DNA of 62,300 nucleotides, the filler included, from Fonticula-like sp. SCN 57-25 (Eukaryota): the NCBI GenBank assembly GCA_001724245.1. It is 10 parts of 10 records of this genome, joined end to end, with 100 filler letters (N's around TTAATTAATTAA, not from the genome) between each part and the next. Parts side by side here need not be neighbours in the genome. Positions count along the whole stretch, not along the records: positions 1 to 7,831 come from MEDX01000491.1; 9 more parts are not named here. One strand, 5' to 3'. Positions 1-62,300 of this stretch are shown here, in pieces. Position 1 is the stretch's first letter; every line of letters begins with the position of its first letter. The position numbers and the translations under genes are program-made. The notes below the pieces were generated by a model. It made no database searches, was not told the DNA's origin, and saw only the letters and a list, made by a program, of their open reading frames with translations.

Positions 1-267
1 TTTATTTGACGGAAGTTTGACAAAGTTGTATGGCTATTTCAAACTGCCCCTTCCAGGCGCGTTTTTGCGTTTTTCATAAACCTCTACATCAGGGGTACAT
101 AAATTTCATTGTCTGTGGAAGATTAAGTAAGAACGCACGCTGCATAATCTCCGTACCAGCAATGGGCCTAGTGTAATTAAATTTAGTCGTATGCATAGTC
201 ATGGGTTCGATTCTCGTAGACAACAATATTTTCTGTACCTAAAAAAGGAACAAAGTTCCTAAAAAAA

Positions 268-397
268 GAACTGTGACGGCGGGCCCACCAAAGGACCACT
301 AAAAGAGCCCAAGGGCCACAAACAATAAGTTCCACCCACCAAAGGACCACTAAAAGAGCCCAAGGGCCACAAACAATAAGTTCCACCGTCACAGTTC
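268..397. repeat. Two tandem 51-bp repeats (284-385) enclosed by a perfect 12-bp inverted repeat
   Basis: cccaccaaaggaccact...aagttcca starts at 284 and 335. gaactgtgacgg (268-279) pairs with ccgtcacagttc (386-397). Confidence 0.9.
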
Positions 398-431
398 GAT
401 ACCCTTTTTGCAATTTTTTTTGCTGCCCCAA

Positions 432-1514
432 TTAAGCTTTCATTAAATCAGAAGGAGAGACCCTCTTACGTACCAGTTCGCCGTCAGGATCACGAAGTAT
501 ATATGTCTATTTTTTGTTTCCCTAGAGCCTATTCATTCGGGCAATTGTGAAGACATCATAAGTCCAATTTTGTGATATAGACTTCTTAAGTTGTCCAGTT
601 AACATTTTTTTCCTATACTCAGCGTCAAATATCTTATTAGCTACGCGTACTCGATCACCAATCTGGAACTCAGGAGGATCAAACTCAACTTCTCGAACTC
701 GATTGTCGTTCTGGGCATCGGACTAGTTAGGAGTCATTCGAATAGCATCATGATACGTATCGTTGTAGCTTTCAATAAAATTAGCTAGATCTTCTTCTGT
801 GAACTCTCGATCTTCGACCTGATCGAGCCAGTGTTGTACTGATACCTTAAACGTCTTATTTAGTCGCTCAACACGACCCTGGGTTTGTGGCGTATATGTT
901 GCTGAATTAAAAACCTTTGTATTTTCCCGGCGAAGTCGGGCGCGCAGCGAGTTAAACTAATTGCCATTATCACTCTGTAGGCCACGAATACGTCCCATCA
1001 GGGGCTGGAGGTCTCGGACCGCGTTATTTACTGTCTGTTGTGTCTTATTACGAAGTAACTTACCATATAACTTCCTAGTGAATACATCGATCAGAAATAC
1101 AACATACCGGAACCCTCCTCGCCGGCCTGCTGGCTGCTTCCAATCTGGTGGAATATAAGTAAGATCTATTTGAAACATACCTTTTCCATGTGCTCGTACT
1201 TCATTTGTACTTCTCCGGTGCCTAGTAGGACGCCTTGCCTGATAGTGATCATCTTCGCGGTATATCGTGCGTACTCGATCTAGACTAATGTTTCCAATGC
1301 CGAGGCTCCGGATATGGTCGAAGACTCCTCGCTGACTTAATGGTCTCTACCGGCGAAGCCGGTTAACTAGTTCATCTATCTGATCCGTCGGCCACACGCG
1401 AAGGCCGTTCCTTCTGATATGTATGTTGCCATTGTGAATGACATAGGCCCGATCTAGATGCCGCGGAAGCCCATGTCGAAGATAGTGTTGAATATGGTTC
1501 TCATCGAAGTTCAT
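432..1514 (-). CDS. Retroviral-like (rve, DDE) integrase of Polinton/PLV type, 360 aa if 5 in-frame TAG codons are read as sense
   Basis: Manual translation gives FQIDL..FRYVVFLIDVFTRK..LQSDNGN*F..TYTPQTQGRVERLNKTFK..YNDTYHDAIRMTPN*..PEFQIGDRVRV..KKSISQNWTYDVFTI..TYILRDPDGE. TAG codons at 1347-1349, 957-959, 723-725, 522-524 and 507-509. ATG at 1514, TAA at 432-434. Confidence 0.9.
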
Positions 1515-1616
1515 TGTTATTTTGTCACCGTCTCTGTACGATCTATGTATATATAACCAGGAAATATATTTCCCCCGATTTAATTTATCTTTATACTTTA
1601 ATATAGCCAGGAAAGT

Positions 1617-4600
1617 ATGTCAGCATTTCACAGCATACTACTTAAGGACTTCCCTTACCGCTTTAAGTTCTACCTTGGTCAACTAAATTTGTCTTAGCTG
1701 GCACCTGAGACGGCGCAGCCGGTGAATAATATACTTGAACTAGATACGAACGGTGACGTAATTAAAAAGATGCCAATATTCGATATCAATAACTTTAAGC
1801 TAACTGATGAGACCGGAACTATAACCTTTAATAAGAAGCCCGGCGACATCAATATTACATTGGATCCGTACTACAATACGACGTATATTGACGAGATAAT
1901 CGAGGAGATCAACAACAGCATCATCAGCCTAATAGACAATATCAACATCAACTACTACACTATACCACAGATCGACGCTCAAAGGATCTGGCGTCATGCT
2001 ATTGTTTCAGGACGTAATATGTTCAACGTTGACAATCTATACGAACTGAAAAATCCTTCCGAAATTGCGAGCGGCAAACGAAAGTCTGCACGAGTTCTAC
2101 ACATTACTGAGGATGGGATAGTATTTACTAAGAACCAAGTTGACGTACCAGGTGATGGAGAAAACATTGCGATTCCTCTCTTAACAACACTCGCGGGAGG
2201 CGCTGCAGGTGCTCTTGGAGGGCTCTTTGCTAGGAAAGGTGGTGTTGGTGGTTCAGTTCCCGATCCATCACTTGGCGGACCTGATTTACCTGAGATTCGG
2301 CTCTCAGATTAGGAGGGTGTTACGAATGTTCCTTGGGAAGGCCGTTAGCATTTCTTTGATGAAGAGGATATTAATGATCTCGTTGATTACCGTGAGGTTC
2401 GCATTCCAGATGATTATGACGCCATTGATCTTGGACGTGGAGCTAGTCGAGGCCCCAGTTTTATGTCTTCTTAGAATTGGTCGGCGAGTATACCATTAAT
2501 GCGTGGAAATGTAAGTGCTGGACTCTATCAACCGAGCGCTGTATCAACATTTAATGCCCCAACTACGAGTCATTTTGTAGCTCATTAGAATGGAAAACTA
2601 GTTTCTCTTGATGCTAAATCCACTGCGTAGCATCTTAGTCACGCACTTAGTCTTGATCAGGATTCGATGGCTCATATGCTTTATACCGCGGGCCTTAAAA
2701 TCTCGAATAATGACCCCAATGATGCACGGTTTGGGCGAGTAATCCTAACAACGACAGCGGCGCCGAGTACACCTGCAGTTTTAGATCTATCCGGTAATGT
2801 TCTGGTCCCGCAAGTTCCTCAAGTTCCTGCTTAGCTGTTAATGCCTGCTGGTCAAAGTCAAGCATATAGTACTGCTTAGCTAGCTCCCTCGGCACTCCTC
2901 AATAGTCGCATCCCAATATTAACTGCAGGTCTAACTGGAACTGTTGACTACAGTGCTATTACCCAAGATATTCTGGGCTCTATTCCCGAGTTGGTGTCCG
3001 TTCCAATTGCTAAACTCGACTACACTGTTTCCGGGGCTAGTGGTATCATCGGTGACTTCTCCACAGGTGTCCGTCTTCCTGCGAACGCTGGTCTAAATAA
3101 TACTGGAAATCTGACTACGATTATCGGTCACTAGAGTGGGCGTCTCGCCGAAGTAATACCAGGTCCTGATGGCAAGACTGACCCGAGTGATGAAGCATCT
3201 CAGCCAGTTTATGGAAGTAATACTATCATTGGAGCTCAGTCCGGGCAGCGGCTATCAACAAGGTCTTACAACAATATTATTGTTGGAAACCGTAACATCT
3301 ATGCATGGCGACCAGTTCGACGTTTAAATAATTCAGTTATTATTGGTAACTCCATCGATCATGACTCCAACGGCAGTGCAGCAGTGGCCTACCCAATTTA
3401 TATCGGATCCAATGACTATCTGTAGAGTTATACAATCCGAATTGGTCGTACAAGTCACACTAAATGCTATCTGGGTGGTATCGGCGCTACACTTACTACT
3501 CCTTCTGGGATACTCGTTCGTGACGTAAATAATCAAATTGGAACCTTAACGTATGCGAACTCTCCTTTCCCACTCAAGACTGATATCACTACACTCTCGG
3601 GATCTATTGCTGCTACTTATACTTCTCTTGCTACATACAATGCCTACGTAAATTCTAATAATTATGCTCTCGCTGTAACAAACTCCAACGTGGATCTAAT
3701 TAATAATAAACTTTCAAGTTAGTACATAATGAGGGCTGAGGCAGGAGCAACGTTTGCTTACAAGGATAGTACTTACACAATAACTGCTTGTGACTTCTTC
3801 TTTGCAACAAAGGCTGACACTTACACTAAAACTGAGTCTGATAATCGTTATATGCTTGCTGGAGTCGGCGGCTATACGAAAGCTGAAGCTGACTCTCTTT
3901 TTCCTCTTAAGACGGTGACATATACCAAATCTGAAGTCAATGATATCATCGAGAACCTGGCTCCTGGTGGAACGATTACAGTTGATGCTTATACCAAGAC
4001 GCAGTCAGATAGTAGGTATTATCAGAAAGGAATTCAAGACAGCATTCCATACAATATGATTAGTGCTGATCACTCAAATGGTGTATTATTCAGTAACACT
4101 CTCCGTTTTCCTCGGAGTGCTGGCATTAATCTTGTGCGAACTGGTAACAGTAACGACGGTATTCAAAATACAATTCTTGGTGTCAACTGTGGTACGGCTC
4201 TTACAACTGGTTACTCAAACGTATTCGTCGGTCGCCAGGCGGGAGTTGACTGTACAGCGGGCTTTCAAAACGTGATCATTGGTCGCAATGCGGGAGGAAA
4301 TAACTTCTTAAATTATAACATCGCAATCGGGGCTGGTACAAGTCTTACAACTGGAGCTAGCTATCAGATCGTAATTGGATACTCTCAAGCTAGTATGGGC
4401 GCAGGAACCATTAAAATCGGAAGTTCAAATTATGCTAGTGGTACTTATATTTCGGGTATTCGTAATTACTCATCGTCCGACGATCTTATCGTAACAGTAT
4501 CTTCCGGAGACCGTCTAGGAGCCCGGAGCCTTACATCAGCAATCGGAGCGCTTGCATACACTAAGAGTTATATTGACGACATTTTCTACACTAAAGTCGG

Positions 4601-5846
4601 TGCGGCTACAGTATTCAGGTCAATTGCGGACTCCTATTCAAAGAGCGAGTGTGACACAAAGTACAGGACAATCGCGGCTTCTTACGCAAAAAGTGAGTGT
4701 GATACCTTGTTTAGGACCAAAGTGGATTCTTACTCTAAAACTGAAACAGATACTCTATTTTCCACTAAGTCTTAGACAACTTCTGCAATCGGTAGTCTAG
4801 AAACGTCAATCAATAACACACTCACGGGCTACTATACTAAAACTCAAACTGATATAATTGCGGCAGACTAGCGGAAGTGGGTCGCTCATAACATTGGACA
4901 GCGCGTTGTTCCACCATCGGATACAGAAGCGAACTACAATATGGTTCTTGGCGCGACTTATAACTTAGCTGGACTTACAGTTGTCTCTGGTAAACGTGCG
5001 TTGCTTCCAGTGGGAACTGGAGTTAATCGTCAGAACCTAATTGTTTCATGTGGAGATTGTCATTCATGGTCGGCGTCTACTTCAAACTCATTCGCTTACA
5101 ATACATCAGTTGGGCGTACAATCATGCCGAATCACTCGGGTGTAGGAACTAATAACGTCTGCATCGGGAGCTCAGTACTAGCAGCTATTACGACTGGATC
5201 AGTTACTAATAATGTCATTATAGGAAACGATGTACTAGCGAAGACTACAGTTGGAGCGACAGTAACTGATAACATCATCATTGGAAAGAGTATTGGTCCT
5301 ACAGCAAATTCAAGCAATTCACTCACTAACTGTATTATGATCGGCGCTTATAATAGTACTGGACTTGAATCGGCATCGCAAGCAAATAAAATCATGATTG
5401 GTAACAATGCTCATACAACGCTGCACATTCCCGCAGCAAAAAATACGAATATCTCAGGATCAGCTTCATGGCTATACATCAATACGACCACAGGACAAAT
5501 CGGCACTGTTTCATCTAGTTAGCGGTATAAAGAGAATATTGTTGAGATATCGGATGCTGATGTGGATGCCTTTGATTCATTGATTCCCAGTAAGTACAAC
5601 TACAAAGAGGACACGCAGAAAGAACTCTGCTATGGGTTTATCTCAGAGGATGCTGACGCGAAGATGCCGACTGTTTGCTTGTACAAGGAAAGCGGGAGTG
5701 GGAATGGGAGCTAGCAAAAGCTGGTCCCTGAGTCCGTGAAGTATCAGCACATGATCTCACTTTTAGCCGCTAGTAATAAGAAACTTCGTGGACGTGTATC
5801 GGACTTAGAGGCTCGCATGGCTCGACTTGAAGCTCTCTTGAATTAA
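1617..5846 (+). CDS. Tail-fibre/spike-like virion protein with YTKxE/Q repeats, NxxIG beta-helix-like repeats and a C-terminal Peptidase_S74-like intramolecular chaperone; 1409 aa with 15 in-frame TAG
   Basis: Track ORFs 1722, 3729 and 4941 share one frame and are separated only by TAG. The frame runs from ATG 1617 to TAA 5844-5846. The C-terminus reads SS*RYKENI..PSKYNYK..YGFISED..VKYQHMISLL..LEARMARLEALLN. Confidence 0.85.
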
Positions 5847-5913
5847 GTCCACTATTATTTATTTTATTTTAAACATTCTTTTTTACATACATATAACACC
5901 ACTTTGAAAATGG

Positions 5914-6102
5914 CTGTAACCGGTCATTTTCGTTCATATTACGCAAAACCAACACTATGAACGAACCGACGCCCAATGGAAAACCCCATGCATTTGATGC
6001 AATAAAATTTAAACATGCCCCCGTCTATGGGAATTTGATGGGATTTGACTGATGTCCCGGTGTGTTGCTCAACCAAATATGAATGAAAATGACCGGTTTC
6101 AG
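5914..6102. mobile_element. MITE-like element with 27-bp terminal inverted repeats; a second, partial copy lies at 7733-7831
   Basis: ctgtaaccggtcattttcgttcatatt (5914-5940) matches the reverse complement of 6076-6102 with 2 mismatches. 5915-6013 is identical to 7733-7831. Confidence 0.6.
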
Positions 6103-6152
6103 ATATAGCGTTTTCCCTGTTATGGCGTTTCGTTTGTTCTTGGTTGCGAACA

Positions 6153-6248
6153 GGACCGGAAAAAGAAAATGCTTTTTTGACAAAACTGGACCGGAAAAAG
6201 AAAATGCTTTTTTGACAAAACTGGACCGGAAAAAGAAAATGCTTTTTT
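6153..6248. repeat. 35-bp tandem repeat, about 2.7 copies
   Basis: ggaccggaaaaagaaaatgcttttttgacaaaact starts at 6153, 6188 and 6223. Confidence 0.95.
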
Positions 6249-6600
6249 TGTTTGGCGGACTGGCGATTGAACCTTCGAAAGTATCAAGGCGTTGACACGT
6301 TCACCCTTACATGTGTTTGGAATTACATTTCAAGAATTTGCAATTTCGACGTTCATTTTACATGCTTATATTTGTGGAATTCTTGTTGACGGATTTGGGA
6401 GAGGTGATTTCTGACTTTCCTTTTTGGGCGGATGACGAAACCGCATAACGACATTACCGACATTTATTTGAACGTCTAACTCATTCCCGTTTCGTTTGTT
6501 TGACATGTAATTACAAATTACAATGTAATCCATTGAATGTGTACGCTAAATGCCTCTTTTTATACGTGTTTTTTTTGGTATGCACATAGACTTACCTCAT

Positions 6601-6846
6601 ATGAGTGACGACAAGATCGAGCGCATGAGCAACTTCCAAGTTGGCCAGGCAGCGGCGCTTCGTTTCGACAACGACATGGACAGGTCTGATCGTCAGATCC
6701 TCAACAAAATGATCCACTCTGCTGACGAAACTACTCAGAACGAGAGGAGTAACCCGTACTACGACACGTCTCGGTCGTATAACGCTGAAGCGCAAGTAGA
6801 GCTTGATCGCATCGCTGCCTCGACCCAGCCTAAGCCTAAGCATTAA
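6601..6846 (+). CDS. Small hypothetical protein (81 aa)
   Basis: MSDDKIERMSNF...QPKPKH has protein-like composition and ends in TAA like the other contig-1 genes. No recognisable motif. Confidence 0.4.
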   Translation: MSDDKIERMSNFQVGQAAALRFDNDMDRSDRQILNKMIHSADETTQNERSNPYYDTSRSYNAEAQVELDRIAASTQPKPKH

Positions 6847-7831
6847 GCTTACCAGTGTTGAGGCCCTCCAGGACAGGTGGTCCCACGGTCGGCCAACGGC
6901 TAGTTAGGCCGCCGTGCGTCTGTGGCGGGACGGGTCAGGAGCGCAGACGCAGCAGGGTTTCCTCTGCTGCTTTGCTGACTCCGTGGCTGCGATTCCTTGA
7001 GGGGCTGAGCCCCCTCTTTGCCCCGAAACGGCCTGGGGACGGTTCCGAAAAAAGATTCCGACCCCTGTTTTTGTGCCAAATTTTGGCAAGGGCCCATGCC
7101 GAAATTTGGCACAGGAACGGGGTCGGTACCGATTTGTGCCTTCCCTTCGTTAAGATACAAAAACGCTATATAAGCAATTCTCATTATGTGATATGTAAAT
7201 TGTGCGCGTTCTAATTTATATATATACATTTATATACTTGTAATACCACTTGTACACACCTGAGAGATGATGCGCTTTTGAGCTTGGGAGGCCCGGCTCC
7301 GGCAGCGAGACTGTCTCATTCGCCCTCACTCATTACCATGTACACACATCATATTGAGCTTTAACAATGTCCGATTCCTTAATTTGGAGAGCGCAATTAA
7401 TTGAGACTAATGGCTATTTTTCTTGGTAGTGTGTTTTGGTAAGTGGGCAACCTTGTCAAAATGGCCACGCCTTCCACGGCTCCCACATGCTCTGGAGAAG
7501 GCATGTTCTGGCAACACATGCTCCACCATGGGCTTTTCATCGAAATTAAATGTCCGATATCAATTTACCACAAGGTTTTCACGCAGATTTTAATGCTTAA
7601 TACACTTTTCAATGAGATGTTACGACTCTCTAACGCTAAACGATCTGGGCGAGAGCAGTCTGCCAGTCCTTGGGCTGACTTCTGACGCTGCGATGTGGAA
7701 TATGAAGTATACACAGCACAAATCTTAACCAGTGTAACCGGTCATTTTCGTTCATATTACGCAAAACCAACACTATGAACGAACCGACGCCCAATGGAAA
7801 ACCCCATGCATTTGATGCAATAAAATTTAAA

Positions 7832-7931
7832 NNNNNNNNNNNNNNNNNNNNNNNNNNNNNNNNNNNNNNNNNNNNTTAATTAATTAANNNNNNNNNNNNN
7901 NNNNNNNNNNNNNNNNNNNNNNNNNNNNNNN
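7832..7931. other. Artificial contig linker; the same linker is at 13922, 20000, 26066, 32135, 38192, 44237, 50263 and 56276
   Basis: N-run + TTAATTAATTAA (stops in all six frames) + N-run, 100 nt each. Confidence 0.99.
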
Positions 7932-8769
7932 ACAATGGAAAGGCTTTTCTTCCTAGCTGGCTGTTGGACGTCCGCGAATGATCTCTACCGCTAACGACAC
8001 GAGTACGTGTACGAGGCAAAATCTGATCCGAGTATGATTGAGTAATGGTTTTTGGTGTATTTATTGAATGGTTGCGGGTTCGGTCGGCCTACATCCTGCC
8101 CTCACCCCAGAGGGGTGGTAATCGTCCTAAAGTTAATCATCAACATCGCTGACACCCTCAACCTCCTCCTCCTCTTCCTCGCGGTCATCCGAGTCTTCCA
8201 TGGCAGCCTCGTTCATTCGCACCGCCATCTCGCCCACTCGACGGGTGATATCGAGCGTCGCCTGGTTTGTCGATGAAGAGACAGCCTCACTCACGGCTGC
8301 CTTGGTAGTGAGGTCCATGAGCTTCTGGAGCCGCTTCTGGTGCCCGCGCAGAAACGCGTGGTAGATGGACGCTGTTGGATGCATTCGCGGCCTAGCCTTC
8401 ACCACCTGAGGCTTCGGCACGTTGAGCGCCAGCTCAAGGGAGCGTGTATGGCGAGAATTTTTATGCTATTTGGCGGGTGATCCTCCTCTTGAGGAGAGAA
8501 CGAGACCCGCATCTTTACGAGCAATGCGGTCGCCGTTCTGAAAACGACCGACGCCCACTTGGCGCATGCGCCGCGCACGTTGAAGGGAAAGTGGTTAGAC
8601 GTGCGCCCCTTTAGTTATTTTCCGTGAATTGGATGACGCTGAATGTATTTTTCTAGTGAGTGAATCCGATGAGCCGGACTGATGTTACGCAGCTTCAACG
8701 GTCGGTGATTAGAATAGGAAAGCAATATTTTCTTCAAGGAGTGAAACGAAAGATTGTAGCGGAGGAGCG

Positions 8770-9060
8770 CTACTGTTGCTTGTCGAGGTGTTCCACAACA
8801 TGGCGCGCCCGCTCGGCGCCTTGCAGGCCCAAGAACACCCGGGCGACGAAAGGGTTCGACAGCGCAATAGCGACCCGCACTTGGTCGACGCCAGAATATT
8901 CCTCGATCGAACGAGTAAATTCGGCAATCGCCGTCGACACTGCCCCTCCATCCGTCATCTCAGCCCTCTCGTTCACCGCAGTCGGCGGCTCAATCAAGCG
9001 CTCGAGAATGACGGAGAGCTTGTCGGTGTACCCTTGCATGGTCGCCTGCATGTCCTCCAT
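8770..9060 (-). CDS. Hypothetical helical protein fragment, possibly transposon-derived
   Basis: GC3-rich ORF ending NPFVARVFLGLQGAERARHV. Only weakly resembles C-termini of Harbinger Myb/SANT-type ORFs. Confidence 0.3.
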   Translation of the reverse strand: MEDMQATMQGYTDKLSVILERLIEPPTAVNERAEMTDGGAVSTAIAEFTRSIEEYSGVDQVRVAIALSNPFVARVFLGLQGAERARHVVEHLDKQQ

Positions 9061-9349
9061 GACCTTGGCCCTCTTGTGGGGGGGGGTATCATCGCCTGTG
9101 CAAAACGCATGAGAAGGTCATCATTGCATGAAGCCTTGTCGTACGGGCATATGTGCGCGATGCGGCGGGCGTCCTGGAGGAGGACGCTACGGCGGCGTCT
9201 GATGAGGGAGCCTCCGGCAAAGTCGCGGCGGACGAAGCCATCAATCCGGGAGTGGGAGAGGCAGTCACGCGGCGAGACGCCACTGCATCCGGTGCCGGTG
9301 GCATGCGCACATCCGCACCCGTCGCGAGTTGGTTGCTCAGGAGCTCGTA

Positions 9350-9743
9350 AAGAGTCCTGTCGGGCTAAAGAGAACGATCGACAAGCTGCTCACGGAGCAG
9401 GAGGGGCTCGACCGTCTCGGCAAACGCGGCCACGAGACTGGCCTTGGCTGCCGCGTAGTCGTCCTGGGCCGGCAGCTCGTGGAACAGCGCGCTCGCCTCG
9501 CCTTTCAGAAAAAGCGGCAGGACGTTCGCACGCTGAGCGGCGTCCCACTTCAGGAAGTCCGATGCCTTCTCGAACTTGGCAAACCAGCGCTTGATGTCGC
9601 GCGAGCTTGTCGATGAGGTTCATCGCAGCTGCCTGCGCGTGCAGCGTCACGGCGTGCAGGGGATCGACACGCGGAGGCATGTCGGATGGTGAGGGTTAAA
9701 AGTCGTAACGAGGAAAAAATTCGTCGTTGTCGCCAATGTGATG
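9350..9743 (-). pseudogene. Degenerate Ty3/Gypsy gag with LTR 3' end and primer-binding site, related to the contig-10 element
   Basis: Frameshift near 9600, then RDIKRWFAKFEKASDFLKWDAAQRANVLPLFLKGEASALFHEL, which aligns with the contig-10 gag. TAG at 9365-9367. CATCACA-T-TGGCGAC at 9743-9729 is identical to the contig-10 LTR/PBS junction. Confidence 0.8.
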
Positions 9744-9981
9744 GCGGAGGAGATCTTCTGCTAGGGTAAAAGAAGTTTATTACCGGTGCAGTAGAAAGAC
9801 ACTGAGAACACGAAAGCTACAAACGGTAATACGGAAGATAGGAATATGGAACGCGGAATGTTGATTTGTGGAATGATGACAGTCAACAGAGTCAGTTCTA
9901 AAAGCTAGTGTGGCGAATCTTTGCGTTGTAACTCATAATAAACCAAAAAGCACAGTTGTCACAATTGTTCAAAAAGGCTTG

Positions 9982-12575
9982 ACCAGTCGGAAATAGACTG
10001 TGAGTCGTGCGCGTTTTTCTACTGGCGTAGGCATCCTGCCAGCAACGCATAGGTCCTGCATGCAATCGTCCTGAGAGGCGCGGCACGTGTGTGCGCGAAT
10101 GCGGGTCGGCGATGATGGTGTTGCCTCGATGGAGGGGCGTCATCGACGGGGTGTGAAGGGATCGGTCGACGACTCCTGATGATCGCGTTTAGCTGATGCC
10201 CATAACTCCGCGAATACTCGTCGTAGAGCGATGATTCAACGTGCGTTTGAGAGCTCACTATGAGACGAGTCGAATGGTGCTACTCGAGCGGTGCGTGCGG
10301 AGCAGGAGGACGCGGCACATGTAGGGAGGTCCTGACACGATGCTTGACCGTAAAAATTGATCACGAACGGAGGGTGCTCATATTTTTGTGACAGTATGCC
10401 GAGCTTGTATTGCAACGCAAAGGAAAGAACACAAGAGAACAAGGTGCCACGAGGCAATTCACAGCATACATACAAAGGGCCCAGCCAGTCGGAGATATGC
10501 TACGAGGCGTGTACGCTGTCCCATTGGCGAAGGCGTCCTGCCGGTCAGCTACAGTGTGCGTTATTGGTCCTGCGTATGAACGTCCTAATAGCCTGGCACG
10601 TGTGTGCGCATGTGCCGGGGCAGCGATGGTGTCGACGCGATCGTGAGGCCGTTCCCTGGGCCGATGGTTGACCGTGAAGGGATCGGACGGCGACTCCTGT
10701 TGACCGTGTGTCGCGGGTGCTCGTATCTCCGCGAATACTTGTCGTTGAGCGATGATTCACAGTGCGTTCGAGAGCTCGTGACGAGGCGAGTTGAGTGATA
10801 CCACTTATGGAGGTGCTGCGCGTGTGAAGCCAGAGGGCGCGACCCGTGCAGGGCTGGTAGAGGTGATTCCTGACACGATGCTTGACCGTAAAAATTGATC
10901 ACGTAAGGAGGGTGCTCATATTTCCGCGAATACTTGTCGTACGGAGGGCAAAACGGTTCAGGGTGCGTTCGAGCGCTCGCGGCGAGACGAGTCGATTGAC
11001 ACCACTGGAGGAAGCGATGCGTGCAGTGCTGCAGGAGGGAGAGGCACGTGCAGTGGTGGTGGAGGTGGGTTCCTAATAGGCGGATATGCCAGTACCTCGC
11101 ATGACTGCCTTCGTGGCAGTTATATGCTGCCTCATAAGGAAGAAGCCTTGAAGATAGGTGAACGTGAAGGAAATACAGCGTGCACGTGCTTGAGGTAGTA
11201 GTGAAGGTCCGGATTGAATACAGGGCCAGGGAAGGACTACAGCTTTGAGAGACTCTTCTCTCTCGCCACACAGTTCGACTAGACCTATGGCGCCAGGGGG
11301 GCTCGCTCGTCCTAGCGACGTACTCACACCTCATCTTGCATACCGCGAGGGATGATGTCACACAACAACATTCAAATAGAAATCGGCCGAACGGTTTGAT
11401 TCTTTCATCGACCAATGAACGATGCCGATTGAAAAAAGTTTCATACTGATTGGATTGATTCAAGCAAACATTTTCCTTCATTTTTCTTTCTGTGATCTTT
11501 CCTCCTCTCTCTTTTCTCTTTCTCTCTCTCTCTCTCTCGGTCCAGTCAGTGTACTATGCATTATGGCATGCAGACTACGGGCATTGATCCCTCACGGTGT
11601 CGCTTGTAATTTTCAAATATCCTCTTATTTCCTGCGTAATTTCCATCTCCAGGCATAATACAGTGTTGCCCCTGGTTGGCATAACGACACAAAGGTGCCC
11701 CCGCGAAAACGGAGAAAGGTTAACGCCAAATAAGAATTGTACACTGCTCTGATGTTGCGGAGGAATAACTTAGACCGAGAAGGGAGAGAGAGCATGTGTA
11801 CAAAGGCGTTTGGTGTTGTCAGTGCAAGAACAAGGACGTCACCCTTACCTTCTGTTGCTTGATTGAAGCCTCAATGCATTCAACGAACTGCAGGAGCAGT
11901 GACGATTTTCCGTGTACATCAACGCGACTGGACATCATGGATTATACCGTTGTCATTGAAACACACACAACACGGCCACCGCAACCAATGAGCGCAACTC
12001 TTCCTCGAGCAGCATCACTCGACTCACCGCGTCGCGAGCTCTCGAACGCCATCTTAACCTGCGCCCTACGACGCGTACTCGTGGAGATCCTCACACTCGC
12101 TACATGAGACGACTCGAGTGTCAGGCACCACACGTACGACTCCTACGCATGTCACGTCCTCCCTCACTGCACGCATCGCTTCGCGAGCAAAACCATGTGA
12201 CCCGTCTCGTCGTGAGCTCTCAAACGTACCGTCAACCATTGCCCTACGACAAGTATTCGCTGAGATATGAGCATCCGCTATTCTCAAAACAATCTGGAAT
12301 CACCGACCGCCCCTCACGGTCGACCGTCCCACCCCTCGATCAAGCCAACGTCGCCGCTGCCCCGCCTACGCGTACACACGTGCTGCGCAAACTGTAACGG
12401 TCACATAGAGGGGGACAATAAACGCGCGTTAAAGCTGGCAGGATGCCCGCAGCATTAGGACAAAAATGCACACGCTTCGCAGCAAATGTCCGACTGGTCG
12501 AGCATAGTTTAATAATGGCAAAATTTGCCTTGTGGCACTGTTCTTCTGTTCTTTCGTGCGCGTTCCCCTTGTACC
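9982..12575. repeat. Diverged ~500-bp repeat: two tandem copies (~9982-10480 and ~10485-11005) and an inverted copy (~12190-12575)
   Basis: Shared blocks ccagtcgga..., ggc(a/g)tcctgcc, gcacgtgtgt, and gcgtt(t/c)gagagctc.cgacgagacgagtcga, the last at 10243, 10764 and 10965 and reversed at ~12011 and ~12193. Confidence 0.7.
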
Positions 12576-13708
12576 CAACCCAATACACGCAGCGGACACG
12601 CCACACAAAGGCTTGTCGTCGTCGTTGAGCATCGAGCATGCTAAAGTTGTTCCTTATAATCCAAAATGTCATTGTACAAACGCGAATTTATGAAGCCTCG
12701 ATAGCCCACAAACCTTCGCCGAGCGTTGATATAATATCTGGGCAGCTCAATTGAATTAAGAAACAGTCGAAAGCGAGGTTCTCAGCTTTGGATCCTCAGT
12801 GGGTGGGGTGAAGTGGTGAGCCTTCTGAAAATCTTTATGGACGCCAGGTTAGTTTTGGTATCTGTGACGACGTCGCAGTGAATTGTCGCTGCGGGTGCAG
12901 GACAGCACTAACTGCGTCGCACACCGACTGCCTATCGATTGCGAGAATACACGATTGAACCGTATTATCGAGCCTGGCACCGACCACCCTACGGTATGGC
13001 ATACGACGCTGAATTCCACGTCGAGTTGATATGACATACTAGTACACCATGCGTGGATACTGCATGGATATCCACTTCGACGGTATGGATGCACCGTATG
13101 GTATCATGTGTGTATCCGATATTTGTCAGAAACTCAAACGAATAATGGTTGTTCCAACGAGCGATTCTGCCGTTGAAGTGGCTCCACGACGTTCCCATTT
13201 ACGACGTCCCCATTTTTCGGTAGAACAGTATGCTGCAATAAATGGAAGCGCAGATAGTCAAATGATGAACTACTGCGCCTGGACATGCTGCGCTCTCGTA
13301 TTCTTCGAATCATACACTGCACGAACAGTGCAGACATTTAGCGGATTGGACTGTTCGAGTGTTCGATTGTTTGTTCGACTGTATGGATTGTGACTGTATG
13401 ACGGTCCGTCGCTGATCCTTGCAGCTACCGGACAATGGTTTTCATGCAGGGCCGGTCCGCGCGCTCTGCGCAGCAAGCAACAACACATTGCAGGCTATGC
13501 AGTTTAACCCCAGGCTTGGTTGGCAGCTGTTTTGGAAAGGTTGCCGGTGGTGTGCCGGCGAGATGTTAACTGTGCTGCGGCGGGTTGCGACGGACACGCA
13601 GGCCAAACTGACGTGTACTTTTGAAGCGCACGTCCGTCTCTTACAACCCTTTCGTGCTACTTTTAGCGTGTCGTCCTTTTTAGCGCCTATTCTGCCTGCT
13701 TAACGCCG

Positions 13709-13921
13709 ATGCGAATGCGAGGACGGCCCGCGTTTGTGTTCGTGCTGCTTTTTGCAGCCCTTGCTGGCGTGGCATTCCTCTTCCTGAGCGGAGTTGGTGC
13801 TTCGTCGTTTAGCAATGTCGGGCCTGTGCGGCTAATTCTTGCTGCACCGTCGTCTCAGCATCCCGCAGATGCCCCGCTTGCGGCAGTTCTTAACGGTACA
13901 TGCAACATAAAAGCTGATGCT
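13709..13921 (+). CDS. 5' fragment of a signal-anchored (type II membrane or secreted) protein
   Basis: MRMRGRPAFVFVLLFAALAGVAFLFL; the ORF runs off the contig end. Confidence 0.45.
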
Positions 13922-14021
13922 NNNNNNNNNNNNNNNNNNNNNNNNNNNNNNNNNNNNNNNNNNNNTTAATTAATTAANNNNNNNNNNNNNNNNNNNNNNN
14001 NNNNNNNNNNNNNNNNNNNNN

Positions 14022-14961
14022 ACGGCTTGGAGGGCGACGTCGGCGTTGGACCAGACTTTGGTCTTGCTCGAGGGTTTCATGGCCTCAAGGAACTCTGATT
14101 GGGGGTTAGAGAAGGAGGTAAAATGGGGTTGAAGGGAGAAAAAGTGGTCAAATAATGTTCAGAAGTGAACAAAAGTGGTTCAAAAGTGCCATAAAGTAAT
14201 CATAAAGTAACATAAAAATAGCCTAAACTCGTCAAAAGTGACCAAACTGTGTCCGAACACGACCAAAAATTACCGAGTAAAACCATGCCCAGTGAATGCA
14301 CACATGTCACAAATGTCCCACATATAACAACTCTATTAAACGTACCGCGCAGCTTGGGGTCGTTCTGGCTTGCCTGAAGTGCGTTGAGGATCTTGCTGTG
14401 GCCATCGCGCGGCTCGACCTTTGGCTTGCGCTTGTCCTCGATGCTGACCACGCCCGATGCAGCTTCGCTGCTGTCGGCGTGCGCCTGCTGCGGGTGCGAG
14501 CGCGCGTACGCCGACGAGCCGGACGAGTACTTGCTCCAGGGGCGCGCGATGCTGTCGTCTTGGATCTGTGCGGCGCATGGGTGAGCGCGGCGGCGGTTTC
14601 CACGTGGGCACGTACCGACTTGGCCGCTTCGACGGTGATCTTGCTCGTGTCGACGAATGTGTTGTTGAAAAAGGCAATGGCTTGCTTGGCCTCCTTTTCG
14701 GTGCGGAAACCGATAAAGGCAAAGCGGCGAGACTTGCCATCCCTGCACAGTGTGAGCGCACGATTCGGGCGGTGCGACAATCGTACGGTGTCTTCATGAG
14801 CTTGACATCGGTGATTTCGCCCTTTTGAGCAAAGTGCTCGCGCAGCCGAGGCTCAGCCACATGCTTGGGCAGGTTCTTGACCACAATGCGAGACGTCGCC
14901 CTATTCGGAATCAATAGACGTCAGCACGCCGCTATCCCCCTCCCCGATCCCATGCGCACAT
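14022..14961 (-). CDS. MRD1: Multiple-RRM ribosome biogenesis protein RBM19/MRD1, 5' part, spliced
   Basis: [60 protein letters not shown] and RPWSKYS, separated by short GT-AG introns. Confidence 0.9.
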
Positions 14962-15160
14962 GGATGACAGCGGTCACGTGACAATTTGCAGTTTGCGTGT
15001 TGATGATTCGAACGGATAACCGCGCGGCATCGCGTGGACATGCGCAAAGATGGAAGGCAAAAGTACAGAAATAAAGCAGAAACGTGTATTAAGAATGCTA
15101 AATTACATTGTAACTGTAATGTAATTGACCAAATATATATATGTACACATAAAAAAACAC

Positions 15161-16462
15161 CTATTTTGCGGGCATCACCTCAGCCCTTATCCTCACGTCC
15201 GGGAACCCCTTGTGGAGCATCCTCCTAAACGCCTCTGGCCCAAAACATTTACTTCCCTGAAACCTGTCGGCGTACGCCGCCTTGAATGCCTTGTAAAACT
15301 CATTAATGCTCTTGACGTGCGACAAGAAGCAAATTTGCACTCTTTCCGTTGTCGTGACGACATCACCCTGCCCCGTCTGCGCCCTCATGCCGATCCCGGG
15401 CTCGGCGACCCCGAGCATCCCGACGCCACCCCCGCCGCCGCCGAGCCCCGCCAAATCGGCCGCGCTCTTCATCTTGCGCGCCTTTCGCCTGAGGCGCACC
15501 GTCTCGTACTGGCCGTGCACGCGCGTGCACTCGCGCACCCAGTCGTCGAAAAAGTCGGCGGCGTCCTTGGCAATTTTTTTGCTCGGCGTGTCGCGGCCCG
15601 TGTTGCCGTGCGTGCGCGGCAGCACGCTGTCGGTGCGGCTAAAGTACGCCTGGAGCGTCTTGAGGTACTTTGGCGTGACGCCAAAGAGGTCGCAAAAGGC
15701 GCGGCGCGACACCTTGCCAAAGGGCGGCAGGTTGTACGAGTAAAAGATGCGCTTGCGCTTCTTGCCGTGCGACGTGTTGACGGCGTCCTGGCAGCGGGCC
15801 TGCTTGAGAAGAATGAGAATGTACATTTCGCGCTCGCGCTTTGATATTGTTTTGACGTCGCGGAGAAAGCGCATCGTGCGCGCATCAAGGGGGAGCCACG
15901 AGGTGTCGGTGCGCTGGCGGAGGGCTTCGGCCCACGGGTACACGTCAAAGTAGACGTTCTCGGGGGCGGCAGAGGCGGACAAGAGGCCGTCGGAGAGAAG
16001 CTCGCCGTCGACGGGCATCAGTACAAGGGAGCCGTCGTCGCTCATGGAGGAGCGGCTGCCGAGCGGGACATCGCCGAGCAGCTCGCGGCTGCCGCCATCA
16101 AGATCGTCGTCATCATCCTCGTCATCGTCGTCATCCTCTTCGTCGCCGAGATCCTCAAGCTCGTCAAGAATGGGCTCAGTGTCCATGTCGTGCGTCACAA
16201 GGCCGTGGTGGGAGACGTGGCCGCTGCCGTCATCATCGTCGACAACGCCCTGCAGGTGATCCAAGGGATGGTGGTGATGGTGATGATGCAGGTGGTGATG
16301 CAGGTGGTGATGATGCAAGAGCGGGAGGCCGTTCACGTCCATGTGCGTGTGGTCCAGCTCAAGCTCATGAGGCACAACAACATTGAGCTCGTGGCCACCG
16401 CCCGTGAGAACATGCAGCGGGGCCGCAGGGTCATGGCCCTGGCCTATCCTCCCGGGCTCCAT
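15161..16462 (-). CDS. His-rich/acidic protein with a C-terminal domain resembling the N-terminal region of Sola-type transposases
   Basis: Intronless GC3-rich ORF with poly-His and poly-Asp tracts, followed by KVSRRAFCDLFGV..HGNTG..EFYKAF..FRRML..FPDVRI. Confidence 0.7.
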   Translation of the reverse strand: MEPGRIGQGHDPAAPLHVLTGGGHELNVVVPHELELDHTHMDVNGLPLLHHHHLHHHLHHHHHHHPLDHLQGVVDDDDGSGHVSHHGLVTHDMDTEPILDELEDLGDEEDDDDDEDDDDDLDGGSRELLGDVPLGSRSSMSDDGSLVLMPVDGELLSDGLLSASAAPENVYFDVYPWAEALRQRTDTSWLPLDARTMRFLRDVKTISKREREMYILILLKQARCQDAVNTSHGKKRKRIFYSYNLPPFGKVSRRAFCDLFGVTPKYLKTLQAYFSRTDSVLPRTHGNTGRDTPSKKIAKDAADFFDDWVRECTRVHGQYETVRLRRKARKMKSAADLAGLGGGGGGVGMLGVAEPGIGMRAQTGQGDVVTTTERVQICFLSHVKSINEFYKAFKAAYADRFQGSKCFGPEAFRRMLHKGFPDVRIRAEVMPAK

Positions 16463-16629
16463 TGACGCGGATGTTGATAACTGATAATGATTGCTAAAAT
16501 CACCATACCGTTGCGTTGCCAAGCATGCATAAAGTGCAACATTATTTTCAAAACCATTCACGGCAAAACCAAAAGATGGCCATAAACGGCGTTCAATACA
16601 GCTGTACAGTCTCATTATATATACATGAA

Positions 16630-18420
16630 TCAATTGGAATAAAAGGCCGGCGGCACTTTACGGAAGCGCTTATAATTGACGACGCCTTGCCCGTTCTGCG
16701 CCGCCGCCGCCGGGATGCATCTTCTAAACAGGTTGTCGGTTGGGACGGCCGGCGCTGGCTTCATCTCCGGCAGGTCCTCTTCCTCTTCCCTGTCGTCGGG
16801 CTGCTCGTCGGTCTCTTTCTCCTTCTCGATCGCGCTCTGCTTTGACGGCGATCTCTGGATCACCTGCCTCGGTCGACTATGCACCAAGTTAGATCAGCAA
16901 CATAAAAAAATGTCACGTACACTAGCTTTGCCTTTGAGCCAACAGCAGGGCGACTAAATTCATTGGCAACAGAAAGCGACAAAGGTGCACGTGACACCGC
17001 CTCGGTCGCCGACGCAGCGCTGGAAGTCAGCGAAAGCGACTCTTTCGTGTCTTCTGGCTCAGTTGGGGTCGTTTCTGGCGCGGGCGTCGGTGACACTCTT
17101 GGCGGTCGAGACATGATCGCCATTGGCCTTTTTTGGGTGTCAATTTTGGCGGCCTTGGCGGGTGGCAGCGGCACATCCGACGTACTTGGCCGCTTCTTTT
17201 CGGGTGCCGGCGCAGGTGCAGGTGTCAGCGCTGGTACAGGCACAAGGTCACCTGCATCGGTCTTTGGCTGCGAAGCGGTGCGGCGCGCATTGCCAGCTTG
17301 TGTCGGTCCGACTTGCGTTACTTGCGACTCTTGGCCGACCTGCGTCGTGACGAGCGGGTACATTACGCTTACGCTCTGGGAGGCGCTCTCGAGCAGCGCG
17401 ACGCTGTTCTGGACGATGCAGGCGTAAATGGTCTCGGGGCCGATGCTCAGCATGCGCGCGTCGGGAGAAGGGCCGCCGAGGACGAGTGTCCGGGAAGGGT
17501 CGAATGTGCCGGGGGTGAACTCGGAAAGGGGTTTGAGGGCGCCGCCGGCATTGCGGACGTAGCCCTGGAGGTCGGCAGACACCTACGGAAAAGTGTGAGC
17601 TGAGGTGGAAAAATGTGGTTTTGCGCACCTGCGGGGTAAAGAGAAAAGTGTACAGGGAAAAAAGGGTCTTGCGGGAAGGAGCAATGGTAAAGAATTGGGG
17701 GTTGAGCGTGCGGTTTTGGTTGGCGGGAATCGGAGGGAGGAACCGCTCGAGGTTGTCGGGATCCTCAAAGGTGACGGTGGGGAGATCGGCGTAGAATTTT
17801 AGCCAGGAGGGTAAAACAATAGGCCGCAAATCGAGGAGTGCCATTATAATGTTGGAGGTCACGGTGAGATCCTCAGAGATGCGATGAGTACATTCGGGTG
17901 TCCAGCCCGACACGCAGCGAAAGCCGAGCATGCTGGCTTGCCGCTCGACGGCGGAGGAAATGGTGCGCGCGACGCTCAAAACAACAGGTCGCCGTTCAAT
18001 AATATATGAAATGGAAGAGGCGACGTTGATGGTGTCGCCATGCGAAAGATTTACGTTGGTCTGGGGCTCGATGCGGCGCCCATTCACGGTCGTGCCAGAC
18101 TTGGAGCCCAAATCGCACACCTGCACACTGACAGCGCCTTGCCGGTCCACAACATTAACGTTAAATTGAAGGTGACGCCGGCTCACTGCAATGCTCGTCA
18201 CGAGGATGAGGCAATCTAGAATAGTCGAGTGTCAGCGCGCAGCAATCCCTGCTGACCTCGTACCTCTCCTGCCCAGCGTGATGGGCTGCCGGTCAGGACG
18301 AAGCCAATAAACTGGCAGAGGCGCTGTAAAACAAAGTTAGTGCGCGTTCAATTGATCAAAAAGCGTACCTGACTGGGTCTCATTCTCCAGCGCCTGCTGT
18401 CGTAGTAACCAAAACGCCAT
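16630..18420 (-). CDS. NBS1: Nibrin/NBS1 (FHA-BRCT) homolog, spliced; 3' end uncertain
   Basis: FHA (SIAVSRRH..DLGSKSGTTVNG), BRCT (WTPECTH..RPIVLPSW), RKTLF, and a C-terminal Mre11-binding-like NYKRFRK. Confidence 0.8.
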
Positions 18421-19078
18421 CGCGCTGCTACCGGGACCTGCGGCTCGCCTTCAACATGCAAGGTTTTTGGTTTTCCCGCCAACAAGATCAGTTTCTCCTT
18501 TATTTTGATTGGTCGTTGGATCTGACGTCACACTCGTGACGTCACACGGATTTTGCGATCCAAATCGCGACGAACTTGCCTGGCGAGCGTCCTCTCTCAT
18601 CACACCGGCAGCATCCACGTTCGGTACGCCTCGGTTTGGAGCCTGGCTAGCATGGCAGGGCGGGGTTTTGAGGGATGCTATGTGTGGGACGAGTGATGCA
18701 GTGTGGAGATGGCCATCGGATGCGGTCGGATTTGGTCGATGGAGGCGCGGCATCCGCGGAGACGAACCCTAGCATCCGAACGCTGCTTGGGTGTTGGGAC
18801 GTGCTGTGCAGCCGCGCAAGCGGTGTGGCGCGCGCATCCTGTGGTGCTGCGTCTTTCTGCGCCCGTTGGTCCTTGTTTCTTGACATTGGATGGCGTGGGG
18901 CGCACACTGTGGCGTTGCTGGATGCGCGAATCCATCCGACCATCCATAGCAATCCGGTCCATCATCCGCTGCATCCTGTGCTCTCTGTGCTCTGTGCATC
19001 CTTTGGCTTACTGCCACCACCGCTATCGTTTGAATTGCATCGCGTCGCGGGGTTACTGACTTTGTTACGTTCAGAGCA

Positions 19079-19604
19079 ATGGCTAACGTCTCTGCCGATC
19101 TTACGTGGGCGATCGTTCGCGATTCGTCGTCGTTCCTTAAGAAGGGCCGCACGACCGACGGCGCCGTCTTCACGTCGGAGCCGCTCAACCTGACCGGCAA
19201 GAACTCGTTCAAGTTCAGCGGTCTCGCCAACGCTTCGGTAAGCTTTGATTGACTCGATCAATGCGAATGCTCATGTTGATTTGTTTAGGCCATCGGTGTC
19301 CACAAGACCGCCGACAACAAGATCGAGCTTTCGACCAAGAAGCGCCGCTTCGCCACGAAGCCGGCCAAGAACATTGCCGTCCACAAGCTCACCTCGAACA
19401 TGCGCAAGTCCGCCAAGTCGGTCGCCAAGATCACCACTGGCAGCTTCTACCGCGCTGATCTCGAGAAGGTACGGCTCTATAATTGATCCCTCGCGTTTGT
19501 GCTCATTCTTTCCGTGCCAGACCGCTGTTGCCCGCGTTGCTGCTCTTTCGCGCAAGGCCGGCAAGGGCCCGAAGACGATCGCTGCTCGTGGCAGCCGCCA
19601 GTGA
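19079..19604 (+). CDS. RPL28: 60S ribosomal protein L28 (eL28); introns at 19238-19288 and 19469-19520
   Basis: MANVSADLTWAIVRDSSSFLKK..FTSEPLNLTGKNSFKFSGLAN..YRADL..AVARVAAL. Confidence 0.95.
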
Positions 19605-20305
19605 AGTAGCATTGTGTAATAAACCGTTTGCTATGTATTCAACCATGTCATTTGCGGGATTGGGCTGGAAGGGGTTGGCTAACTGGGAGCATTTGGCGAG
19701 GCGCACATGTGGAGCCGCTAGCACAGTAAAGTTGTCCACTGCAGTTTTATCTCCAAGTATGCGCACATGTTGGCCATTACTGGGATATTTACATGCTGCT
19801 ATATCCACATCACTGCCCATTTCGAGGAAAAAGGAGTAAACTATATCAAGAATTGAAGGCGTCTGTGGAGTAGCAGTTTATATATAGGTACGAATAGTAT
19901 TACAGTGTGGATTTGGTATGCTACTCGGTGCAGTATGACAATGTCTGCAGGCTTCACTCACGCCTGAACGGATATATACGCTATTGCTAGATCCCTTTTN
20001 NNNNNNNNNNNNNNNNNNNNNNNNNNNNNNNNNNNNNNNNNNNTTAATTAATTAANNNNNNNNNNNNNNNNNNNNNNNNNNNNNNNNNNNNNNNNNNNNG
20101 AGCCAGTTTACTGTTACCCTCGTCAGTTGGCTTGACGCTGGTCCTTTTCTCTTTGAGAACTTTAATGCTCATTCCGTAATTTTACTTTACCAAACAACGT
20201 GAAATAGTTGTTTATGCAGCAAAATAACAAGAAACAGAAGAAAAAGGTCGGAGTTGACTGCCCTTATTGTGGTCTAATTTTTTCTGCACTTCCGCACCAT
20301 TTAGC

Positions 20306-22254
20306 ATGTCATTTGACATTCCACAAATTCGAGCAAATTCAGACTCCTGGGGTCCAACAAACGCTTCCATCCCCCACCGTTTTGCGTACCTTGCGCACAC
20401 CCCGTTCACCTCCCCCCCATCCTCTTCAACCTTCCAGGTTCAGCAGCAGCAACAACAACAGCAACAGCAGCAGCAGCAAGCAAAGCATGATTTTCGATTG
20501 GGCAAAACGTTTGACTTTGTGTTCAATTCTTCGCAAACGCAGCAGCAGCAACATGCCACAAGAGTGCAACGCAAGAAGGACGAGGAGCAGACGGTGAGCG
20601 ACGACGAGGAGGAATTCAGCGTGGTGACCTCCAAGAAGGGCGGTGCTCGCGGTGGCCGCCAATGGTCGCAATCTGCACGTGGAGGACAGCGCCAGATGAG
20701 GGGCGGTTTCAAGAGGGGCCGCGGCCAGTACTACAGACGAACCCAAGGGCGCTACAATGCGCTCTCAAAGCCAAGCATAGAAGTGAGGCCATCCTGGGAG
20801 CTGATGCAAACTTTTACCTTCCCAGAACTCGGTAAAGTGTCTGTGGATGTAGTGCCCGCTGCAACTGACCTGTAAGTAGTTATAGTTTTGTTAGCTGAAT
20901 ATTAACGAAATCTGTCCAATGTCCTATTACCAATTAACAAATTGTCCAAAAATTGCCCAACCAACAAACTGTTCTCTTTCTGAACAACCAACAAACTGTC
21001 CAATATCTGAACAACCAACAAATTGTCCTGTCAACTTACTAATTAACAAAAAAAAAACCTATATTATCAACAAACTACCCCCCTTCTACCAATTGTTACA
21101 CAGTGAAACTGCTGGTTTTGTGGAATGGTTTGATGAAAAATACAACCAGAGCACCGTGAAGAAACCATTGCCAATTCTCAAACCATCTCGTTTGGTGTTC
21201 AGCACAACCACCTCTGATGATCCCATCATTGCAGAATTAGCAGAGAAAATCAATGCTGAGGAACAAGGACCTGTTACTACTGTGTATGCAACTGATTTCC
21301 TGTTGGCTGTGTTGATGAGTGCCCCACGTTCAGTGTACTCCTGGGATTTGGTTCTCACCAAGAAGGGCAATACGATCACAATTGATAAGAGAGAGTCCAG
21401 TGATTTGGATCTCCTGACAGTCGATGAGACCTCAAAGGATCCACCCTTGTTCTCAGACAGCAAGAATAGCAACACGAACTATGCTCAACAGTTGCATCAA
21501 GAAGCAACAAGGCTAAATATGGCATTCCAAGAGCAAGTTCTCAAAAAGGTATTCTAGGACTTGTTGATGTTTTCCATGGTTACTCACAACTATTGCTTTT
21601 TAAACTGTTTAGGCGGAAGAGCGCGAATATTTTGCCAGAGAGAACCCATTCCAAGATGAGTACAAGGATGACCAGATTGCAGCCATTGGCTACAAATATC
21701 GCCAATGGAAACTGGGCAAATATTTGAATGTAGTGGCTCGTTGCCAAGTCGATGGTATTGACAAGACGGGAGCCAAGGATCAATTCCTCACTATTCGTTG
21801 TATTAACGAATACGAGGCAAAGGAGATTGGTGATTGGAAGAGCAAACTTGAAACCCAACGAGGTGCTATTTTCATGAATGAGTTGAGGAACAATATTAAC
21901 AAATTTACTCGCTGGACAGTACAAGCCCTGTTGGGTGGATCTAATCAACTGAAACTTGGCTACGTATCACGCTCTAATCTCGCATCTGGCGCGGGACATT
22001 CTATTCTCAGTATTGACAGTTACTTACCGCTGGACTTTGCCAAGCAAATTGAAATGAACATCAGGAATATTTGGGGTATTGTCAAAACAGTTGCGGATCA
22101 AGTGAACAAGTACGATGATGGCAAATACGTATTGCTCAAGGAACCAAACAAGAATCTCTTGCAATTGTACTCTATTCCTAACGGCGAGACAGTTGAGGGA
22201 GAGGTTGAGGATGCTGATGTCAGCGATTCAGAGGAACAAAATTACAGGGAATAA
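20306..22254 (+). CDS. EIF3D: Translation initiation factor 3 subunit D, spliced
   Basis: NSDSWGP, TTTSDDPII, APRSVYSWD, LDLLTVDETS, ELRNN..KFTRWTVQALLGGS..KLGYVSR, GKYVLLKEPNK. Confidence 0.95.
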
Positions 22255-22309
22255 AAAACAAGCACCCACCGTGTTGTTCATTAATTCTAATGGTTGGTGT
22301 TCGATTCGT

Positions 22310-24511
22310 TTAGTTGGCATCGTTTTGTTGCTCAAGATCGTTTTCCTCGTCTTCACTGTCACTGTGTAATTGCTCAATTGCGCGTGCCAAGCTCTCAATG
22401 GCCGCAGTTCTCTCTGGTGCAATCCATTGTCCCAGTTGGGGGTCAGCGAAGTTATCCTTATTATTATTATCTTCTATGTAGTTGAGATAATCGTACACAA
22501 TCATGGGTGTGGATGACTCTCTTGTAGAGGATTCATCTCCATCATCACTGTAATCACGTGTCAATTGTCCATCTCCAGCAACAGATTGTGACTGTGACTG
22601 CTGGAACTGGGTTTTCCTGACTATCCTAGTTTGCTCATTGCTATTGTAGTGTGTCCAACAGTAGATTGCTTTTTCGATCCCCGTGCTGCACAAGAGGGGG
22701 ATATGAGGGTGGTATATCACGTGCTTCACGTTGCAATTGTGTCCCACAAGTGAGTGTGTGGCTGTCGACATCTTTACAGGATACTGTTGCTGTTGATCGA
22801 TGTGTTCCGGGTGTTGATCGATGCGTTGCTTTCGCTTTTGTTTCTGCTTCCGTTTCTGCTTCTGTTTCTGTTCCACAATGTGTTCTTGTTGCTTCTGTTG
22901 ATGTTCTTGTTGCTGGTGCTGCTCAATGTAGTTGTCGATTCGCCATAGATAGATCTTCCAATCATCTGAGCCACAGACGAGAAACTCTTGGTGCTCGCCA
23001 GCAAACGCACATCGCTTCACAGTGGTGCAAGAGGAGAGACCAGGGTCCTGGCATTCCAGAAGTGGGGTCTTCTTATCAAACAGGGAATACAATCTGAGTG
23101 GCTGGTTACGCGCTGCACATGCTAGCACAGTTCCCAATCTGTTGAACTGCAAGTCAAATATCTCCCCAGTACTTCTGTTACCATTACCACCAATGTTGTT
23201 ACCGTTACTATTACCACCAATGTTGATATTAATACCGATACTCCTAGCACCACCATAATTATTGCTACTGGCACTCCTACCACCATTATTACTGCTACTG
23301 ACACTCTTACCACCCCTATTCCTGGTGCTGCTCCTGGTACTCCTGCCACCACTACTACTGATATTCCTGGCACCACTTGCCATACCACTTGCCATACCAC
23401 TTGCCATACCAATGTGCTGTTGCTGCTGCTGCTGATGGTGAGATTGAAAGACAGCGAGTGCTGAATGCTGGGAGATGTCCTGGGGCAACATTCTGAGGTC
23501 GAACAGGAGCACATCCCCATTTGCACCACCAGTGACAAACTCGAACCAGTTGGTCGGATGGAACTGCACGCTGGTCATCGCCGCAGCCGCTTTCATGCGG
23601 TGCTCGGCCCTCCTGCTCTGCATGCCGAACAGCTGCACGGTGCAGTCGTCGCTTGCCGTGAGAAACTGCGAGGCGCAGCGAGTGTGTGGGACAGAAATCG
23701 CACGGATGCCACCCGTGTGGCTCTCCATGCGTGCAGAGACGCTCTGCTTGTGCAGGTCGTACTGGAAGAGAAGATTGTCGAGTCCACCGGAGAGTACCGT
23801 CGAGTCGCTGCAGAACTTGACATCTGATATGTGACTCGAGTGCGTTGCATCTGTTATGCACGTCACGCGGTTACGATGGTGATTGTGCTGGTAATTTTGG
23901 TGATTCTGTTGCTGGTGATTTTGTTGGTGACCCTGTTGGTGACTCTGTTGGTGACTATGTTGGTTACTCTGTTGCTGGTGCTGCTCGAGGTGGTCTGGCG
24001 GGACAGAGAGACAAGAGGACAGGTCGAAAAGGAGGAGTCGAGCATCGTCACCCCCCGAGACCAACAATTGTCCGTCTGGCGAAAAATCGAGTGGTCCAGC
24101 GCTTTCGAAATGTCTAATAGGCAAGATTATCAAATGAAGTAGTGGTGCAGTTGTTGTTGTTGTAGCAGTGATGCGACAGTTGTTGCAGTTGTTGTAGTGG
24201 TGGTGTACCAATTGTTGTCGTGACAGTCGTTGCAGTTATTGTTGCAATGGGATACAAGGGTACAATCACCAATGAATGGACGAATTCATGAGATCAAGTG
24301 GAAAAGTTGAAGTTGGTGAAAGTGAATGAGATGGCAGTTGTGGATACAAGTGGTGAGAAGATGAGCACGTTGCATCCATGATGCGTGTGGATAACTCGTA
24401 CCCTTCAAGTCTGTTCATGCACGTGAAGAGACGCTTTGGAGAGGAGATGCTGGACTTGTATTTCCAGCGATTCCCGGAAAGTTGATGTTGGAAAATTGTG
24501 TGCAAAAGCAT
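22310..24511 (-). CDS. DCAF5: WD40 protein, DCAF5/WDR22-like; 5' end uncertain
   Basis: LLVSGGDD, FLTASDD, CTTVKRCAFAGEHQEFLVCGSDDWKIYLW, LVGHNCNVKHVIYHPH..LCSTGIEK, with Q/N/G low-complexity inserts. Confidence 0.75.
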
Positions 24512-24925
24512 TGCTTCTCGTGTTGGTGGTACTTGTTTCAGGTCTTGTCAAAAAGTTTACAGCGCTTGAATTCCAATGCATATGGTTTGTTCGTGATTCT
24601 TGTTGCGCTTGTTTGAACCAGCACTGTTTTTATGAATCTCAAAATAGTTGACCAATAACTCTCTTTCAATAACAAGGTATTTCAATTGTTTTTGTTGAAT
24701 GGAATGCGGAAATTCTTCATTCGTCTCGCTCGGGTGGCACTTATTGCAAGAAATATCACCACTACAGTGCCCAATAAAACTAAAGTTGACACTTTCCAAT
24801 CTACGATACCTGTAATAAAGATTTTTTACAAAGTAGTAACTAGTTCTCAGTTTGTCAAGTCTGTCACAGTTTCGCTCTATTCCCTGCATCAAGTTGACTA
24901 TTGTTTACCTTCTTCACCAACCCCA

Positions 24926-26065
24926 ATGAATGTTGAAGAATTCTGGCGATACGGGTTAGCAGCTTTTCATGGCTGCATGGTGATTTCGGTTATAGCACTA
25001 TTGCTGTCGATTGCGTACTCCTTGGTGCGCCTCTACAAGCAGCACACAGATTCCCGCAAGGTTCACCATCAGCTCCTACTGATCAAGGGCACAGAAATTC
25101 AGAAATTCTACAAGCAGCGATATTTTGAGAAACTGCTAATCTATTCCTTTCTCAGTGCTACGCTTGTTGGTACGTTGAACACGCGATGCGCAATTCTCAT
25201 GTGATCAGCCGAAATCTTGTGCATTTTGCTTGTATTATTCCCCCCTACGATGCATCTCGCTGCGAAGGCTCTCATCATTGTTGATTTTTTGAGTGCCACT
25301 TTTACTGTCTCTTATCTTCTCTCTCTTGTACTTTTCTTCCATTCGCACCACTTGTACGTTTCAGAAGCAAAACTATACTAGCCCATTGCACACAATACTC
25401 ACTTTTTTTTCTCTAAGATTTGAAGTTGGCCCGTTGAAAATTATCTCCTCTTCTTCAGTTACACAGGCCATTGCAGCATTAGGACTCATGGTGCTCTCCA
25501 TGCTCAGCCTACTTGCTGCCTGTGTGTATCGCATCGTGGACCACAAATTCCAACAGGCATGGAATTACGTTGGTTCCTTGGGGTGGTTAGGTCTGCTGTT
25601 CCACATGTCTCTAGTTATCCTGTCTGTTTCCGTACTTTGTCTCAAACAGTACAAGAACATGAAGCATGACTACCAAAGGACTCATGTTCGCAGTGTAAGT
25701 ATACTCTCACTTTGTCCCCTATTCCCCCCCATCTTTTCAATTTATTACTCATCATTTCAATTTATTGCCCATCTTCACATTAGTTGACTTCCTTGGTTTT
25801 CCCACTCCTGTTATTGGAGATTGTAAATGGCTCGTACAATATGAGTGCGACCATGGATATACCCATTATTCAACATTCTACTACAATTGCGATCCGCAGT
25901 TTCAATGTTATTTGCATATTTACATTGTTAATTCTCTTGCGACGACAAGAAACGGAACAACAGCAAGAACAAAGCGAACAAAATCAAGCTGCAGTGGAAG
26001 ATGTGAATAACTTCTTTGAATTTGAAGAGAGAGATTTAATGGATCAACACGAGGTACAGTTAGCG
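24926..26065 (+). CDS. Multi-pass membrane protein (possibly 7TM), spliced, truncated at the contig end
   Basis: Successive hydrophobic segments in ORFs 24686, 25293 and 25784, with candidate short GT-AG introns between them. Confidence 0.55.
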
Positions 26066-27055
26066 NNNNNNNNNNNNNNNNNNNNNNNNNNNNNNNNNNN
26101 NNNNNNNNNTTAATTAATTAANNNNNNNNNNNNNNNNNNNNNNNNNNNNNNNNNNNNNNNNNNNNGGCGGCGTCGACGACGCGGCTCGACATCGAGACGG
26201 GGTCGCCGGGGAGCGGCGGGTCGGCGCGGCCAGTGTGCACGGTGGTGCCCGTCACAAGCACCGGCTCAGAGTACGCCACAGGGCTGAACGAGAGAGGTGA
26301 GAATTGGAAAAAAGTAGAGCGCAAAAGCGTACAGGCGGCCGAGATCGCCGCGCGGCGCAGGCGAAGGCGACGAAAAGTCGGCTGCCGAGCGCCGAACAGC
26401 GTACGCGGCGCCGCCCACAACGACCGACTGGCATACATACATTGTCAGCGTCCATTCAAGTTAAAACGCGAGAAGAGGCGCACCGCCAGAAGGTAGGCGG
26501 GCGTCGACCCGCTCACGAGTTGAGAAAAGCGAAACATGATGCTCGCCTAGGCCTGCGCGGAATGCAGCCTCACACAATACAAGACGACGCAGTGGATGCG
26601 CGTCGAGCCAAAGAGGGGCCGGACACCGAAAAGGAGGCTCGCACTGTGTGCGTCAGGGCGACCGGCATGCAGAGGGGCGCATGCTATGGAAGGATGGCTT
26701 GCGTCGGCAAGGGGGTCCGGCATCCGTGCACGGCCAAAAATGGCGGGAAAGGGACCATCCAATCAAACATGGCTGGCAACTGGTCATCTTTTGTCTTTTG
26801 CTTATTCTGCTGCTACTAGTACTATACGCAGGTAGTAACGCATAAAGTGGACCTCTATATGATAAAAAGCAATGCAATTTTTGGTTTTGCTATTGGGAAG
26901 CCAAAACAAACGCGAAAACGACCAAGTAAAGAGAAAAAAGAAACAAAAAGAAAAAAGAAAAAGAAACTTGAACCGGTTTGCTTTCGAATGGCCTCTCGTT
27001 AGGCGTCGTCATCTCCTACCTGCACCTGATGGAATGTGTCTTTGAAAAGTGGCGT

Positions 27056-29001
<1,946 letters not shown>

Positions 29002-29444
29002 CTAACCAGGCGGAATCAAAAAGGAAAAAAAAAATCGCGCGGCAAAATGATTAAAAAGAAAATGTCGACGGTTAGCGCTGCAAAGGCGGCGAAAAAGAGG
29101 GACAGCAGCGAGGGCGTACCTGTAGCAAACGTCAAAAGCAGGTCTTTTTACCTTTTTTTTGGGTTTTGCAGGGAAGCGCAGAGACCGAAAGCGATGACGC
29201 AAACGATCGACTACGGAACCCTAAAGGTGGAGGGGTGGAGAGCGAAAGACTCTCGTGCGTGATGAGCGGGCCACATGGCTACCCCAAAAGCGTCTCACAA
29301 ATATTATTTCATGATTGAGAGATTCTATTCGTTGAAAGGGAACACAATAATGCACTGAGACGATTTATGGAAAGACCGACGTCACCGCGTGTAAGTGACA
29401 CGTGGACACTTGAGGGGCAGCTATCCACGACTTGTGGTCGAGGC

Positions 29445-30123
29445 CTAATAGCGGGCGCCGGCTGACCGCTCGCACTTGTCGCGCAGGGTGTCGACGTCGA
29501 GGTCGTCCTCGGTGCGCGCATTGATCTGAACATGGAAAGGCTGCAACCAGGGGCGCGTGGTTAGCACGAGTGCAAGGAGCGCAAGGCAAAAAGTTGGATG
29601 CCACAGCATACCTTGAGGATCTTGGCGATCGCGTTAACGTGCGAGTGGACGACGCCCTTGATCGTGACGGGGACGCCATCGGGCACCCACGTAAGGTAGA
29701 TGGTCTTGGTCCGCTCCTCGTTAATGGGGAGACGCAGGAGGCCGTACATGGCCTTGCCGGGCTGGAGCTCCTCCACGAGCTCAGAAACACCGCCATTGCC
29801 GCTCCCCTCTACTCAAAAGATCAGAGACGCACACGCCAAAGGCGCCAAACGTACCAAGCTTGAGGCGGTTGCTGCCCTTCATGTAGGTAATCAGGAGCCT
29901 ATAGAGGTGTTAGCCTTGCAGAAAACGCGCAAACGCGAGCGTACCAGTCAATGTCGGCGTCCTTGTTGTTGAAACGCTTGACGGCATCGATGATCTCGGG
30001 ATCGTTCACGTCGAGCGCATCGCTGGCCACCGACGTGCTGCTCTCAAACTAAAATACCGCCAAGAGTGAGCCCGCTGCCTTACTCGCGTCGGCGCGTACC
30101 TGAATGTGCATATGCGAGCTCAT
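29445..30123 (-). CDS. ADF-H actin-binding protein (coactosin/drebrin-like), multi-intron
   Basis: DIDWLLITY, GNGGVSELVEEL..MYGLLRL..RTKTIYLTWVPDGVP..K, FHVQINARTEDDLD. Confidence 0.85.
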
Positions 30124-30395
30124 CTTTCCAAGCTCCTGAATCACCAAACACAGAAAGCAAAGGGGAAAATCAGAAGAATCAGAAGCGAATCAGATCTGAA
30201 ATCATGCCTCGCCTGGTATTCAATTGTGGCATTGTATTGAATTTCAAAAAGGAATAAGAGTACAGGGCAGTGCAGGCATACAGCAAACATTACTGCCTTA
30301 CGGCACAGAAAATATTATTATTAAAGGTCGGCTGGCGTAGCGATGCGAGTCCCGATCAGGGTGATCTTGGCCATGCCCGCCTCGGCCAGCACCCT

Positions 30396-31375
30396 GCCGC
30401 GCTCGGATTCTGAAGCTTGCCAACCAGTGTTCAACAACGTGCCGGTCATGGAGAGGCAGCTGTGGAGCATGGTTCAACTACTGCGGACGCCTGCATTATT
30501 CACGCGTCTAATTCTCAGACGGAAGAAAAACGCTTGGATGCGCGGCATTTGTGTTGCAGGCAGCGGCAGCGGCGTTGGAGTGGGCGGAGCTCTTCAGTGA
30601 CATTTCACCGTTGCCTTCCGCTGCAGTGGGAGTCGACTATTGGAGTGTGGATGTTAGGCGTAGTGTAGTCAGTAGTGATGTTTTCTTGATCTTCGTTGAC
30701 GCCCCCGAGTCCGTACGTACATGTTGCCGATCCTTTCGCTCGCTGACATCCACACTCCAATAGTCGACCCGCAGTGCTTTATCGATCCGTTTTGTTAAAG
30801 TACTCGCATGTGCGGAGTTTGTGCTGCAAGCAGTGCTAGCAGCGTTAATGTGGGCGGAGTTGTACGATGGTGTCTCAGCGCTGCCTTCCGCTGTAGTGGG
30901 GGTCTGTGCACTGGTGATTGCCCTATTGGACGCCTGCCGCGCTCGGGTATTGAAGTTCACGAATTCCTGTTCGGACACATGCCGCCCCGCCCGTCAGAGT
31001 CGCTTGGCTTGACGACGCCTGCCGCGCTCCGATTCTGAACCTTGCCAACCAGTGTTCAACAACGTGCCGGTCATGGAGAGGCAGCTGGGGAGCATGGTTC
31101 AGCTACTGCGGACGCCTGCATTATTCACGCGTCTAATCCTCGGACGGAAGAAAAACGCTCGGATGCGCGGCATTTTTGTCGCAGGCAGCGGCAGCGGCGT
31201 TGAAGGGGGCGGAGCACTTTAGTGGTATTTCACCGTTGCCTTCCGCTGTAGTGGGAGTCGACTATTGGAGTGTGGATGTCAACGCGCGAAAAGGGTCGGC
31301 AAACATGTACGTACGGACTTGATGACGTCAACGAAGAGCGAGACAACATCATGTACTGACAACTCTACGCCTGTC
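30396..31375. repeat. ~260-bp direct duplication (30396-30654 / 31020-31279) with an adjacent ~95-bp segment in opposite orientation in the two copies
   Basis: Direct comparison of the two copies; perfect 23-bp inverted repeat at 30632-30654 / 30746-30768. Confidence 0.85.
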
Positions 31376-31726
31376 TTCTAGGCTAAGTGGTTCGCCGTTT
31401 TTTGATGGGCAAATCTGGTGAGGATTGCCGCACAACGTTAGCGACGAGACTCGAAAGCAAAAAAAAAAGAATCGCACCCGCCAAAAGCTGAGCAAGTCTG
31501 GTCTTGTTGTGGGTGCTGACGCTGGCGGTAATCCTGGTTGTACCGGTATCCACCCCTGACCAGCCCCTGACTTTGTCTAGAAGGTATCCTGTTCTTCGAC
31601 AATTATACATTCCAGCTGCACGGACAGGCTGCCGCATTCACCGTCATGCCGACCACGCGCTCGGCCATATCGCCACAAGGAAAGAACTCGAAAGAACCAG
31701 AAAAGAATTGTGACAGGGAAAGAACC

Positions 31727-31815
31727 GGTTCAAAAAAATTCAAATTGGGTTCAAAAAATTCAAATTGGGTTAAAAAATAATTCAAATTGGGTTCAAAAAA
31801 ATTCAAATTGGGTTC
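31727..31815. repeat. ~21-bp minisatellite (ttcaaattgggttcaaaaaa), about 4 copies
   Basis: Seen directly in the sequence. Confidence 0.9.
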
Positions 31816-32234
31816 TGTTGTGCTCTCTCTGAGCGTGCGTTCGCCGGTGACTCGTAGTGAGTGTAAGCAAAGAGGGGAAAGACAATATATTGAACTAGTA
31901 CAACGGCTTATAGACTTTTCCATAGTTTGTGTTTACCGCTGCCAGCTATCGATGTGGAAGAATCTGATTGGTCGATGCAAACTGACAAATCTGTCAAATC
32001 TTCTGGCGGCTGTCCTATATTCATAGCCCTACAGGGGATGGGATCCCGTAACTGAAAGTCCGGGGTGTCTGGGGTAGGACACTTTTCCCGCGCGTTCCCG
32101 TAAGGATTTGAAATTTGATCTGTCAGCAGTTCTGNNNNNNNNNNNNNNNNNNNNNNNNNNNNNNNNNNNNNNNNNNNNTTAATTAATTAANNNNNNNNNN
32201 NNNNNNNNNNNNNNNNNNNNNNNNNNNNNNNNNN

Positions 32235-32645
32235 GCGGCAGAGTAAGAGACGCCGGAAAAGATGTAGCGATCGACGACGAGTGTCGTGCCGGCATTGAGC
32301 CTGCTCTCGAGGGATTTGCTGGGGGATCGTGAGCGCATGAAGCGGCAAGAGGAAAGTCGTACACGCTCTCCCAACGGTTGGCAGAAAAGAGAAGGTGAAG
32401 GCAGCGGTCGTCAAGCTCGACAGCATTCGTGAGGAAAGAGTCGATCATCTTGCCAATGGCCGTCGTGCGATCTGTGTCCGATGTAAGAGCGTGATGCCGC
32501 CATGAATGTACGTACCAGGGAACCGAACGAGCTCGACATTGTGTCCTTGGTCCTTGAGTCACGCGACAATCCTGGAGCACTGCGTCGTCTTGCCCGCGCG
32601 GTCGCACCCCTCCAGCAGAATAAACGCTCCCCTGCGCGTCCCCAT
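32235..32645 (-). CDS. DTYMK: Thymidylate kinase, 5' part, with one in-frame TGA at 32559-32561
   Basis: RGAFILLEGCDRAGKTTQC..IVA*LKDQGHNVELVRFP / DRTTAIGKMIDSFL / HLLFSANRWE / TTLVVDRYIFSGVSYS. Confidence 0.9.
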
Positions 32646-32742
32646 GGCTATCTTGTTTGGCGATCTCTGGCACACTTTATGTTTCGCGCCAAAAATTACC
32701 CACCCCTGATTACTATTCCCACCATATCCTTTGGTGGCGGCG

Positions 32743-35151
32743 ATGGCCGACGGACGGACGGCCAAGCGCCGCCGCAGCGATGCGGGCGTAGCGCCTTCCA
32801 ACGCTGCATACGGGTCTGCTGTGCAGCCCACTGCCGCCGCGCCGACGCACATTGTCCCACCGCCCATCCAGCTCCGCGCTCCTCCCGCCGGAAGCCGCGC
32901 GGCCGCCGCCAATGCGCGTGGCGGCACCATGTCGACACCCGTGCTCGTCGGGACGCCGCCCGCCCCCGGCACGCCCCAGGATGGCTTTATTGAAGCTGCG
33001 TCCGCTGGTTTGGTGGCGGCGGCAGAGGCGGCGCCTGCGCTGAGCACGCCTGCCTCTGCGCGGTCGCCCCTTTCTGATCTTAATTCTAGGATCGAAGCCT
33101 ACATCCGCGCGCATGCCTCTGTCGTGCGTCTCATATTTTGTGCATTTTCATCTCTAACGCGTCATCAGGTGGAGATGTTTGAGCCAAACAGCCTTGGCAC
33201 GGTCTTTTGCCTCGATGTGAGCGCCCCCATCGCCTCGCCCGACACGACCTCCCTCGCAGCGGCGATCGCATCCGCCGCCGCTCAGCTGCCTGCATCCGAC
33301 CATCCCGCTCTTCTCTCCTCTCTCGCCGCGCATCTCTTCCAGTGCCGCCACGACACCCCCCGCACCCAAGCAATTTTGCTTTTAATTCGTCATCTCGTGT
33401 CATCGTCATCGCCATCCGCCGTCGATTCCCTCACGCGCTCCCTCTGCGATCATCTCAACCCCCGCACGCCCGACGCCTGGCAACCCCTCTGCGCCGCGCT
33501 CCGCCTCACCCAGCCCTGGCCGCGCGACACCCAAAAAATCCTCCTCAAAGCGCTCGCGATGTCCGTCTCATCGCTCGGCAGCATGCTGGCATCGCATCAG
33601 CCCGAAGGCAACCGCGATGCCGGCGAAACGGGCGCTGCGCTGCGCACGGCGTGCGTCCTCCTGCACGAGCTCGTCGCGTGGCCCGACAGCACAATGGCGG
33701 TTGGAAGTGTCGGGCAGCTCGCGGCGTTTGCGTCGACGCACTGGATCTTGGCGCCGATCGTCGAGCAGGTCAAGATGAGGCGCGCGGCAGTGGCAAAACT
33801 GCTCTACCCGTCAGGTAAGAAAAGGAAAAAGTATATATAAAATGTGTCTCTAACAAAGTGAATAGGGCTTGATAAGAGACTTTTGCCGTACTTTATGCGC
33901 ACGCACGAGTACACGACACTCGAGCAGGTCAAATTGTGGGAACAACTCAAGACTGAACTGGTATGCGTAATTTTGACGTTATTTGTGTTATTTTACAAGT
34001 GTGTTAATTGGTGTCATTTTGTGTCAAAAAGCGCTCAAAAGTGTCATTTTGTGTACATTTTGTCCCATTTCATGTCTCTTTTCGTCACATATTGTCATTC
34101 GATTTTTGTCATTTTCATCCTATATTACATCCATTTTCTTCTCTTTTCTTCTCTTTTCTTCTCTTTTCTTCTCTTTTTCACTCACTTTCTCACCCTATTT
34201 CCACAGTCTACTCTTCATGGCGGCCGCCCCGCCACCCTGACCATCTACGGCGACATTCTCGACCAAATGTCCGTCTCTGAATTCTACCGCATGGGCACAC
34301 CCTCACCCCCCCACACCGCCCCACCCACCGCCACAACCCTACCCGATTCCAAATCACGTGACCTTGCTGACGCCTTTCTATCCCGCATTCGCTCATGTAT
34401 TGCCTCTTATGATCCAAATGTGATCACGTGCGACAGTGACACGTGGCTCATGTTTAATCGCCTGGCCGATCAAGCAGTGTATATGTTGATGGCGAGATTG
34501 GTGGAAGCGCGGGAAATGATGAGGCGGTTTGTGGATATGTTTAGGAGGGATGATGGAGAGGGGGGGGAGGGGAGGGTGAGGGGGGATAATATAGGGGTGT
34601 GGCTGGTGTGGCAGATGTTGGGTACGAAGGAAGAGAGTGGGAAGAGAGTGGGAAAGAGGGAGAGTGGTTGGTTTTGAGTGTTAAAGTGTTGTTAAAGTGT
34701 TGTTAAAGTGATGTTAAAGTGTTGGTCAAGTGTCATTTTAGTGTCATTTTAGTGTCATTTTAGTGTCATTTTAGTGTCATTTTGGTCACTGTTTCTGTCC
34801 TTTTAGTGTATGTTTCTATCATTTTGGTGTCATTTTGGTGTCATTTGGGTGTCATTTTAGTGTCATTTTAGTGTCATTTTGGTCACTGTTTCTGTCATTT
34901 TAGTGTCTATTTTGTTCATTTTAGTGTTCTTTTGGTGTCGTTATCCACTCCCACTTTTAACCCCAAATTAACATACATTATTAGGTGTTGATTTGATGCA
35001 AAAGGCGTTTGCCGATGACATGGAACATCACGGTGCGTCACTTGTTAGGCCATTGCTCGACTGTGGTGATCCGCTCCAAGTCAACTTTCCGCCACGTGAC
35101 TGCAGCTTAGAGTGCATCGTACGTAGCATTGATGATAATGAGTGTCATTGA

Positions 35152-35192
<41 letters not shown>

Positions 35193-46199: not shown

Positions 46200-48418
46200 A
46201 TGGAGATGCACGCGCCGCTTGGAGGCGGGCTGGACGACCCTTTCCACGGCGCGTTTGGCTTTGCCGACGGCATTCTATCGTTCAAGAGTGGCGGTGCGGC
46301 GCTCGTTGTTCTTTTGAGGTGTGCTTGGCTGACAATTGCGTTCAGACGATGCCGATGGGGATGACTCTTCGGGGTCGTTTGGCGGGATGGCCGGTTTTGA
46401 CGAGTGGTCGCCCGGTACTGACGAGAGCGTTATGGAGGTCCCTTCGGCGGAGACGAGCCCGTCGCCCGAGGCGCTTGACACGCGCGAGCCGCACGAGCGG
46501 CCGCCCAGCGTGCCGCGCGCCACCACGACATCTGGACGCGTGGACAAATCCCAGCGCAAGCTCAATCACAACATTAGCGAAAAGAAGCGGCAGCGCACAA
46601 TCTCGCAGTACATTGACGAGCTGCGCAGCCTAATACCGACGTGCGACGAAACGTACATTACAAAAACCACGATTTTGCAGCGGTGCGTCACGCACGTCTC
46701 GCATCTCAAGCACGAGCTCGCCATTGTCCGCGCCGAGAACGCCCGGCTCGTCCAGGCGCTCCAGTCGGCCATGACGTACACGACGCCGGACGGCGCCGCG
46801 CCTATCATTGGTTCGTTTTGTTGTCATTTCATGATCCTTTGTGCTTATGTTTTGCTGTTTAGCAGGCCCGAGCCGCACCTTTGCGCTCATGATTCACCGC
46901 GCCGACGCCCCGACAGAGGCTCCGCACCGCCTCGATCTTGAAGCAGACTCTCTTCGCTCGCTTCACAGCCAGGTTGCCCAAGCGATGGGCATTGAGTCTG
47001 CGCGCATGCAGCTCTTTTACCACGACCCTGAATTTGAAAACGAGCTTGTCCAGCTTGTTGACCTCCGCCCTCTTCGCCCCAAAGCGCGCCTCCTCGTCTA
47101 CTCTTCCTCTGAGAACGCAAACATCCACATGGACGGCGACGCCGCAACTATTGATGACGCATCTTCCTCGCGCGTCGCCCCCGCCGACGTTGCCGCCGAA
47201 GCGAGCGCCGTCGTCGTGTCTGCCCCCTCGAGCGCTGGCAAGGACGCCGTGCGCCTCTTTGCCGTCCTTCTCTTCACCGTCGGCATGATGTGGCTTCCTG
47301 TGACGCGCGGCACGGACGAACTTCTCAATCAATTTACTACGTCGCGTTCGCTTTTCGCCGCCATGGAGCTTCCCAGCAGCGCCGCGCGGACCGACTTTTC
47401 CATCTACCTCTTGCTGCGCCACATGCTCTTTGTCGTTCAACTGTGCGCATGGTTCCTTGTAGTGCGCATAGTCCTGTTTTCGCGGGAAGCGGCGCCGCGC
47501 CTTGGCGCCGACGGCGTCAATGTGCCGCTCGCGCAGTCGCTCCGCAAGGCCGGCCAGCTCGCCTACGCACAAGGCCGCATGGACGACGCCAAGGCGGCTT
47601 TTCTCGGCGCGCTGCGCGCGCTCGGCCACGACGTCGGCCCGCGCTACCGCTCGCGTGCCCGCGCCGCCATCTTTCTCGTCTATCAAGTGATGACTCAGCA
47701 TCTGCACCGCTACGCCTTTGGCCAGGTCGTCGACAGCCGCGTCGTCCACCTCAGACGCGGTCACGTGGTCATGGCGGAGCTTGCCCGCCTGCACCACGGG
47801 CTGTACCTGCTGCACGCGTTCCACGAGCAGGAGGCGCTCCTTGCGACCATGGCAATCTACACGGCCGTCAATTATGCTGACAATGCAAATGGGAATCGGG
47901 GACGGCGCGCACTCGGCCCCGAAGACGTGTCCGAGATATACAATGACATGGCGTTTGCGCTTTTCAAGCTTTTCCCGCTTGGCATCACGCTCTTTATTGG
48001 CGCGCCTGGCGTGTACTACAAGGAAGTCGCCATGAAGCTGGGCCGCCGCGCAGGAACGAGGCAGCTCTGGACGCTCAGCAAGATCAATATGCAGCACGAG
48101 AGGAGCGAGCACCCGTTCAAGCCGCTCTATGGAAGTCTCTTGTTTATCCTTGCAATCTCGCTGTACGAGTACATGACGGGGTTCCCGGCTGTGTCAGTGT
48201 TCATCACGGCATATGTCCTATTCGAGTTGTGCCTCTTTATTGGAAAGTCGCTCGGTGTTTGCCGCGCGTTCTTCCAGCTGCAAACCCACATTGACAGCGA
48301 GGTCGCGTGTGTTGCTACAAAGCTGAGCGGGACGGCGGACTCGATTGGACTGCCGGGGCTCGCGTCGCATCTCAACGAATTTGCGCGCTCATCATACGAC
48401 CAAGTCGAGACATTCTAG
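46200..48418 (+). CDS. SREBP-like membrane-tethered bHLH-ZIP transcription factor (introns ~46294-46345 and ~46810-46862)
   Basis: bHLH HNISEKKRQRTISQYIDELRSLIP..TKTTILQ, two hydrophobic segments around SRSLF, and an SREBP-like regulatory region (HLHR..LARLHHGL..TAVNYAD..SEIY). Confidence 0.75.
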
Positions 48419-48599
48419 CCGGAAAATGGCTTGTCGTGAAGCTGTTTTTCATGAATTTCTTTGTTTTTTGCCTATTTTGTGTACATATTGCCTATCATCA
48501 TCATTGCTCGTTGTTGTTATTGCACGTCATATTATCATAGCTACTGTATAGCCAAATGTATCAGTTTCAATCATATCTTCTTCTTCCTCATCTTCTCGC

Positions 48600-50262
48600 T
48601 TACATCATGAGCTGAGCGCGGGCATAGTCGGTGAGCCCCTTGCGGTCGTCCGGGTGCGAGATGCTGATGAGCGCCTCGGCACGCTGCCTGATATTCTTTC
48701 CAAATAGGTTGACCGCGCCGTACTCTGTGACGACCCAGTGCACGTGCGAGCGGGTCGTCACGACGCCGCCTCCCGGCTTGATGGCGTTGACGATGCGCGG
48801 CAGGCCCTTGTTGGTGCGCGACGTGAGCGCGATGATGGCGTGGCCGCCCTCGCTGAGAGCCGCGCCGCGCATAAAGTCCATCTGGCCGCCAGTGCCCGAA
48901 AAGATCTTGCTGCCAATCGAGTCGGCGCAGACTTGGCCAGTGAGGTCGACTTCAATGGCAGAGTTGATCGCGACGACCTTGGGGTTCATGCGGATGACGC
49001 TGGGGTCGTTCACAAACTGGGTGCGGCCCATGTGGATGAGCGGGTTGTCGTCGATAAAGTCGTAGAGGTTGGTCGGGCCGACAACGAAGGAGGCGACAAT
49101 CTGGCCGGGGAGGATCACCTAGGGAAAAGGGTCAGTCAAAGGTGGTCAAAAATGGGTCAAAAGTATGGAAAACGTCACACAAAAAGGGTCAAAAATGACA
49201 CAAACGTTCAAAAGTGACACACATGACACGCCAAAAAGTGCATAATTACAACAAAAATGCCTCAAGTACACCATCAAAATAGAACCAAAATACGACCAGA
49301 CTACGCACCTTGTGCTTGTTGGTGATGACGCCCTTGCTGACGAGGTCAATGACGCCCTCTGCAAACATCTCGGTGTGGATACCAAGGTCCTATTGGCCAG
49401 TTAGCTACCTCACCTTCACGGTCGTTAACGCACCTTGCGGTCGCCGAGGAAGGAGAGGGTCGCGTCGGGAATGCCACCGATGCCCATCTGGAGCGTGGCG
49501 CCGTCGGGCACGAGCTTGGCGATGTGGCGGCCAATTTCGGTGTACGCCGGGTTCGGGTCGCGCGTCTTGACGTTGGCGAGCGCGGCGTCGTGCTCGACGA
49601 GGTAGTCAAAGTTGGACAAGTGGATGACGCCCTCGCCGAGGGTGCGCGGCATGTGCTTGTTGACCTGAGCGACGACCACCTTGGCGCGGCGGACGGCCTC
49701 GAGCGACACGTCGACGGACGGGCCCAGGCTCACATAGCCGTGACGATCCGGCGGCGAGACCGAGACGAGCGCGACATCGAGCGGCAGCTGCGAGCGGAAG
49801 AGGAGCGGGACCTCGGAGAGGAAGATCGGGACAAAGTCCGAGCGGCCCTCCTGCACGGCCTTGCGCTGGTTGGCGCCGACGAAAAAGTTGTTGGTGCGGA
49901 AGGACTCGGGATGGTCGATGTAGCCGCACGTGCCCTCAACGTGGATGTGGCAAACTTCAACGTTGCGGACGCCGTTGGCACCTATATACGGGATTGGTCA
50001 GCGGGCAAGGGCCAAGTACAGGATAAGCGCACCCTCGCCGCGGCGGACGAGCGCATCAGCGAGATGCTGAGGGAAGGCCGACGCCGAGTGCATGAAGACG
50101 CGGCTGTTGGACTTTACCACGGACAGCGCCTCATCGGCCCCGACGATCGGGGGGAGGCGACCTAGTCAAATGTCAATCACACCGACCCATGCAGCGGCGC
50201 ATCTAGCACGCACCAGCCCACGGGCGAAGGTTCTTGTAAAGGCCGGCGGCATTGAGCAGACC
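48600..50262 (-). CDS. Acetyl-CoA hydrolase / 4-hydroxybutyrate CoA-transferase, spliced, 5' truncated
   Basis: GATLQMGIGGIPD, LGIHTEMF, AINSAIEVDLTGQVCADSIG..SGTGGQMDF, VVTEYG. Confidence 0.95.
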
Positions 50263-51245
50263 NNNNNNNNNNNNNNNNNNNNNNNNNNNNNNNNNNNNNN
50301 NNNNNNTTAATTAATTAANNNNNNNNNNNNNNNNNNNNNNNNNNNNNNNNNNNNNNNNNNNNGAACCAGAACAGGATCAGCAGCAAGAGAATGGCCACGT
50401 GGATAAATGGTGTGTCATCGTGCCATTTTCATGCTTGTGGCTTTGTTGGTGCGCCCCAGATCAGACCCATCAACAGCTATCAAAAAACCCTGTAGAATCA
50501 CATCCAACTTTTGGAATCCGGGGTGCGCTCCGACGGGCTGTTCGGATCGATGTGAGCGCCGACGCGTCCTTGGTGTCGCCGACATCAGGGGTTCTGAGGT
50601 ACCGCTATTGTGTTTTCCGCTTGGTTATTTGCCTGCCCAGTTATGCTGAAAAGCTGGTTTAAATTAGAATCGATCTCGGTCGGCGAGCACCCTTTGAACC
50701 CCGGCGACCTCGATTTGGCTCCATCCTTGCTTCTCCGCCGCCCGTTGCCGTGCACTTTTCCATTTTACGACCTACTTGACTCGCAGTGTGATATTCCTGT
50801 TTTTACGTGAGTTTGCTACACTCAAAAAAAAGATCCCCATGCCAGGTGTCCCCCTCGCTGTGCTGTGGTCGTTCCCGTGGGGCCACCCTTTGCGGGCGGT
50901 GCTCGCGCGCTTCAGAGCTACCTTCGAGAGCCGCTTGCCGTACCACGTACGTTTGAGCTATTTTTTACTTGCCCATACTTAGCTCTTTTACCTTAGCTTC
51001 ATTGGCCGAAGTGTCGGTTAGCGTCAGCCCGTGTATGGGCGGGCAGCCTCTTCGCGGCCCGAGATCGTGGTTCTCCGCGCACGGTCACTTTGCGAGCCGG
51101 AGTTGAGGCTGGACTGTAGCATATTGTAGTATATCATACCGGTACAATAAATGGTAGGACTTTCTTTCATAGTTGCGGCACGCTAGTTTTATTTTAACTC
51201 AACAACACATATCACTTGTTCACATATTTACAAATCTTAACTGGT

Positions 51246-54200
51246 CTACGCTTCGTCCTCGCCAAGCTCCTCTACGTCAGACGGGTCGTCCTCGTTGCCG
51301 CTAGCATCATCCTCATTCTCTCCTTCCTCGTCCTCATCGGGCAGTGCACCTTCAAAGCGGACGCGATCCTCCGCCGCGATAACCTCCGGTTCTTGTTCCT
51401 CCTCATCCTGAATGGCGTGCACTAGACGACGCATAAGTACGTTTTGATATGCAAACACTCTGGCCGTACTGTTCTTACACGTTCCTCCCATAGGATGGCA
51501 TGCCCAACCGCATCCACCCCTTCGGCTGCAACTGCAGCGCCCGCCAACAAAGCAACCGCCTGACGCACACGAGCACGTAGAGCCCGACCTGGGTGCCTTC
51601 AAGGTCCCGGGCTGTACGCCGACAGGCCCAGTGCGCAGCAGGGGCTCAAAACTCCATGTCTTGACGACGTCTGGCTGCTCCGCAAACACATCTGGCATGG
51701 CCGTGTTGGCATCCTTCGCACTACCAGTGTCCGCGTAGATGACGGCCCAGGCGACGTTGCGGAGGTGCGGAATGAGGACGTTGTCCGCCATCAACACCTG
51801 CCGCTCGTCGCCCTTTGCTTGCAGGCCTGCGAGGCGGATTGCCCTGCGCGTCGCAGGCCAGTCGTCGGGGCGAAGAGGAGGCCGATACTTTGAAGGTAGT
51901 GCGTTGAAGTACGTCAGTGTCATCAGACGGGACGCAAACTCTATCCCGTCGGTGACATCTTGAAGCAAAGATCGCTGGGAAATTCCACGTGAGTTAGTAT
52001 GCGGGCTTCTTTCTTTGCGTATCGAATTGTGCGCACATGCAGCAGGAGCGTCTTGATGACAGTCGGCATGCGGATGCCGTACAGCCCAGCGCAGTAGTCG
52101 TCGCCGAGCATCTTGCCCGCGATCACGATATCGATGACGGTACCGCTGGGTGCCAGCTCCTTCATGGCGTCGACAAAGGTGCGTGCCGAAAACCACCCCC
52201 CGTCGCGCTGGCTTACACAAATGTCGTCAAAGGCCCCGTCGACTTTATCCCATGCGAGCAGCAGCGCGTAAACTGTGTCGGTGTCGTCGGAGCGTAGGAG
52301 AACGCGACGTGATCTTCCTTGAACGAGGGGAGAGGCCAGCATCTGGACGGCGCGAAGCTCGGCCTCGGTCGCGAGACTGGGTATCCCCAGCGTCGTTTCC
52401 GCGCCTTCCACGCCGTTGAAAAGAAGCTGCTTGTCTGCAAGATTGCCGTGGACGAGAACATCAACACGTCTTTCTTGCGCCTCCGCTGCGACTCGCGCGA
52501 CCACAATTTGCCAGAAAGCGGTTCGCGCGGTGTCGTTGGCCAGCCAGCCAGAGCGCGGCTCCTCGTCTTCGTTCACGACAAACGCCCCTATGTCGTCCTC
52601 CATCTCGTCTGCGCGGCTGGCGGCGACGCGTCGCGTGAACGACGTAAATAGCTTTTCGACCGGCCGCTCATTATCCGCGAGAACGATGAGCAGCTCGGCG
52701 TTGGCCTTTACGGCGACGGCGACGAGACGTCGGGCGACAATGGAGGCGAGATCTGCGTACGTGTTGCCGCTGCGCGCTGTGAGGTAGAGATACCCCATCG
52801 CGTCAACAACGACAACGCCCGCACGGCAGTTTTCCCCGACGAGACGTGCACTTGGCACCCGATCCAGGAGTGTTCGGAGATTGGCGGCCTTGTGCGAGTC
52901 TCGAAAGAAGCCGGCGACGTTAACAACCGGAAGCGGGAGCGGATGAACTTGCACTTCCAAAAAAGATCGTAGCGCCAGCTCGTTGTTCCTGGCAACAACT
53001 TGTGCCAAGCGTTGAACTGCCTTGGTGGCCGCCTTAAGCTCTTCCACCTCGAGCGATGCGCGCTTTGCTGCTTGGCCGCCTACGACCGGCGTCGCCTTTG
53101 AGCTTCCGGCGGCAGGCGCCGGCCCGCCCTCAAACCGGTGCGCGTATCGCTCATGAAGGCGCTTCCGGCCAACTTCTGAGCCTTTCGTCAAGAGCTCTGC
53201 ATCGTCGGAGTCAAACCTACGCTGGCGTCAATTTACGGATTTATGCTTGGAGATAGATGGCGCACGGGATGAGCTGATGGACCCTGGGTTGCGCCTTGCG
53301 CAGCAGACACGAGAAATGTGCGCTGTCCGATGGAAGCTTGGTAAAGAGGTCGAACTGCGCCATGACGGCGGCTGCGTGCCTCGCGTCCTCTTCCATCATC
53401 GCCAGTCGGCGCGATACGCGCGACTTTGTTGGCTCTGGCTTGTCAAGCCGCAGCGCCGCAAATAGAGATTCGAAACTACCACAGTTGTGAGCAAGATAAT
53501 TTAGTTCGGTATATTGCGGCGTACTCATTCGATCGCTCCGGAGCGGCACGGGCGATGGCGATGGTTTTGGAAGCCGTTGTGGCGTCATTGGCAGCGCTTT
53601 TTAATTTCTTGATGACATCGCCCTCCTGGCGCTCATCTTGAAATTGGCCGGTGCCAGCCTGACCGGTCACAGACGACGCGGTTTGAGAGGTGACGAACGA
53701 TCGAGCGGCGGGGGAAAGTCGTGCCAAGTCGTTCCGGTGGTCGAGATATAGGTCCTGGTACTTTCGATGGCTTGATGTCGCCCAGAGCGGCCCCATTTGA
53801 CGAAACGCCTCGTCAGCAAGCTCGCCCGATCCAGCGCGAGCCGCCAGCTTCAGGTTACAGAGCGGCCACGCATCGCCCAGAAACTGCAGGTGTGCCGCCC
53901 ATGAAGGGTGCTGCGCGCGAAGTTCGCTCACAAACTGCTGCAGGCGTTCGGGCGCGCTCTCCCTACATAGACAAACGTCGTGTCAGTATAAGAGAAGATC
54001 AGGCTGGGTATTCGTCTTCCGCGTACGGGGACCACGGCCCTGGGTATCGTTCTGCCATCAGCGCGAGCAGATGTAAAAGAAGACCATTCAGCGCCATCAT
54101 AATTGCACGAAAAATCAAGCGGTTCTCTTTGCCGGTTTTGACGCGCATCATGGTGCCCGGCTTGTGCAGGTCCTTGTGCGAGCGCATCAACGGCTGCAGA

Positions 54201-56243
54201 AGCGAATTCCAGTACCGGGTCCTCACGATGTCCATGCCATTCCACAAAGAGTGGATAAACCCGGGTATTACAACCACTAGGCGAGCAATGTGCGGCCGTG
54301 ATAGACTGCGCGGGTGGCGCAGTATGGCCCGCAGCAACACGTACAATTGCTGGTCTGCGACCAACATCACCATGGACGGCAGGTTTGCACCAGAGGCTGC
54401 CTCCACCTTGTCGAGCAGGATGTTCAGCGTCTCCTCCACTTGAGCCGCGTCGGCAGAGTACGCGTGTTCGACGAGTACGGTCGTCATTGTGGATGCTTTC
54501 AAGGGACTAAACAGGGCTCGTACTGCAGGCGCTCCGTAAATGTCAGCTCCCCCGCCAACCAATGCCATCACTTGCGCATGGATTGTACGGCACCACGCAT
54601 CCTTTCCTGCAGCCGAAGGCTTCAAGTCTTCAATGGCCGAGTCCCTTGTCTCTAGATCCCAAAGCTCGGCAACATCGGGAGCATCTGTGGTTTGGTGGAG
54701 CTGTCCCACCGCCAAAAAGTGTTCGACCTACATATGTGCAACATATTAAAAGCTGGCCTATCACGCCTTTGCCCGGCGTACTCTTGTTGCCACGAACGGG
54801 TTGCGTAGGCTACGCTCGGCGTTATCAATCGTAAAAACAAAGCATCTCTTAGCCTGAAGAGCGAGCGCGGGCCTGCCTTACGTTAGCTGTTGTTTCCTTT
54901 TTTGATCTTAGGTACGTACTGCACAAGAAGCCTCCGCTCAAGCTCCTGGTGCGCAAACTGGCGCGAAAGCACTACCCCAAGGGCCCGGGGAACCTGCAAG
55001 AAAAGGTCCGGTGTTCTCGTAACCAACGCAAGCTCACTAATGATCCTCTGGAGCTTGGTAGCGGGCTCGCGGGAGCCGGGCGCGCGACGACCGGACAAAA
55101 AGTTCATCATGGCGCGTTGCTTCCAGGCATCATCGACGTCCTTCGGCATCCCAAACACCACCTTAAAGGCCTCGGCAGCGTTCTCCGGCATTGCATCGAA
55201 TAGCGGCACGAGATCGACCGCTTGCGCGGCGTCGGCGGCAAGAGAGGCAAAGTCGCTGGCCATGGATTGCGGCGGCGCGGGCGGCTCTGCCGTCTCCTTC
55301 GTTTTTTGGGAAAACAAATCCCTCAACACGTGGACAGCGAGAAGGAGTATCCTGCCCTCCTTCATAACACTATGCGTGTATTCGAGCTTCGTGCTGTGAT
55401 TGCTCGACTCGTTCCGTTTCGCCACGCAATGCTCGATGAGTTTGTCGATGGCAACGAGCTCTGACTTCACTATAGTATTCAAATCTGCGGTAGCGCGCTG
55501 GTCAGTGTCTCAATTATTTCATTATAATGTATTGTGTTTTGTACTTGATAAATATTTAATTGCATTGCCAAGTCGGCCCGCGTGACGACACCTTTCGCAA
55601 TGAGCTGGTCGAAAGCACCTTCGGTTCGTAACCCTCCCATCTTTTGGGCCTATATGCGCAAGTTTACTATCGGCACGTGTATTTCGCGGGTGGCCCACGG
55701 TGGGCAGAAAAGGACGTACTTCCTTTAAAACCTGGATCATGCCATGAACGTCGCTTTTAGTCCAGCGGGTGTAGCACGCGTTGCATGCGGGCTGTCAAAT
55801 TGGAAAAACAAATACAATGTAAGAAAACTTTAATTGGGGGCAAAGGAAACTTTAAGGCTTACCAAACTGTATTTGCGCGTTGGCTGGTCAAAGAAGGCGC
55901 ACACGTGCGCGGCCAGATCTCCGCGAAACTCTCGCGTAGACGGCTTTTTGCAATTGAGGCAAATTTTGACACTCTCCGCCTTGTGAAACGCTTTCACTTC
56001 GTTACGACATACTTTGCAACAGTCGTCGCCTTTATGCCAAAAAGCAGACGTGGGCGACAGCGCGCCCTCCTTCATGTTGGCCGTCCACCAGACGCTGCCC
56101 TCCTCAACATTACCCACTTTCTTCACCTCCAAACCACCACCGCATCTGAGACACTTCGCCTCCACTTCAGCCAGCGCTACCCTTTGGGGCTGTGGCGTCT
56201 CCGGCGGCAAGCAGCCCGAATCGGCTCGCTGGCGCTTGCCCAT
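51246..56243 (-). mobile_element. AcademX-like transposase gene (N-terminal Cys motifs, transposase core, XPG-like nuclease, Cys8 finger), spliced
   Basis: VADQQLY..IPGFIH, ATEAE..RSDDTD..GDDYCAGLYGI and CSCASGGC..CSC..GCGWAC..C. Five ORF junctions were checked and are phase-compatible GT-AG introns. Confidence 0.75.
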
Positions 56244-56563
56244 GCTGATCTCGATTTCGGGGGGGTGCGAGATGCNNNNNNNNNNNNNNNNNNNNNNNNN
56301 NNNNNNNNNNNNNNNNNNNTTAATTAATTAANNNNNNNNNNNNNNNNNNNNNNNNNNNNNNNNNNNNNNNNNNNNATTGCCCTTCTTCTTGTACTCGTCT
56401 TCTCTTGTTGTTGTTGTTGTTGTTGTTGTTTACCGCACTTGTAGGTTCGTCGTCATCTTCCTCCGCTATCATCACAACTTGAACTTGCTGAAAATCACTC
56501 TCCTGCTCCTTGATCTTGCCGTCGACGGCGCCGTCGTCTTCTCGGGCGGTCGCGGCATCGGTT

Positions 56564-56595
56564 GGGGGCCTGCGAGGCCCCCTTACAAGTTTTTT
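56564..56595 (-). promoter_or_regulatory. -1 programmed ribosomal frameshift signal (gag-pol)
   Basis: A_AAA_AAC slippery heptamer (56595-56589), 6-nt spacer, and an 8-bp stem gggggcct-cgc-aggccccc. Confidence 0.85.
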
Positions 56596-57680
56596 GGGCG
56601 GCCCGAGACAGAGTCCTTGTCGGCGGGGCCGCTGTTGTCCTTGTCGCTCGTCGGAGCATATCCACCGTGACGTCCATGACCTGGCGGGCGTTGGTAGGGG
56701 TGCGAGCTTGAGCGACCTTGGAAGGTGGCGAGGTCGCGGATGCGCGTGCGGCAGTCGACCGCGTAGTGGCGTGGCTTGCCGCAGTAGGCGCACTGCACCG
56801 CAGAGTTCGACGCCGGATCACGATCACTGGCACTATCAGCATCTCGACGATCTTGGCGAGGCCGGTCATGGTGGCGCGGGTTGCCGGTAGGTCCTTGAGA
56901 ACGCGGCGGCGCCGATGCCACATGCAGCGCGACCACGTCGCTCAGACGCCGAACCTCCTCCTCGATGCGCTTGATGGCGGCACCGTGACGATCTTGCTCA
57001 AAAGCTGCGGCTGGGTCGAGCGTCGGCGCCATGGCGGCCAGGATGGGCGCGGCGGTGATGCGCGGCACGGCGGGGGTAACTTGACCGCCGTGACCTTGGC
57101 CTTGCATCTCGCCGATCTTGCAGGCTCGAGACACGATGTCGTCAAAGGTGAGAGGCTTGTCCGAGGACGTCTCGAGCACTGCGAGCAGCGTACGCCACTC
57201 GTGCGGAAGTCCAGCGAGGAAGGCCGCCACCTTCTCGCCGTCCTCCATCGATGAGTTGATGCGGCCGCACAGAACTTGAATGGCGCGCGCGTAAGCACGG
57301 ACGGACTCGCCGGCCTGCAGGCGGCGCTGCGCCAGCTGCTGGCGCAACCAAATCGTGTCGGTCGATCCGGCAAAAGCGTTAATCAGCTTGTCCTTGACAG
57401 TGGCAAAGGTGGCCTGGTCGCCGGGAGCCAGCTGATGGAAGATGTTGGCGGCCTCGCCTGCAAGGAAAAGCGGCAAAACTTGCAGGCGATGCTCCGGCGA
57501 CCATCTGACGACATCGGCCGCTCGCTCAAAGTTAGCAAACCAGCGACGGATGTCGTGGACCTGCTCATCGGACAGCTTGCCGACGAGTGACGCGATGGCC
57601 GTCGGGTTGGCAGTCGCCGCAGCGGTGGCTGCCGCAACGGCGGCGTCGATGTTGCCAGCAGTACGGGCGTTGGTGCTCAT
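56583..57680 (-). CDS. gag: Ty3/Gypsy Gag
   Basis: LQAGESVRAY..KVAAFLAGL and the zinc knuckle CAYCGKPRHYAVDC. Confidence 0.92.
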   Translation of the reverse strand: MSTNARTAGNIDAAVAAATAAATANPTAIASLVGKLSDEQVHDIRRWFANFERAADVVRWSPEHRLQVLPLFLAGEAANIFHQLAPGDQATFATVKDKLINAFAGSTDTIWLRQQLAQRRLQAGESVRAYARAIQVLCGRINSSMEDGEKVAAFLAGLPHEWRTLLAVLETSSDKPLTFDDIVSRACKIGEMQGQGHGGQVTPAVPRITAAPILAAMAPTLDPAAAFEQDRHGAAIKRIEEEVRRLSDVVALHVASAPPRSQGPTGNPRHHDRPRQDRRDADSASDRDPASNSAVQCAYCGKPRHYAVDCRTRIRDLATFQGRSSSHPYQRPPGHGRHGGYAPTSDKDNSGPADKDSVSGRPKNL

Positions 57681-57741
57681 TGTCGCTGAACAAACTTGGT
57701 CGAGAACAAAAAGAACTCGAAAAAGCTGTCGATGTCGCCAA

Positions 57742-58163
57742 TGTGATGCGGGAGGGAAAACGGTTAGGGTCACTGGAGTGAAAGGGCGCAGCGATGGCAG
57801 CGGAATGCGCTGTCGGGATGCGCCACAGCTCTCAGAGAGAAGCAGTGGGGGAAAGCAAGTTTATTGCTGCTGAGAGAAAAGAGGAAAGAGAAAGAGCCTG
57901 TACACATGGCAGGAAAGGGAAAAGAGCTCAGCGAAGAACTTGAAACGGATATTGGGCCATGATCTTGGCTGGAAGGTTGTTCTGTTGGGAGAGACGAAAG
58001 TTGTGTGTGAGTGTACGTTGATTGGTTGGAAACGAAAGGGTCTGCTCGAAAAGGAAACGAGAGACAAAGAGGAGGGAGGAACAACTGCATGAGAGGAGAG
58101 GGAGCGCGCGCCGAGGGGCGGCGCAGGCTGTCCAATGTCATGGATGGATGGTGATTCACCACA
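57742..58163 (-). mobile_element. Single LTR (~422 bp), preceded by a polypurine tract (~58167-58178) and followed by a primer-binding site (TGGCGAC.., ~57726-57740)
   Basis: TGTGGTG...CATCACA termini, AAAGGGGGGGG upstream, and TGG one base downstream. Confidence 0.8.
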
Positions 58164-58257
58164 TCACCCCCCCCTTTCGAAAAGACGCGAAGCGTCCCTC
58201 GACATCGATTCAAAAGGGCACTGTCAACCAACACTCAAGGCGTCCCCTGAGGCAGGC

Positions 58258-62300: not shown

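Follow-up and report, generated by a model that had tools for sequence, protein, structure and literature searches.

Integrase and fibre-like genes of a wastewater element with UAG as a sense codon, probably for glutamate, and UAA as the stop

Introduction

Peritrich ciliates, which are abundant in activated sludge, read both UAA and UAG as glutamate and terminate at UGA. [quoted passage not shown] Oligohymenophorea sp. PL0344 reads UAA as lysine and UAG as glutamate, leaving UGA as the stop (PMC10553269; PMC11687900). The nuclear reassignments of UAG alone, with UAA as the preferred stop, that are listed by McGowan et al. (2024; PMC11687900) involve leucine or glutamine in Phyllopharyngea, glutamine in Iotanema and Protocruzia, leucine in a rhizarian and serine in Scotinosphaera. 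UAG encodes glutamine, with UAA and UGA as stops, in the ciliates Hartmannula sinica, Trochilia petrani and Protocruzia tuzeti and also in Iotanema spirale (PMC11687900). Such codes extend to resident elements: the endogenous Maverick/Polinton-like elements of Streblomastix strix follow the code of their host, in which TAA and TAG encode glutamine (Bellas et al., 2023; PMC10120064).

Here, we describe a contig (MEDX01000491.1) of the assembly of Fonticula-like sp. SCN 57-25 (GCA_001724245.1). It occupies positions 1–7831 of the window, the whole 62,300-nucleotide stretch of DNA that was analysed, and is referred to below as contig 1. On balance, we consider it to be part of an element that is mobile, virus-like and integrating and stems from an uncultured wastewater or bioreactor organism, most likely a microbial eukaryote or its virus; in this element UAG is a sense codon, most probably for glutamate, and UAA is the stop.

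Results and discussion

The gene pair and its surroundings

When TAG is read as sense, contig 1 (7.8 kb) carries only two open reading frames of at least 150 residues, and these are divergently transcribed. The minus-strand gene (432–1514) encodes an rve-family DDE integrase of 360 residues with TAG at codons 56, 186, 264, 331 and 336. The plus-strand gene (1617–5846) encodes a fibre-like protein of 1409 residues and contains 15 TAG codons, with first bases at 1695, 2310, 2346, 2472, 2586, 2628, 2832, 2877, 3132, 3423, 3720, 4773, 4869, 5520 and 5712. Both genes end in TAA. Translation thus reproduces the 20 in-frame TAG codons and the TAA ends given in the preliminary description. Five further reading frames in the flanks have no Pfam family.

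The integrase scores 37.0 bits against Pfam PF00665 (rve; gathering cut-off 32.6) over residues 112–209. Its catalytic residues Asp117, Asp182 and Glu216 are intact, are all specified by ordinary codons and lie in columns that are invariant or at least 90% conserved among 150 aligned homologues. Full-length relatives share 54–56% identity with it.

The fibre-like protein comprises a conserved N-terminal domain (residues 1–142), a variable linker, NxxxGxxAG and YTKxExD repeats, an S74 chaperone domain and a helix. The only known counterpart of the N-terminal domain is in L001, a 55%-identical relative with the identical divergent arrangement of fibre and integrase genes; the two N-termini are 70% identical. 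The repeats and C-terminus resemble five S74-bearing proteins, and the contigs of relatives omit 257–685 nucleotides inside positions 1991–2811. Outside the S74 domain the protein matches no named family. The Peptidase_S74, or intramolecular chaperone auto-cleaving (ICA), domain (residues 1300–1352; 5514–5672, plus strand) scores 27.9 bits against PF13884 (gathering cut-off 22), so that both the rve and the Peptidase_S74 family proposed earlier are recovered. It holds Ser1300 and Lys1305 in an S-x4-K motif, a putative Ser/Lys dyad, with a TAG at codon 1302. The best ten Foldseek matches in the PDB to a structural model whose last 100 residues have a pLDDT of only 60–87 are all ICA or intramolecular chaperone domains, including those of MyRF (7dc3), 3gud, 3gw6 and the T5 fibre (4uw8), with a best E value of 0.018 and a target TM score of 0.56.

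The 102-nucleotide A+T-rich region between the genes (1515–1616) contains CCAGGAAA at 1557 and 1607, the sole two copies on contig 1, and AATATAGC, placed 10–17 nucleotides 5' of the fibre ATG. In L001 AATATAGC lies at an almost equal distance upstream of the fibre start, though synonymous sites are saturated between the two elements. We infer a putative promoter role for these motifs. Downstream of the integrase (268–397) a 51-nucleotide exact tandem repeat in two copies (284–385) is flanked by a 15-nucleotide inverted repeat (268–282 and 383–397); this arrangement may mark an end of the element or act as a terminator.

The element is present in bioreactor and wastewater metagenomes from several studies. 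An independent metagenome contig, L002, is 100% identical to contig 1 across 1848 nucleotides, including the TAG codons at 1349, 1695, 2310, 2346, 2472, 2586, 2628, 2832 and 2877. A contig from X4, a run of a different study, has one mismatch in 1453 nucleotides. The X4 sequence diverges beyond 5914, placing the right-hand breakpoint of the shared unit at 5914–5915, and covers nothing of positions 6027–7831; the breakpoint may reflect the insertion of another element. A repeat-rich non-coding flank accounts for 2.4 kb of contig 1, 32% of which consists of non-coding repeats.

UAG as sense and UAA as terminator

The 1769 sense codons of both genes include 20 in-frame TAG codons; TAA and TGA are absent from the interior of the genes, and neither gene is frameshifted. 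In the fibre gene the numbers of TAA, TAG and TGA are 1/15/0 in the coding frame and 30/16/13 and 63/19/60 in the other frames; for the integrase they are 1/5/0, compared with 5/7/6 and 16/5/18. The coding frames avoid TAA and TGA, but not TAG, more than chance would allow. TAG usage (20 of 1771 codons) is comparable to that of GAG (28), GAA (27), CAG (25) and CAA (25). The motifs said to enclose TAG (shown as #), namely SDNGN#F, MTPN#, SS#RYKENI and IIGH#SG, were all found in the translations.

Comparison with L001 is informative. Its integrase has eight in-frame TAG codons, only one of them at a position shared with contig 1 and seven elsewhere. The integrase has a pN/pS of 0.30/0.80 and the fibre N-terminus one of 0.18/0.70, which indicates strong purifying selection on both genes; among 40 variant places listed for the fibre gene, 26 fall at third codon positions. 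TAG is a true sense codon because its in-frame frequency equals that out of frame, because TAG sites turn over under purifying selection relative to L001 and because L002 carries an identical copy.

Reading through TAA would add about 38 codons to the fibre and 131 to the integrase, the latter crossing the tandem repeat, and the C-termini of homologues fall within two residues of TAA. Because read-through overshoots the homologues to this extent, the alignments show TAA behaving as a true stop. All 11 tryptophan codons of the two genes are TGG and none is TGA; UGA is not used as sense in them. The earlier proposal that TAG alone is reassigned, with TAA as terminator, is therefore borne out by the frame counts and by the homologue ends.

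The remaining contigs of the window behave differently. In six of nine the longest standard-code reading frame ends at TAG, and reading through it adds few codons (a patatin lengthens from 574 to 576 residues, a Cu-monooxygenase-like protein from 612 to 627 and another from 525 to 532). They are standard-code eukaryotic DNA with genes ending at TAG, as had been suspected when contig 1 was said to be either misbinned or different in code from its neighbours, and the window is consequently a mixture.

The residue inserted at UAG

The preliminary description favoured glutamine. Homologue columns and codon pairings favour glutamate instead, which we regard as the probable residue; the main support for it comes from a single strongly conserved column. 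This is the column of integrase codon 186 (959–961, minus strand), which lies in the SDNGx(E)F motif and says most about what TAG encodes. Of 146 distant homologues 145 have glutamate there and none has glutamine, and every close homologue has glutamate; the position is GAG in L001, glutamate in P0004 and glutamate in all ten members of the P0013 cluster. In other rve subfamilies, for example IS3, glutamine occupies the glutamate position of DNGxEF. Among the 146 homologues codon 264 corresponds to Glu in 51, Asp in 27 and Gln in 18, and the column of codon 56 contains Asp (64), Asn (27) and Glu (10). The summed profile log-likelihood over the TAG columns is −23.3 for Glu, −27.5 for Asp, −29.5 for Asn and −34.7 for Gln, which ranks seventh; leucine and serine suit none of the informative columns.

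The five integrase TAG codons of contig 1 lie opposite GAG, GAG, GAA, GAT and TAG in L001, so that of the four that meet a different codon three face glutamate codons and none a glutamine codon; genuine glutamine codons of contig 1 face L001 glutamine codons in 11 of 18 cases. The glutamine-conserved integrase columns Gln92, Gln115 and Gln180 are free of TAG in both elements. With TAG read as glutamate the integrase contains 5.8% Glu and 5.0% Gln, closer to the family means (6.05 and 4.69%) than the 4.4 and 6.4% obtained with glutamine. In the fibre, TAG 603 occupies the glutamate position of an ESNTIRIG motif, where 8 of 10 homologue instances have glutamate.

An otherwise identical element with UAG read as glutamine and UAA and UGA as stops (the NCBI table 15 pattern) is the alternative that survives best, and contig 1 does show the sense UAG and terminating UAA of that pattern. 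The repeat argument advanced for it holds at its own site: at fibre TAG 506 (IIGH#SG, a GxQAG repeat position) 10 of the 63 instances in homologues have glutamine and one has glutamate, and the paralogous repeats within the fibre have Gln, Gln and Asn. The TAG codons of L001 also lean this way. They lie opposite CAA, AAT, CGG, CGG, GCT and GAC in the integrase and one isoleucine codon in the fibre, the CGG codons being two transitions away via CAG; BLOSUM62 places glutamine or arginine slightly ahead of glutamate at these pairings. The L001 sites alone favour glutamine by 1.5 nats, and all 12 pairings together favour glutamate by only 2 nats. UAG as glutamine with UAA as preferred stop is, moreover, on record (PMC11687900). 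Given its absence from column 186, its smaller share of column 264, its lower profile likelihood and the contig 1 pairings, we regard glutamine as rather unlikely on the few sites available. Glutamate at UAG with UAA kept as the terminator is the assignment that we put forward, tentatively.

Nature of the element and its host

In the explanation that we prefer, chromosomal integration of the element would fall to the DDE integrase, and the divergent gene would make a very long trimeric fibre with an N-terminal anchoring domain and variable distal repeats, from which the C-terminal S74 chaperone would cleave itself once the fibre had trimerised. Both genes are translated with UAG as an ordinary sense codon and UAA as terminator. 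UAG would be decoded by a CUA-anticodon tRNA, which a single change in the anticodon of tRNA-Glu(CUC) could have produced, and the release factor would ignore UAG. The eukaryotic host, the function in a virion fibre and this decoding mechanism are inferred. A CUA-anticodon tRNA, whose presence had been suggested as a check, did not appear in the window: the default tRNA search gave none, and relaxed ARAGORN runs gave low-scoring calls only, none with anticodon CTA. No other contig in the window has in-frame TAG and could represent the host.

The element had been described as Polinton-like or otherwise eukaryotic and virus-like; we keep Polinton-like as a possible label only. The rve integrase and the virion-fibre-like gene agree with this, but contig 1, a 7.8 kb fragment, has none of the Polinton/Maverick hallmark genes (double jelly-roll major capsid, penton, packaging ATPase, protease and polymerase) and no inverted repeat joining both sides of the gene pair, its left element end being undefined. 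We count several observations in favour of a eukaryote-like origin. A tblastn search with the integrase against 50,697 phage records gave no match, and a scan of GTDB genomes gave only ten loci past tblastn, at no more than 32% identity. For the bacterial IS481 family (NCBIfam NF033577) the integrase scores 81.6 bits, below the curated cut-off of 224. The Atlas clusters nearest to the homologue P0015, where named, are labelled Eukaryota or Viruses, each from few member records, and the top-ranked cluster has no taxa recorded. The non-coding flank is counted here as well. Against our explanation, the only relatives of the fibre are S74 repeat proteins of unrecorded origin.

A fragment of a TAG-recoded phage or prophage (transposable, Mu-like, with a tail fibre), whose suppressor tRNA would lie elsewhere in its genome and whose code would be that of the virus and not of its host, seems improbable to us. 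Repeat fibres capped by S74 are typical of phages and common in them, the integrase resembles PHROG transposase families (best E value 1.1e-12), a single weak, marginal match is to a Synechococcus phage collagen-like protein and AGGA lies four nucleotides upstream of the fibre ATG. TAG recoding is also widespread among phages (bioRxiv 10.1101/2021.08.26.457843). The tblastn search of phage records nevertheless gave no match to the integrase, and scans of IMG/VR gave no relative; the integrase also lies below the IS481 cut-off; no Shine–Dalgarno-like motif precedes the integrase or the L001 fibre; the 32% of non-coding repeats is unlike phage gene density; and the recoding extends to the integrase itself.

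A host with a known UAG=Glu code, whether a peritrich, Blastocrithidia or Oligohymenophorea sp. PL0344, is very improbable, even though peritrichs are generally known to be abundant in activated sludge and the L001 integrase terminus reads TAT TAG TAA TGA. UAG is glutamate in all three codes (for Blastocrithidia and PL0344, see PMC12153298 and PMC11687900). The peritrich (table 30) and PL0344 codes conflict with the lack of in-frame TAA and would carry both proteins far beyond the ends of their homologues (by 38 and 131 codons); the Blastocrithidia code (table 31) conflicts with the use of TGG alone for tryptophan, and its published frequencies (PMC12153298) predict about 38 UAA and 14 UGA codons, where we observe neither. 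The known UAG=Glu codes are already contradicted for these two genes.

Least probable of all, and effectively refuted already, is that the genes are dead and the TAG codons nonsense mutations (deamination, including the CWG-context form considered earlier, or RIP-like decay) or assembly errors. Bellas et al. (2023; PMC10120064) do caution that many stop codons in endogenous viral elements arise as artefacts of assembly. Here, however, a single type of stop recurs 20 times in frame without the TAA and TGA that C>T changes should also give from CAA and CGA, pN/pS is far below one against a relative bearing different TAG codons of its own, and near-identical or identical copies exist in X4 and L002.

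Comparison with known systems

The fibre of contig 1 scores above the Pfam S74 cut-off and has an S-x4-K motif, and its C-terminal domain may share the fold family of the S74-capped endosialidase (3gw6), the L-shaped fibre of phage T5 (4uw8) and the MyRF ICA domain (7dc3), but the remainder of its 1409 residues belongs to no named family. In-frame TAG in a fibre gene together with TAA stops is also seen in the TAG-recoded phages (code 15), for which the predicted residue is glutamine, whereas that of contig 1 is probably glutamate (bioRxiv 10.1101/2021.08.26.457843); unlike them, contig 1 has no suppressor tRNA, and its phage relatives are limited to one marginal match. The elements of Streblomastix strix are likewise virus-like and integrating, with an rve-type integrase and reassigned stops (PMC10120064), and reassigned stops in the genes of both would imply that each has long been tied to a host using that code. 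Contig 1 differs from them in reassigning TAG only, with TAA as the stop and probably glutamate as the residue, and in having no capsid or other hallmark gene on the contig.

Contig 1 resembles the nuclear UAG-only reassignments (PMC11687900) in the decoupling of UAG from UAA, the role of UAA as stop, the rarity of UGA and the ordinary sense frequency of TAG; it departs from the leucine, glutamine and serine reported there in that its residue is probably glutamate. Glutamate at UAG with UAA as stop is absent from the list of McGowan et al. (2024; PMC11687900), and we found no description of it. The combination is distinct from the known UAG=Glu codes of peritrichs, Blastocrithidia and PL0344. 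If it is correct, the element marks an uncultured wastewater protist lineage, or a eukaryotic virus with its own decoding, and a new variant of the nuclear code. In PL0344 UAG is glutamate independently of UAA, as we propose for contig 1, but UAA is there read as lysine, whereas the genes of contig 1 terminate at it (PMC10553269; PMC11687900).

The reading frames with TAG as a sense codon

With TAG read as sense, the rve integrase of the element (432-1514, minus strand) is a frame of 360 residues with five TAG codons, and the fibre gene (1617-5846, plus strand) one of 1409 residues with 15. Each frame closes with TAA and contains no TAA or TGA before that point, exactly as the preliminary description had it, down to the 15 coordinates listed for the fibre. 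The coding frame of the fibre holds one TAA, 15 TAG and no TGA, compared with 30, 16 and 13 in one of its other frames and 63, 19 and 60 in the second; the corresponding figures for the integrase are 1, 5 and 0, then 5, 7 and 6, and 16, 5 and 18. Selection purges TAA and TGA from the coding frame and leaves TAG like any codon. Among the 1771 codons TAG occurs 20 times, GAG 28, GAA 27, CAG 25 and CAA 25, and all 11 Trp codons are TGG. The suggested Pfam search of the retranslated proteins recovers rve at 37.0 bits (cut-off 32.6) and Peptidase_S74 at 27.9 bits (cut-off 22).

A metagenome scan gave two loci. One, L002, is identical to window positions 1181-3028 (100% over 1848 nt). The other, L001, shares the divergent arrangement of the two genes; its identity to the window is 70% in the fibre N-terminus and about 55% in the integrase. 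The L001 integrase carries eight in-frame TAG codons, one of them at a window TAG site, and has no TAA or TGA before a terminal TAT TAG TAA TGA. The integrase gives a pS/pN of 0.80/0.30 between the two elements, and the fibre N-terminus one of 0.70/0.18. Synonymous sites are saturated and replacement sites are not; both genes are therefore held by selection, with their TAG codons gained and lost like ordinary codons.

Contigs of four public metagenome runs from four studies (X1-X4) were also mapped on contig 1. The integrase region is matched by one contig of another study, with 1 difference in 1453 nt. Forty of 627 variant places were listed; in the fibre, 26 of these 40 fall at a third codon position, and none of the 40 is at a TAG codon. 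Decay of a dead element by deamination, which the preliminary description had allowed for, would also have produced TAA from CAA and TGA from CGA; the in-frame count of both is zero, and the two genes are under selection.

The database record P0005 is the L001 integrase as translated with TAG as Gln, which means that a TAG may underlie a 'Q' in records of this kind. A third integrase lineage, the P0013 cluster, consists solely of 136-residue pieces, nine of ten members sharing the same ends; gene calling with the standard code would leave such pieces if the gene were interrupted by in-frame stops.

TAA, by comparison with homologues, is a true stop. Reading through it would lengthen the fibre by about 38 codons and the integrase by about 131, the latter across a 51-nt tandem repeat, and the homologues end no more than two residues from the TAA. 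The peritrich and PL0344 codes are excluded, since TAA readthrough overshoots these ends. A Blastocrithidia-type code is likewise excluded: at the in-frame frequencies given in section 7 of PMC12153298 (UAA 2.06-2.28%, UGA 0.72-0.85%), about 38 UAA and 14 UGA would be expected in the two genes and none is present.

The residue at TAG

A full HMMER search with the integrase gave 3906 homologues at E <= 0.001. The alignment of 150 rows comprises the query, two close relatives and the best 147 of the 3906, with the window's own fragment left out; column compositions were counted over the 146 distant homologues. TAG 186 lies in the SDNGx-E-F motif, where the column is E in 145 and S in one, a conservation equal to that of the catalytic residues. 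The residue is also E in the homologue P0004, in L001 (GAG) and in all ten members of the P0013 cluster. At TAG 264 the column holds E 51, D 27 and Q 18, and at TAG 56 D 64, N 27 and E 10; the columns at TAG 331 and 336 are variable. Taken together, the informative columns of the two elements give log-likelihoods of -23.3 for E, -27.5 for D, -29.5 for N and -34.7 for Q. The five integrase TAG codons stand opposite GAG, GAG, GAA, GAT and TAG in L001; genuine Gln codons of the window stand opposite Gln codons of L001 in 11 of 18 cases. In the fibre, TAG 603 occupies the E position of an ESNTIRIG motif, which is E in eight of ten homologue instances, and at TAG 1053 the protein's own repeats, read by eye, mostly have D.

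Not all positions agree. Against Glu, TAG 506 (IIGH-TAG-SG) corresponds to Q in 10 and E in one of 63 homologue repeats, and to Q, Q and N in the protein's own paralogous repeats. The TAG codons of L001 stand opposite CAA, AAT, CGG, CGG, GCT, GAC and one Ile codon of the window, pairings that, taken alone, would slightly favour Gln or Arg. When all 12 pairings are scored with BLOSUM62 the totals are -29.9 for E and -31.9 for Q, with E ahead by only 2 nats. TAG 1302, in the S74 motif, is aligned with R, R, R and I and is uninformative. None of the informative columns is compatible with Leu or Ser.

Glu is favoured by these alignments, not proven: we regard it as the probable residue, Gln as unlikely and the other residues as sharing what is left. 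The earlier reading of TAG as Gln is probably wrong, given E in 145 of 146 at column 186 and a log-likelihood of -34.7 for Q compared with -23.3 for E. The database homologues P0004 and P0162 agree at 360 of their 361 residues; the one difference is E against 'Q'. If that 'Q' is a database rendering of TAG, the pair would represent a TAG/GAG polymorphism, synonymous under TAG=Glu.

The integrase and the identity of the element

The catalytic triad of the integrase (D117, D182, E216) is intact. The protein scores 81.6 bits against IS481, where the cut-off is 224; it is an IS481 relative outside that family. A tblastn search of 50,697 phage records gave no match, and a scan of GTDB genomes just ten distant loci, mostly Saccharibacteria, with identities of 32% or less. 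The top match among prokaryote genomes (L003) is a 2936-nt contig of a MAG labelled Chloroherpeton, 30% identical over window-integrase residues 64-342; because the contig is very short, misbinning of a fragment from a eukaryote or a virus may explain it. The nearest taxon-labelled Atlas clusters of another homologue, P0015, are Eukaryota (one partly with a chromodomain) or Viruses, labels carried by few members each, with the top-ranked cluster having no recorded taxa.

Since contig 1 lacks genes for a capsid, an ATPase, a protease and a polymerase, and the ORFs in its flanks belong to no family, the description of the element as 'Polinton-like' is a reasonable guess, not a result. In IMG/VR neither the integrase nor the fibre found a relative as a single sequence, nor did alignments of the integrase and of the fibre N-terminus, or a degenerate DNA motif.

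The fibre

The predicted fibre is built like a viral receptor-binding protein, with a conserved N-terminal domain, a linker that is shorter in relatives by 257-685 nt, repeat modules in common with S74-bearing proteins and a C-terminal S74 chaperone. The ten best Foldseek rows for the S74-part model (pLDDT 60-87) include MyRF ICA, 3gud, 3gw6 and the T5 fibre; these matches are weak (E 0.018 at best). The model of the N-terminal domain, at pLDDT 34.3, was unusable. Searched as a whole, the protein matched only five S74 proteins, which resemble it in the C-terminus or the repeats; phage records gave one marginal match. Residues 1270-1409 found no match in a word-indexed protein search, and the C-terminus nothing relevant among PDB sequences. 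In two runs the distal half of the gene is about ten times as deep as the integrase and many related contigs map to it, as expected of an exchangeable host-recognition module.

Two copies of CCAGGAAA, the only ones in the contig, lie at 1557 and 1607, within the 102-nt divergent intergenic region. In both elements AATATAGC (1600-1607; L001 427-467) precedes the fibre ATG by 10-18 nt, and is kept although synonymous divergence is saturated; it may be a promoter or initiator.

Occurrence and flanking sequence

The element occurs in runs labelled bioreactor or wastewater metagenome; the ten listed come from five studies and most have small shares. None of the listed runs is an RNA run, X4, labelled cDNA, being judged probably DNA. 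In X1 and X3 the flank 6014-7831 is as deep as the integrase. X4 has the element but not the flank, and its sequence departs past 5914. An inverted repeat of 26-27 nt (5914-5940 and 6076-6102, again at 7733-7758), 93% complementary and enclosing 135 nt, looks like a miniature transposon; its left arm begins exactly where the sequence of other samples diverges. An exact second copy of the 99-nt segment 5915-6013 forms the end of the contig (7733-7831), at a distance of 1818 nt, and a contig of X1 links 7831 back to 6013. The unit 5915-7831, missing from X4, has no Pfam-family ORF. The 99-nt repeat, the X1 join and the inverted repeat together make the right flank look like another repeated or mobile sequence, an 1818-nt tandem unit or circle, and the 5914/5915 breakpoint may mark where that sequence inserted, not where the element ends.

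The flank also contains a 35-nt unit (AACnGGACCGGAAAAAGAAAATGCTTTTTTGACAA) three times in tandem at 6149-6253, each copy with a promoter-like TTGACA-17-GAAAAT match; a promoter and terminator scan gave nothing above shuffled sequences. At 7057-7127, in a G+C-rich part, lies what looks like a perfect hairpin, its 30-nt arms directly adjoining without a loop spacer, with weak sub-threshold Rfam miRNA-precursor matches (29.6 bits, gathering score 86). At the other end of the contig, the summed contig depth over 1-262 is about 100-fold that of the rest in X1 and X3, and this end is therefore a high-copy or widely shared sequence. Just past the integrase stop, 284-385 is an exact 51-nt tandem duplication inside a 15-nt inverted repeat (268-282 and 383-397).

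Scans for tRNA and Rfam families at standard thresholds found none, and the CUA-anticodon tRNA whose search had been advised did not appear in the window: under relaxed ARAGORN settings all calls scored low and CTA was the anticodon of none. Among these relaxed calls is a tRNA-like remnant at 109-224. Its 7-bp acceptor stem is perfect and it has a T arm, but its D and anticodon arms are poor and its 'intron' measures 43 nt.

The other contigs of the window

The 62.3-kb window is ten contigs linked by N runs. The nine besides contig 1 (1-7831) are eukaryotic and of standard code, and carry a Ty3/gypsy gag-pol (56583-62298), a WD40 protein, a patatin-like lipase, a copper monooxygenase-like protein and an intron-split eIF3d gene. 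Their G+C content is 0.45-0.61, that of contig 1 0.44. As had been noted, their long ORFs often stop at TAG, and reading TAG as sense adds just 2-15 codons. The window is therefore a mixture of contigs. In-frame TAG is confined to contig 1. The preliminary description is supported in its main claim, a TAG-only reassignment in a virus-like integrating element with a code unlike that of its neighbours.

The eIF3 subunit D gene (20267-22254) lies in at least three ORFs in differing frames, which indicates introns; its contig, of 45% G+C, also bears a 633-residue WD40 ORF with a TAA stop. We considered whether low-GC contigs such as this are DNA of the TAG host. They are ruled out, as neither the Pfam-matched part of the eIF3d exon nor the WD40 ORF contains TAG; the contig is from a standard-code eukaryote. 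The Ty3/gypsy element, on a contig of 61% G+C, is seemingly intact, with a gag of 396 residues and a pol of 1346 (protease, RT, RNase H, integrase and an SH3-like C-terminus).

Comparison with known codes

Codes in which UAG and UAA are decoupled are rare, and each new one tests ideas of code change (tRNA capture versus release-factor change). In the sections of McGowan et al. (2024; PMC11687900) that deal with such codes, UAG with UAA as stop is Leu in a rhizarian and in TARA phyllopharyngean genomes, Gln in Iotanema, Hartmannula sinica, Trochilia petrani and Protocruzia tuzeti, and Ser in Scotinosphaera; UAG=Glu appears there only coupled with UAA=Lys, in PL0344. Among the main texts of open-access papers, a full-text search turned up none that describes UAG=Glu with UAA as stop. 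In the parts of a giant-virus catalogue concerned with codes (PMC13524828), single-stop reassignments sometimes improve gene calls, and this combination is not established there. If true, such a code would be a further independent route, and would resemble an intermediate form with the standard code on one side and the peritrich or Blastocrithidia type on the other.

The family of the element is invisible or broken up in standard gene calls. As it recurs in wastewater and bioreactor metagenomes of several studies, its host and code could be found from existing data, and a recoded receptor-binding fibre offers a handle on virus-host pairing in activated-sludge protists. There is precedent for a virus-like integrant that follows a variant host code: according to the account of Streblomastix strix in PMC10120064, the integrated virus-like elements of that organism use the variant code of their host.
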